Positions 1 to 64,000 of a stretch of 64,000 bases of DNA are shown piece after piece. Numbering within the stretch: position 1 is the stretch's first letter; every line of letters starts with the position of its first letter. The stretch is taken from the sequence record MK250028.1. One strand, given 5' to 3'. Under the pieces are notes generated by a model that was not told the DNA's origin, made no database searches, and saw only the letters and a program-made list of their open reading frames with translations. A program made the position numbers and the translations under genes.

Positions 1-3000
1 TAATACATTTGTTATATTTAAATGCTAACTTATATTTTTTCCTATAGTTGTAGTACGTCTTATAACATTTTCAAGGATCTATTTAGCTGTATGATTATAT
101 TCACCATCTGCCTTTGTAATAATATACGCATGACTATTACTTGATATTGAATTTACATGAGTTAATGTACCTGGATAATCAATATACTCATAATTTGTTA
201 ATACACCAATATCATTATAATTATTAACAGAAACATATTCATTACAATCAACTGAATTTTCCATATTAAATGAAACAAACTATGGTAAATTAGTTGATAA
301 TGTTGTATTTACTATCGGTACATCATACTATGTAAATAATGAAGACCATAAATTATGTTCATCTATTAATGACATTAATTGTTTATGAAAATTATTTTTC
401 TTATGAGCATGAATACCATTATTCATACAGTTAAGTGTCCTGAAATCAATATCATATGGTGCGTTAAGAACTGCATAATCAGCATAACTCTAATATTCAT
501 TTGTTGTAACATTCTTTATGTTAGATGTGCCTTCATGTGCATAATCAATATAGAACTAATGATTAATCAATAAGATGAACCTTTCTTTTAACGATATATA
601 AATCTCATTAGTTTTTGATAAATCATAATCGGTTAAAACAAATGCTTCAAACCCTGAATAATCTTCAAGATGAATATAACTATTAACAACCTTTGTATTT
701 AACTTAATATTAAATTTAATACCAGAAAATATAAACTCAAGACTTTTAATATTAGAATTATAATATACAGATGCTGTATCAATATTAGTATTATCTATCA
801 ATAATTTTTTAATGGAATGCTGTACAGAACTGTTTAATATACTTTCCTTATATGTAATTGATTCATTATTAATATACAATATATTATCTACTTTATTAGT
901 TACATATTGATTTGTATCATAATCTGCTACATTATAAGTATTTTCACAGAAATTACCATTAAATTCATAATTTTCATTTAATGTATTAACATCTAATATG
1001 TTATTATTATCATAATATTGTCCATTAGATTTCCATAAACATTGTACAGATGGAACAATAGGATATAATAATTCACTATTACCTGTATTATTAGGATTTG
1101 CAAAATAATTATTTGATTTTAATTCTGGAATTACAGTATCATAATTATATTCCTAATATTTTTGTTTGTCTGCTATTTTTAATTTAGTATTTTCTATAAC
1201 AGATATTGAATTCAAATTATTTACGTTTATAGTTGTACTTATATATGCTGTTTTAGAAGGTGTTATTATAAATGTCGTTCCTTTAGACACATTTACTTTA
1301 TTGAATTTAAGTTTACCATCTAAAACTTCATACATCACTCCATGTTGTATTCTATAATCCGTTTCATCTGTTGCAATAGTTTCACCTGCCGGAATATCAA
1401 TATATAAATTATCCTCATTATGTAATGTTCTGCTTAAATCAATAGTTGTATCTATATCTTTAATATTAGTAATACCCATTATAGCAACTGCGATTTCTGT
1501 AGGTTTATACAAATGAATCTTATTAGTTATTAATAACGAAGGATTAATAGTAGAAATCATGCATGTATTTACATCATATGGATTTGTTATTACACATAAA
1601 TCCTATGTTTTATTAATAAACTACTATTGATTATCTAAACTATAATTCTTATAATTATCTGGTTCCCATACGTTATTTCTCAAATATCCATTTGTAATAT
1701 TAAATACATTAACTGTATCATAAATACCATTTGTGTTATAAATTAATGGATACTTAATTTTATTAACTAAGTCACTAATATCTGTATTAACAGAATATGT
1801 ATAATTAAGTTCTTTTGTAGATTTAAACTTAACAACATTATTGTAACGCCAACCTAATGTTTCAAAACAATAATTGGAGAATGCACAATAATAATTATCA
1901 AAATAATCTGATTGATTTGTCAATGCATGCATTTCATAAGTTATATTACTATTAAAATATGAAATAGTATCATCTTTAATATTAACAGGATCTTCTGATT
2001 CAACATAACAATGTAAATCACTTATATTATTTAAATAATTATGTTCAAAATTATTATCTATATTCTTTATCCAATCATTTTCATTATCATCCGGTTGTAT
2101 ATCATTTTCAATATATTTAATACCATTATGTTTAATAAATGAAATACTGTTATTATATTCTTTATTTGTTGTATATAATGATGATACAAGACCATTTACT
2201 TTATCAAATCCAAAATAATCATAATGAAAATCATCAAACTTTGGTGTTAATATATGTTGAACATACATATTATCATATGATGAAATTATAGAAATACTCT
2301 TATCATTATAAGATCCAACTTTAATTATATTAGTATTAAATTTCTCAATACATTTTATAATACGATTAATCTGTACATCTAATGTTGCAGTTATATCATT
2401 ATATTCCAAATCCTATGAATAAAATGAAATTCTATAGAAATAAGTATTTTCAGAATATCTACATTTCTATTTGGTAACATATGGATTTATATTATAATCA
2501 GTCTCTAATAATCTATCATCATTTGATGCAATTATTTCATATACAATATGTTCAGTTGTAAACTTATTCGTTTCATATGTATTACCAGCATTAGTAACAG
2601 AAGATTTAATAGGATAATCCTATGCAATAAATTTAATATGTTCACCACATTCAATAGGTTTATTGAAATGTAATATTATAAAACTTTTATCAGTATCTTT
2701 ATCTATCTTAATTTCTGATGAATCTAATGACATTAAATTTGAGTCTGGAGTATTAGTGACATAATTCTTAAAGAAATTCTTTAAATCAATATCAGTCTAA
2801 ACTCTACCCACATTATTATTTGTTATTGCGAAGAATAATCTATCATAATATTTCTTATCGAATATTACTTTATAAATATTCTCATCTCCTTTATAAATAT
2901 CACCATTTTCATCATATTTAGTTAATACTGTATTTCCTGTACTATTCTTAGAAGAAACAACATAACCATAATTAATGAAATCATTTGCAGTTAAATATAA

Positions 3001-6000
3001 TCCAAAATAACGATGCATAGAATATTCTTCCATATCATTATCATCAAACATAAACTCAAGGTTTATAATATTGGAATATATAAGATTATGTCTTTCAAAA
3101 CCAGCAATAATATAATTATTAAACATTTCTTGTTTATTAGCTATATCTGAATTTAATATTTTAGATCCAAAATATGTTGTCTCTGACTAATTAACAAGAA
3201 TGCCTCTATCTACTGATATACCTTTCCATATATTATTGCCTTGTCTATAATAAGGAGAATTCTAATTATAATCCTGTTCAATAAATTGCAAATAACATTG
3301 TCCATAATTAGACAACATATTCTTATAATTATTAAGGTATTGTCCAATAGATGTTGTTGTTCTTAAATCAAATGTCTTTATAACCTTTGATTCTTTAATT
3401 AATTTCTTTAATTTTTCTGTATCATTAATTCCTTCACCTGAATATGTCTCTTCATTAAATATATCATCATATCTGAATATCGCGAAGAATTCTGGTACAT
3501 TATTTCCTATATGTAATGGCGCGAGAATCTTCATATTTTCAGAATAAAGACTATCTGTATTTGTTTCTGCACCATATTCATACATTGTTTCATATTGATC
3601 TTTATAATCAGTATAAACCTTATGTGCTTTCAGAGAATTTTCTGGTAATCCAAATAAATTTTTAATAGGAATTTTACTGAATACCTTTTTTATATCTCTT
3701 GGATAATTACCATCAGATGAAATAGGGTATTTACGAACATTCTTATTATTTAATACAGCATTAGCTTTAAATGTATCAAGATATAAGTTATAATCTTTAT
3801 CTACAACTAATTTAATATTTCCAGATAACTTTGGATTTGCTCTTAATAACATTGATGAATGATGTTGTGTATTAAGTTCATAACCTTTATTATCATAATT
3901 TGTTAGATGCTTTTCATTTTCATCATTAGTAACTATTAATCGTCCGTTTATTTTATTGCTAGATTTATCAGTAATAGTTAAAACAATATCTTCTGATGAG
4001 CTAATAGGATAATCATCATCTAAACTTATTGTAAATATACCAGGTTCTATCCTATTTTCAAATATAATATTATTATCTGTTTTATTTATGAAATCATTAA
4101 TATGAACACCATTAATTCTTAAATAATTTTTCAAAGCATTATTCTATAATGTTATAATATAATTTGAAGGAGTTTCTGCTTTTGCACGAATATTACTTCC
4201 ATATACAGATATTTTACTTATAACAGACTATGTATTAATATCAGATAGTTTTTTATCTTTTAAAACTATCATATCAGGTACTTGTTCTTTTAATTTATCC
4301 TAATCAATTATCAACTAATCTGTAATTTTGTCAACATATGAAATTTCTAAATTTGCTTCAATATCTGTTAAACTTTTATCGGATACTTCTTTTTCTGTAT
4401 TTGTATAATCATATACATCTGTTAAATAAATATAATTTCCAGATAAAATAGGATATACACCATATCTAGGAATTTGTTTTGTTAAAGGATTCGCACATTC
4501 TTTTGTTTCAATACTATGTCCGTCTTCATCTATGTCTATTTCATAATTATATAATTTTTCATTATTGTTTATATCGTCATTACCAGTTGCTATTTCATAC
4601 TTAGGTTTATCTTCATCCGTATTTATTAATACATAACGATGATATATAGCTCTATAAGAACTGTCTATACAACTTATACTCTTTTCACCTAATGTTATTA
4701 ATTTTGTGTTATCAACTATATCATCATTATTAGGATAATCGTTATTATCTTGGACAGGTACACTATAAATTATAGTATCTTTATTATTAATAGTAGTATC
4801 ATTATACTTATTACATATACGATTACTAAAATTATACATTTCTTTATAATCATTGAAGAATTCGGTTTCATCCTAATCAAAAAACACGCTTGAATCAAAT
4901 CGATTATATATTCTATATGAATTATTATGTGTACAAAAATTCTTGATTATAAAATCATTAATACTAAAGCTATAATTTTCAGCATTATTATGATATATTT
5001 TTATATTAGTTCTATATGTCTTAAAAGGCTCTTTATCATTATTAAACGTAAATGAGCCGTTAATATTAAAAGTATAAAAATCATTCTATGCATCCTTATC
5101 AACTTTAGTCGTAATATTTCTATCTTTAATATAAGTATTATATACAGTAGGAGACCAGATAAAAACAGGTTTATAATATATAAATTTTAATGGTACTGAT
5201 TTTTGTTTATATCCTAAATAAGCATTCTAAGAAACAACACATTCTGTATATGCACTAACAGACAATAATGATTTAGGATCTGTATATATTGCACTAATTT
5301 GAAACCTTAATACATTTCGGTCTTCCTATATAAAATTATCAGGTACATACAATAAATTGGTATGTGGTATTAATGTATTATTATCTGTATTATAATCAAA
5401 TGCTGGTAATAATAATGTATTGTTATTAAGTTTATCATCTTTCCATTTTGGTAAAGTTATATCCTTAATTGCCTCTTGTAATTTCTGCTCTTCTATATTA
5501 ATTTTATTATTATTATATAAAATTACGGGTTTAATAATTAATTTAAATGGAAAGTCACCTATATTTTTATCATATAAATTCCAATTAGTTAATGAATCAT
5601 TAATATGTGATTTATTATCGCTCCAATATATTTTAACATTAATCTTATAATTTGCAACATAATGATCATCAATATAACCTCCATTAAAATTTGAATTAAA
5701 TGCACTTGGTAAATCATTACCAATATTTACAAATGTACCTTCATCATATGTAGAATCGTCAGAATGAAATAATAAATCACTAAATATATTATTTGCTATA
5801 TTTTTATTAACATTAATATTATTTAATGGGAATATATTTCCATAAATTATTTTATTTGAATTTTTCTCTGAATTCTTTCCATAAAAAGGTAATTTATCAA
5901 ATTTTGCTGTTAATTCCATTTTAACAGGATATGGTAAATCACTATTTATATTTTCTTTATCTTTAAACTAAAACGAATCAGGGTCATATACATATCCTAA

Positions 6001-6129
6001 TTTATCTGTATTCATGACAGGAATTGGATATTCTACATCTTCATACCCATTTATTAAAACAGATGAATTAATAACAACATCTCTCTTATTTGGTGTTAAC
6101 TTAAATAAATATTTCTTTTCTTTTGCCAT
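1..6129 (-). CDS. Very large TAG-recoded protein (>2043 aa, runs off the left edge), probably virion structural
   Basis: ATG at 6129 (MAKEKYLFKL). Track fragments 5326-5919, 4315-4839, 3262-4134, 2797-3126, 1624-2409, 1153-1560, 556-879 and 79-264 share one frame and are separated only by TAG. I read no TAA or TGA down to base 1. Function inferred from size, recoding and context. Confidence 0.8.
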
Positions 6130-6163
6130 TTGTATCCTTAAATCAAATTCGTTTCATTATTTA

Positions 6164-6214
6164 TTAGATGAAAAAAGAGATATTACTTTTTATATTGAAG
6201 TAATATCTCTTTTC
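6164..6214. terminator. Long inverted repeat or intrinsic terminator between two minus-strand structural genes
   Basis: AAAAGAGATATTACTT...AAGTAATATCTCTTTT arms flanked by A/T runs, in the intergenic gap 6130-6231. Confidence 0.55.
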
Positions 6215-6231
6215 ATTAAAATTATTTTTAT

Positions 6232-8487
6232 TTAATCATCTTCTGAAACACTAATATCATAATTAATATAATTAATACTTGCAATATCTCCAAGATAACC
6301 AACGCTATCAAACTCTTTATCGATAGTATCAACTTTATCCTATAATGATATAGAAGTAATTACTTTTGTTCCTGATGATTCATCTGTATTCTCATACGCA
6401 ATGTTCTTCGCTATATGTTTAAAATACAAACCATTAACTGAATTACTATTAGGTATTGTATCATCAAGATGCGAAGTAACTCCAGACGAACTTAATGTAT
6501 TATTAATAGCGATAGTTAACGCATCATCATTTACATCCTTAATTAAATCTGCAATTTCATTTGTTGATGAAAGATTATCAGGAAATGATATAATAATAGA
6601 ATTAGACCAATCTGATCTTAAAGGATTTGTTGGATAACCTGCTTCTGATATTGATCTTACTTTAATCTCTACACGTTCACCTTTCTAGATAGGTATATCT
6701 ATTTGATTAATGTTAACTTCCGTGGAATCTGCGACATTCTCAACAACCCATTTATAGCCGTTACCATCATTTACTTTTGTCTTCATCTATGACTATGATA
6801 TATTCCAATCAGAGAATGTACCTGTAACGCTTGAACCTGTATTCTAATCATTATATGTAAATGTATTTAATAATACAGGTGTATTATCTTCTTTAACATA
6901 ACGATATGCAATATCAAATCCTATAATTTCTTCTTGTAATTCAGAATTTCCTATACGTGTTTTCTATACAGGGATAGAAAAGAAACCTCTGATTCTATAT
7001 TTAGGATCTGTTAATAAGGCACCATTTGAACGAACTTCAGACTAAAACGCAGAAACATTACTTGAATAACTAGACTATGCATTCTATAATTCCAATGTTT
7101 GTGTGTTTATTTGCTCCTGTTTCGCGTTATAATCACTGATGTTAGTAATATTCTATAACTCTGATTTTAAGTCCGCTATGGCAGATTTAAGGCTATCTAT
7201 CTTTGTCTTATCATCTGCAATAAGAGCTGCTGTATTCTTAATAGTTGTTGTGTCAATTGCCGCATTAATTTGTGTGTTAACCTATACGACTCTCATATCG
7301 GATTCTGATAATGTTGGTGCATTTGGTTTCTAACCACTCCAAGCGGTAACAGTTCTCTCCTTAGCCTCATCAATCATCTTTGCACCCCAATCAACTACAT
7401 AATTACTGTAATATTCAGATAATGAAGTTGTTGATACATTACCATTATTATCTTCATATAAAAGATTATCAGTATCAACTCTAATCGGTGTTGACCATGT
7501 ATCTCCTTGAAGATTATATGCTTCTGAAATACCTTTTACATATATAATATCATATTCATGTGCACCAACTCTTACAGAAATAACTTTACTTCTGAATGGA
7601 TCTTCATAATAATTAAGTGTCGCATAAACACCTGGCAAAGTCGCTCCTGTAATTCTCTTTAATCTTACCTTACTTGAATTCTGGTTAATCGCTATAATCT
7701 CAAATATTGAATCACTATATGATAACTAATCTCCAATAGATAACACATTATTTTTCCCCTAATCTATACCTTCGTTTGATATTGTAGAATATGTTATATT
7801 ATCCAATGTATACCAAACATTACCGTTAATAATATCTGGATCCTATATAATCTAGAAAATTCCTGATTTAGTATTTCTTACTAATGGTAGTTGAACAATC
7901 TCTTCATCTTCAGAATATGAAATATTATTATTAGCTAATAATGATTTCAATGAAAGATAATCCATACCAGATGTTATTTGATTATTATTCCACAATGTTG
8001 TAGCTGAATCATCATTAGAATTAAGAATTACCCTTACAACCTTAACTCTATCTGCATCATCTTCTATCTATCCTGTTAAATTAATATCGACCGTTAATCC
8101 TGGAAACATTAAGTCTTCAAAGAACCAATTAGTATCTAATTTAAATGTAGATGGATCTTGTAAACCTGCAATCTATGTCGGTGTCTAAGGAATCGAGCTC
8201 AACTTAATAGTTCTTCTTGAACCATCGTTAAGATTAATTGTTCCTTTACCGGTTGAAAGTGAATTAAGCGAATCTTCAACAGCTTTCAACCTATTAACAA
8301 TCGAAGCATAACTTGGTAATTGATATTTAGAATTTGTTCCCTATGTATCTTGATATTCATAAGTTACGAATGTATCATTAGTTGTTAAAGATCTTTGCAT
8401 AGCGGATAATAATGAAAGTTCATTAGTTTGCTATGCAATAGTCTTACGCATATTCTCTGCAAAACTGTTTATATTATTTGTACTCAT
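6232..8487 (-). CDS. TAG-recoded 751-aa protein, putative structural (baseplate or tail)
   Basis: ATG 8487 (MSTNNINSFAEN) to TAA 6232 in one frame with many in-frame TAG. Includes track fragment 7330-7638 and a coiled-coil middle region. Confidence 0.75.
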
Positions 8488-8500
8488 CTTATATTATCCG

Positions 8501-10381
8501 TTATTTATTTTCTAATTCTTGTATTCTATTATTTAAATCTTGTATATATTTAATCATTAATGGTATCAATGACTCATAATTGACAAATGTTGTTCCTCTC
8601 TCATTATCATTTGTTTCATCACCTGTTCTATATACTAACTTATCAAATCCAAATCCTTGTAATATATACTATGGTAAATCAATACTTGGATATACATTAT
8701 TGTTATATGTATAATAATTAACCTAAATACCGTTTATAATATCATTTATATTACCATTATCTGTTGTCCATTCACCTAATGCAGTATCAGCTTGTGATTC
8801 AACATTAAATATAGGTTTATAAACAGAAGGAACATTATAAGTATATTCATCATTCAAAATTTTTATTGGAGGCGTATAAGATGAACCTTGATATATAGAT
8901 GTATTGATAAAATCATTTTTTAAATTATTAAGTTGAATCTTAATAACATTATTGCCATCGCTTGTAGTTGAATCTGTAGACGTGTCTGTAATAGGTAATA
9001 TAACATTTGTCTTTACATTCTATGCAATAATACCAGATGTTTTTGAGCCATTAAGGTAACCATCTAATTTAGTTTCTAGTTCCTCTAATTTTTGTTTATT
9101 TTCATCTGTTAACTTAAGTGTTGTCATATAAGCATCTTGAATAGCCATTGTTGACTAAACATTAGTATTCATCACATCAATAGCTCTGTTAAGATTACTA
9201 ACAACATCAGAAAAATCAACACTATTAATAGAAGACATTGTTGTATTATCCTATATCATCGCATCTGTATTATCATATACAGATAAAGTCTTTATATTAA
9301 CACGGAATGAATAACTATTACCAAAGAAATTTGCCTTATTAGGACCTCCAAATGATTTCTTCTTAGTTAATGTAGGAATCTTAATACCTTCTGCTGTACT
9401 TTTTGGTGAATCTAAAAATACAATACCAAAAAGATTTATTGCATATGCTGATTTCGTAGTATCATTCTAATCATAAACACTATAATAAAGAAGAATTGCA
9501 TTAAAACCAAATTCACATGGTTTTGATGTAATATCACAGAATTGATCTTTAAACTAATTATTAGCATCAATATTTACATCATCATAAGAATTAATCTATA
9601 TTTGATTATTTTTGTCATTACAAAAGTTTCTACAGGCAGTTTGTATCTATGTAATATCCTTTACTATTTCATATGCGTCATTCAACTGATAATTTGAATT
9701 ATTAACATTATCATATCTAGGTTTTGTATCACTTAATATTTTTAATGTATCTACATTATTTGTTCTTCCTTGTAAATGTTCATTATCACCACAATTATAT
9801 GTATGCCCATATATATAATTAGTTTCTGCTGAATCCTAAACCTATTTAAAAAATACAGGACCATTACCATAACTAGTTGGAATATTAACATAAGTTTCAT
9901 TAAACATACCAAATTCTGTACTTAATGAATTACCTGCATCTATTGCTCCAAAACATTGAACAGTCCTTGTTTTATAATTGCCGTTATCTCCTTTTTCTCT
10001 ATAATAAACGTCATTATTCTTTTGATTTCTCTCTAATGTTAATAAATTATTAATATGTCTATTCTCAAATGATTTTAACCAATGAAAGAAACAACGCTCA
10101 GTAACTGTATGGTATTCTTGATAATTATACTTATCATCATTTAATAATCTTGTTTCAAGATTCATCATATAATTCTATAAATCAGTTGCAATTGCTATTG
10201 ATTCCTATTTAAGATCTGTATTACCAAACATTCTTGGAAGATTAAGTAAAGCATAATGTGACATTGCAACACCTGTTGCTCGACTATTTAAATTCAAACC
10301 AATATCTTCATTAGCAGATGGGAAAACATATAATGTTGCACCGTTATCTCTCAACGGTCTTAATAAAGGTGTTCTAATCAT
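8501..10381 (-). CDS. TAG-recoded 626-aa tail fibre or spike-like protein with a C-terminus resembling a peptidase S74 intramolecular chaperone
   Basis: ATG 10381 (MIRTPLLRPL) to TAA 8501, including fragment 9842-10168. C-terminus VNYESLIPLMIKYIQDLNNRIQELENK resembles the end of S74 chaperone domains. Confidence 0.65.
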
Positions 10382-10399
10382 TTTCTTTAAAAATTAATT

Positions 10400-11371
10400 T
10401 TATTTTCTCTCTATCATAATATCATCTGCTGAACGAACTGAATAATCTAATACATCCCAAGATGATCCATATTCATCATCATTGGCAATACATTTCAATG
10501 TAATTCTATTTAATTCATCCTTTGATATTCTTAAAAATTTATTTTCTTCCCTTGATAATACAACTCTATAAAATGCTTTTGATTTACTATCATTAAATCT
10601 TAATTTAACTATAGAACCAGGAATTCCATTTATAGAAGCAGTATGTTCATCATTTATAGTAACCGTATGATTGTAATCATAATAAGTATATATAAATCCA
10701 GATTTAATATCATTGTATTGATATTTTGGTAAATTCATTCTTTTTAACTAAATAGCAGTTGCAAACAGCATACTCTAATCAAAAGTAAATGACTAAGGTT
10801 CATTCAAACTCTACTCAGATGATTTACTTGCGCCATATAAACCAATATAACCTTGTTCATCAGAATAACTATTACTAAACTATTTCTTTAAACTATCAAC
10901 ACTACTTATAATCTATTCTAATGTATCAGCCAATGACTAAACGGTTCCATTTCCTAATTCAACACCAATAGCGCCAGAATTATGTGCATACTTATTCATA
11001 TCTGAATTAATTTTATCATATGGTACAGTTTTTAATAAGCCACCATCATTATATAAATAACGTCCATTTAATGCATCATGGTTTATACCTTCATTATTAC
11101 TACCACCAGATCTAATAATCTATTCAAGACTTTTTGTATCTTCAACTGAAAACTATTTAGCTGTTATTTTATTAAATACACCAGTATTAGCCTTTACATA
11201 AGATTTCTAATCATCTGTATTATCTATATTAACTTTAATACATTGTTTATTACTATCATATATATTATCTATATAATCAGATATTGATTGATTATTCTCA
11301 TTAATAATTCTTGGAAGCTAACCAATCATTGTTCTTATAGATATATCATTTAATTTCTCTTTTAAACTCAT
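10400..11371 (-). CDS. TAG-recoded 323-aa hypothetical protein, first gene of the leftward structural operon
   Basis: ATG 11371 (MSLKEKLNDIS) to TAA 10400, in frame with track ORF 10400-10738. AATAAATA late-promoter-like motif upstream on the minus strand. Confidence 0.75.
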
Positions 11372-11630
11372 CTATATCAAATAAAGATTTTATTTACTTA
11401 TTTATTTAGAGAAAATCATACATGTCAAAATTAAATTGATTATTTAAAATAAATTAAATAAAACTTTATTATATTATATATTTTACTAAACTTTTCTAAT
11501 AATGTTTATCTATATATAAAATAAAAAAATGATATAATAAAGAAAAAATTCTAAATTACATCATCTATATTAATTTCAAAAATATTTTACATTTTCCAAG
11601 GATCTACCTTTCTAAAAATATTATTTAATA

Positions 11631-12006
11631 NNNNNNNNNNNNNNNNNNNNNNNNNNNNNNNNNNNNNNNNNNNNNNNNNNNNNNNNNNNNNNNNNNNNNN
11701 NNNNNNNNNNNNNNNNNNNNNNNNNNNNNNNNNNNNNNNNNNNNNNNNNNNNNNNNNNNNNNNNNNNNNNNNNNNNNNNNNNNNNNNNNNNNNNNNNNNN
11801 NNNNNNNNNNNNNNNNNNNNNNNNNNNNNNNNNNNNNNNNNNNNNNNNNNNNNNNNNNNNNNNNNNNNNNNNNNNNNNNNNNNNNNNNNNNNNNNNNNNN
11901 NNNNNNNNNNNNNNNNNNNNNNNNNNNNNNNNNNNNNNNNNNNNNNNNNNNNNNNNNNNNNNNNNNNNNNNNNNNNNNNNNNNNNNNNNNNNNNNNNNNN
12001 NNNNNN
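11631..12006. other. Assembly gap (376 N)
   Basis: Run of N bases in the divergent intergenic region. Confidence 0.99.
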
Positions 12007-12150
12007 TGAAAAAAGTCTACATTATTTTAAATTATTTTTTAATTATTTTTAATGTAATTTTAACTAATAAAATAGACTTTTAATTAAGACTTTAATATAA
12101 TTATGCTATATAAATATAAGAAGAGAAAATTATACATATATAAAAGTAAA

Positions 12151-13746
12151 ATGAAAGTTGATATAACATTTGACAACAAATGGTTTGTTGTCAGTTCAAA
12201 TTATCTATTTGAACTTAATGTTATACGCAGAGCTTTTACAAGAGAAATTCCAAATGCGTGGATGTTAAAGAAGATTACTGACATACAAATTACTGATAGA
12301 GAATTCATGAACAAATATAATATGATTTCTACTAATTTGTGGTTAGAAATTATTAAGGTTGCTAAAAAGTTCAATATAGCAATGGAAATGACTCCAGCTG
12401 CACAGAATTATTTAAATTAGTTTACATTAAAGTTTGAAGATTTTAAGAGTTATATAGATGATATTTTTGAAGGTGCAGAAACAGATGAAGGAAAAGAATT
12501 TAGACCATATGATTATCAAATAAAAGCGGCGTATACATTATTAAAATATAAAAAATGTTGTGGAGAAATTTCTACTTCAGGTGGAAAAACATTAATTTCA
12601 TTCATGATATTTAAATATTTAATTGATACACAAGGTATAGATAATATTCTATATATTGTTCCATCAGTTGACTTAGCTAACCAATCAGCTGAACAATATG
12701 AACGATATGAGTCTTACCTTAAGAAACATAATCATAATTGGGAAATAGGAATTCTTAGGTCTGGTTTAACAAAGAAACAAAAAGAAAAAGTCGAATCATG
12801 TAACATATTGTTTGGAACTTTTCAAAGTCTTTGTAAACGTAAAAAAGAGTTTTTTGATAGATTTAAAGCCTGTATTTGTGATGAGTGCCATCATGCGGGT
12901 GGAGCAGTTTCTGTAAAGAATATATTATATAATATGTCAAATCTTATATATTCTATAGGTGTAACTGGAACTTTTCCTAAAGAAAGTATGTATGAGAATT
13001 TATATATACAATCTATTATAGGACCTGTAATATATAAGTTAACAGCAAATCAATTAATTAATACAGAGAAAAGAGGAACACCTATATATGCAGTAATTCA
13101 ATATCTTAAATGGGCAGATCAAAAAACAAAGGAAACAATGTATATCTATAGAGCAAATAAAAATCCTATGAATATAGGCGCAGGTAGTAAGGTTCTGAAG
13201 ATCGAAAGGAAAACGGTTAATGAATCATATACAAGATTAAAGTATATTTGTGATCAAGTTATCAAGACAAAGAAAAATGCTTTGGTACTATTTGGCGATA
13301 TTAAATATGGATATGGTAGAAAAGTATATGATTATATAAAAGATAATTCAGATAAAAATGTTTATTATACAGATGGAAATACGCCAAATAAAACAAGAGA
13401 TTATTATAAAGCAGAAATGGAAAAAGATATTTCTGGAAATACAGTGATAGTAGCGTCTATCAATACATTTGGTGAAGGTATCGATATTAAAAATCTTTGG
13501 TCTATTTTCTTGGTTGATACAGCAAAGTCCGAAAGATTAGTAAGACAAATATGTGGTCGTGGAATTCGTTTGTATCCAGGAAAAGATAAAGTTGTTATTT
13601 TTGATTTCGTAGATGATTTGAGATATTCTGCAGATCCAAATAAGAGATATAAAGATAATTATTTATGGAAACATGGTCAAGAGAGAAAGAAAATTTATCT
13701 TGAACAACATTTCCCTGTATATGAGCAGAAGATAGATTTTAAATAA
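12151..13746 (+). CDS. uvsW: UvsW-like SF2 DNA helicase with one in-frame TAG (12418-12420)
   Basis: Track ORFs 12103-12420 and 12604-13746 are in one frame. The linker reads FRPYDYQ...GEISTSGGKT (Q motif and Walker A). Also DECHH (motif II), GVTGT (III) and QICGRGIR (VI). Start at 12151 chosen as the likelier ATG. Confidence 0.85.
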
Positions 13747-13803
13747 TTTAAGAAATTATCGTTTAAAGAATAAATAATTAAACGATAATTTTAAATTTTT
13801 ATT

Positions 13804-15285
13804 ATGTTGTTAAGTGAAGTCTTATATATAGCAAAAAATATAAATAAATATAAATCTCTTAATGAATCACTTAAGTCTAATATATTATCTGATATATTTC
13901 ATAAGTTTGATTATTCTAATATAACTATTGAACCTGTTAATAAAAACTATTATATTGGTTATACTGATAAGGGCGTTTCATTTTTTGATGTCAAATTTGA
14001 ATATCAAAGGTTAGCAGAAAGAAATTAGTTAACACAAGATATGTGTGATACAGTGGAAGGAAGATAGAAAATTATTAATTGTGATTATAAAAAGAAAAAA
14101 CGTAAGAAATTATGGAATGGAACTTATGAAGATAATGGAATAATATATATGATTATGGAAGCTATCAAAAATAAGTCAACACATAAAATCGGTTTATCTG
14201 ATATAACAGATTCAGAATTAATAACTATATCACCAATAGACGCAAAGAAAAAAATATATAAAACCGGATTACAATTTTGGGTTGATTATGATAATAATCT
14301 TAGGGCTGTAGTAATAGATAATACAATAATATTATATATTTAGCAATTAAACCAATATAATTCATGGTTGAAACCAAATCCAGATTATCACGAGAAAACA
14401 GATTTCTCTACATTTGCTGATAATAGGAATGATGAGTATTTAGAAAATTTTATAAATAAAGCATTTATTAAAATACCAGTTTATAATATATTAACATCTA
14501 ATGTAGAATTAAAGAAAGAATTAGGTGCAAATAATGTTAAATCATTATAGAATGTTCCAGGAATATCAAAAGTATATGTGGTAAATACAGAAGGTATGGA
14601 AAATTCCAATATAGAGGAAAAACTAAAAACAAGAAGAGATTATAAAATATTTTTAGAGAGTCAAATAGATCTTAATAAGAAAAATATTGAAAGATATTAG
14701 AATGAATTAAAAATTAGGCGTTCGCAAGGTGTTGATTCTAAAATTATAAATAAGATTTATGATTTCCTTGATGTTTGTATGGATACAACAATAGAATTAT
14801 AGAATTTAGATAATGATGTATTGACAAATAAATCCGCCGATGATTTTATAGGAGATACCTATAGGCATTCTGCACCATTAGATTATGTATATTCATCTGC
14901 TTTAAAACGAATATATCCAGATAGAAGTTTTTTTGATTCAAAAGTAAGAAATATGTATGGTAGAGGAACACATATGGAAACTAATTGGTCTTTTAATTCT
15001 ATAGGAGATTGCTTGGTTGTGGCTAATTTAAAAGTTGAAAAATGTATAGAATATTCATAGTCTATAATTGATAGATATGACAAATATAATAATATAAAGA
15101 ATAAAGCTGATATTTCTTAGGATGAAATATTATATGAGTTGAATATATTAAAATCAAAGTATAAAGAATTAGAAGATTTTCTATCTTATAACTCATCTGT
15201 ATATAATGAAATAAGAAGGCAATTAGATAAAGCTAATATAGATCTTGATAAGATAATGACAAAAATAGATAATTTTCAATTTTAA
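13804..15285 (+). CDS. TAG-recoded 493-aa hypothetical protein, possible internal head protein
   Basis: Fragments 13804-14028, 14149-14343, 14368-14550 and 14821-15060 are in frame and joined by TAG, ending at TAA 15285. N-terminal LNES motif. AATAAATA sits in the loop of the upstream hairpin (about 13753-13791). Confidence 0.75.
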
Positions 15286-15321
15286 TATAATAAAGGGATA
15301 AGAAATAAATCTTACCCCTTT

Positions 15322-15537
15322 TTATTTTTTATAAACAATTAAAGGTAATTGTTGAATACCGTTGAATGAATGTTGTACAGGAGGTTTTGAATAAATTTTC
15401 TTATTCTTATTTTTTGATTTCTTTCCTATACCACCATTAAATCTATCACCAGAACCAAAAGTTCCCATACCAGCAGGAACTGGATCACCTATTCCTATTG
15501 TATTCATAGGCGTATTATAAACTACTCCTTCACACAT
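15322..15537 (-). CDS. Small hypothetical protein
   Basis: 71-aa track ORF directly downstream of the tail-tube-like gene, with a Gly/Pro-rich N-terminus and a basic C-terminus. Confidence 0.55.
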   Translation of the reverse strand: MCEGVVYNTPMNTIGIGDPVPAGMGTFGSGDRFNGGIGKKSKNKNKKIYSKPPVQHSFNGIQQLPLIVYKK

Positions 15538-15539
15538 AA

Positions 15540-16295
15540 TTATCTTAAACCATTGTTATTTTTAGGTAATGAAACTCCTATACCATTAGGTGCTCTTCTA
15601 GATAAAGACTATAAAGCATTTATTTTATGTTTAACTGAAATACCAGGATGCTACTTACTTTCATATTTAGGACTATCTAAATCTAAGTATTCACTGTTTC
15701 CATCCTTATATGGATCATATTCCTTAGATATTAATTCTCTTTCACCATTAGCATTTCTTATATATACATCATAATAGTTATAAACAAAAGACCATGTAAA
15801 TGTATTGAATGTACCCATCCTGGCTGCATAAGACATTGATAAGTCTCCTATACTTGTTGGTGTTAACTATTGATAACAATAACTAACAGTTTCAAATCCA
15901 CCATCATCCAATAAGGAAACAGTTATATTAGGTAGATATAAAGGTGTTAACTATCCTAACCTTAAATATAAATCATATTGATGTCTAGCGACAAAATAAC
16001 TAATATAACTTTCTGCAGTTTTAACAGTCAATGTTAATGTTTTCTCTAATAACATGTCTTCCTATTTACCTGGACGTTTCTATATTTTATATTCTCTTCC
16101 TTGCTATATAACAGAACCTGAATTTAAGCCTGGAAAATTAATTGATGCAATCTAAGCGTTAAAGAAATCTTCCAATGTTACATAAGGTAAATACATCCTA
16201 TTTAATATTGGCATCCACTTTTCTGTAACATCTGGATAAAACCAATTGAAATCCAATGCTATTACGAAATTTTGATCTAGATTATTTAATAACAT
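15540..16295 (-). CDS. TAG-recoded 251-aa protein, possible T4 gp19/gp54-like tail tube or baseplate fold
   Basis: ATG 16295 (MLLNNLDQNF) to TAA 15540. Segments ASINFPGL, TLTLTVK and SMSYAARMGTFNTFTWSFVYNYY resemble the tail-tube family pattern. Confidence 0.55.
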
Positions 16296-16362
16296 TTTTA
16301 ATTAAACTATATGATTGTTTGTATATTTATTGAAGATTATTTTTTATTTTCAAATATTTTAT

Positions 16363-16371
16363 GTATCTTTG
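16363..16371 (+). promoter_or_regulatory. Bacteroidota sigma-A type -7 box GTATCTTTG (early promoter); further copies at 17915, 21304, 41014, 45432, 47881, 51737 and 52313
   Basis: The identical 9-mer matches the TAnnTTTG consensus. All eight copies are intergenic and lie just upstream of + strand genes without in-frame TAG. Confidence 0.8.
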
Positions 16372-16611
16372 TGTTGTTAATAAAAAAAATATTGAACACT
16401 TAAAATAATAAAATTATGGATATTACATTATATAAAGTAAAAACAGATAGAGGTTTTTTCATAGTGAATGCAATTAATGAATTTAAAGCACGGTCACTTA
16501 TGGCGAAGAACGGTGAATATGTTCATACATGTGACAAAATCATAATTAAAGAAAATGATATTATACCATATAATTTATTTTAATCATGTATTAAATATTA
16601 AATTATGTATT

Positions 16612-16791
16612 ATGAGTAAAAAGAAAACGTATTCAGAGAAAGTAAAAGATTTATGTGATAAATTTTGGAATGATTATCAAGTTACATGTGATATAGAATT
16701 TGTTGATAGAACAATAAAATATTATATTGGAAGATTTAAAGCTATCGCAAGGTCTGCAGATAAAGAAATAGAAAAGTTATCTCAAAAATAA
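16612..16791 (+). CDS. Small hypothetical protein
   Basis: Track ORF 16555-16791; ATG 16612 (MSKKKTYSEK) is the likelier start. Confidence 0.55.
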   Translation: MSKKKTYSEKVKDLCDKFWNDYQVTCDIEFVDRTIKYYIGRFKAIARSADKEIEKLSQK

Positions 16792-16891
16792 AACTTTTTA
16801 TATATTTAATGTATAATACAAATATAATAGTTAACTGAGTTAATAATCCTCTAATAAAATTAACTTAATTAATAAAGAAAGGAATATTACT

Positions 16892-17737
16892 ATGGGTAAG
16901 CAAAAAAGAAGTGAAAATACGTATCAGAAGATTAATACAATCTTTAAGAGAGATGCGAATAATGTAATTATGCCTTATGATGAGTTTGCACTTCCCGAAT
17001 TGGAATGGATGCGAAATTGTAAGTTTGATGCAGAATCTAAAATCGATGGTACTAATACTCGTATTGAGGTAACTCGTGAATTTATTACATCTGATATTGG
17101 TAATAATGAAGGTATTAGATGGAGTGTTGCATATAAGGGTAAAACTGATAATGCACAAATTCCAAAGATGTTGTATACTTATCTTACTACTGTTCTTACA
17201 GAAGATAAAGTTCTTAATTCACTAGGACTTACAAAAGAGATGTATGTCAATGATGAGTTGATGAAAGAAAAAGGGTGGTCTGTATTGAATGAACAGTTTA
17301 ATGTATATGAATTGGATGAAACAAAGATTCCTAAGAGATATACATTGTATGGTGAAGGTTACGGAAATGGAATACAGTCTGGTGGATACTACAGACAAGA
17401 TAATTCTTTTATCGGATTTGATGTAAAAGTTGATGATATGTATCTCCTTCGAGAAAATCGTGATGAGATCTTTAATAAATTAGGTGTTGATATTGTTCCA
17501 TTTGTAGGACAACTTACTATTGACGAAGCAATTGAAATGGTAAAGAAAGGATTTAGATCTAAAATTGCAAAAGATGATCATCTTGAAGAAGGATTGGTTC
17601 TTCGTACACCTATGGGTTTGAAGAATCGTAGAGGTGAAAGAATTATATTTAAAATTAAAACATGTGATTTCCAGAAATATTTTTCAAAGTATGGAACATA
17701 TGATAAGGTAGATCAACCAAAGAATGAAAACTTTTAA
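16892..17737 (+). CDS. RNA ligase (Rnl2-like nucleotidyltransferase)
   Basis: Motif I SKIDGTN, III LYGEGYG, IIIa FIGFDV, IV EEGLVLR, V IIFKIK. No in-frame TAG. Confidence 0.8.
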   Translation: MGKQKRSENTYQKINTIFKRDANNVIMPYDEFALPELEWMRNCKFDAESKIDGTNTRIEVTREFITSDIGNNEGIRWSVAYKGKTDNAQIPKMLYTYLTTVLTEDKVLNSLGLTKEMYVNDELMKEKGWSVLNEQFNVYELDETKIPKRYTLYGEGYGNGIQSGGYYRQDNSFIGFDVKVDDMYLLRENRDEIFNKLGVDIVPFVGQLTIDEAIEMVKKGFRSKIAKDDHLEEGLVLRTPMGLKNRRGERIIFKIKTCDFQKYFSKYGTYDKVDQPKNENF

Positions 17738-17970
17738 TATATGATAGAAATTATTGAAATATGGTTTCCTATTATTGCATTTATTGCATGTTCATATTTA
17801 ATATATATGGATAGAAAACATTTTAAGAAAGTTGAAAAAGAATTAGATAAAATAGAAAAAGATATTCATCATGAATAATTTTTTGATTTTATTTTTTTGT
17901 TTGAAATAAAATATGTATCTTTGTATTGTTAATAAAAATAATATTAATTAATTTTTAAATAATAAAAAAT

Positions 17971-18441
17971 ATGATTACACGTAAGGAACTTGTTGCTAAG
18001 TACAAGATTGCAGTTAAGCGAGTAAATGAGTTGGAGAACAAGAAGTATGAGTATAAGACTAATCGACCATGTGCTCCATTTGGTAATGTGAAGAATATGA
18101 ATATTCCTGACATTATTAGAGCTGGCGCAAATGTGCATGATAGTGATGCTAATGTAACAGAGCGTATTAAGCAGTATGGTATTTTTCCAGAGGATTTGAA
18201 GAATGCAAATGATCATTTGTATGAGGGATTTGCAATTTCTACATGGGACCACGATTTTAAACTTCGTGTAGAGCAAATTCACGATGAGAAGAAGTTGAAG
18301 ACATATAAGGAAGTAATGAATAAGTTGTCTGCTAACTTTACTGATGAGGATCGCTTCATGATTGAGATGGGTGAGATTGATGCACTTGACATCGATTTGG
18401 ATGATGATGCACCATCAGATGAAGTAAAGTCTGAAGAGTAA
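17971..18441 (+). CDS. Hypothetical early protein
   Basis: 156-aa ORF behind the GTATCTTTG box at 17915, with an acidic C-terminus. Confidence 0.75.
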   Translation: MITRKELVAKYKIAVKRVNELENKKYEYKTNRPCAPFGNVKNMNIPDIIRAGANVHDSDANVTERIKQYGIFPEDLKNANDHLYEGFAISTWDHDFKLRVEQIHDEKKLKTYKEVMNKLSANFTDEDRFMIEMGEIDALDIDLDDDAPSDEVKSEE

Positions 18442-18535
18442 TATTTGTTACTTAAACAAATATATGTATGGTTAATACTTAACCCAATGTGGTTGGGTAT
18501 TAACCATTTTTCATTTTTAATTAAATTAAACTAAT

Positions 18536-18835
18536 ATGGATGAATTTTTAAAACAACTCATATCTAAATATAAACCAAAGTTTTCTCGTGATAAACTTTT
18601 TGGTGGATATGATATTGATGTATATGATAGAGATCAGATAAAGCACGAAACAATTAATTATTTAAATGAACATTTTCAAAATCCTGATATAAAAAGTGAA
18701 GAGTATCATGATTATTATAAGAAAATGTTAATAATTAAAGAGTTCGCAGAAACATTTGAAACATATTTTGCAAATTTAAGTTTTAGATTACCAGTACCAT
18801 CAGGTACAGAAGTTTATTGTTCACAACGAGATTAA
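18536..18835 (+). CDS. Hypothetical protein
   Basis: 99-aa ORF in a tightly packed operon. Confidence 0.7.
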   Translation: MDEFLKQLISKYKPKFSRDKLFGGYDIDVYDRDQIKHETINYLNEHFQNPDIKSEEYHDYYKKMLIIKEFAETFETYFANLSFRLPVPSGTEVYCSQRD

Positions 18836-18838
18836 TAT

Positions 18839-19237
18839 ATGAATAGTTTTATTAAGTTAGATAATGGAATAGTTCTTAATATTTCACAAATAGAAACATT
18901 CGGACCAATTTGGCCATTTGACTTACTAGAGTTCGATGATTCACAACCTATAGGTGATAATATTGGCGATTCTGTTAAACGTTTATTTCAAGATAAAGAA
19001 CATAATAATATTGCAAAAGAAATGGTTAGAACTTCATTTGCTACACCATTAAATTGCAATGATAATATGAGAAAATACGGTGAAGGCAAAATACTTAATT
19101 ATACGGTTCTCTTAAAATCTGGTCATAAGTTTTTTATTACTGAAGCAGAATATAATAATATTTTGGAAGTTATGAATTTATCTGCAAATAATGTATATTC
19201 TAATGTAGATAAAAAGTATACTAAATTTGATTTTTAA
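18839..19237 (+). CDS. Hypothetical protein
   Basis: 132-aa ORF, 3 nt after the previous stop. Confidence 0.7.
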   Translation: MNSFIKLDNGIVLNISQIETFGPIWPFDLLEFDDSQPIGDNIGDSVKRLFQDKEHNNIAKEMVRTSFATPLNCNDNMRKYGEGKILNYTVLLKSGHKFFITEAEYNNILEVMNLSANNVYSNVDKKYTKFDF

Positions 19238-19239
19238 TT

Positions 19240-19856
19240 ATGAATTTTGAATACGAAACAACATGTTATAAATTTACAGACAATGATACATATGTCTCTA
19301 TTGATGATATATTGGATGAGATTGATAAGCATGCTATAAAAATAGGTTGTAGTACTAATAGACCAAAATCCGCAAATGAAATTATAAATGATAATTTGAA
19401 ACAATGGAATAATTTTGAGCCTTATTCAAATACATTTAGAAAGAAACATATTTGTTGGTTTCCTGTATATATACAAATTGGTTTAGATAAAGATCTTGCT
19501 GATTATTTTGTATTGAAAGATATTAGTAATGATTATCATAGAGCAATTTATTATAAGATTTCGGGTGAATATGCGTTTACATTGTGTTATGATGGTTATA
19601 TATATATAAGAGAGAATCGTTCTCAGATTATTGTGATTATCTTCCATGTTATGTATTACCGTGTACAGCAAAAGATGTATTAGCACATAATTCATGTTGT
19701 AAGTTAAAAGATACTGCATTATTGCTGAAGGAAATTTGGGAAGATGTAAAAAAGAACTATTCTGATGCAATTGAGCAAAACATATGGTTTGAAAATGGTT
19801 ATTACTACCATACAGAACATTATATAAAAAATAAGTTTATTCATTTTGATTTTTAA
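19240..19856 (+). pseudogene. Hypothetical gene frameshifted at a (TA)6 tract (19597-19608)
   Basis: Removing one TA unit joins ORF 19240 to a second open frame that ends ...KNKFIHFDF-TAA at 19856, 8 nt before the next gene. Confidence 0.6.
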
Positions 19857-19864
19857 TTTATTAT

Positions 19865-21247
19865 ATGTCAAAACAATACGATAAATTTAATTTGGAAGTT
19901 GAACAAGATCCACTTGTTCAACTTCATAAAACTGATTATAATAATTATAGTGATTTGTCACATTTTGTAGATGAATACTATAAAGCGCAAGCACTTATAA
20001 AGGAATGTGGTAATTTTTATAAATCTTTTCTTTTAAGTAAACTTTTAACCTATTCTAAACTTACAAATACTTCATACAAAGAAAATGAATATAATTTTTT
20101 TAATATTCATATAACAGGAATACCATATAAAGCTGAAACATATTGTCTATATGATATGTTTGATGATTTGGATAATGATTATAAAGGGTATTATAATTAT
20201 AAGTCATTGAAAGGATATGAAAAACTTGCATATTCACGTGCAGTATTTAAGTTTAAGGAATTTTGTGATAATTCTAAAGATAAGTTATTTACTATAAGAA
20301 TTGAATGTAACAGAACTTCATATTTTCCAGGAGATAAAGATAAAGAAACAAATTATTATTTTACATTTAATGATTATATTTTTAAATCATGTATGTGTGA
20401 ACATTATATTTCATCATATAGTTCTATAACATATAATAATAAGTATGATGAGGTAAATAATAAAGATCTTCAATCTAAATTAAAAAAACTGGTTGATAAA
20501 GAAAAGAAATCTTTATATGATTATATGAAAGAACTTGATTTTTTATATAAAAAAGAATTTGATACATTCTATAAAGATGAATTAAAAAAATTATTTAAAA
20601 CTATAAATGTTCCTATTATTTATATAAATATCGATAATGATTTAAAGGATTGTGCATATGCGTCATATAATTCATATAAGAAAAAAGTTAAATCAAAAGA
20701 TATAGATAAAGATATTAAAGAACTTACAGAAAAGTATAATAATGATGGTGAGCGAACATCATTATATTTAAGTGAAATATTATCTGATGATGAAATTGAT
20801 AATATGTTTGATTCTTTTGAATATAAAGGTTGGTATAGTATGTATGATTGGATCTTGAAATATATTAATGATAATTATTATAATAAGATTATTGAACTTG
20901 TAAAACGTAATATTGCAGATTCTACATATGCATATAGAACTATTATAAGAACATGTTCAGAATATAATAATAATCAAAAATTATATATTATAGGTAAACA
21001 TAATGAATCACATTATTTTTGTAATCAAAATGATGTAGATAAAATTAAAATAGAACTTATAGAAAGAGAATTAGTATGTACATATATAAAAGTTAATAAA
21101 CATCTTAAATACAGTTGGCCTTCGAATGCACCAACTGTTGTAAATGAATTGACGCGAACAGTTAAGTTTAATGTAGATACAAATTCTGTAAGTTCTTTTA
21201 AAGAATCAACAGATACATATGAAATAGCAAATAAAGATAGATATTAA
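19865..21247 (+). CDS. Hypothetical protein (460 aa)
   Basis: Long standard-code ORF, followed by a terminator hairpin (ATCTGTTACCTAA...TTAGGTAACAGAT-T tract). Confidence 0.8.
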   Translation: MSKQYDKFNLEVEQDPLVQLHKTDYNNYSDLSHFVDEYYKAQALIKECGNFYKSFLLSKLLTYSKLTNTSYKENEYNFFNIHITGIPYKAETYCLYDMFDDLDNDYKGYYNYKSLKGYEKLAYSRAVFKFKEFCDNSKDKLFTIRIECNRTSYFPGDKDKETNYYFTFNDYIFKSCMCEHYISSYSSITYNNKYDEVNNKDLQSKLKKLVDKEKKSLYDYMKELDFLYKKEFDTFYKDELKKLFKTINVPIIYINIDNDLKDCAYASYNSYKKKVKSKDIDKDIKELTEKYNNDGERTSLYLSEILSDDEIDNMFDSFEYKGWYSMYDWILKYINDNYYNKIIELVKRNIADSTYAYRTIIRTCSEYNNNQKLYIIGKHNESHYFCNQNDVDKIKIELIERELVCTYIKVNKHLKYSWPSNAPTVVNELTRTVKFNVDTNSVSSFKESTDTYEIANKDRY

Positions 21248-21351
21248 AATTAATCTGTTACCTAAGTTTTAGGTAACAGATTTTTTTATTTAAAATATTT
21301 GATGTATCTTTGTAATATAATAAATAAGTTAGATAATTAAAAAATAAAATT

Positions 21352-21558
21352 ATGATTAAATATATTTTTGCGTTTGTAATGTTCCTTATGGTATTTGGAA
21401 TTATCTGTTTGCCATTTTATGTAATTTATCAAGGATTCGTATTGGTTGCATCTGGTTCACTATGGGGAATTCTTTCTGTTGCCGTAGGATTGATTATACT
21501 TAGGTTGTTTAAACCTATTTCAAATTTGTATGAAAATAAAGATTTTAAAATATTTTAA
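21352..21558 (+). CDS. Small membrane protein
   Basis: Two hydrophobic stretches; lies behind the early promoter box at 21304. Confidence 0.65.
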   Translation: MIKYIFAFVMFLMVFGIICLPFYVIYQGFVLVASGSLWGILSVAVGLIILRLFKPISNLYENKDFKIF

Positions 21559-21561
21559 CAT

Positions 21562-21981
21562 ATGGTTTACATTGATATTAAAACAGTTTCATATAATGAA
21601 CTTAAGAATTTGATTAATTCAGAAGCATTTATGTTTGATAATGAAAATGATTCAAATGTAAATCTTACTAAATTGATTCAACCGATGTTTATTAAAATTA
21701 TGTGCAGAGATACATTACGTATTAACGCATATAAGGATAATATTGGTAAAGTTCATATTATGAATGGAGAGAATGAATTTTCAGCTATTAATGAATTGAT
21801 AAGTGGAAATATTTGTATTACAGATTTTCCTGAATCATTTAAGCAGTTCAATAATCTTCCATATAATGAATGGCATTCATATAATAAGAAACAAATAGAG
21901 ATTACACCTGTATTTGAACTTCATATTTTGGAATGTCCTAATGAAGATGAAAAACAGTTTTATTTAAATATGATTAAATAA
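21562..21981 (+). CDS. Hypothetical protein
   Basis: 139-aa ORF in operon spacing. Confidence 0.7.
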   Translation: MVYIDIKTVSYNELKNLINSEAFMFDNENDSNVNLTKLIQPMFIKIMCRDTLRINAYKDNIGKVHIMNGENEFSAINELISGNICITDFPESFKQFNNLPYNEWHSYNKKQIEITPVFELHILECPNEDEKQFYLNMIK

Positions 21982-22043
21982 ACATTTTTATTGTTCTTCA
22001 TTATAAATAGTTGTGAAAGATTAAAATAAAATAATTAATAACT

Positions 22044-22592
22044 ATGGACGATCAGAAACAATATATACAGGATGATAATGAGAATGTATATAAGGTTATG
22101 CCAACTCATTATCTTAAATTATCTCCATGGAATGATGGTGAGGATCGTCGTGTAATGGAGAAAGATATAAATGGATATAAGTATATATCATATAAAAACG
22201 CATGTATGATTATTAATAATCAATTTGCGAATAAGACAGAAAAATGGACACATAATGGTAAGGAGTACATTGCATCAAAAATAAATGAAGATAAATCTGT
22301 AGATGAATATACAGCTTTAATCAGTATGCTACCAAACCATAAAGCTATCCTTCATGATAGCAAGAATCTCATGAAACATTTTAAAGATGAAATGTCTCTT
22401 ACAATTACATCTGAGGATAATAGTACAGAATTGAAAATGGTTAAACATAAGGGAAAGATTTATTATATTCTTCTTTTAAATAAACCATGTTCTCGAGTAA
22501 AAGCATATAATCTTTTTGGAGAATTTGTTCAATGGGTAGGAATTAAAGATTGCAAACCTATTTTTTGTGAAACAACTAAAAAATATATTTAA
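22044..22592 (+). CDS. Hypothetical protein
   Basis: 182-aa ORF with TATAAATA at 22002-22009 upstream. Confidence 0.7.
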   Translation: MDDQKQYIQDDNENVYKVMPTHYLKLSPWNDGEDRRVMEKDINGYKYISYKNACMIINNQFANKTEKWTHNGKEYIASKINEDKSVDEYTALISMLPNHKAILHDSKNLMKHFKDEMSLTITSEDNSTELKMVKHKGKIYYILLLNKPCSRVKAYNLFGEFVQWVGIKDCKPIFCETTKKYI

Positions 22593-22594
22593 TT

Positions 22595-23080
22595 ATGAAA
22601 TTACATAACGGCATTTATCATACAAGAAATTCATATAGTAAAGACTGTAAATTTTGGAAAGAAAAGTGTATTCCTTATATTGAATGGTATAAGAAACATC
22701 GACTTAGAAATATTCAATTGAGAGAACATAGAATTCCAGATGATTATGATAAGAGAGATGTTATGTCTCATCTTATGCATTGTTATACAGATTTATATAT
22801 GCAATCACATATTGGACGTGTAAAGAAATCTGTTATACGAAAAATATTTAATTATTGGTATAAACAACCGGGCGCATATCTTAAGAATGATGAATATCTT
22901 AATTATGATATTTTAACACCATATCCTATGTATACAGGAGATAGAGATGATGTTAGATTCCCTGTAGGTGAACCGGGTTGTTTTATTCTCTATATTACAT
23001 TATTTAAAAGAAATAAGAATGCTCTTACGAAGAAACAACAAAAATTATTGAATGAACTTCATTCATATAGAGAAAAATAA
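22595..23080 (+). CDS. Hypothetical protein
   Basis: 161-aa ORF in operon spacing. Confidence 0.7.
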   Translation: MKLHNGIYHTRNSYSKDCKFWKEKCIPYIEWYKKHRLRNIQLREHRIPDDYDKRDVMSHLMHCYTDLYMQSHIGRVKKSVIRKIFNYWYKQPGAYLKNDEYLNYDILTPYPMYTGDRDDVRFPVGEPGCFILYITLFKRNKNALTKKQQKLLNELHSYREK

Positions 23081-23101
23081 ATAATTAAAAATAAATTTAT
23101 T

Positions 23102-23956
23102 ATGAATAATTTTGATGATGCAATAAAAAAGAAATTATTAGAAGATGTTAATAATTTCAATGATATAATTTATAATAGAAAGACTATTAATGAAAGTTCT
23201 ATTAATAGAATGTTTTATTGGATTAATACATGTGATTGCGCATTTATTACTGCATTTAGATATGAATTAACAAATGTAGTAAATCCTGATAAAACATATT
23301 ACGGACCTAATAATGATTGGAAAGATAAAAAGATATTCACTCATGAAGAGAATCGCATGAAGAATAAATTGCTTTATGGTGAATTACTTAAATTAAAATA
23401 TGGTGTTATCAAGGTAAAAGGTGTATATCCAGAAGGTATGGATAAAGAATCATCTGAAGAAAGTTATTTAGTTGTAAATAGATTTAATGATCTTGAATTT
23501 TTAAATAATATTTTAAGATTAGGAGAATTTTATAATCAAGACTCTATCTATTATAAGCCGAAGAATAAAACATATGGTTATCTTATAGGCACGAATAATG
23601 CATACCCAGGTTATCATAAGAAAGGAGATGAAAGTACATTAAAATTAGGTACTGCTTCAAATTTTATGTCACGACTTGGAAATAAAGCATTCTCATTTAT
23701 TCCAAAAAATGCTATTAAATTTAATAATAAAGAAGATGCAGTAAATACAGAATCTGAATATCAAAAGTATTGGACAGATTATTCAGGAACGTCATTTAAA
23801 GATAGAAAAAAGAACAGAACAATAAATCCTAAATTACAAGAAGCTTTAGAATTTTGGAGAACTAATTTAGGTGGTATTGATATTATTGAAAAAATGCATC
23901 CAAAAACAAGATTATGTATGTTTAGTTTTTTAAGAGAAAATTTAAATAATGAATAA
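23102..23956 (+). CDS. Conserved T4-like phage protein (gp30.3-like)
   Basis: Pattern FITAFR...N..KN..L...L....YGVIKVKGVYPE...EESYLV...LG..YNQDSI, recognised from T4 30.3-like proteins. N-terminal INESS. Confidence 0.5.
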   Translation: MNNFDDAIKKKLLEDVNNFNDIIYNRKTINESSINRMFYWINTCDCAFITAFRYELTNVVNPDKTYYGPNNDWKDKKIFTHEENRMKNKLLYGELLKLKYGVIKVKGVYPEGMDKESSEESYLVVNRFNDLEFLNNILRLGEFYNQDSIYYKPKNKTYGYLIGTNNAYPGYHKKGDESTLKLGTASNFMSRLGNKAFSFIPKNAIKFNNKEDAVNTESEYQKYWTDYSGTSFKDRKKNRTINPKLQEALEFWRTNLGGIDIIEKMHPKTRLCMFSFLRENLNNE

Positions 23957-24959
23957 TAAAGATAATTAGATAATTTCAAAATATATAGAAAATAATTCTA
24001 TTAAAAAGAATTGTCAATATTGGAATCATATAGATACAGATGATCAAATTTATATTAAAGATAAATTTAAACATATCAAAGATATAAAATTATCAGAATG
24101 TCTCTATATGATTCTTCATCATTTAGATAATAGGCCAATTTGTCCTATATGTCATAAAGAAATAAAACTAGAAAGATTCTCATTAGGATACAAAACATTT
24201 TGCTCTAATACATGTAAATATTCAGATAAAGGAAAACAACTTATTCATGAAAAACAAAAGGAGACATGTTTAGAAAAATATGGAGTTAATAATCCAATGA
24301 AAGATATTTCTATCAAAAATAAATCTATATCTAAATGTAAAGAAACAAATAAACGAAAATACAATGTTGAATATAATTTTCAACGTGAAGATATAAGAAA
24401 ACAAATTATTCAAACAGTAAAAAATAAAACCGGTTATGAATATGCGTTTTTAAATAAAGAAAAAGTATTATATACATTACATAATAAATATGGCTCTGGT
24501 ATAGATAATGTATTTCAATTAGATAGCATTAAAGATAAATCGAATAAAACAAAAGAATTAAATAATAGTTTTAATACTTCTAAATATGAAGATTTAACAT
24601 ATGAAATATTAAGAGAACATTATAGTAATGTAATAAGACAATTTAAATCAGAATTATATCCATTTAATTGTGATTTTTATATTGTAGATAAAGATACATA
24701 TATAGAAATAAATGCAAGTTGGACACATGGCAAACATCCATTTAATGAGGATGATTTAAATGATGTTAAACTTTATAATGAATGGATGAATAAATCAGAC
24801 TATTATAAGAATTCTGCTTATAATTGGAGATTTAGAGATACAAAGAAAAGGAATATTGCAAAAGAAAATAATTTAAGATATTTTGAAATATTCCCTATAA
24901 ATATAGAAGATTTAAAAAATAAATTGAAAAAAATTATTCAAAAAATAGACAATTTATAA
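23949..24959 (+). CDS. Free-standing homing-endonuclease-like protein with a TAG at codon 7
   Basis: ATG 23949 overlaps the upstream stop and is in frame with track ORF 24108-24959. CPICH...FCSNTC zinc motif, basic repeats, and a C-terminal CDFYI...IEIN..WTHG nuclease-like motif. Confidence 0.7.
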
Positions 24960-25001
24960 AATTTCTTCTATAAATAGATAGAATAAAGAAAATTAGGAAT
25001 A

Positions 25002-26126
25002 ATGCCTAAGAAAGTTTAGTTTGAAGAATTTGAGTAGAGATTAAAAAATAAATTTGGTGATAAGTTTAAATATATTGATTTAAGTTTAATAGATAAAGAA
25101 AACTTTAATTATTTAGATAAGTATCCTATTAAATGTTTAATACATAATAAAATAGCATATAAAGAGCCGAAAATCTTTTTAAGATCTACAACATTAAATA
25201 TATGTAGTAAATGTCAAAGGGAATAGCAAGTTCGTGATTCACATAAAATGCATGAAGGTAAAGAAAGACATTATACATCAGTTGATGAATTTCTAGAGCG
25301 TTTATATTAGAAATATAAAGATAAAATAACTATTGATAAAAATGATATTTTATTAAATAAAAATGGTTCAGTAAATTTTTCATAGAAAATGAAATTTATA
25401 TGTCAAAAACATGGTGAATTTTATTGTAAACCATCCGATATATTTCGTTCAACTCATGGATGCTCAAAATGTGCTAATGAATATATGAAATTAAAAAATA
25501 TTCAATATGGTGAAGAACGAAGATAGTCATTTATAAATGATGCTATTAAAATTCATGGTAATCAATATGATTATTCAAAGGTTGATATAACAGGTAAACT
25601 AAAAAAAGTTGAAATTATATGTAAAGATCACGGTTCATTTTTTATGATGCCATCTTTACATTTAAGAGGTGAAGGTTGTAAACTTTGTAATAAAACAAAT
25701 TTATTAAATTGTGAACGACGTTTATATCAAATATTAATTGATAATTTTCCTAATGAAGAAATTATTAAATAGTATCATAACTTTTTAGGAAGACAAAGTT
25801 TAGATTTTTATTTTCCTAAATATAAAATAGGAATAGAATATCAAGGTAAGCAACATTTTGTTACTAGTGAATATTTACATAATGACACAAGGCATTCATT
25901 AAAACATTAGAAAGAACTTGATGAAAAGAAGTTCAATAAATGTAAAGAACATAATGTTACACTTTTATATTTTACATTTGATAAATAGTATGAAAATATT
26001 GAATATTACTCAAAACTATATGTAAATATAAAAGACTTAATTGAAAAAATACAATATATAATAAATAATTACAATGTTTGCGTTAATAGTAATACAGACA
26101 TTGAGCAACAAAAATTAAATACATAA
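25002..26126 (+). CDS. Free-standing homing endonuclease (zinc-ribbon repeats plus Vsr/EDxHD-like nuclease), TAG-recoded, 374 aa
   Basis: Missing from the track because of many in-frame TAG. Repeats CQKHGEF...GCSKC and CKDHGSF...GCKLC, then LDFYFPKYKIGIEYQGKQHF. TATAAATA at 24969-24976. Confidence 0.75.
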
Positions 26127-26132
26127 TAAATT

Positions 26133-29100
26133 ATGAGCAACAAAAAAGTAGTTGGAATTGATTTAGGTACTGGAAACAGTGCGGTAGCCATCATTGAGAA
26201 TGGCGTAGCTAAAGTAATTGAAAATGCAGATGGTTATAAGACAACTCCATCTGTTGTGTACATCAAGGGTGATGAAACAAAAATTGGTGCAGCCGCAAAA
26301 CGTGGTATGGTAATGAATCCAAAGAATACCATTTCATTTGTAAAGCGTTTTATGGGTGCTAAATGGGATGATCCTGATGTACAGAAGATGTTAAAGATGG
26401 TAACATATGATGTTATCGATGAAAATGGAAATCCTCGTCTTAAGATTGACGATAAAACATATTCACCAGAGCAAATTTCATCTATGATTCTTAAGAATAT
26501 GTATGAAGTTGCAAAGGGATTCTATGGAACAGAAGATTGTAAAGACGCTGTTATTACTGTTCCTGCATGGTTTAATGATATTCAGCGTAATGCTACAAAG
26601 GTAGCAGGTCAGTTGGCTGGTTTGAATGTTCTTCGTATTATTAATGAGCCAACTGCAGCAGTTCTTTCTTCAAATATTGATACAAAATCAGGAGACAAGA
26701 TTGTTCTTGTTAATGACCTCGGTTGTAAACATTCTGTTACTGCATCCGCGCTTGCTGCTTAATCACTAAAGCAAGTGTAAAGTTAAAAACCCGTTAATTG
26801 CTGAGAGTCCCACGTTAGATATATACTAATGATAAAAATGGTCTTAAATACCGCTATTAGATGGTGACATACTAATTAGCACCAACTTTAATGTGTTGGG
26901 TATGGTAAAAAGTTTAAGAATTGGGTGACCGCCGTAAATCTTAAAATATATTAAGATAGAGCATCCAAGTATCTTGGTAACAAGATAAAGGTTCAACGAC
27001 TAGAAAAAGTAATCCTATTAATTTAGGAAGAAATTTCCACGAATGCGGGTTAGTTTGGAAGTGGTACAAGTGATATAAGATAAATATTAAAAAGAATGTT
27101 TATCTTATGATTAATACAGAGTTCTTTGATTTATTGATTAAACATATACTTAAATTATATGATGAAAATAATAATGAAATTAAATTTAATGAAATAACAT
27201 ATAAATTTGAAAAACGAAAATTTTCATCAGTTACAAGTTTAGTTATATATGTAGATAATATATCACTAACATAGAAATAGTATCGTTCATATTTTATATT
27301 ATATAAATGTAGATGTGGTCGAGAACATAAAATATTATTACAAAAATATTTCTTAAAAAAGAAATTACATTGTATTAATTGCTGTTAGGATAGAAGTTTT
27401 GATGATTATGTAATAGCGTATTATAAAGGTAAAATTAAAGAAAATAAACAAATAATATTAAAAGAATTTGATGAATATGATGATTAGTTTAAAGAAAATT
27501 ATAAAAGAAATCATTTATCAAATGAAGAATTTAAAAAATATTTACCTTATATTTATAAAATTAATAATCATTTAATAACAGAAGATATATTAAATAATAT
27601 AGTATATTATTATACAGAACATGTTAATAATCAATTTAAATTTACTGTTAATATTTCTTTTGATAATGGTATTACAAAAGAACCTATAAAATAGTTATAT
27701 TTAAAATGTAATACATGTGGACGTATATTTAAAATACATACAAATAATATAAGATTACAAGATTTATCAAATATTCAATGTAGAAAATGTAAATTAGTAA
27801 ATACTACATATCCTATTAAAAAATATAAAAATACTAATATAACATATTAGTCAGGAATTGAAAAAGAATTTATTGATTTTTGCTTTTCTAATAATATTGA
27901 AATTGAAAATGGTAAAGAAATTATTTATGAATTTGATAATAAAGTAAGAACATATATAACAGATTTTTATTTACCATAGTTTAAATATATTATAGAACTT
28001 AAAGCTAAAAATAAGTTTTATAGAGATGATTTAAAATCTGGTAAAATTGAAGCAAAAAATAAGGTATGTATTGATTATTGTAATAAAAATAATTTAGAAT
28101 TTAAGTTTGTGTTTGATTATGAATTAAATGAATTTAATCAATAGCTTCTAAATGAAAGAGATAGTCTTGAGGAATGAAAGTTCCTCGGTAAGATAAAGAG
28201 CTTACAAAGTTAAATAGAAACAAATAGGGTACAGAGGATGTTTCTATTGTTGAGATTTCTGATGGTATGATTGAGGTTCTTGCATCTGATGGTGATGTGT
28301 TCCTTGGCGGTCAGAATTATGATAATGCCATTGTTCAGTGGCTTATCGATGAGTTTAAGAAAGATACAGGTATTGATTTGAGTAAGGATAAGATGGCATA
28401 TGCACGTCTTGTAGAGGCAGCAGAGAAAGCAAAGTGTGAGTTGTCAACTACTACTCAGACAGAGATTAACCTTCCTTATATTACTGTATCTGATGGTGTT
28501 CCTCAGATGTTGATTAAGACTCTTAATCGCGCTACATTTGAGAGACTTACAGAAGATCTTACAAATAAGGTTGTAGAGATTGCACATCGTGCTGTAGAGA
28601 AGGCAGGTATTACAGAGGATCAGATTAGTGAGATTCTTCTTGTTGGGGGCTCTTCACGTATTCCTTCAGTTCAGGATGCATTGGAGAAGTCATTTAACAA
28701 ACCTTTGAATAAGACCTGTAATTTTGATGAGGCTGTTGCACTTGGTGCTGCTATTCAGGCAAATACACTTGCAGGTAATGCAACAGAGGATTCAGTACTT
28801 CTTTTGGATGTTACACCAATTTCACTTGGTATTGAGGTAAATGGTTGTGAGATGGCTAAGTTGATTGAAGCTAATACAACTATTCCTACACGTAAGTCAC
28901 AGACATTTACAACTGCAGTAGATAATCAACCAGCTGTAACTATTAAGGTACTTCAGGGTGAACGTCCAATGTCCGCTGATAATAAGGTAATTGGTACATT
29001 TAATTTGGAGGGTATTGCACCAGCTCCTAAGGGTGTTCCTCAGATTGAAGTAACATTTGATATTAATGCGGATGGTATTCTTGAAGTAACTGCAAAGGAT

Positions 29101-29598
29101 AAGGGTACAAATAAGGAACAGAAGGTAACAATTCAGTCTCCTAACGCACTTTCTGATGAAGAGATTGCACGTATTAAGGCAGATGCTGAGAAGTTTGCAG
29201 AAGCAGATAAGAAGAAGAAAGAGGAAGTTGATAAGTTGAATACTGCAGAACAATATGCAACACAGGTTCAGAAGTATATTGATGATGAGAAAACAGGTGC
29301 ATCTGTTCCATCTGATAAGAAAGAAACATTGAAGACAAAGATTACTGCAGTTCTTGATGCAGTTTCTAAGAAGGATGTATCAGCAGCAGAGACTGCACGT
29401 GCAGATCTTGAAACTGTATTTAAACCTATTGTTGAGGAAATGTATAAGAATGCAGGTGGTGCAACAGCAGGTCAACCTCAGAATGAATCACAGGGAAATC
29501 CATTTGCTAATGCAGGATTTGGTGATGCAAATGCTTCAACTTCTGATACTAAGGCAGATGATGACGTTCAAGAGGCAGATTTTGAGGAAGTAAAGTAA
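26133..29598 (+). CDS. dnaK: DnaK (Hsp70) chaperone, spliced from exon 1 26133-26726 and exon 2 28228-29598
   Basis: GIDLGT, TVPAWF and RIINEPTAA in exon 1. Joining gives NDLGC|GTEDVSIVE, equivalent to the conserved DLGGGTFD. Exon 2 has LVGGSSRIP, LLDVTPISLG and ends EADFEEVK. Confidence 0.92.
26727..28227 (+). mobile_element. Group I intron in dnaK
   Basis: 5' splice U26726 pairs with G26742 in P1. P10: CATTCTGTTAC (26730-40) pairs with exon 2 start GTACAGAGGATG. P3 AACCCGT (26788-94)/GCGGGTT (27045-51). R GTTCAACGACTA (26991-27002). S/P7' TAGTC (28162-66). P9 GAGGAA/TTCCTC. Terminal G28227. Confidence 0.88.
27107..28177 (+). CDS. Intron-encoded endonuclease (zinc fingers plus PD-(D/E)xK/TnsA-like domain), TAG-recoded, 356 aa
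   Basis: ATG 27107 to TGA 28177 with eight in-frame TAG by my count. CRCG, CINC, CNTC and CRKC motifs, then YITDFYLP.FKYIIELKAK. Confidence 0.75.
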
Positions 29599-29782
29599 TA
29601 AAAATATAAGGTCTTGAAATATAGACCTTATTCTAAATAAGTTATATATATTATAACAATATACAATTTAGAAATAATGAAAACTATTAAAGGTGAGTAA
29701 AAGTATGTAAAGAAGGGACGTTATCATGAGAATTGTATAACGTCCCTTTTTATGTTTAAACATTAATTTATTTGATTTAAAT

Positions 29783-30871
29783 ATGACAAAAGACTTGTAT
29801 GATATATTAGGTATTGAGAAAGGTTGTAATGATCAGAAAAAGATTAAAACTGCATTTAGACAACTTTCTAAGAAATACCATCCAGATATGCAGAGAGGAA
29901 AATCAGATGCAGAGGTAAAGGAAGCTGAGGAAAAGTTTAAGGATGTTAACCATGCATATGAAGTTTTGAGTGATCCTCAAAAGAAAGAGAATTATGATAA
30001 TTTTGGTGATGAAAATGGAAGACCAAATCCATTTGGTGGTTCCGGTGGTTTTAATCCATTTGGTGGTGATTTTGATCCATTTGGAGGATTTAATCCATTT
30101 GGAGGATTTGGTGGAAGTTCACGTCAGAAGAAAAATCAGGTTCAACCAGGTAGGGATATTCAGATGAAGATTCCTGTATCTATTGAAGATATATTTAAGG
30201 GAGTTAAGAAGAGTGTTAAATTTAAGAGAAACGTAAGGTGTTCTGTATGTCATGGTGCAGGTGGAACTGGTCAGAAGACATGTCCAAAGTGTCATGGAAC
30301 TGGTAGAATTATTCATCAGCAGCAATTTGCAATGGGGTCATTCTCTATTCATGAAGAAGTTTGTCCATTGTGTCATGGAACTGGTTTTTATGTAGAGAAC
30401 AAATGTGATAAGTGTGGTGGTTCTGGATTTGATAAGAAAGAAGTAAAACTTGATATTGAATTACCATCTGGAGTACAGAATGGAGAATATCGTGTATATA
30501 GTGGTGAAGGATCCGAATCAAAGAATATTTCAGGACCTAATGGTAATTTTATCGCTATTGCAGATTATACGTTTGATACAGATAGGTATCAGGTTGATGG
30601 GTTGAATGTAGTTGAACATATTCATGTCCCTTATTATAAATTGTTGCTTGGCTGTTCATATACTCTTAATATTCCTTCTGGTGTAAGTAAGGTTGTTAAG
30701 TTGAAGAGTTGTATTAAGGAAGGAACAATTATGAGATTAACCGGCGAAGGACTTAAGAGGTCTGATGGCCAAAAGGGTGATTACTTCATTTGTGTTCATT
30801 ATCAATTTCCAGAAGACCTTAGTGCGAATGATAGAGCATTGCTTGAAGTTATAGAGAAAAACAATAAATAA
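29783..30871 (+). CDS. dnaJ: DnaJ (Hsp40) co-chaperone
   Basis: J domain with HPD, G/F-rich region, four CxxCxGxG repeats and a C-terminal domain. Confidence 0.95.
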   Translation: MTKDLYDILGIEKGCNDQKKIKTAFRQLSKKYHPDMQRGKSDAEVKEAEEKFKDVNHAYEVLSDPQKKENYDNFGDENGRPNPFGGSGGFNPFGGDFDPFGGFNPFGGFGGSSRQKKNQVQPGRDIQMKIPVSIEDIFKGVKKSVKFKRNVRCSVCHGAGGTGQKTCPKCHGTGRIIHQQQFAMGSFSIHEEVCPLCHGTGFYVENKCDKCGGSGFDKKEVKLDIELPSGVQNGEYRVYSGEGSESKNISGPNGNFIAIADYTFDTDRYQVDGLNVVEHIHVPYYKLLLGCSYTLNIPSGVSKVVKLKSCIKEGTIMRLTGEGLKRSDGQKGDYFICVHYQFPEDLSANDRALLEVIEKNNK

Positions 30872-30937
30872 TATTTATTAAAACAATTTAGCTATTTTTA
30901 TATATAAATAAAAATAGCTATTTTTATTTTGTAAACC

Positions 30938-31324
30938 ATGGAAGATTTTAGTAAAGTAGAAGGTATTAAGACTAAAGGTGGAAAACCTTATGTGTAGAAT
31001 AAAGAACTTATGAAAGAGATTGTACTTTCAAAGTAGAGAGATGAACTTACATATAACGCTGTTGTTATGCTTTAGTTAATTGCCGAAAATTTAGCAAAGA
31101 AAAAACATTATAAATGTCAAGAGGATAAAGAAGATTGCATACAAACAGCAATGATGGATGTTGCCATGTATTGGAGAAGCTTTGACCCTGAGAGATTTAA
31201 TAATCCATTTGCTTATTATACAAGTATGTTATGTAATGGATTATCAAAAGGATGGAATAAGATATATGGTAAATTTAAAGCATCTGAGATGACAAGTCTT
31301 GACAACAATATACATTCATTTTAA
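30938..31324 (+). CDS. gp55: T4 gp55-like late sigma factor with three in-frame TAG (30995, 31034, 31073)
   Basis: Read-through gives PYVQNKELMKEI...LIAENLAKK...SFDPERFNNPFAYYTSM, matching the T4 gp55 pattern YVNNKELL...LIAEGLSKR...NFDETKYKNPHAYIT. TATAAATA at 30903-30910. Absent from the ORF track. Confidence 0.8.
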
Positions 31325-31343
31325 AATTAAATAATATAAATTT

Positions 31344-31877
31344 ATGCCTGCATATGATAGTTATATTGCAGAACATGGAACTGCAATAAGTGATTTAACA
31401 TTGAAGAAAATGTTAGTTAATAAAAAAGATATTTAGGATAAAATTAATAATACATTTGCATATGAAGATACGCCAGCTGTAATTCCTGGTAAATCTATTG
31501 ATGATACAATAGATAAACAATTAGATTCTTTGAATGAAGATACTGGTATGAATTCATTGATTACACAAGCAGCAATGATGAAAGCAAAAAGCGAGACTGA
31601 TAAAAAAGAAGATTTAAAACAAAAAACAGAGCGACGTAAGAATTTCATTGAATCTATGATGTATCAGCAAGGTGAACTTTATTATCAACAACATCATTAT
31701 TTTATGGATGGTAAGACAAAACGTAGAGTTCGTAAAGCAGTTGAACGTGCATATGATAAAGGTAAGTATAATAAGAGCGGAATTTATTTTGAACAACCAC
31801 AAACAAAGACTATTATTAGAAAACCAAAGAATACTAATAAGGAACCAGTAAATATGCAAGATATGTTAAAGATGTAA
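31344..31877 (+). CDS. Hypothetical protein, TAG-recoded
   Basis: ATG 31344 is in frame with track ORF 31530-31877 across one TAG. Confidence 0.65.
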
Positions 31878-31904
31878 AAATAATATATATGCTCTATTAG
31901 ATAT

Positions 31905-32696
31905 TTGATTTCTGATAGAGCATTTAATTTATATATGGATAAAGATTTAGATACTATATTAAAAGAAAAGTTTGATATTTGTTATATATTAACTTTAAGT
32001 GATAGAGAAGATAGACGTAGTAGAATGCAATATCAATTTCATAAGATGTATTTAGATGATATAGATAGAAGTGATTTTTATCATTATCATTATACTACTA
32101 AATTTCCTTATAATAAGTTAATTGCAAATGCGTTTAATGAATCAGGTTTAGGTAGATTTACAAAACCTAATGAGTATGATTGTTCAAGGAATCATTATTC
32201 TATTGTAAAGGAATGTTATGATAGAGGATTTAATAATATTTTAATAATGGAAGATGATTTAAAATTCTTAAATAATAATCAGACTTTTACTAATTTTATT
32301 GATAATATTCCTGTAGATTATGATATACTTCAATTTGGAGGATTTACTACAGATCCAAAAGCAAAAGGTATATTAGAAAAATATAATGAGAATATTTATT
32401 GGGTAAAACATAGAGATATTGGTTTATGGAATGCGTCTATGTATGCTTTATCACGAAAAGGTATGGAATATTACATTGCATTTATGGATAAATTCTTTTG
32501 GGTTGCAGATGGACCATTATTTAAAGCTCCGATAAATGATAAGTTGGTAAATACATACGTTTCTACTATACCTTTAGTTATTCAGGAAAATAAAAATATT
32601 GTTTTATCAGATATAAGAAATAATGTGAATGATAAAATAGATTATCAGAATGACAATGTATATGAATCACAAGTTAAGTTATCAGACTACTATTAA
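31905..32696 (+). CDS. Glycosyltransferase family 25-like protein
   Basis: CYILTLSDREDRR start, CSRNHYSIVKE, ILIMEDD motif and ASMYALSRKG. Start codon uncertain. Confidence 0.7.
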   Translation: MISDRAFNLYMDKDLDTILKEKFDICYILTLSDREDRRSRMQYQFHKMYLDDIDRSDFYHYHYTTKFPYNKLIANAFNESGLGRFTKPNEYDCSRNHYSIVKECYDRGFNNILIMEDDLKFLNNNQTFTNFIDNIPVDYDILQFGGFTTDPKAKGILEKYNENIYWVKHRDIGLWNASMYALSRKGMEYYIAFMDKFFWVADGPLFKAPINDKLVNTYVSTIPLVIQENKNIVLSDIRNNVNDKIDYQNDNVYESQVKLSDYY

Positions 32697-32751
32697 AAAT
32701 TAATTTTTGATTTTTGTATAAATAAGAAAATAATTTTATATAATAATCTAA

Positions 32752-33117
32752 ATGACTATGATTAACATGTATGACGAGGCTAATATAGATTTAGAAGAAA
32801 TGATGTACCTTCAAGATGTTCAGGATGAAATAGAAGGTGATGAAGAACAAATTGAAGACGATGATATTTATGAAGATGATTATGATTTAACTTCTTCTTT
32901 TTTAGATAAACAATCTTTATTAAAAGATGATGAGCGTAGACATATAAAAGTTTTACATAAACCAACGGGAAAAATATTTTCTGGAAAGTTATATGGTAAA
33001 TGCGCTGGTATTCCTGATAAGTATGTATTTTCTATGCGAGAGGTGATAGATAATAAGGAAGTTGAGCCATTGAAGACTAAGATCTTTAAATTGTCAGATC
33101 TTGTGAAGAAAAAATAA
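32752..33117 (+). CDS. Hypothetical protein with an acidic N-terminus
   Basis: 121-aa ORF with TATAAATA at 32717-32724. Confidence 0.65.
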   Translation: MTMINMYDEANIDLEEMMYLQDVQDEIEGDEEQIEDDDIYEDDYDLTSSFLDKQSLLKDDERRHIKVLHKPTGKIFSGKLYGKCAGIPDKYVFSMREVIDNKEVEPLKTKIFKLSDLVKKK

Positions 33118-33150
33118 ATATCATAACTAAATTATTAATAAAGGAAACTA

Positions 33151-33333
33151 ATGGTAAAGAAAATGGCACCGCGACGGGTAAAGATTTGTCCAGGATGTCC
33201 CTCAAAAGGATTGGATTTTGATGTGACTCCACAATTTAATTTCGTTCCAGAGAAAAAACGAGATACTAAAAAAATTACAATTATCAGTGATGTAAAAAAT
33301 CATATTAAAGGAAAGATTTCATCATTGTTTTAA
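33151..33333 (+). CDS. Small hypothetical protein
   Basis: 60-aa ORF followed by a bidirectional terminator hairpin (ATAAGAGATTATAGT...ACTATAATCTCTTAT). Confidence 0.5.
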   Translation: MVKKMAPRRVKICPGCPSKGLDFDVTPQFNFVPEKKRDTKKITIISDVKNHIKGKISSLF

Positions 33334-33378
33334 TAAAATAAGAGATTATAGTTTTTTGTATACTATAATCTCTTATTT

Positions 33379-33825
33379 TTATAAATCTAAATCATATGTA
33401 TCTAAATTAATCATCTATAAATGTAATGTATCATGCTCTTTATCGAATTTCTATTCTATTTTCTTTATTCTTCCTTCAATTTGTGACCAATTTTTATTTG
33501 CATGATTTATTGTATCTACCATGTGATTAATTACATTTTTTTGTTTAACTACATCATGATGAATATGTTCTAAATCTCTATCCATATCCTATCCATTTTT
33601 GAATATAATGTTACCAGCACCTTTTAAATTACCGAATGCAGTAATAGCATTTATACCAATTAATGAGTTTTCATCAAAATAATATGCAACAGCTTGTTCA
33701 CCAGGGGATAAATGTTTTGACATTAAATTTTGATATGCTTCTTCATAACATACGAATGGATAACGGTTGTATGAATTTATATTTGATTTAGCTGTAGGTA
33801 ATATTTCGTATTGATTGTTATTCAT
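33379..33825 (-). CDS. TAG-recoded 148-aa protein sharing its N-terminal module with the 53930 protein
   Basis: Track ORF 33589-33825 extends through TAG codons to TAA 33379. Confidence 0.65.
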
Positions 33826-33897
33826 CTTAATTAAAACTAAACTTTATATATTTATTGAAAAACAATAAATAGAATAAAGGTTTAATATCATAAAATA

Positions 33898-34422
33898 ATG
33901 GAAAAAGATATTATATTAGCTAAAGGTAATATATAGAATGTGCTTAAACGAATAGGCGTATATAAAAGTAATTTATTTTGTATAGGTGAAGATGATATAA
34001 CAAAATCAGGTGTTATTGTATGTAACGGTGATATTATTTCTTCACGTATATTAGATATTACTATAAAGGCCGGTGGTGCAACTGGTAGTATGTTATCATA
34101 TAATTAGAATTATATTAATCATATAGATGTAAAATATGTTGATCCTAATGATAAAGATATAAAAACAATGTCATTTAATATACTTGATAATGATGCTTTA
34201 ATTGAAATTATTAAGTTTATCACAGAAAAATAGCAAGATAAAGAAAACATCGAAAAAATTGAGAAAAACTAGCTAATTTTTGATGAAAAACTTAAAAAAA
34301 TCTAGCAATTTTTAATCGAAAATAAAACACAGATAGAATGTATTGGAGAATTGAAAAACTAGATTTTAGATATGAATAATAAACTTGATGTTTTACTTAC
34401 AGAAAGAAGTTTAAGACATTAA
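33898..34422 (+). CDS. TAG-recoded 174-aa protein with a coiled-coil C-terminus
   Basis: ATG 33898 to TAA 34422 with several in-frame TAG. AATAAATA upstream. Confidence 0.65.
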
Positions 34423-34520
34423 TTTAATTTTACAATATAATTTATATGATGAAGAAATAGAATAATAAATTTGTATCATTTTATGATTATAAGAAAAGTA
34501 ATTCATTAAGATATAAATTA

Positions 34521-35390
34521 ATGAATGAAAATATAAAGTATAATTATGAATATACATCCTATAAGAATGAAATGATATAGTTATATGAAGAATATATAAA
34601 TAGATATTTTTTAAATACAAGTATATTTAATCCATATGATAATTATATTGATTCATTAAATGAAGGATTAATTATGTCATATAATTATGATATATTTGCA
34701 GAATATCTTGAGAAATATTCAGGTATAACGGTATTGGATATTAATTATGTTGATAATAATGATGCAGATACAAAAATGTTATATTTTATTACATATGAAG
34801 ATGAATATAATAAGTATAAAGATAAGTTAAAAACGTATATTAATAAATGCGGTTATTTTATTTCATTATTAAATAAGTATACATATCAAGGATTAAAGCT
34901 AGTAGATATATAGGTTGAACCAAAATTTATTGTGGAAGTAACATCAGGTATATATGATAAGTATGATTTAATATATGATAAAGAAAATGATGGTATTAAA
35001 AATAAATGTAATGGTATTTTATATCATATAACTTTGGATGCAAAATATAATAAAATAAAAGATAATGGGTTAATACCAAAATCAGGAAATAAAAAATCTA
35101 TTCATCCTGAAAGAATTTATTTTTATCCATCAAATCTTATAGATAAACCTGATATATCATTAATTTCACAAGCAAAATTTTTATATAAACCTAATGGAAA
35201 ATATATAAATTCTGTTATGAAATATGTAACGAAAAAAGGGTTAAAAATAGATATATTAAAAATTGATTTATATAAGTATCAAAATATAAAATATAGATTT
35301 TTTCAAGATCCTAATCATCCACAAGGAATATTTACATATGAACCTGTACATCCAGAATGTGTAGAATTATATAAATCATTTTATGTTTAA
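34521..35390 (+). CDS. TAG-recoded 289-aa protein with an ADP-ribosyltransferase/Tpt1(KptA)-like C-terminal domain
   Basis: Joins 34674-34913 and 34932-35390. LYHIT...KIKDNGLIPKS...RIYF is the typical YH-T...GL-P start of the ART fold. Confidence 0.55.
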
Positions 35391-35512
35391 AATATGAGTA
35401 AAGAAACAAATATACATTTGAAAGCAATAATATAGGTAATTATATTATTTTTAATTTTAGGAATAATATATTTTATAATAACTTTATAATTCAAAATTAA
35501 ATTTATTTAAGC

Positions 35513-36019
35513 ATGGATCGTGGTGAACGACGTTATCGTCAAAAGAAAAAGTGGATTTCTCGTTTAAAGAAATTATGGAATTCACATGTATTTTGGAATT
35601 ATATTTCTCCTGTAAAGAAAAAGAAACCAAAATGTATTAGAGAAATGAAAGAACATAGAGCTACATCATGGCAAGATTTTACGAAGGATCATTTTGGTGT
35701 ATTAGTTAAAAATACAGGAACTGTTATGACTGATAATAAACGTTTGGATATTACAGAAGAACATAAGAGAAAAATGCAAAACAGAAAACTTACAAAGGAA
35801 GATCAAGAAGAAGTTGATGAATATCTTGATAGAAAAGAACATCCATATAGGTTTGAAGATTTTTGTTGTAATTGTGATAATTTTCCTGGAGATAGATTAT
35901 ATGAATCTAGAGAATACGATGGTAAAGATGTTTGTCCATTTGTAGAAAGATTTAAATCTGGTGAATTAAATGGAGATACAGAATGGCAGAAGTTAGGATG
36001 TGAAAGTTTTATTGATTAA
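35513..36019 (+). CDS. Hypothetical protein with a Cys-containing C-terminus
   Basis: 168-aa ORF. Confidence 0.7.
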   Translation: MDRGERRYRQKKKWISRLKKLWNSHVFWNYISPVKKKKPKCIREMKEHRATSWQDFTKDHFGVLVKNTGTVMTDNKRLDITEEHKRKMQNRKLTKEDQEEVDEYLDRKEHPYRFEDFCCNCDNFPGDRLYESREYDGKDVCPFVERFKSGELNGDTEWQKLGCESFID

Positions 36020-36117
36020 TTAAATATTATTATAGGTGATTAGCAAATTATAGTTAATCACCTATAACTTTTTATATATTTTCTTATATAATCTTTAACT
36101 AATAATATTTTTAATTT

Positions 36118-37839
36118 ATGACAATGATGAAAACAGATATTGAAATTTCGCAGAGTGCACAACTTCAAAGTATTGATTATGTATTTGAAAAACTTGTTCC
36201 TTATGATGATCGTATAAAAAATGGATATATTGAGCAGTACGGTAATTATATGGGTAAAATTCCATTGACATATTTAAAATCAGGAATGGAATGTGCAAAT
36301 AAACATCTTATTCTTGTAACTTCAATTAGTCCTACTAAATCTGGTATTGGTAAGACAACTGTAAGTGTAGGATTGAATGATGCACTTAAGAAATTAAAGA
36401 AAAATTCCATTGCGGTATTGAGAGAACCTTCTCTTGGACCATGTTTTGGTATGAAAGGAGGCGCATGTGGAGGTGGTTATTCACAAGTAGTACCAATGGA
36501 TAAGATTAATCTTCATTTCACGGGAGATTTTCATGCAATTACAACAGCAAATAATATGATTGCTTCTGCAATCGATAATTATTTCTATCATAATCCAGAA
36601 AAAGAATTAGATATAAAGAAAATTACATTTAGACGCTGTTTAGATATTAATGATAGGTCTCTTAGAACTATTTACACAACACAGCGATATGGAAAACTTA
36701 TTCAAACAGGATTTGATATTACGCCAGCATCAGAAATGATGGCAATTTTTTGCATGGCATATGATATAGATGATTTACGTAAACGTATTGATAAAATTAT
36801 CATTGCAGAGCGAGAAGATGGTAGTTTTATGTATTGTAAAGAATTAGGAATAACCGGTTCAATTGTTGCATTGTTATCAGATGCGATTAAACCTAATTTA
36901 GTACAGAGTCTTTATAATAATCCTGTTATTATTCATGGTGGTCCATTCGCTAATATTGCACATGGTTGTAATTCAGTTATCGCAACACGTATGGGATTGT
37001 CATTATGCGATTATGTTGTAACAGAAGCAGGATTCGGTTCAGACCTTGGTGCTGAAAAATTCATTGATATTAAATGTAGAACTGCAGGTTTTTCACCAGA
37101 TGTTATTGTATTGGTTGTGGCTATTCCAGGTTTGAAAAATCAAGGTGGTTGTAAAGATATAACAAAGGAAGATACAAGATCACTTGAGATAGGACTCAAG
37201 AACCTTGATCAACATTTGAATGCACTTAATACATTTGGTTATAAGATTATTGTCACTAATAATGTATATGATACAGATACGCGAAATGAACAGATAATTC
37301 TTGAGAATTTCTGTAAGAGTAGAAAGGTAAAGTGTATTAAGAATACATGCTATGTAGATGGTAGAGATGGAGCATTAAATTTAGCACAAGAAGTTATTGA
37401 TACCATTGATAATACGAAGCATATAGCATTTCCAAATTGGGCATATCAAAAATATGATAATATAAAAGATAAGATTTCAGATCTTTGTGAAAATATTTAT
37501 GGTATAAATTCAGATAATATACGTTATTCATATAAGGCTGAAAAGTTTATTGAGAAATATGATAAGACATATGAGAATTATAAGGATGAATTAATTCAGG
37601 AAATTAGTGAATATCCTATTTGTATGGCAAAGACACAATATTCATTTTCAGATAATCCATCAGTATTGCCAGTGCCAACACATGATACTACATTTACTAT
37701 TGATGAAATTAAAATTAATAGAGGTGCTGGATTTTTAGTTGTTATTGCAGGTAATATGATGCGAATGCCTGGTTTACCAAAAGAACCAGCAGCAAAGAAA
37801 ATAGATTATGTTGATGGAAAAATTACAGGATTGAATTAA
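36118..37839 (+). CDS. fhs: Formate--tetrahydrofolate ligase
   Basis: TSISPTKSGIGKTT, LREPSLGP.FGMKGGACGGGYSQV.P, LHFTGDFHAIT, HGGPFANIAHG, TEAGFGSDLGAEKF, CMAKTQYSFSD and MRMPGLPK. Confidence 0.96.
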   Translation: MTMMKTDIEISQSAQLQSIDYVFEKLVPYDDRIKNGYIEQYGNYMGKIPLTYLKSGMECANKHLILVTSISPTKSGIGKTTVSVGLNDALKKLKKNSIAVLREPSLGPCFGMKGGACGGGYSQVVPMDKINLHFTGDFHAITTANNMIASAIDNYFYHNPEKELDIKKITFRRCLDINDRSLRTIYTTQRYGKLIQTGFDITPASEMMAIFCMAYDIDDLRKRIDKIIIAEREDGSFMYCKELGITGSIVALLSDAIKPNLVQSLYNNPVIIHGGPFANIAHGCNSVIATRMGLSLCDYVVTEAGFGSDLGAEKFIDIKCRTAGFSPDVIVLVVAIPGLKNQGGCKDITKEDTRSLEIGLKNLDQHLNALNTFGYKIIVTNNVYDTDTRNEQIILENFCKSRKVKCIKNTCYVDGRDGALNLAQEVIDTIDNTKHIAFPNWAYQKYDNIKDKISDLCENIYGINSDNIRYSYKAEKFIEKYDKTYENYKDELIQEISEYPICMAKTQYSFSDNPSVLPVPTHDTTFTIDEIKINRGAGFLVVIAGNMMRMPGLPKEPAAKKIDYVDGKITGLN

Positions 37840-38924
37840 TGAATGATAAAATAATAGATATAAATGAGTGGTTGAGATGGGTGATTTCCTTACACTCATC
37901 TCAAAAACAAATTAATACCATAAAACCATATTGGAAATGTAAATCTATGGGAGATTATCTTAAAGTTTTTAAAAACGATATAGGAAAATTTGGTAAGACT
38001 ATACCGGATATTAATGATACTGAATGGATAGATGGTAAATATTCATGGGAGTTAGATAGATTATTTGATATATATAAATTTGTTCCTAATTGTGAACAAC
38101 TCGCAAAGGTTAATATAGGATATTTTGTATTAAAAGAAACATTAGACAATGATAAATGGAAATATTATATTCAAGTGATAAAACAATATGATAAAGAAGT
38201 GAAAGATTATAAAGGTGGTCCATTTACATTTAGAATTATAATGGTAGACTTTGGTATTTTTAAATTATACGCACGTCAAACAAGAGAATTAGAAGGTGAC
38301 CATAAACATGTAATGTATTCTAATATTAAAAATAAAGAATTAGAGGAACAAAATAAGTTTATTGAATGCTGGAGTGATGATCAATGTATATTCATATCTA
38401 TACCAGGACTAAAAATCAATAAAGATTTAATAAAAGGTAAATCTCAAAAAATTGAATTACAAAAAGAAAAACGTTTATATTGTTTTAATGATAATAATGG
38501 AAACAAATATCAATTACCAGAATTATATTATCCTACAAATATAAGAACATTTATTGATTATTGTATAGATAAAAAAATATTACCATTTTCAAAAACTGTT
38601 AGAATTTGGTCTAAAACTGATTATTATGAGATATATTCAGACCCTGAAAATAAATCGTTCAAAGATTATATGTCAGAGGACGAAATGTTATATCGTTATC
38701 CATTTCCTATGATGAATATTAAATCAAAAAAAGAAATAAAAGAATATATTAATGATAGGAAGCAAAAACATGCATGGGAAATAAATCGAGGTTTACCAAA
38801 AACAGTTACAATAAATTATAATATAAATGATATATTCGTACCTATTGATTCAATTACGCAAGATATATGTAATGAATTTATATATAAGATGAATAATAGT
38901 AAATTATATGAAATAATACAATGA
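37839..38924 (+). CDS. Hypothetical protein (361 aa)
   Basis: Standard-code ORF overlapping the fhs stop. Confidence 0.75.
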   Translation: MNDKIIDINEWLRWVISLHSSQKQINTIKPYWKCKSMGDYLKVFKNDIGKFGKTIPDINDTEWIDGKYSWELDRLFDIYKFVPNCEQLAKVNIGYFVLKETLDNDKWKYYIQVIKQYDKEVKDYKGGPFTFRIIMVDFGIFKLYARQTRELEGDHKHVMYSNIKNKELEEQNKFIECWSDDQCIFISIPGLKINKDLIKGKSQKIELQKEKRLYCFNDNNGNKYQLPELYYPTNIRTFIDYCIDKKILPFSKTVRIWSKTDYYEIYSDPENKSFKDYMSEDEMLYRYPFPMMNIKSKKEIKEYINDRKQKHAWEINRGLPKTVTINYNINDIFVPIDSITQDICNEFIYKMNNSKLYEIIQ

Positions 38925-39415
38925 ATAAGGAATTACAACAATATATAAATAAAGCAGATAATTCTCAAAATATAAAGTATTTTGAGAATATGATGAATGC
39001 TTTATATAATAAAGCATATGAATATCGTAAATTAAGAGATGAAGCAGTTATATCTAATAAGGATTTGCGAGGTAAATATGTAAGGTTATCAAAAGAACGA
39101 GATTATGGTAATCCAGTATATATGCATGTAGTTAATCAGTTCGTTACAAATGATGGTGGTAGAGATAGATACCAAGTATATCTTGAAGGATTAACATTTA
39201 GATATAGTGATGCAACTATATATTTGGATAATATATGGCAAGAAGTAGATGGATGTAGACAAATTCATTATGATATTCATGAATTTGAAAATCTTCAAGT
39301 TAAATATTTAACAGAAGGAGAATTCAGAAAGTTATATATGGAAATGGTTAGTAATATGGTATCTATTTATGAACATGCAGAAAAGTTAATAAATAATAAA
39401 ATTTCATCAAAATAA
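38921..39415 (+). CDS. Hypothetical protein
   Basis: 164-aa ORF with a 4-nt overlap. Confidence 0.72.
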   Translation: MNKELQQYINKADNSQNIKYFENMMNALYNKAYEYRKLRDEAVISNKDLRGKYVRLSKERDYGNPVYMHVVNQFVTNDGGRDRYQVYLEGLTFRYSDATIYLDNIWQEVDGCRQIHYDIHEFENLQVKYLTEGEFRKLYMEMVSNMVSIYEHAEKLINNKISSK

Positions 39416-39561
39416 TTTTAGACTTTATTAATATAATTATGTATAAAATACATAATGAATGTTAATTAAGTTATTTTTTAATTATCAAAATTAATTAAAA
39501 TAAATTTAAAAATATTTAAGACTTTTTTAACATTCTTATGTAAAATATACATAAGATTTAA

Positions 39562-39972
39562 ATGATAGAATTCTTATATAAAGGACAAAAGTGCTATACC
39601 AATAATCTTCCGAAGAAATTAAAGAGAATGAAGATTACAGAGAATGATATTGAAATCCTTAGAGAATTTGATGAAACACAGAAGAAAGTAAAACCAGAAG
39701 ATAATAACAATGAATTTGATAATTGGACTAAAGTTGTATATTGGGATCCTATTACAAATTATACACATATTGGTTTTACACATGGTATGAATAAACCTGA
39801 TAAAAATGAATTTTTTAAAAATTCTAAATGGAATGAAGAAACAAAAACCGGGTTAAAATATTGTACTCAAGAATGGATGGATAATGTTGTTTTGTTAAAT
39901 GGAATACCTAAATATCCTATTGTAATAGGTGATGATGGTAAGCCTGTGTTAGAAACAAAATATAATTGGTAA
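39562..39972 (+). CDS. Hypothetical protein
   Basis: 136-aa ORF directly upstream of the suppressor tRNA. Confidence 0.72.
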   Translation: MIEFLYKGQKCYTNNLPKKLKRMKITENDIEILREFDETQKKVKPEDNNNEFDNWTKVVYWDPITNYTHIGFTHGMNKPDKNEFFKNSKWNEETKTGLKYCTQEWMDNVVLLNGIPKYPIVIGDDGKPVLETKYNW

Positions 39973-40049
39973 AATAAATATATTGTTCGTTATATAATTA
40001 ACGGATATGATGAGCAATATATTTTAGATATGTAAATTAAGATGTAGAA

Positions 40050-40366
40050 TGCCCTATGGTGTAATGGTAAGCACAGTAGACTCTTTAAATAGGAGCTTTA
40101 TATGGAAACATATAAATGAAAATTCCGCTAATAAACAGAAACCTTTTAAATAGAAATATTTAATTTGGCGATGACTTACTAAATTCAATATAAAATATAT
40201 TTGATAAATGGCGCAGAGACTATATACGGAATATCTAAGTTCTATATGAATATGATAATGAAATAGTCCAGACTACAAAACCTAAGTTAGTTTTAATATG
40301 GTTGTTTATGTAAAAGTAAATGTAGTACGAAATCTATTTGTCCGGGTTCGAATCCTGGTGGGGCAA
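40050..40366 (+). tRNA. Amber suppressor tRNA (anticodon CUA, tRNA-Gln-like), exons 40050-40084 and 40330-40366
   Basis: Spliced sequence TGCCCTA TG GTGT AATGGTAA GCAC A GTAGA CTCTAAA TCTAT TTGT CCGGG TTCGAAT CCTGG TGGGGCA A folds into a canonical cloverleaf with a 7-nt loop CU-CUA-AA and a U1-A72 pair. Confidence 0.9.
40085..40329 (+). mobile_element. Group I intron (245 nt, no ORF) inside the suppressor tRNA anticodon
   Basis: P1 CTCT|T...AGGAG with the U40084-G40092 wobble. P2 TTTATATG-GAAA-CATATAAA. P3 TTCCG (40123-27)/CGGAA (40227-31). R GCAGAGACTA. P7 GACTA (40218-22)/TAGTC (40264-68). ACTACA (40272-77)/TGTAGT (40321-26). Terminal G40329. Confidence 0.9.
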
Positions 40367-40406
40367 CAAACATAAGTAAAGTAATATTTTAAAGATTTGA
40401 TGAATT

Positions 40407-40691
40407 ATGAAGCAGAAGACAATTATTAAGACAGAATATTACGCAGATGATGGTAGAGTATTTAATAATGAGAATGATTGTAAGTTATATGAGGATAAAG
40501 TGAAAATTCCAAAGATTGGATTATACTCGGTTATTGATAAGTATGACGCTAAATCAGTTGTTAATTATATAGATTTGATTTTAGGACAATATAATGTTAT
40601 TGGAGATTCATATATTAGAGATACTAAAATTAAAAATATGTTAACACATCTTCAAAAACAATTTTCTAGTTATTTACCGGATGAAAAGTAA
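40407..40691 (+). CDS. Hypothetical protein
   Basis: 94-aa ORF with a Y.A.DG..F.NE.DC..YE motif common in small phage proteins. Confidence 0.7.
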   Translation: MKQKTIIKTEYYADDGRVFNNENDCKLYEDKVKIPKIGLYSVIDKYDAKSVVNYIDLILGQYNVIGDSYIRDTKIKNMLTHLQKQFSSYLPDEK

Positions 40692-40737
40692 TATATAAGA
40701 TGTCTTATTCTATTAAAAATAATAGTGAGATGATTTA

Positions 40738-40956
40738 ATGAATAAGGAAGATATATTGAAGAATGAATATACAGAAATTGCAGACTTAGCAATAAGAATG
40801 ATTAATAATGCAAAAGAAGCAGAAGCATTATATAATGAAGTAAAGAGAATTAATAGTATGCAATTAATAGAAGATAATTTATTTAACCTTCAATTTGTAA
40901 TGAATTGGCAGGATATTTTGAATAAGGTATCTATTACACAGGTTGAAGATTGTTAA
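40738..40956 (+). CDS. Hypothetical protein
   Basis: 72-aa ORF followed by a terminator hairpin (AAAGTCGAGA...TCTCGACTTT). Confidence 0.65.
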   Translation: MNKEDILKNEYTEIADLAIRMINNAKEAEALYNEVKRINSMQLIEDNLFNLQFVMNWQDILNKVSITQVEDC

Positions 40957-41049
40957 GAAATATAAAGTCGAGATTATTTTTTAGTCTCGACTTTTTTAAT
41001 TAAAATATTTTATGTATCTTTGAATTGTTAAATATAAAAATAGAATTTT

Positions 41050-41850
41050 ATGAAAGCTAAATCATATATATTTGTACATAATAAAGAAAAATCTACATAT
41101 AATATTCCAGACGAATATTTTGTAGATAATACAAATCTTAGAATAACTCATTTTAATACAGAAAATAGTTATTTTAATATATCTGCATATGGATTTCTTA
41201 TTAAGAAAGATATTTTTGATAAAGAATGTAAATCATTTTATACATTAAATCCTGTATCTAAATATACAAATGGTGATATTAATGGAAGACGCATTGCATT
41301 TGTAAAAATTAATAAAGAATTACCAAAATATGATTTAACCGGAAATGCTATTAAAAGTTCTTTATCTTCAGATAATTGGACAGTTGTAAATGTTATAGAT
41401 AATACATCAAGATGGACAAGAATTCCAGATGATTGTTATTTACTTACACCAAAGTTTAAATCAAGTGGACTTAAAATTCGGTGTTTTGAAAAAGAAGAAG
41501 ATGCTATTGCTGAATATAATAAAAATGAAGAGAAAAAATCAGCAAATAAAAAAGCAAAATGGAACGCAATAAATACGGCGCCAAATAATGGTAATATCAA
41601 TTTAGCAACACTTAAATATAAAGTTGAACGAATTCATATAAAGACAAATTATTTGAAGGATGTTCATGAAGGTGATATTATATATGGCGTTATTTCTGTA
41701 TTAGAGAATGGTAAGAATAAACTTAATGTATCATCTCATTATGCAAATTATGTAGATGTATATGTTAATGATAAATTATATAAAACAGTTCCCATGAATG
41801 TATTTGGAGATTTACTTTCAAAACATTTACAATTATCTGTTTTTGTTTAA
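41050..41850 (+). CDS. Hypothetical early protein
   Basis: 266-aa ORF behind the GTATCTTTG box at 41014. Confidence 0.75.
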   Translation: MKAKSYIFVHNKEKSTYNIPDEYFVDNTNLRITHFNTENSYFNISAYGFLIKKDIFDKECKSFYTLNPVSKYTNGDINGRRIAFVKINKELPKYDLTGNAIKSSLSSDNWTVVNVIDNTSRWTRIPDDCYLLTPKFKSSGLKIRCFEKEEDAIAEYNKNEEKKSANKKAKWNAINTAPNNGNINLATLKYKVERIHIKTNYLKDVHEGDIIYGVISVLENGKNKLNVSSHYANYVDVYVNDKLYKTVPMNVFGDLLSKHLQLSVFV

Positions 41851-41876
41851 TTAATAATCTTAAAAATAATTTTAAT

Positions 41877-42179
41877 ATGAAATTTTCAACATATATTAAT
41901 AATATAATAGATGCAATATTTTTTCCGAATTTTCTTATTGAAGAACGGGAAGATAATAAGAAATTAAATGAATCATATGAAAATTATATCAAATCAATTA
42001 ATGATTATGGTGATTCAGGATGGAAAGAAGCAACTAAATATGCGAAGTTAGTAGATAATTTAAGTTATCAACTAGATGTATTAGCAAGGGATTATAAGAA
42101 TTTAACAAATATAAATAGAGATTTAAAAAGAAAATTAGAACGGTATTATAAAACAGGAAAAAATTCTAAGAAAAAGTAA
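41877..42179 (+). CDS. Hypothetical protein
   Basis: 100-aa ORF with a coiled-coil C-terminus. Confidence 0.65.
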   Translation: MKFSTYINNIIDAIFFPNFLIEEREDNKKLNESYENYIKSINDYGDSGWKEATKYAKLVDNLSYQLDVLARDYKNLTNINRDLKRKLERYYKTGKNSKKK

Positions 42180-42217
42180 ACTATTTTATATTTCTTATAT
42201 ATAAATAATATAATTAA

Positions 42218-42624
42218 GGGGATGAATTTGGATTTGCTTATTAATTATGTGGTAATAAATCGTGTAGGAATGTTAATAGCCTTTTGTAGCAATACAAAGA
42301 AACTTAGCAAATAAATTTAAATGACGACGAAATAGAATTTCGTATGGCAGCTTAATCCTGATAGGATTGGTAATATACACCCATTGAAGCATTTGCTCCT
42401 TACACGGTAAGTTTGAGCATTGTCACAGAGTTCGTAAGAGTGATAATCTCTGTTAAATAAAACTCTTACATATACTTATTCATTGTCCAATAAGAGTGAT
42501 TATGACATTAAACTATTTAACTCTAATAACACAGATATAAATGAAAACTAATAAAGACATACGCACGTAGATAGTTTATTATTGACAAGTTAGTAATACG
42601 TGGTTTCGAGTACCACCATCTCCA
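42218..42624 (+). ncRNA. ssrA: tmRNA, tag peptide (A)DDEIEFRMAA
   Basis: 5' GGGGATG pairs with 3' CATCTCC-A, including a G3-U70-type pair. T arm GTGGT-TTCGAGT-ACCAC. Tag ORF 42323-42355 follows ATAAATTTAAAT and ends GCA GCT TAA. Confidence 0.9.
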
Positions 42625-42763
42625 CATTTTTAGATTATATTTCATAATATAGAATTTTTAATTGTTTAATTTTGTAAATGAGTTGTATGTTTAGATAAAC
42701 ATATGACTCATTTTTTTGTATAATAATAAATAAGATAATAAAACTAAATATAAGCATAAATAT

Positions 42764-44650
42764 ATGCCAACTAAATTTATAGCAAGAAAGTTTAATCCAG
42801 GGAAAGCAGATCATAATAAAATAAATACACTTATTAATCTGTCTTCACTTAGTTTAAATTCAGCATAGAGTATTCTTAAAACTTCATTGGCTTTAGGATC
42901 TACTCAAACAAGTAATTATTCTGGTGATTCATTAACACCGTTTAATGATATTTTAAATCAAGATTAGAATAAGTTTACATAGTATGCAGATATTACTAAA
43001 AATACAAGTTAGTCTTATGCATACTATGATTTGTCATATCAATAGAGAAGAGAATAGTTAAGGTAGTTTGCTTCACAACAAACTATTTCATTTGTTTTAG
43101 ATACTATTGCAGATGAATCTATTATATTGGATGAAAATAATTATTTTGCATAGTTAGATTTAAATCTTCTTAAATTAAAACTTAATACTAATTATAAAGG
43201 TGCAAATGGAGAAACTGCAGATGATTTAATAAAGAATTGTCAGAAAGCATTTAAGATTATATATTCAACATATGGATGGGATAAATCTAATGATGCATGG
43301 AATTATTTTAAGAAATTTCTTATAGAAGGTTATCTTGCATTTGAGATTGTTGTTGATAATCTTATGAAACCTACAAGAATCATAGGTATGAGGGAATTGG
43401 ATCCTGCTACATTGGAACCAGATATTGAAATTGATCCAATGACAAATAAAGAAGTAAAGGTTTGGTATCAATATAAAGGTGACGCATAGTTAGAAAGGAA
43501 AATTCCAGATTCTAATATTGTATATATATCATGGTCAACAGGTATGTATGGAGAGTAGTCACGTGTATCATATCTAGAAGGTTTAATAAGATCATATACA
43601 ATGTTAACATAGTTGGAGACTTCTCGTATGGTATGGAATATCATGAATGCATAGAAAAGAGTTAAAGTTGGTATTCCTGTTGGTAATATTTCTTAGGATA
43701 AAGCTCGTGCACGCGTAAATGAAGTTAAAGCAGATTGGAATGAAGAAACAACAGTTGATGAAATATCAGGTGAGATGGTAGTAAATGGACAACCACGATT
43801 CTCTTTTTCAAAGACACATTTCTTCCCTGTACGTGATGGTAATTCAATGACTATAGAAGAAATCCCTACAGAAGGATATGATTTAAGTGATATTACTCCA
43901 TTGAAATATTTCTGGAGGCGTTTCATATTAGAAACTAAAATACCCGCTAATAGATTTATGATTGACCCTGCAGCTGAAGGTGCACATCCATTAGGTGGTG
44001 ATGATGCAAGTATAACACGAGAGGAATATGCGTTTGGACGTTTTATTAGTCGTGTTAGAAATATATATCGTGAAATTTTGTTAAAACCATTATGGGTACA
44101 AATATGTTTAATGATGCCAGAGTTAGCAAGTTCTGAATTATTGAAACAATGTATAGGTATTGTTTTTAATGAAGAAAATATGTTTGTTAAAGCAAAAGAA
44201 AGAACTGCGTTAAAACAAGGCGCGGAAATTATAGGTACATTAGCATAGATTCAATTAGGTGAGAATAAACCATTCTTTAGTATGAAATTCTTAATTGAGA
44301 AATTCTTAGGTATGTCTGATGAAGATTTTGCACTTAATGAGAAATATAAACAAGGTGAAATTATAGAGCGCTTAGAACAAGCTAAAACTATTAAACAACA
44401 TCAAGAAATGGGTAAACAAGTTGGTGAACAACAAGGTAATGGAACTCCTGGTGAAATGGATTTCGGCGGAGGTTCTGATGCAGGTGGCGGAAGTTCATTT
44501 GACGATTCATTTGGAGGCGGTTCTGATGCAGGCGGTGATTTTTCTGGAGGTGATGAAGTATTCTCTGGTGGTGACACTGGTATGGGATCCGGTGGTTCTG
44601 AAATTGCAGATACTGGTGGCGGTGATGAAGGTGGAGGTGACTTCGCTTAA
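42764..44650 (+). CDS. gp20: T4 gp20-like portal protein, TAG-recoded, 628 aa
   Basis: Single frame from ATG 42764 to TAA 44650. DTIADESII, FLIEGYLAFEI, RELDP, SYLEGLIRSY..L, IPVGN, FFPVRDG, LKYF and ITREEYAFGRFISRVR follow the gp20 motif order. Confidence 0.88.
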
Positions 44651-44734
44651 TCAAAATATTAAAGGATTAGATATTGAATTATCTAATCCTTTATTCATTT
44701 AAAAATAAATATATTAAAATATATTATTATAATA

Positions 44735-45364
44735 ATGAGTGATAAATAGAAACATTTTTATGGATGTTTACCATCTAAATTGGATGGTACAGAACATATA
44801 GTAAATGTTGATTCAAAAATAGTATTACCAGATGAATTTTCATTGCGTGATGTAATGCCGCCAGTAAGAGATCAAGGAAACACATAGACATGCGTATGTT
44901 AGTCTTTAACTGCAATGTTGGATTTCCTTCATAACAGTAAAGTAGGAACTGATGGTAAATGTAATAATTATTCTATAAATGATTTGTATAGATAGAGATC
45001 TAATTATCCATAGGAAGGCATGTCAATTAAAGAAGCTATGAAAATTCTTAAGGATAAAGGCCTAAATGGAGAAAAGATTAATTCATACGCATTAGTTCCA
45101 TCAGTAGAAGTTATGAAAAGAACTTTAGTTATGTTTGGGCCTTGTTGCGCTGGATTACCTGTGTATTCTGATAATGATCCATATTTTTGGAAGAAAGGTC
45201 GTGAATATGCAGGGGGTCATGCGATCTGTATTTGTGGATATAATAAAAGAGGATTTATTATTAGAAATTCGTGGGGAAGTTCATGGGCAGATCATGGATA
45301 TATAACGATTCCTTATGATGAATATGAAGATTCTGTATTTGAAGCATGGACTGCAATTTTATAA
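44735..45364 (+). CDS. Papain-family (C1A) cysteine peptidase, TAG-recoded
   Basis: LPDEFSLR...PPVRDQGNTQTCVCQS (oxyanion Q and catalytic C), GGHAICICGY (His) and IIRNSWG (Asn). Five TAG in the N-terminal half. Confidence 0.85.
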
Positions 45365-45476
45365 TAATATATTAAAGATGATTAGTAATGTTAAATGTTA
45401 CTAATCATTTTTTTCTTTATATAATAATTATGTATCTTTGAATAAACAATTTTATAATTACTATATATTATAATAT

Positions 45477-45932
45477 ATGATAACATTTAATCATCCTTTT
45501 AATGAAGATCAATGTATAGAAAGACTTATGAATGAATATCATAAGCATAATAATTTAATAGTTGCATTTGATTTTGATAATACAATTTTTGATTATTATA
45601 ATGATGGTGGTGATTATTCAGATATTATAAACATTCTGGATTTATGTCATCAGTTAAAATTTACATTGGTATTATATACATGTGAAACAAGTGCAAAAAA
45701 ATTAGCATGGAAAATAAATTGGTGTAAAGAACATATGGGATTTAAACCAGATTATGTAAATAGTTCTCCTGTATTGAATAATATTACATCTAATGGTAAA
45801 ATATATTATAATATACTCTTAGATGATCGTGCAGGACTAAATGAAGCATATTCTATACTTGTACATGTTATTTCAAATATAGAAGGCGAAAAAGGTATTT
45901 ATTTAGAACCACAATGGGATAAAGAAAGATAA
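45477..45932 (+). CDS. HAD-superfamily hydrolase-like protein
   Basis: IVAFDFDNTI (DxD motif I) and ILLDDRAG (motif IV). Confidence 0.65.
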   Translation: MITFNHPFNEDQCIERLMNEYHKHNNLIVAFDFDNTIFDYYNDGGDYSDIINILDLCHQLKFTLVLYTCETSAKKLAWKINWCKEHMGFKPDYVNSSPVLNNITSNGKIYYNILLDDRAGLNEAYSILVHVISNIEGEKGIYLEPQWDKER

Positions 45933-45967
45933 TAAAATAATAATATTAATTTTAAATAATTTAGAAA

Positions 45968-46837
45968 ATGAAGACTATAGATCTTATTAATGGTAATAAG
46001 TCAGAAGTAAAGTATGAACTTACTACATTCCCTGATGGTGAACCACATATTAAGTTCCTTGATGATATTAATCGTAAGGATTCTTATAATGTTAAGTGTC
46101 GTATTACAAATCCATCAGAGTTGTTCGTTGTAATGCAAGTTGGACATATTCTTAAGCGTCAGGGTGTAGAGTTTAATCTTCATATTCTGTATCTTATGAG
46201 TATGCGTATGGATCGTGTTATTAATTTCAATGAAGCTTTTACATTGGAGATTGTTGCTAACATGATTAATAGTTTTGAAGCTGAACATGTGTATATTTTT
46301 GAAGCACATTCTGAACGTACATTTAAGTTGATTAAGAATTCTGAACCATATTATGTATTGAGTATGTGTGAAGATTATAATAAGATGCGTAAAGATTGTT
46401 ATGAAGCAGAAAATGCAGTTATTTGTTTCCCTGATCATGGTGCATATGAGCGTTATTCAAAGGATTTCTATCCAACATCTGCATACATTTGTATGAATAA
46501 AGTTAGAGACCTTGATAATAAGGGCGTTATTAAGTCCATGGAGATTTCAAAGATGCAACTTCCATTTATGCATGAGGAAGATGTTGAACAGATTACTATT
46601 GTAGATGATTTGTGTGATGGTGGTGGAACATTCTGTTGGGCTGCTAGTATTCTTAAAGAAAGATTTCCTAAAGCAAAGTTGAATATTTTTGTTAAACATA
46701 TGGTAAATCCTATAGGATTAAAGAAACTTATAGGTTCATTTGATAATGTTTATATTACAGATTCATATAGAGATTGGACATCTGAAATTGAAGTAAATGT
46801 TAATTCAACAGATAAAGTTCATATTATCCATTTGTAA
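45968..46837 (+). CDS. Ribose-phosphate pyrophosphokinase-like protein (PRS/Adps-like)
   Basis: TFPDGEPHI, YLMSMRMDR, FEAHS, CFPDHGAYERY, KVRD and IVDDLCDGGGTF (PRPP-binding loop). Confidence 0.85.
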   Translation: MKTIDLINGNKSEVKYELTTFPDGEPHIKFLDDINRKDSYNVKCRITNPSELFVVMQVGHILKRQGVEFNLHILYLMSMRMDRVINFNEAFTLEIVANMINSFEAEHVYIFEAHSERTFKLIKNSEPYYVLSMCEDYNKMRKDCYEAENAVICFPDHGAYERYSKDFYPTSAYICMNKVRDLDNKGVIKSMEISKMQLPFMHEEDVEQITIVDDLCDGGGTFCWAASILKERFPKAKLNIFVKHMVNPIGLKKLIGSFDNVYITDSYRDWTSEIEVNVNSTDKVHIIHL

Positions 46838-46929
46838 AAAATATAAAGTCTAGATGATTTTCTTGATTATCTAGACTTTTTCTTTTTAACCTAATATATA
46901 ATATATAATTAATTTTTAATAATAAGAAT

Positions 46930-47532
46930 ATGAAAGAAAACGAATTTATTGATGAAGTCGACGAGACAGAAGTAAATCCAGATATTGAAAATAATAACAC
47001 AGAAGATACAAGTTCAGATATTAATGAAGATGATATTGTTACAGATGAAGATGATAATGAGTATGTAACAAAAGAATATGCTGATAATCTTATTAATGAA
47101 CTTAATAAAGCAAAGCAAGAAGCAAAATCATGGAAAGATCGTTATACATATCTTTATTCTGATTGGGATACATATAAGCGTAGAGTATTAAGAGAAAAAG
47201 ATAATATTTCTAAATATGGAAGTGAGAAAGTGATTAAGGATATTCTTCCTATTATTGATGATTTTGATAGAGCATTTATGCATATGTCTGATGAGCAGAA
47301 GGAAGGAATTTCTATTATTTACAAGAATTTTATTTCTGTATTGGAGAATCATGATGTTACTATCATTCCTGCAAATCATGGTGATGATTTTAATGATAAT
47401 CTTCATGAAGCTGTTTCAGTTGTACCTTCAATGGATGATAGTGAGAAAGGTAAGATTGCTGATTGTATCACAAAGGGATATATGTTGCATGATAAAGTTA
47501 TTAGATATGCAAAGGTAATTGTATTCAATTAA
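46930..47532 (+). CDS. grpE: GrpE nucleotide exchange factor
   Basis: Acidic N-terminus, YLYSDWDTYKRR, ILPIIDDFDRA, FNDNLHEAV and KGYMLHDKVIRYAKVIV. Confidence 0.92.
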   Translation: MKENEFIDEVDETEVNPDIENNNTEDTSSDINEDDIVTDEDDNEYVTKEYADNLINELNKAKQEAKSWKDRYTYLYSDWDTYKRRVLREKDNISKYGSEKVIKDILPIIDDFDRAFMHMSDEQKEGISIIYKNFISVLENHDVTIIPANHGDDFNDNLHEAVSVVPSMDDSEKGKIADCITKGYMLHDKVIRYAKVIVFN

Positions 47533-47776
47533 TATATCTAATATCATCGTCATCATATAATTGTTTAAGCATATCATCAATATTCAATTTTTGAAATTGT
47601 TTCTACTATATACTCATATCAAAATTAAATCTATTTTCTGATTTATTATATTTTGCAATAGTTTTATCAAAATCAAATTGATTATCAGTATCAAATATAG
47701 AACGGAGTGTATAGTTTTTACCATTATGACGTAATGTTTTTACAAATTCTCTATTAGTTGGATATTTTCTATTCAT
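47525..47776 (-). CDS. Small TAG-recoded hypothetical protein (83 aa)
   Basis: ATG 47776 to TGA 47525 with two tandem TAG. AATAAATA upstream on the minus strand. Confidence 0.5.
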
Positions 47777-47913
47777 CTTTAAATATATACATTAATTATA
47801 ATTTATTTATTCAGAATTGTTAATGAATATTAAATATAGAAAATAACTAAGTAAATATTTTTATATTTAGAAAATATGTTGTATCTTTGCAGGGTTAATA
47901 ATTATTAAAGAAT

Positions 47914-48444
47914 ATGAATACAAATGAAGCAAAAGTAATCAACTGGTTTGATATTAAGGATGATGTAAAAGTCATTAATGAGAATACTAAACATAAAAAT
48001 AATGTTGAGAATAAAGTAAAACATAATCATGCAAATAATATTAATATATTTGATGGGCCTATTCAAGTAAATCATGCTATTTGCAAAAAAACTACTGCAA
48101 AGATTATTGAGTCATTTGAAAGTGTACTTGTACATAATGTAGCTGATAAAGTAAAGTATCATTGTGATGGTGGCATCTTTAATGGTAAGACAGTTTGTAT
48201 TAAATGTCGTGCTAATGCATATAATACAGGTGGAAACTTTACATTTACAGAAGATGATTTAACAGCGGATATGATTGCTGTTTATTACTATGATGAGAAT
48301 AGTAATCTTGGACATTGGTTTATTTGTGATAGAAATCGTTTGAGCAAGAATAAGATAAAACAATCACAAAATATTTATATTGTTCATCAAGATTATATTA
48401 AGAAACATGCATGGTGTGAATATACGGTAACGTTTAATAAATAA
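47914..48444 (+). CDS. Hypothetical early protein
   Basis: 176-aa ORF behind the GTATCTTTG box at 47881. Confidence 0.7.
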   Translation: MNTNEAKVINWFDIKDDVKVINENTKHKNNVENKVKHNHANNINIFDGPIQVNHAICKKTTAKIIESFESVLVHNVADKVKYHCDGGIFNGKTVCIKCRANAYNTGGNFTFTEDDLTADMIAVYYYDENSNLGHWFICDRNRLSKNKIKQSQNIYIVHQDYIKKHAWCEYTVTFNK

Positions 48445-48545
48445 TTTTTAATTTTTTGAGAAAAAAGTTTGTAAAATTATAGACTTTTGAAAAAAATTTA
48501 GATATATATTATATAGAATAAATTAAAATAATAAATAAGATAATT

Positions 48546-48752
48546 ATGAAAACTTTAAATATGACATATTGTATGCATCCAGTTTGTGGTATGATTCACA
48601 TGTTCCCATGTGGAGGTGGACGACTTATGTCTTTACTTGAGGATTTAAAGTTTTTTTGTATGTTGCAATCATAACCGGTTAACTCAACATATATACAATT
48701 TTTAAACCTCAAGTAGAAAATATCAGAAAATCTACTTGAGGTTTTATTTTTT
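48546..48752 (+). promoter_or_regulatory. Putative leader-peptide attenuator (42-aa leader ORF 48546-48674, antiterminator and terminator) before the tRNA array
   Basis: CCTCAAGTAGA (48707-17) can pair with TACTTGAGG (48634-42, inside the leader ORF). It can instead pair with TCTACTTGAGG (48731-41), which is followed by a T tract. Confidence 0.6.
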
Positions 48753-48757
48753 AATAT

Positions 48758-48831
48758 GGTCCGTCTGGTGTAATTGGTAACATGACAGATTGTGGTTCTG
48801 TTGTTCAGGGTTCGAGCCCCTAACGTGACCC
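48758..48831 (+). tRNA. tRNA-His (GUG), imperfect acceptor and T stems
   Basis: Anticodon arm ACAGA-TTGTGGT-TCTGT and T loop TTCGAGC. Confidence 0.75.
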
Positions 48832-48849
48832 AAAATATTATTAATATTT

Positions 48850-48926
48850 AGCGTAGTGGCCCAGTTGGTCTAAGGCACCTGTTTTGGGAACAGGTTAGAT
48901 CGCACGTTCGAATCGTGTCTACGCTA
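48850..48926 (+). tRNA. tRNA-Pro (UGG)
   Basis: AGCGTAG/CTACGCT acceptor, CCTGT-TTTGGGA-ACAGG and GCACG-TTCGAAT-CGTGT. Confidence 0.9.
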
Positions 48927-49040
48927 CAGAATAGAGTTCTTATGTTATCCTTACATAACTAAAAGAACTAAAACTTAAGATGGTAAGGCATCTATATAAT
49001 GGAAGTTCACGCCCAAGGGAAGATTTATAAGTTATAATTT

Positions 49041-49115
49041 ACTCTGTTAACTCAATTGGATTAGAGTATTTCGCTACGAACGAAAAGGTTGTGAGTTCGA
49101 TTCTTACACAGAGTA
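49041..49115 (+). tRNA. tRNA-Arg (ACG)
   Basis: ACTCTGT/ACAGAGT acceptor, TTTCG-CTACGAA-CGAAA and GTGAG-TTCGATT-CTTAC. Confidence 0.9.
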
Positions 49116-49124
49116 CAAGTAAAT

Positions 49125-49198
49125 ATCTCTATAGCTCAAAAGAATAGAGCAGTTCTCTCCTAAAGAACAGATAACAGTTTGATTCTGTTTGGAGATAC
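49125..49198 (+). tRNA. tRNA-Arg (CCU), atypical T loop
   Basis: ATCTCTA/TGGAGAT acceptor and GTTCT-CTCCTAA-AGAAC. T loop reads TTTTGATT. Confidence 0.75.
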
Positions 49199-49269
49199 AA
49201 ACAAAATTAACATTATTAATATAGACTTTTATCTATTAATGGAATATATTATAATGTAATTTGAATTTT

Positions 49270-49705
49270 AAAATACTATTAAAATGTGGGGAGTAGAGTT
49301 CCCATCATTTAAAGAGTTTCGAGAAGAAGGTATTGTATGTAAAAGCATTAAGTTTCGTTTAGCTGACGAAATGTTACCAAGTGGTGATGGTATTCATGTA
49401 CATAGGTCCATCCGTATAACTTCAGGGAATCGTAAGCATTAATCTTGGAGAGTACAGTTTTTAGTCTGAAATGACGAATTTTCCTACTGGTTGCTCAATA
49501 TGATATTAAGAGTCGGAGATAATTATTTGTAAGTTCCACAATTACGAGAGGAAAATGGAATTAAGTTGAAGGAATAACGTGATTATTCTTGGTGTGATTA
49601 GGAGAACGAAAATAACCAGTATGTATGGTGTACGTGTGCATACAGAAACAAAGCAAATAATAGCCCTTAGAGAATTTGCCGAGTAAAGGACATTAATAGT
49701 ATTTT
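49270..49705 (+). ncRNA. Unidentified ~436-nt structured RNA inside the tRNA array
   Basis: Perfect 13-bp closing helix AAAATACTATTAA/TTAATAGTATTTT, internal long-range pair TACTGGTT/AACCAGTA, several hairpins and no credible sense ORF. Confidence 0.55.
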
Positions 49706-49714
49706 TATTTATTT

Positions 49715-49792
49715 GCAGTATTGGTGTAGCTGGAGGCGCATTCCTGACTTCCACTCAGGCGGCTTGCGCGAGTTCGATTCTCGCATACTGCT
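49715..49792 (+). tRNA. tRNA-Gly (UCC)
   Basis: GCAGTAT/ATACTGC acceptor with U73, and CCTGA-CTTCCAC-TCAGG. Confidence 0.85.
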
Positions 49793-50001
49793 CATAATAA
49801 GGTAGAGTATCAATGAATGATAGAGAATAAGTTCCTGTCTGAGATCAACCTATCTGTAGTATTTAGATAATTTTATGTATACATAAAATTATAACGAAGT
49901 TTATATTACCTGTAGTCGTAATATTCAAATCGTTCGTTGACATAGTTATTCCGTGATGTAGTAGAGAGTTATAATCAGCATATAACAAACGGAATATTTT
50001 T

Positions 50002-50074
50002 GCGGAAGTATATCAATGGCTAGATAGATACGTTGCCAACGTATAGGTTGTGAGTTCGAGTCTCATTTTCCGCT
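50002..50074 (+). tRNA. tRNA-Gly (GCC)
   Basis: GCGGAAG/TTTCCGC acceptor with U73, and ATACG-TTGCCAA-CGTAT. Confidence 0.9.
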
Positions 50075-50218
50075 CTATAAACGTTTCGAGGTTTTAAAGT
50101 TGAATGTACCACCTTGCGCTTGTGTTGCTATTCACCTTTGAGTAATAGTAAAAAACTTATGGTACCAAGGATGTTTTCTACGTTGTTACATCCATTTTTT
50201 TGAATATGATAGAATATG

Positions 50219-50364
50219 AGAGTCAATACAGCAAATTAAATTGATAGATAATGTTTGAAGATTATACACAAAAAGACTCTTGAATCAAATTATAATGGGA
50301 GGCAATACAGCAAATTTTGTATTAAGGATTATTTTGCTAAAATAATATTCTATACGCCTCCTGA
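50219..50364 (+). repeat. Two tandem small structured elements sharing AATACAGCAAATT
   Basis: AGAGTC...GACTCT-TGA (50219-50283) and GGAGGC...GCCTCC-TGA (50298-50364). Each has the same 13-mer after the 5' stem and an internal hairpin. Confidence 0.6.
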
Positions 50365-50369
50365 TACTT

Positions 50370-50452
50370 GACGAGTTGCTGAGAATTGGTTAATCGCACG
50401 GTCTGCAAAACCGTTGGTCTTTGACATGTCGGTTCGAGTCCGACACTCGTCT
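50370..50452 (+). tRNA. tRNA-Cys (GCA) with a long variable region
   Basis: GACGAGT/ACTCGTC acceptor with U73, ACGGT-CTGCAAA-ACCGT, and a 13-nt variable region TGGTCTTTGACAT. Confidence 0.85.
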
Positions 50453-50485
50453 CTTTAGATTAATATTTTAAAATACTATTATAAG

Positions 50486-50746
50486 ATGAAGAAATTATTT
50501 TCTTTTATATTTTATACAATAATGATTACATCATTATTTGGATGTGCAACAAAACAAGATACAATTAATTATCTTAATAATTATGTACATAAAAATATTT
50601 CTGAAAATTGTATAAACATTTTCAGTAATCAAAGATATAATGAATATATTGATACTGTTACTAATATTAAATATTATGTTTATATAGATTATAATAGTAA
50701 CATCAATATAACAGATAAAAGATTTCCGAGGTATACAGCTCGTTAA
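50486..50746 (+). CDS. Small lipoprotein-like protein
   Basis: MKK, a hydrophobic stretch and lipobox LFGC. Confidence 0.55.
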   Translation: MKKLFSFIFYTIMITSLFGCATKQDTINYLNNYVHKNISENCINIFSNQRYNEYIDTVTNIKYYVYIDYNSNINITDKRFPRYTAR

Positions 50747-51044
50747 AAGAGGTTGACTTGTATATTCTACATTACCTACTGTATAACAATATATGAGTGT
50801 ACATGTGAAAAGATACACCATGTTCTATTAATATAAAAATGTACATATATAGGGTAACAATTATATTAATATCAGATGCATGACATATATGAATATAATA
50901 ACGAATTCGTGAAATGACTATTGTTTTTAGTTGCTTGGAAACGGCGAACTTAGTTTTATCAATAGAGGAAGTATAATATTAAAACAGTTAAATGTAAATC
51001 TTTCTGAGACAATGGGGACAACTTGTAGTAAGAGAGTATTTTTA

Positions 51045-51159
51045 GCTAGTATAGTTTAGTGGCAAAACACCCAAATCCCAGGGATAAGAGATGGTTTGAG
51101 TTGTAGTGTACAATACAATATACAGAAGATTTTGGTGAGTTCGATTCTCACTGCTAGCT
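51045..51159 (+). ncRNA. tRNA-like RNA with a 65-nt insertion replacing the anticodon arm
   Basis: Acceptor GCTAGTA/TGCTAGC-U, D arm GTTT-AGTGGCA-AAAC and T arm GTGAG-TTCGATT-CTCAC. No canonical anticodon arm. Confidence 0.65.
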
Positions 51160-51165
51160 CAATAT

Positions 51166-51293
51166 GAAGTGCGTAGTTTAAATGGTAAAACATCCTTTGA
51201 GTAGGACTCTGACGAGAGATAGATAACAATGTTAGACTCTATTTAATTCCATTGTTTTATTAATGAGTATAGGTTCGAATCCTATGGTACTTC
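51166..51293 (+). ncRNA. tRNA-like RNA with a 76-nt multibranched insertion
   Basis: GAAGTGC/GTACTTC acceptor-like helix, D arm GTTT-AAATGGTA-AAAC and T arm ATAGG-TTCGAAT-CCTAT. Confidence 0.65.
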
Positions 51294-51583
51294 CAAATTT
51301 ATATAGATAAAAAGATTCTGGTGATTAGATAAAACATTATAAGAAAAGAGAAAAAACTTAGGTAACTGCAGATAACTAAGGGTCGTAAGAGTATATGAAG
51401 AAAGATGAACTATGGATACCTCCTTATAATGCGTTTTATCAATAATTAAAGTAGTCTATAATATAAGTTCATTAACGTTATAGAAAAAACGAATATTGAT
51501 AAGTCTACTATGCAGATGGGGCATTGAGAATGCCGTATAGTTCTAAAGCATCGTAAAACAGTTTATTTATATATTTTTAATAT

Positions 51584-51658
51584 GGCTAGATAGCTCAGTT
51601 CGGTTAGAGCGCGTGATTCATATCCACGAGGTCGTGTGTTCGATCCACACTCTTGCTA
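51584..51658 (+). tRNA. tRNA with CAU anticodon (elongator Met or Ile2)
   Basis: GGCTAGA/TCTTGCT acceptor, CGTGA-TTCATAT-CCACG and GTGTG-TTCGATC-CACAC. Lacks initiator hallmarks. Confidence 0.85.
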
Positions 51659-51771
51659 CAGTGTTTTTAGTTGTTTATTAATGATTTGAGATATATCAAT
51701 TTTTGGTATATCTCTTTTTTATTTAGAAAATAATTTGTATCTTTGTATTATTAATTTAAATTTAATAGATT

Positions 51772-52263
51772 ATGAAGAAATATAAAGTATATCAACTTCG
51801 TCGAGAAAATGAAGTTATTATCGATGATAATGAAATATATGATGCAAGAATGAAAGTTATTGCAGAGTATGAAATTAAATCAGATAGAATTGATTTTGAT
51901 ATTATTTCAGAAGATATATGGCATTTATGTAATGTTCATTGTTGGGATAGATCATGGCATGCAGGTGAAGGTGTTCAGAAAGATGATATTATATTAACTC
52001 CTACATCTGACTTTGATGGTTTCTGTAATAGTGATATTGTCGTAGAAACAGAAGATGGACTTTATCTTGCAGAATCATTTGGATTTATGAAAGTAAATTC
52101 GTTAGAAGATGCATCATATAGAATCATTGCGAGATTTCCGTTTATTTCGTGGGATAATATGAGAAATAAGAATGAATATGATAAAGATAAACTATCTGAA
52201 GTAAAACGTAAGATTGATTATGAGAATAAATTGATGTTAGAAGAATATAAAAATAAAAAATAA
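51772..52263 (+). CDS. Hypothetical early protein
   Basis: 163-aa ORF behind the GTATCTTTG box at 51737. Confidence 0.72.
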   Translation: MKKYKVYQLRRENEVIIDDNEIYDARMKVIAEYEIKSDRIDFDIISEDIWHLCNVHCWDRSWHAGEGVQKDDIILTPTSDFDGFCNSDIVVETEDGLYLAESFGFMKVNSLEDASYRIIARFPFISWDNMRNKNEYDKDKLSEVKRKIDYENKLMLEEYKNKK

Positions 52264-52368
52264 TTTTTTGGAATAATTTCTCCTAAATATTTTTTTATTT
52301 AAAAAAGAACATGTATCTTTGTATTGTAAATAATAAACATATAATAAACAATTAAAAATATAAAAATT

Positions 52369-52806
52369 ATGGCAACAGTTAAGATTTCTCCAGCACAGGT
52401 TTTTCCAGTAGCAAACAAGATTCGTGCAGCAAAGCACATCTCAATGAAGGAAGCATACGCAGAAGCAAAGGCACAGCTTATTGCTGAAGCAGAGAATGCA
52501 GTTAAGAATGCAAACACATCTGTAGAAACTCCTACTAATGTTGTAGAGATTCCTGTAAATATGGAGTTGCATGCACAGCTTGTAGAGAAGATGCAGAATG
52601 CAAATGTAAAGTTCGTATTCTTGAACAATAAGGGTAAGAAGATTATCACTACTGGTACTTTGAATATGTCAAAGGTTCCTACAAACCGTAAGGTACAGGG
52701 ACGTAAGGAAGCAAAAGATGAGAACACACAGGTATTCTATGATGTTCGTCATGGTGTATATCGTTCATACCAGAAGGATAAGTTGGTAGAGATTATCTCT
52801 AAGTAA
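52369..52806 (+). CDS. Protein with a C-terminal WYL_2/DUF2693-like SH3 barrel
   Basis: VKFVFLNNKGKKIITTGTL...VFYDVRHGVYRSY pattern. Early promoter box at 52313. Confidence 0.55.
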   Translation: MATVKISPAQVFPVANKIRAAKHISMKEAYAEAKAQLIAEAENAVKNANTSVETPTNVVEIPVNMELHAQLVEKMQNANVKFVFLNNKGKKIITTGTLNMSKVPTNRKVQGRKEAKDENTQVFYDVRHGVYRSYQKDKLVEIISK

Positions 52807-53199
52807 AATATTAAGTTATTAGTAACAAACGGAAATAACAGGTTGTTTATTGAATGTAGACAATTTGTTATTTCCTTTATATAATATATAAATCGTTTCT
52901 GATAATAAATATAGAAGTGATTTTTATTTAATATGTTTATGAACTGATATTTTGCTAAGCATATGTCTGAATTGGAAAGCATATGTAATTTTCGTGCAAT
53001 GTTCAATTTTAATTAATTTTAATTTTGATAGGTTAAGGAGTAAGCCTATAAGTGCGAATAATAAAGTCGTATTGAAAATCAAATTTTGATTCCATAAAAG
53101 TTGGAATATGGTTTTTGAAGGCTAAGATGAAGTTATAAGAGATATTTGATATATTTCTTTTCATCGAATAATAAAAAATAACATAGAAACAATTAATTT

Positions 53200-53802
53200 A
53201 TGAAGAAAAAAATGATGTTAAAGAAAATTTTATTATTTACGCTATTGTTTTTATTACCTTTCATATCAATAAATGCCAGAACTATTGATAGTAATAATAA
53301 TGCGTATGAAGAAGTAAATACAAAGACAACTACAGTAGTTAAACATACAAAGTCTAGTATTGAAAATTCACTAGTAGAAGAAGCTAGAACATATATCAAG
53401 TCGTTATATCCTGGTTGTCCAGATATAATTCCTAGTTATATTGTGAAAGCAGGTTTAGCAAATGGTATTGATATTTGTTTTATGCTTGCTCAAACTCAAT
53501 TAGAAACTACCTTTGGAAAGGCAGGTGTGGGAAGAACAACCTCAAGACGTTCTTTGTTTGGTATCGAGAAAAGATACTATAAAAATTATAAAGAGGCTAT
53601 TAATGCGTATGTAGACACATTAAGAACCAAATATTTAGTAAAAGGCCGTACAGAACAACATCTTATGAATAATTATGTTAATAAAGACGGTCATCGTTAT
53701 GCTGGTAATCCTAAGTATGAAAGTCAACTTAAGAAACATTATAATACAATTGCGTCTAAAACAAAAATAAAGCAATTGCAACACCAGTACAAGAGATTAT
53801 AA
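53200..53802 (+). CDS. GH73 glucosaminidase-like peptidoglycan hydrolase with an N-terminal signal or anchor
   Basis: MLAQTQLET (catalytic E), SLFGI and YAGNPKYESQL motifs; hydrophobic N-terminus. No TAG. Confidence 0.7.
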   Translation: MKKKMMLKKILLFTLLFLLPFISINARTIDSNNNAYEEVNTKTTTVVKHTKSSIENSLVEEARTYIKSLYPGCPDIIPSYIVKAGLANGIDICFMLAQTQLETTFGKAGVGRTTSRRSLFGIEKRYYKNYKEAINAYVDTLRTKYLVKGRTEQHLMNNYVNKDGHRYAGNPKYESQLKKHYNTIASKTKIKQLQHQYKRL

Positions 53803-53929
53803 TTTTGAATAATCTCAAATCTTCTAGCAAATCAATTTATTCATATTAAATATAAAACAAGGGTAATGTTCATGTTATTTGAGCATTACCCTTTTCTAAT
53901 AAATATAATAAAGAAATTTTATTAAACAG

Positions 53930-55303
53930 ATGGCTTTATTTTTAAATAACAATATGCAATACGGTTCTGATAATAAGACATATAGTGATTCTATTGTAAT
54001 GTGTTATAATAAATAGTTTTTCTCTGATTATGACACAGCCAAAGAATCATTAATAAATAAAAATTCATTACCAGGTGAAATTACATTTGCTTATTATTAT
54101 GATAAAAATTCAGAGTATGGACAAAATGCTATTTTTTCTGTTGGACCATTAACTCAAGGATCAAATATCATATATAAAAACGCTAATGAAATAGATACAG
54201 TCGTAGATACATTAAATGAAACACTTACATATATAAATTCAAGTGTATCTAATATAGATAAACGAATTAATACTTCATTAAATAATTGTAGAGATTATGT
54301 AGATGAAAAAATTGATGATTTTAAAGTAGATATATCAGAAATAGAAAGTAATTTAGACATTCTTAATCGCAGATGTAAAGATGATAGTACAAATTTAAAT
54401 TTATAGATTCGTACTTTAAGAATTGATATGAATAATAAATTTGATGATACTAATAAAAATATTAAAAAATATATTGATAATACATCAACTGCAATTGTTA
54501 ACTATATTAATAATACATCCGACAATATTGTTGATTATATTAATCGTTCAATTTCTGAATCTTTTGATAATACAGTAGATAATACAAATTCATCTATTAA
54601 TTATACAAAAAATGAATTGACAAGTTCTATTACTAATTTTAAGAATGAGTTAAATTAGAAAATCACAGGTTTAGAAGGTACTCATAATAGTGATATTACT
54701 CGTTTAACTAACATTATTGATGAAGATGTTAAAGCAGATTTAACTAGATTATCTAATAGATTAAATAATTATATTATATCAAATGAAGATAATATAAAAT
54801 CTATCAATGAAAGTATATCCACAAATGTATTAACTTTAAATGATAAAATAGAATCAGTTGCTGGTAGAATTGTAGATTATAGTCCTAGACTTTCAGATAT
54901 AGAAAAACAAATATCAGTTGTTAATAATATTCCAGCAACAATAGAAAGTCAAAATAAATCTATTTCAAATCTTAATGACAAAATGAAACAAATTGAGGAC
55001 AAATATAATATACATTTTCAAGCTAATATAGAACAAAATCAAAAAAATATAACGTTATTAAACGAAAATATATCTGATATTAAAATAGATATGGCTGAAA
55101 TACGTACAAGTATTCGTGTAGATTAGGGTACAATAGGCGATAATATTAGAACTATAGAATAGAAAATAGATGATATAATTGAAAGATTAACAAAAATAGA
55201 TGTATCAATTAATACATTAGAAAATTATGATAAAACAAATGATGATACCCATAAAGATTTATTAGTAGAATTAAAATCTTATAAAAATTCATTAGATTAT
55301 TAA
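53930..55303 (+). CDS. TAG-recoded 457-aa coiled-coil protein, putative tail fibre or structural
   Basis: ATG 53930 to TAA 55303, in frame with fragment 54428-54658. Terminator hairpin and TAATAAATA upstream. Confidence 0.75.
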
Positions 55304-55325
55304 AAATTAAAAATTAAATTATATT

Positions 55326-57881
55326 ATGGAATATAAAAGTGCGTTACTGAATGAGTTAATATCTATATTAGATAAACGTAGTCAAATAGGAGAATAGAAA
55401 TTATCAGATACTATTAATTATGTAAAAAGTTATGATTCATCTATTACACGTAAATTAAGTAATGATGTAGATAATCTTAATTCTTCTATTAATAATGTTG
55501 GCGATTTAATTACAGGGAAATTAAATACAAGTATTAATAAAATTAATAGTGAATTAAGTTAGACTATATAGAATGTATCCTCAAAATTAGATTCATCAAT
55601 TAAAGAACTAATTAGAAATATTAATAGTTCATTTAATATAGTTAATAATGATCAAACATTATTATTATCTCAACTTAAAGATGAATTAGGAATTGACATA
55701 AACAATGTTGATAATAAATATGATTCATTAGTAAGGAATTTATCAACTAATTTAAATAGTAGTATTTCAGATTTATCAACAAGACTTACACAAAAAGTTA
55801 ATTCTATTGATACTAAATATGATTCTGATATAGATAGTTTAAAGTCTAAGCATGCAGAAGATATTGGCGAATTATAGAGATTAATTAATAGTACTGAAGA
55901 AAAGTTATCAAATAAAGAAACAAGAGATATTGGATCTGTTGAATCTAATATAAGAACAACTGAAACAACTTTAAGAAATGATTATGGTACGAAGATAGAT
56001 ACTTTAAATACATCAGTTAATAATTATTTCAATAAACAAGATACAAATATTAATTATAACAATATTTCTATAGGTGAAGTATCTACAAGATTAAAAAGAG
56101 AGGTAGACAACTTATAGAATACATTAAATGTATCTACAACAGATATTTATAATAAATTAGGTATTATAGATAATAAAATTGATACATCATTAAGTAACGT
56201 AAATGATAAAATTAATAATTAGTTTGATGCATCAATTAAAGCATTAAATACATCTATTATCACATTAAAAGGTGACATAAATACTAAATTTGTAACTACA
56301 AATACATCTATAAACTTATTAGATAGTAAATAGAAAAAAATAGACACATCATTATCAAATCTTATAATAACATTTAATGATTTGATATATACAGAAAAAG
56401 TTAATGGCATTATTGATACATTCAGAGAAATGGAAGATTTCTTAAGTAATATATCAGATGATAGTACATTAACCGGAATGATGAAAGATCTTAAAACATC
56501 TATTGATCAACATATTAATAGTTCTATTGATGAAGTTAATGGAACTATTTCAAGTGTTAAATAGGAAATAGGTTCAAACATTAATACTCGTATTAATGCT
56601 CTTGAACAAACATTAAATACTACTGTAAATAATAATATCGTAGATATTAATTCTTCAATAAGTGATATTAGTACAAAATTAGATGCATCTATTAAATAGC
56701 AATAGCAATATGTTCAAGGTAATATTGAAAGTATTAATTCTTCATTAGATAAATTAAATACAACTATTACATAGAATGTAGATACTTCATTAAAGAGTAT
56801 TCAATCATAGTTAAATACATCTTTGAATACAGTTAATACAAGTATATCAGGATTAAATCAAGATATAGTAAATACAAAAAGTAGGGTTAGTAAGTTAGAA
56901 TTAGAAAATGTTGTAAGTATTTAGAATACACAAGGTACAAATAATAAAACATGGAATAATAATAATAATTCTGTATAGGATGATACATATGTTGTAAATA
57001 CATAGGTATTTAATACACATGTAAATGGTAAACCTGTAAAGCAATCAGTTCGTCTTGTTAATGATAATATTATTAAAGAGATGAATAAATCTGAAAAAGC
57101 TGTTACAACATAGTTACTTGCAATTAATACAAAATTATCAAATATTGATAGTAGTATTTCAAATGTATTAGATACATCTTATATTAATAAGAAAAACAAA
57201 TATACAACTAATGGATTTAATACAATTGGCACATGTTTAGATTTTATTATTAATGATATGTATTATACTGCACCTGCTGCTGTTAATGTAACATATAATG
57301 TAACACCTACATCATTTATTAGAGGCAAGAATACTGCTGTTACATTTACATATAAAGTGAATAATTATCTTAATAATATACAAAGTATTACTTATAATAA
57401 TCAGTCAAAAACAGAAAAAGAATTTACAGAAACTATTACTGTTAATAATTCTGTATCTAGATCATTGTCTGTTATATCAAATTATGTTGATAGTAAAGAC
57501 GCGAAACCTGCTGCATTTACAAAAACAATATCATCTAATGCAACACTCGAATTATATGTATGGACATCAACCTCTACTACATTTAATAAAGCATATACAG
57601 CAAGTAATATGCCAGATGGTTATACAATATATAATTATAGTTCATCTAATTATAGTATTAATGTAAATAATGGTAATACTGCTAAATATATATTCTTTGT
57701 ATCTGATAAGAATTTATCAGAAGCAAAGTTCTTTGTATATGAACATGGTGGTTCGCCTACATTAGGTGGTGGTATTTCTAATTTAGGAACTATAACAATA
57801 TAGAAATATGATATTGCGATAACATATTACTTATATAGATCAAATAATGTTCTTAACGGAAATTGGGACATTAAGTTTTAA
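55326..57881 (+). CDS. TAG-recoded 851-aa coiled-coil fibre with a beta-rich C-terminal domain
   Basis: ATG 55326 to TAA 57881, in frame with 56382-56564 and 57258-57803. Confidence 0.75.
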
Positions 57882-57917
57882 CAATAAATAATAAAAATAA
57901 TTATATAATTTAATTAT

Positions 57918-60900
57918 ATGGCAATTAAAATTCCAGATACACTGAGAACATCGAATAGTACATATCCTATTGCGTTATCAGAAGAAATACAAGGTGGTAT
58001 TCGTGGAGTTTAGACTGTAGATGATTTAAGTAAGATTAATAAAGCTTTAATATCAACTGGTATGTTAGTATGGGTTGAAAAGTCAAAGAGTTATTATAAG
58101 TATACTAATGGTGAATGGACCATATTATCTGCATCTGCATCAGGAACACCATTACTTACATCTGCATAGATTAAAGTTTTAAAAGAGCAAGGTGTTTTAC
58201 CAGAGAATTATATTTGGATACGAACTAAAGGAGATAGTGATTTTATTGAAGGTGAAGTAACTAATAATACATATAAAACATCAAATAACGGAAATTATGT
58301 AGATATTTTATTTCAAGCTATAAGACAGTTACAAACAGAAGTTGCTAAAATGAGGAATACATTCAAATATGGTATGTATTCTTGCACTAATAAAGAAATG
58401 GCAGTTTCAAATGTTGTTAATGAAATGAAAACAACTCCCGCAGAAGAACCATTATGGGCAATAGAAGAAGATGGATTATCTTATGTATATGCATTGGATT
58501 TTTTACAAGGATATGATAAAGATCCTTCAAAACAAACATATAGTTTTTTTACGAAAATAAATGGTTTGATTGAAAATGTTAATGGTTAGTATTATGATAT
58601 TTCAGATACTAATCGAGAGAAATCAAAAAATGTATATTTTACTCATAAATCTACGGATTCTATGGATGATGAAGATATAGATGATAAAAGTATATTTAAT
58701 GACGCAGATGGAAAGGCTCCTGAAAGTATTAGTATGTTGGAAGCAATGGATGATCCAAAACAATTTATTTATATGACAATAACCAATAAAAAAGAAAATG
58801 GAAAAACTTTTTTATTGGATTTCTCCGTACTTATAGAGCCTAAAAAACATAAGTCTATATCTTCAGGTACATAGCGTGTTTCTATAGATAATATTAACTT
58901 CACTAATTTAATGCCAAATTATGTTGATACAGTTAATGTTATGTTATTACTTAATCGTAAAATGTGTAAAGAAACAACTGTAGGAGATGTAACGACATAT
59001 ACATGGTATGGAAATAACTATCTATATGTTTCTATTAGTGATTATTATTCTAATGATGTAATTATTCAGGGATATTATAATAAAAATGATGGAAAACTTT
59101 ATAAGAATATTCAAGATTTAGGTGATCAATATTTCTTTAGTACTGTATATTTTGGTAATTTAAAATTGAATAAATTTAACATTTATTCAAGATATTAGGA
59201 TTTTACTAAATTCATAAATGAAACAGATAAAGTTGTTAAACCTAATATACCTAATGATAGTGATTATAGATATAAAGTTGCACATATAACAATACGTTCT
59301 GTTACTGATGAAGCGGAATTAAAAGAAATAAAACAATATCTTCCAAATAATGAATTAATATGGGAAGAAAAGAATAGTGTTTTATGGATAAAAACAAACA
59401 ATAAAACAGTACAAATTGGAGGTACTAGTAATTCAAATAATAACGGAAATCAAAATAACAATAATAGTGATAGTATGACACAAGAAGAATTAATAAAAGC
59501 CCTTAAGGAAATGGGTATTGTTTATGATTCAAATAATGGGTTAGAATTAGAATAGGCAAAAGTTGAGGACATTACTTTTATTAATTCTAATTTGACAGAC
59601 AAATATGTATATTCAATAGATTCAGAAGGAAATCTACATTCTACTATAGTTCCTAAAGTAACATTGAAATCACGTGTTGCAAATAAAGGCTTATATGAAT
59701 CAAATAAACCAGGTTCTACATTTACAAGTCGTGGATTCGTCGCAAATCTCGTGTGTGGTGAGAAGAATACGGAATTAGGAATTGATAATACATTAAGTGC
59801 AAGTTCAAATGGTTCAATATTAAATGAATCTGATAGAATTCACATTTCTCAATTTTATGCTCCATTATCAACAGATATAGAAGAAGGTAAAATAGGATGT
59901 TCTCATGCATTTATAGAGTTAACAAATACATCTCCATATGATTTCTAGTTAGATGGATGCTATTTGCATTTCTTCTCACTTAATGATACAAATTAGACAA
60001 CATATTATAATTTACCATTAAAGGGTGTAATTCCTGCAGGTAATACATTTTTGATTAGAGGCAAAAAATATGCTGATTACAAGAATTCCAATGTATTCAT
60101 TAAGGTAAATTCATTTGATATAGAATGGTTTATAGAAAAAGATCAACTTATAGATTTAACCGTTAATACTATATATAATGGATATGCACTTGCGTTAACA
60201 TATGGTAATACAGTAGTAGAAAATGGAGTAGAAACAGAAATTAGTCCAGTAACAACATTAGCAAAAGTAGATACAGATAAAACAAACAAATATAGAGATA
60301 ATTATATTGACGGTATTATATATTCTTATAAAGTTGCTAATATTCCTAATACATATAGAACATGGGCTATATTTAATTCCGGATATAATGTATTATCTAA
60401 TAGCTTATTTAGAGAAACATTCTTATTGGACCCATCAAAACAAGGTTATCAAGCATTGAATTCAAATAAGAAGGATACATCTAGAGTACGTCATGCTACA
60501 ACAGCAGATTTCTAGTTATTATCTTTAGCAAATGAATTCATACAATTCCCAAAATCTGATTCAGTAAAAGCCGTTTCTGATTATACACCAAAAGCATCAT
60601 TTGAACATAAAACAGTTATTACAGAAAAGAGTAATATTGATTTAAATAAACCAAATATGATTACATGTGCGTTTGGTATTAATATGTTAACAACAAGATG
60701 TTTTAACTGGATTTCAGGAGGTATTTTTGATGAATTCATTTGGATTAGAAAGAAAGGTAGTATAACAGCTTGGAAAGATTGTGTACGATATGAATCTTAT
60801 ACAAGTTCAAAATGTGGTGTTGTTACAGAAAAATCTACTAATGAAATTCAAAAGAAAACATTTAATGTTGATAATGAAAAGATAAAGGAATTAAAAGAAT

Positions 60901-62630
60901 GTGTATATGATAGAATAACAGGTATATTTCCTGGTACTACCACACAATATACTGCACATAAGGTAATAGTTACATTACCTACGCCGTCAACTGGCACATC
61001 AGAATATGAATATTGCGTTGGACGACCATTATTAGATGGTACACCTGATCCTGATCATACAAATGTATCAGATCCATATACATTTACAATGTATGCAAGT
61101 TCTTATGTTCCTAGAGTTTATCAAACATCTGACCAACAAGGTTTCCATTGGATTGAATATCAAGTATGGGCTGGTGCAGCTAAGAAATTAAATGAATACA
61201 TTAATAATACTAAGAGTACAACATATATGCCAGTATTAGTAAATACTGGTGATATGACTCAATCTGGTTCTCGTATATCAGAATGGTATGATTATTATGA
61301 AGCTGGTAAGTGTTTGTTTAACCATCTTGAACAAATGAATGTTGTTGGTAATAATGACCTTGCAAATATTGATCCTACTATATTAGGTACGGGTGATGAT
61401 GCTGGTAAATCAAATTCATTCTATTTCCATGTATTCTATTGTTATGAAGTTGATGATTTTGAAGGTACTGCTTATCCTATCATTAATAAGAAATATATTC
61501 CATCATTATATTACTTTGGCACAACAGATTATAGATTCATAATGGTTAACTCAGAAATCACAACAAAATGTTGTAATGATTGGTTTAATATTGGTAATTA
61601 TAACATTTATACAGGTTATACTATTGCATCTTCAAATAATACATATAAAACAGATAATACATGGACACCAATTTATGATAGATTATATGCTATTATGAAT
61701 AATTTTACAGGTAAACAATTTATAACTGCATGTCATGAAATGCCATTTACCGTTATTACAAAAGCAAATATTAAGAAAGAAACAAATATATTAGCAGCAT
61801 AGAGAAGTGCATCTGGTACATCATTGGTAGGTTCTCACTTAAATTCTATAACTGCTGAAGATACAGGTTTTGGTTTTAATTGGTTTTCAAGATTACTTGA
61901 ATATTTTGCAAGTAAAGGTAAGACTAAATTATGTATTGGTGGACATAAACATACATATGCTATGACATTCCCTATTAGAGAGAATTATACATATACAAAT
62001 AATAGTGCAACTGTTGATTCAAAAACAACACCTATGCCAATGTCAGCAAATCTTAATAATAAAATTGAGCAATCTGTTAAATGGACAAAAAAATATACAT
62101 ATAATGCAGATACCTGTACATTTACAGAAAGTACATCTGGCACAGAAACAGTAAATACAAGTAAATTACCTTATATTACAAAAGATGTGAAATCAATGTC
62201 TTATAATGGTACAACAACTATTGCACAAGCTGCAAGCGCTATCTAGGGATTCTTACCATATCAATACTTAAATACGTTAACAACAAGTAATGCAATAACT
62301 TATTTAATGTGTTAGGCTACAGGTTATAAATATTCATCAAATAAAGAATTACCTGCATATACATAGGCATTCTCTGAACTTATACCATAGACAACAGAGG
62401 CGGAAAAACCAGCGTCAACATAGAAATTCCCTATGTTTATTGATATTACTTTGAATAATACTACAATTACATTTAAATTGATAAGTGTTACTAACGTATT
62501 TGATTCTGCATATTTGTTTACTCAGCGTACATATGGTACAGAAAATAGTGGATTAAACTATATGAAATTAGGATCTAATTCTTTATATGGTACATGGCAA
62601 GCGTCATCAACAAATTTAAAGACTCTTTAA
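57918..62630 (+). CDS. TAG-recoded 1570-aa protein with a lamin-tail-like domain and a calcineurin-like metallophosphoesterase domain
   Basis: All track fragments from 58350 to 62630 share the frame. FIELTNTS.YDF.LDGCYL...LKGVIPAGNTFLIRG (LTD-like). TSDQQG, NTGDMTQ, VGNND, CHEMP and GGHKHTY (metallophosphoesterase motifs). Confidence 0.78.
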
Positions 62631-62656
62631 TAAAAATATCAATCTAATATAATAAT

Positions 62657-64000
62657 ATGAAATATAATGGAACAGATAATATTATAACTGATAATGACAT
62701 CCTTGTTACTTCCAGCGCTGGAAGTAACAAGGATCTTCATACAGTTATAGAAGAACAACAATATGACATTGATGAATTAAAATCAAATGTCAAATGGATT
62801 TATAAATACGGTGGTGTCGGTGGTGTCGGTGGCTCCGGAAGTGGTTCTGTAAGTGCTGGAAAATGGTCTGCAGATGTATATATTAATGATGTGCCAGTAA
62901 CTAATGGTTCTATAACTGATTTATCAAAAAAACTTATTAATGATATAGCTCCTATTACTGTCAAAGTTTCTATTAAAAACCCTTCTGCTGGTGGATATAA
63001 GTTTAAATTGGAATATGGATATGATGATGGTTCATTCCAAACATATCCTCAATCATTAACAACAGATAATAATTGTAGTGCAGAATTTAATCTTAAAATT
63101 TCAAAAAATTCACAATTAGTTATAAAAGTAACAGATATAGATAATAATTATAAACAGACGATATATAAGTACTATATTTATGGTTTAGATTATAAAATAA
63201 TTCCAATGACTTATAATAGTCAAGGTGTTTTATATGAACTTAAAGATTTTGATTATAAACCTAGTCAATTTCCAAATGGTGTTGTTTATAGATTATCAAT
63301 TAATAATTTCGCTGGATTTATAATTAATTATAATATTGTAAGTACTATTGATTGCAAAATTATATAGATTAATGAATAGAATTATAAACTATATAATACA
63401 GATAAAAATAATGGTTCATATTATGATAATGAAAATTTAAAAGGTTATTTACAATCAAATGATACTATAATTACATTAGATTATTTAATAACGCAAGATA
63501 CTTTGAAAAATGAACTTAACTTTGGTTCTCAAACATTCATGGCGTATATAGAAAGTATAAGTAATGGTATTTCAAATAAAAATGAAGTAAAATCAGAATA
63601 TTCTATTGTGCCTGATAGTAATCAATATGTTATATGTTTATCTGAATCTATTATGGGTAAAGTTTATGATGATAATACAAATATTAGCATAGTAGAAGCA
63701 CAAAAAAAAGGAAATGCGTTTAATGTAGGTGATTCCGTATCATTTAAATTAAGACCATTTAATTTCTCCTCTGATACAATTACAATTAATTATACATTAA
63801 TTAATACGGAAAATGATATTAATACTTCTAGTATTATAAATTTAAAAGCAGGACGTTATATATCTCAATCATTTAAAGTATATTCGGGATGGAATAAGTT
63901 AATAATTAATACTAATATTGTAAAATATTATTATGGTGTAAAAATTTCAGCTTCTGTAAACTGGTATAATCAAAACGGTGAAAATAATTCAAAGGCAAAG
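62657..64000 (+). CDS. TAG-recoded protein running off the right edge, putative structural
   Basis: ATG 62657. After TAG codons at 63365 and 63377 the frame stays open to the window end. Gly-rich hinge YGGVGGVGGSGSGS. Confidence 0.72.

What the first reader, a model, noticed from the sequence alone, without database searches (positions are those of the whole stretch)
51045..51293. Tandem tRNA-like RNAs with multibranched insertions in place of the anticodon arm
Seen: two adjacent elements with good acceptor, D and T arms but 65 and 76 nt between D and T arms (canonical is about 21). The second insertion folds into up to four hairpins (TCCT/AGGA, CTCT-GACG-AGAG, ATAGA..TCTAT, TTAAT/ATTAA). The first has a Gly-like acceptor (G1-C72, C2-G71, U73); the second can form a His-like extra G-1:C73 pair. 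I see no group I core in either. Inference: these may be a new class of tRNA mimics (decoys for anticodon nucleases or synthetases, or aminoacylated scaffolds), or tRNAs with protein-spliced introns that the phage RNA ligase could join.
Basis: partly seen in the sequence, partly recalled or inferred. Interest (0 to 1): 0.65.

Follow-up and report, generated by a model that had tools for sequence, protein, structure and literature searches.

The report
Conserved tRNA-shaped RNAs without anticodon arms
Two neighbouring genes in a Lak megaphage make RNAs with the top half of a tRNA and a conserved folded domain where the anticodon arm should be; one belongs to a family found in many phages, sometimes free-standing and sometimes inserted inside another tRNA's anticodon loop.

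Summary
The window is Prevotella phage Lak-B1-like DNA. Both elements are real: E1 at 51045-51159 and E2 at 51166-51293. The Rfam tRNA model scores them 36.0 and 29.9 bits (cut-off 29), leaving 57 and 69 nt unaligned at the anticodon-arm position. ARAGORN calls neither, even in intron mode.

They are not new sightings. Devoto et al. 2019 list both in a supplementary table as 'Gly CCC' and 'Undet', without analysis.

They are not decaying pseudogenes. Across 8-10 distinct Lak-lineage sequences, 97-100% of proposed pair cells are standard pairs, and compensatory changes occur in acceptor, T and insertion helices.

Neither has a 5-bp/7-nt anticodon arm. E1 has a 3-bp stub with an 8-nt loop, invariant purine-rich linkers and a variable hairpin. 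E2 has an 8-bp acceptor stem (G-1:C73) and three covarying hairpins.

E1 belongs to a phage-restricted family, found in at least 10 non-Lak viral contigs. It is usually free-standing in tRNA arrays. In two contigs it sits inside a tRNA's anticodon loop with its own CCA.

Best reading: these are non-decoding tRNA mimics made by the tRNA-processing machinery. No RNA data were available, so expression, charging and function remain untested.

The parts
51045..51159 (+). E1: 115-nt tRNA-shaped RNA gene and member of the phage-wide E1 family. It comprises the acceptor 5' strand (51045-51051), U8A9, the D arm (51054-51068), A26, the stub, linkers, hairpin, T arm (51135-51151), the acceptor 3' strand (51152-51158) and U73 (51159).
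   Evidence: Rfam tRNA 36.0 bits. Model R2 and alignment A9: 100% of cells paired and 11 of 29 pairs with changes on both sides. Coordinates verified. Listed as 'Gly CCC 26.16' at Lak-B1 423028-423142.
51070..51083 (+). E1 stub hairpin at the anticodon-arm position: CCC/GGG (3 bp) closing the 8-nt loop AAAUCCCA.
   Evidence: It is invariant within Lak. Across the family the outer pair is C-G, A-U or U-A. The loop consensus is RAAUCCNA. The loop C residues vary: CCA in L019, and C>A at 51078 in run X4.
51084..51091 (+). E1 5' linker AUAAGAGA. It is invariant in all Lak lineages; the family consensus is ANAAGA.
51092..51124 (+). E1 variable hairpin. Its length differs between lineages, from about 12 to 33 nt.
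   Evidence: Four pairs show compensatory changes within Lak and four across the family.
51125..51134 (+). E1 3' linker GAAGAUUUUG (family consensus AAGAUNN). Its GAUUU could pair with AAAUC of the stub loop to form a candidate pseudoknot.
   Evidence: 90-95% of cells are paired. The outer pair is G-U, A-U or G-C, with no change on both sides, so this is suggestive only.
51160..51165 (+). 6-nt spacer between E1 and E2.
51166..51293 (+). E2: 128-nt tRNA-shaped RNA gene, found only in Lak lineages so far. The acceptor stem has 8 pairs (51166-51173 with 51286-51293): G-1:C73 is invariant, and the innermost pair is G.G or A-U. The D arm is 51176-51191 and the T arm 51269-51285.
   Evidence: Rfam tRNA 29.9 bits. 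Model R1 and alignment A7: 97.2% of cells paired, 12 of 31 pairs with changes on both sides, 0 of 500 shuffles as high. Listed as 'Undet ??? 20.78' at Lak-B1 423150-423276.
51193..51206 (+). E2 helix 1: UCCU/AGGA with the 6-nt loop UUGAGU, at the anticodon-arm position.
   Evidence: Two pairs are compensatory (UCCU/AGGA, CCCU/AGGG, ACCUU/AAGGU). The loop varies as UUGAGU, UUGAUU, UUGAAU or UUAGAU.
51207..51218 (+). E2 helix 2: CUCU-GACG-AGAG, directly abutting helix 1.
   Evidence: Three of four pairs are compensatory (CUCU/AGAG, UCAC/GUGA, CUG/CAG, UGUG/CACA).
51226..51255 (+). E2 helix 3: ACAAUG/CAUUGU enclosing an 18-nt loop with the conserved motifs UUAG and UUAAU.
Evidence: Two pairs are compensatory and 97.9% of cells are paired.
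51256..51268 (+). E2 3' linker with the conserved motif UAAUGA. Its AUUAA could pair with UUAAU in the helix-3 loop.
   Evidence: 92.5% of cells are paired, with no covariation.
50900..51044 (+). Conserved leader block that abuts E1. It is probably part of the same transcript.
   Evidence: It is conserved in all Lak lineages and is about 88% identical to crAss-like phage cr130_1, where it lies upstream of tRNA-Gln.
51295..51583 (+). Conserved, apparently structured non-coding stretch between E2 and tRNA-Met.
   Evidence: RNAalifold predicts 67 pairs, 16 of them with compensatory changes; conservation is shown.
51584..51659 (+). tRNA-Met(CAT), the last gene of the array.
51688..51724 (+). Intrinsic terminator-like hairpin plus T run that closes the RNA-gene array.
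   Evidence: 12-bp stem followed by TTTTTTATTT.

Best explanation
E1 and E2 are functional, non-decoding, tRNA-derived RNAs.

Each keeps the tRNA 'top half': acceptor stem, D arm with the GG dinucleotide, T arm with a TTCGAWT loop, and a fixed discriminator. The anticodon/variable half is replaced by a family-specific folded domain.
- E1 has a 3-bp stub with the loop RAAUCCNA, two invariant purine-rich linkers (ANAAGA and AAGAU) that may form a pseudoknot with the stub loop, and a variable hairpin.
- E2 has three hairpins and conserved linkers.

They sit in a tRNA array that ends in one terminator. I infer that they are co-transcribed with the tRNAs and cut out by RNase P and the 3'-end machinery. 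I also infer that they receive CCA and persist as stable RNAs of about 115 and 128 nt. Cutting them out would also release the conserved flanking RNAs.

The stub is too short, and its loop the wrong size, to reach the decoding centre. The conserved core, rather than an anticodon, should therefore be the working part. My guess is that it presents a partner-binding surface on a body that tRNA-handling enzymes accept. That would make the RNAs mimics, decoys or acceptors for a tRNA-acting enzyme; E2 carries the histidine-type G-1:C73 and E1 has U73 plus UCC in its loop.

E1 is the free-standing form of a phage-restricted family. In other phages the same element, with its own CCA, sits in the anticodon loop of a tRNA.

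Shown: fold, conservation, family, and the nested versus free-standing arrangements. Inferred: processing and CCA addition. Speculative: charging or decoy function.
For: Identity and prior listing: the window is 100% identical to Lak-B1, and both genes appear in Devoto 2019, Table S2B.

tRNA-likeness: Rfam scores of 36.0 and 29.9 bits.

Selection on structure within Lak:
- E2: 97.2% of cells paired, 12 of 31 pairs compensatory, slid controls 39-52% paired.
- E1: 100% paired, 11 of 29 pairs compensatory.
- The linkers are invariant while the stems turn over.

The E1 family outside Lak:
- A pattern scan of viral contigs plus model R3 gives L332, L382, L386/L389/L169, L383/L385, L384, L387, L381, L388, L237 and L251.
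- On a plain MAFFT alignment, 95.8% of cells are paired and 15 of 29 pairs are compensatory. All 7 acceptor pairs vary, while U73 and the following C are fixed.
- Only 1 hit occurs in one-genome-per-species for 185,579 prokaryote species, on a 3.4-kb MAG contig.

tRNA-gene-like behaviour:
- The elements lie in tRNA arrays in 5 of 6 contigs examined.
- CCA is encoded in L381, L388 and L384. In L381 and L388 the host tRNA also encodes CCA; in Lak, where the tRNA genes checked do not encode CCA, E1 and E2 do not either.

Nested form: in L388 a host tRNA scoring 54.5 bits spans 1040-1207 and encloses the element at 1073-1165. ARAGORN calls introns of 96 and 119 nt. The two host tRNAs differ by compensatory changes in their acceptor and anticodon stems.

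Array terminator at 51688-51714.
Against: - There is no expression evidence. No public RNA run holds the locus, so transcription, ends, CCA addition and stability are all inferred.
- The Lak-only alignments were fitted to my own models, which favours the proposed structure. The family alignment A13 was not fitted.
- Sequences are few (8-13) and related, so the shuffle statistics overstate significance.
- The E1 stub stem and D stem never vary within Lak, and the pseudoknot has no compensatory pair.
- No identity set for any synthetase is fully met.
- No conserved protein neighbour points to a partner.
- E2 has no relatives outside Lak.
Confidence: 0.6

Rival explanations
1. E1 and E2 are precursor tRNAs (Gly-CCC and Gln/His-like). 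Their inserts are introns removed by protein enzymes, and the exons are sealed by the phage Rnl2-type ligase.
For: Lak phages do carry tRNAs with large inserts at position 37/38 (Tyr, Phe, Thr, Gly-TCC). tRNAscan-SE called E1 'Gly CCC'. A PF09414 RNA ligase is encoded at window 16892-17737, and two to three more hits lie elsewhere in Lak-B1.
Against:
- Devoto's Table 1 counts a single tRNA intron in Lak-B1, assigned to tRNA-Tyr, so the eukaryote-mode tRNAscan used there did not resolve E1 or E2.
- By inspection I found no canonical anticodon stem that the insert flanks could rebuild; no excision model was computed.
- The CCCAA/TTGGN candidate stem breaks in Lak-A without compensation.
- The 'anticodon' letters vary: CCC, CCA and CAC.
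- No insert-free allele turned up in 6 lineages, and no joints were seen in 3 DNA runs.
- The insert linkers are the most conserved part of the gene, which is the opposite of what a spacer-like intron would show.
Confidence: 0.08
2. They are dead tRNA genes (pseudogenes) that picked up junk insertions.
For: tRNAscan-SE labelled the Lak-A copy of E2 'Pseudo' and the Lak-B copy 'Undet', with low scores. Other Lak tRNAs are also irregular; for example tRNA-His has a bulged acceptor stem.
Against: Compensatory changes keep every helix intact, including three insertion helices in E2 and the E1 hairpin. The linkers are 100% conserved between lineages whose flanking protein is only 61-87% identical. 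The E1 core is conserved in unrelated phage contigs.
Confidence: 0.03
3. E1 is a selfish, tRNA-shaped insertion element or intron. It spreads among phage tRNA loci and is tolerated because RNase P and 3' processing cut it out. The free-standing Lak copy is an escaped or ancestral copy with no function for the phage.
For: The same family occurs inside the anticodon loop of a tRNA in L381 and L388, with an identical element acceptor stem but different host tRNAs. Family members are scattered over unrelated contigs of 29-180 kb. Devoto et al. report that Lak tRNA inserts are present or absent between close strains.
Against: In Lak the element sits at a fixed locus in every lineage, and its core is invariant while its stems covary. 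That pattern points to selection on the RNA itself. The element encodes no enzyme, and no mobility gene recurs beside it.
Confidence: 0.15
4. The tRNA-like folds serve only as punctuation. They recruit RNase P and RNase Z to cut a long non-coding transcript and free the conserved flanking RNAs (50900-51044 and 51295-51583), in the way mascRNA or mitochondrial tRNA punctuation works.
For: The whole 50720-51660 interval is conserved non-coding sequence ending in one terminator. Both flanking blocks show covarying helices.
Against: Punctuation needs only the acceptor and T arms. It does not explain the invariant linkers, the conserved stub loop, or the same E1 core in phages that lack these flanking blocks.
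Confidence: 0.12

Closest known systems
Lak megaphage 'enigmatic' tRNA introns, including the tRNA-Thr(TGT) insert that 'may encode a tRNA' (Devoto et al. 2019, PMC6784885)
   Same: They come from the same phage group. They are large inserts associated with tRNA genes, and those inserts contain tRNA-like acceptor and T arms. E1 relatives in L381 and L388 lie in an anticodon loop in the same way.
   Different: The published inserts interrupt otherwise canonical tRNAs at position 37/38, begin with a hairpin plus an A-rich linker, and are polymorphic between strains. E1 and E2 are free-standing and fixed, have no exon halves around them, and have different cores. The paper lists them only as 'Gly CCC' and 'Undet/Pseudo'.
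Phage T4 stable RNAs species 1 and 2 (rnaC, rnaD) in the T4 tRNA cluster (recalled from memory, not checked here)
   Same: They are phage-encoded stable RNAs of about 120-140 nt, co-located with tRNA genes and processed with them. They have tRNA-like termini and an unknown function.
   Different: Homology is neither shown nor expected.
Class II tRNAs and allo-tRNAs with long variable arms and 8/4 or 9/3 acceptor/T geometry (Mukai et al. 2017, PMC5389517)
   Same: An extra helix emerges between the anticodon-arm position and the T arm. E2 has a non-standard 8/5 acceptor/T branch.
   Different: Those RNAs keep a 5-bp anticodon stem and a 7-nt loop, and they decode. E1 and E2 have neither, and their added domain is two to four times larger.
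tRNA mimics cut out by RNase P and RNase Z or recognised by tRNA enzymes: the bacterial YrlA tRNA-like domain, the tmRNA tRNA-like domain, plant-virus 3' tRNA-like structures (valine-, histidine- and tyrosine-accepting), and mascRNA
   Same: They use the tRNA top half to engage tRNA enzymes without decoding. Some contain pseudoknots. The TMV-type structure accepts histidine, which parallels the G-1:C73 pair in E2.
   Different: Their topology differs: YrlA closes its acceptor stem with a loop, tmRNA lacks a D stem, and viral tRNA-like structures are the 3' ends of genomes. The Rfam YrlA and tmRNA models do not match E1 or E2.
Non-proteinogenic tRNA-Gly of staphylococci, which donates glycine to cell-wall synthesis (recalled from memory)
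   Same: It is a charged tRNA-type RNA that does not serve the ribosome. E1 has U73 and UCC/CCC in its loop and was typed 'Gly' by tRNAscan-SE.
   Different: Those are canonical cloverleaf tRNAs. Whether E1 is charged at all is untested.

Membership tests
Canonical tRNA (Rfam RF00005) | 7-bp acceptor stem, D arm with GG, and T arm with a TTCRANY-type loop | tested here: met
   Both elements align to model positions 1-71 in these regions, scoring 36.0 and 29.9 bits against a cut-off of 29. The stems covary.
Canonical tRNA (Rfam RF00005) | 5-bp anticodon stem with a 7-nt loop (U33, anticodon, purine 37) | tested here: not met
   The Rfam alignment leaves 57 and 69 nt unaligned at this position. 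The covariation-supported structures give a 3-bp stem with an 8-nt loop (E1) and a 4-bp stem with a 6-nt loop (E2). ARAGORN calls neither.
Intron-containing tRNA (anticodon-loop intron) | Removing one contiguous insert restores a canonical anticodon arm | tested here: not met
   ARAGORN -i (introns of 0-3000 nt) finds nothing at 51045-51293, while it does find the nested cases in L381 and L388. The candidate stem is not compensated in Lak-A. A joined-exon model was deliberately not built.
Intron-containing tRNA (anticodon-loop intron) | Insert-free alleles or spliced RNA exist | tested here: inconclusive
   No insert-free allele was found in 6 Lak lineages, and no joints were seen in 3 DNA runs. 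No RNA data are available.
tRNA-His | Extra G-1 paired with C73 | tested here: met
   In E2 the G(51166):C(51293) pair is invariant in all 8 sequences.
tRNA-His | GUG anticodon in a 7-nt loop | tested here: not met
   The E2 helix-1 loop is UUGAGU, UUGAAU, UUGAUU or UUAGAU.
tRNA-Gly (bacterial identity set, recalled from memory: U73, G1:C72, C2:G71, G3:C70, C35, C36) | U73 together with the first three acceptor pairs | tested here: inconclusive
   U73 is invariant in the family. G1:C72 and C2:G71 occur in Lak-B only, position 3:70 is U:A, and all acceptor pairs vary across the family.
tRNA-Gly (bacterial identity set, recalled from memory: U73, G1:C72, C2:G71, G3:C70, C35, C36) | C35 and C36 in the anticodon | tested here: inconclusive
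   UCC is invariant within the loop RAAUCCNA, but that loop has 8 nt on a 3-bp stem, so the register is undefined.
tRNA-Sec / allo-tRNA | 13-bp (8/5 or 9/4) or 12-bp (8/4 or 9/3) acceptor-T branch, a long variable arm and a canonical anticodon arm | tested here: not met
   E2 has an 8/5 branch but no canonical anticodon arm, and its D stem has 4 bp.
Group I intron or known self-cleaving ribozymes (hammerhead, HDV-like/theta, twister, and others) | Match to a curated covariance model | tested here: not met
   No Rfam family other than tRNA matches 50900-51450 on the + strand at E<=10. The CUGACGAG string in E2 is not conserved in other lineages.
tmRNA / YrlA tRNA-like domains | Match to a curated covariance model | tested here: not met
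   No hit overlaps E1 or E2. The window's tmRNA lies elsewhere, at 42218-42627.
E1 family (defined here) | acc7-UA-GUUU..AAAC-A-NCC-RAAUCCNA-GGN'-ANAAGA-hairpin-AAGAU-T arm-acc-U73-C | tested here: met
   The window's E1 fits every element of this consensus. Model R2 scores it 147 bits. Model R3 recovers the non-Lak members at 94-110 bits.

The most novel reading that the evidence does not exclude
The E1 family may be a previously undescribed class of tRNA-shaped RNA that works in two modes. As an insert in a tRNA anticodon loop, it would be excised as a complete, CCA-ended tRNA-like molecule by RNase P and a 3' endonuclease. That would leave 3'-OH and 5'-phosphate half-tRNAs for a phage Rnl2-type ligase to seal, giving a protein-only tRNA splicing route in bacterial viruses that needs no splicing endonuclease. 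As a free-standing gene (Lak E1, and by analogy E2), the released RNA would itself be the product: a CCA-ended, possibly aminoacylated, non-decoding tRNA mimic whose pseudoknotted core engages a host or phage factor.
Probability: 0.25. Interest if true: 0.85.

Novelty: new variant of a known kind. Interest (0 to 1): 0.64.

Why it matters
Phage tRNA arrays are usually read as codon-usage or anti-defence supplements, and genes that tRNA finders label 'undetermined' or 'pseudo' are ignored. At least some of those calls turn out to be conserved RNAs with their own architecture.

One of them defines a phage-restricted family. It links free-standing tRNA mimics to the puzzling tRNA 'introns' of megaphages.

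This gives a concrete, testable handle on two questions: how phage tRNA inserts are removed without a splicing endonuclease, and what non-decoding tRNA-shaped RNAs do during infection. The possibilities include enzyme decoys, amino-acid carriers and processing signals. In passing it also provides covariance models and a motif for annotating these RNAs in metagenomes.

Tried and rejected
- RNA evidence: the look-up of sequencing runs found no RNA run holding the locus. Read laying on three DNA-contig runs gave only SNPs and small indels, with no joints.
- The window's own assembly is not held. The nearest record, G001, is an 86-kb fragment, so I used GenBank Lak-B1 and Lak-A1 through locus handles instead.
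- My single metagenome scan used too loose a pattern.
- The portal-protein route found only close Lak relatives.
- The leader-block pattern found only Lak and cr130_1.
- BLAST of E1-family members against 50,697 deposited phage genomes found no cultured phage carrying the element.
- E2 relatives were sought with two patterns and with model R1 over 150 loci: nothing convincing turned up. The first of those patterns could not even have matched the Lak-A type, so it says nothing.
- Pfam scans of genes next to E1-family members gave no recurrent neighbour (LytTR, NADAR or nothing). The window's own neighbours are a 163-aa unknown protein and a WYL_2 protein.
- The hammerhead-like string CUGACGAG in E2 is not conserved.
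- RNAfold minimum-free-energy structures of single sequences disagreed with the covariation-supported folds and were dropped.
- Other long tRNA-like genes in Lak (96-101 nt) have normal anticodon arms plus long variable arms, so they are a different class.
- I did not build or search a joined-exon (spliced) sequence for E1, E2 or the nested host tRNAs. The statement that the host loop would read CUUGUAA (Thr) or CUUCUAA (Arg) comes from reading the natural sequence and from ARAGORN's call on it.
Full report
**Source and prior knowledge**

Window 50900-51700 is 100% identical to Prevotella phage Lak-B1 (MK250020, 422883-423683) and 77% identical to Lak-A1, Lak-A2 and Lak-C1. Lak phages read TAG as glutamine and carry about 30 tRNA genes.

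Devoto et al. 2019 (PMC6784885) report 'enigmatic introns' in some Lak tRNAs. Their Supplementary Table S2B already lists both elements. In Lak-B1, 423028-423142 is 'Gly CCC, 26.16' (window 51045-51159) and 423150-423276 is 'Undet ???, 20.78' (window 51167-51293). In Lak-A1 the equivalents are 'Gly CCC 39.69' and 'Pseudo TTG 25.68'.

The part of Table S6 that I read lists introns for Tyr, Phe, Thr and Gly-TCC only. Table 1 credits Lak-B1 with a single tRNA intron, in tRNA-Tyr. So the two genes were seen but not analysed. Crisci et al. 2021 add nothing on them.

**The observation**

ARAGORN finds eight ordinary tRNAs between 48758 and 51659. It finds nothing at 51045-51293, with or without intron search.

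The Rfam tRNA model matches both elements end to end, at 36.0 and 29.9 bits against a gathering score of 29. It skips 57 and 69 nt where the anticodon arm should be. No other family matches at E<=10.

Verified coordinates:
- E1 is 51045-51159, with a 7-bp acceptor stem, U73 and a 66-nt gap between the D and T stems.
- E2 is 51166-51293, with an 8-bp acceptor stem including G-1:C73 and a 77-nt gap.

**Relatives within the Lak group**

I used the 163-aa ORF downstream (51772-52263) to reach more distant syntenic loci. Together with IMG/VR hits, this gave 10 distinct E1 and 8 distinct E2 sequences. The flanking protein in these lineages is 61-87% identical.

The whole interval 50720-51660 is conserved non-coding DNA. 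It ends in a strong terminator-like hairpin after tRNA-Met.

**Structure of E2**

A covariance model built from three B-type sequences was used to align all eight sequences. On that alignment 97.2% of pair cells are standard pairs, and 12 of 31 pairs change on both sides. No shuffle out of 500 reaches this, and slid controls give 39-52% pairing.

Supported helices:
- an 8-bp acceptor stem, whose innermost position is G.G or A-U in different lineages
- a 4-bp D stem
- helix 1 (UCCU/AGGA, 6-nt loop)
- helix 2 (CUCU/AGAG and variants)
- helix 3 (ACAAUG/CAUUGU, 16-18-nt loop)
- a 5-bp T stem

TTAAT/ATTAA pairs in 92.5% of cells but never covaries, and it would be a pseudoknot with helix 3.

**Structure of E1**

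The same procedure was applied to E1. All pair cells are standard pairs, and 11 of 29 pairs are compensatory (acceptor 3, T stem 4, middle hairpin 4).

The D stem and the CCC/GGG stub never vary within Lak. Neither do the linkers AUAAGAGA and GAAGAUUUU.

The middle hairpin ranges from about 12 to 33 nt. The putative anticodon letters do vary: CCC in most, CCA in L019, and CAC in one sequencing run.

**Not intron-bearing tRNAs**

The only candidate anticodon stem in E1, CCCAA/TTGGN, loses two pairs in Lak-A with no compensation. ARAGORN's intron mode is negative.

No lineage or DNA run shows an insert-free allele. The insert linkers are the best-conserved part of each gene.

**E1 is one member of a phage-wide family**

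Scans keyed on the shared D arm returned hundreds of long tRNA-like genes. A motif from the E1 core (AAAACA-NCC-NAATCCNA-GGN-ANAAGA) then found members in contigs of 29-180 kb: L332, L382, L386/L389/L169, L383/L385, L384, L387, L381 and L388. Model R3 added L237 and L251.

On a plain MAFFT alignment of ten members, 95.8% of cells pair and 15 of 29 pairs are compensatory. All seven acceptor pairs vary. The stub's outer pair is C-G, A-U or U-A.

The invariant features are U73 followed by C, the loop RAAUCCNA, and the ANAAGA and AAGAU linkers flanking the hairpin.

Loop RAAUC can pair with GAUUY of the 3' linker. This pairs in 90-95% of cells, and the outer pair is G-U, A-U or G-C. No pair changes on both sides, so the pseudoknot is a hypothesis only.

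The motif occurs once in one-genome-per-species for 185,579 prokaryote species, on a 3.4-kb MAG contig. It occurs in no deposited cultured-phage genome.

**Two arrangements of the family**

In five of six contigs examined, the element lies in a tRNA array. The other RNA genes there include a tmRNA (L388) and a ROOL RNA (L384).

In L381 and L388 the element lies inside a tRNA:
- In L388 the host tRNA scores 54.5 bits over 1040-1207 and encloses the element at 1073-1165.
- ARAGORN reads these hosts as tRNA-Arg(tct) with introns of 119 and 96 nt.
- Shifting the register by one base makes the insert exactly 'element + U73 + CCA', and the host loop then reads CUUGUAA (Thr).
- The two host tRNAs differ by compensatory changes in their acceptor and anticodon stems, so they are under selection.

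CCA is also encoded in the free-standing L384 copy. In L381 and L388 the host tRNA encodes CCA as well. In Lak, where the tRNA genes checked lack an encoded CCA, E1 and E2 lack it too.

**E2 outside Lak**

Pattern and model searches found no E2 homologue outside Lak. E2 shares its D arm with E1, and model R1 scores E1 at 32-36 bits against at most 24 bits for ordinary tRNAs. The two may be old paralogues.

**Interpretation**

Shown:
- Both genes encode RNAs whose fold is under purifying selection.
- Both have a tRNA top half and a non-anticodon lower half.
- E1 is a family member that occurs both free-standing and nested in a tRNA.

Inferred:
- Both are co-transcribed in the array, cut out by RNase P and 3' processing, and receive a CCA end.

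Speculative:
- The conserved core binds a partner.
- E2 (G-1:C73) and E1 (U73 with UCC in the loop) might be charged, or might act as decoys for tRNA-acting enzymes.

Lak-B1 encodes PF09414 RNA-ligase homologues, one of them at window 16892-17737. It has no Rnl1 or RtcB. Ligase-dependent rejoining of nested-host halves is therefore conceivable but untested.

Each E1 and E2 is single-copy in Lak-A1 and Lak-B1.

**Limits**

- There are no RNA data.
- Sequences are few and related.
- The Lak alignments were fitted to my own models.
- The metagenome scan was wasted on too loose a pattern.
- No protein partner is indicated by gene neighbourhood.

Noticed in passing
window 50905-51040: A roughly 135-nt non-coding block directly upstream of E1 is about 88% identical to crAss-like phage cr130_1 (NC_055901, 67503-67628), where it lies about 60 nt upstream of a tRNA-Gln. 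It is conserved in all Lak lineages and has a hairpin with two compensatory pairs. It may be a shared leader, promoter or small RNA exchanged between unrelated Prevotella-type phages.
   Followed up: partly
window 51295-51583: A conserved 290-nt non-coding stretch lies between E2 and tRNA-Met. RNAalifold predicts 67 pairs, 16 of them with compensatory changes, and no Rfam family matches. It is possibly another structured RNA.
   Followed up: partly
window 50720-50830: A further highly conserved non-coding block (…TTTCCGNGGTATACAGC…GGTTGACTTGTATATTCTA…) lies upstream of the leader. It is present in all Lak lineages, and its function is unknown.
   Followed up: no
window 42218-42627: A phage-encoded tmRNA scores right at the Rfam threshold (47.3 bits against a cut-off of 47). 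A tmRNA also sits in the tRNA array next to the E1-like element in L388 (2009-2347, 95 bits).
   Followed up: no
window 48758-48831: The tRNA-His(GTG) gene has an acceptor stem that pairs only if one T on the 3' strand is bulged. Rfam aligns only model positions 8-63 (32.2 bits).
   Followed up: partly
window 16892-17737: A 281-aa ORF carries a PF09414 RNA-ligase (Rnl2-type) domain (57.5 bits). Lak-B1 has two to three further weaker hits, one of them (140030-140551) beside the other tRNA cluster.
   Followed up: partly
L016 2224-2381; L019 2287-2444; L005 8318-8477 (versus window 49715-49793): tRNA-Gly(TCC) carries an insert that makes the gene about 158 nt long in several Lak lineages, but it is insert-free (79 nt) in this window. 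This is the presence/absence polymorphism described by Devoto et al.
   Followed up: no
L160, L161, L164, L167 and more than 60 other viral contigs: An abundant family of 91-93-nt phage tRNAs has a UAU anticodon loop (CUUAUAN), encoded CCA, the same GUUU/AAAC D arm, and a long variable arm whose loop is the conserved CCAGAUUAG. That is unusual for an Ile-type anticodon.
   Followed up: no
L290, L294 and about 18 similar loci on roughly 97-kb contigs: A 124-nt tRNA-like gene family has the same D arm and a roughly 75-nt insert containing CTAG near the anticodon position. These may be insert-bearing suppressor tRNAs of crAss-sized phages. Many other one-off long tRNA-like genes were seen as well (L341, L196, L223, L233, L330, L340).
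   Followed up: no
L384 5626-6308: A ROOL RNA (282 bits) lies in the same RNA-gene island as the E1-like element of that contig.
   Followed up: no
L152 (Lak-B1 201303-201479) and L154 (Lak-A1 215530-215914): Here a tRNA of about 72-74 nt that ends just before the long one sits next to a 96-101-nt tRNA with a normal anticodon arm and a variable arm of about 27 nt. In L152 the Rfam alignment places one inserted base in the anticodon arm of the shorter tRNA.
   Followed up: partly
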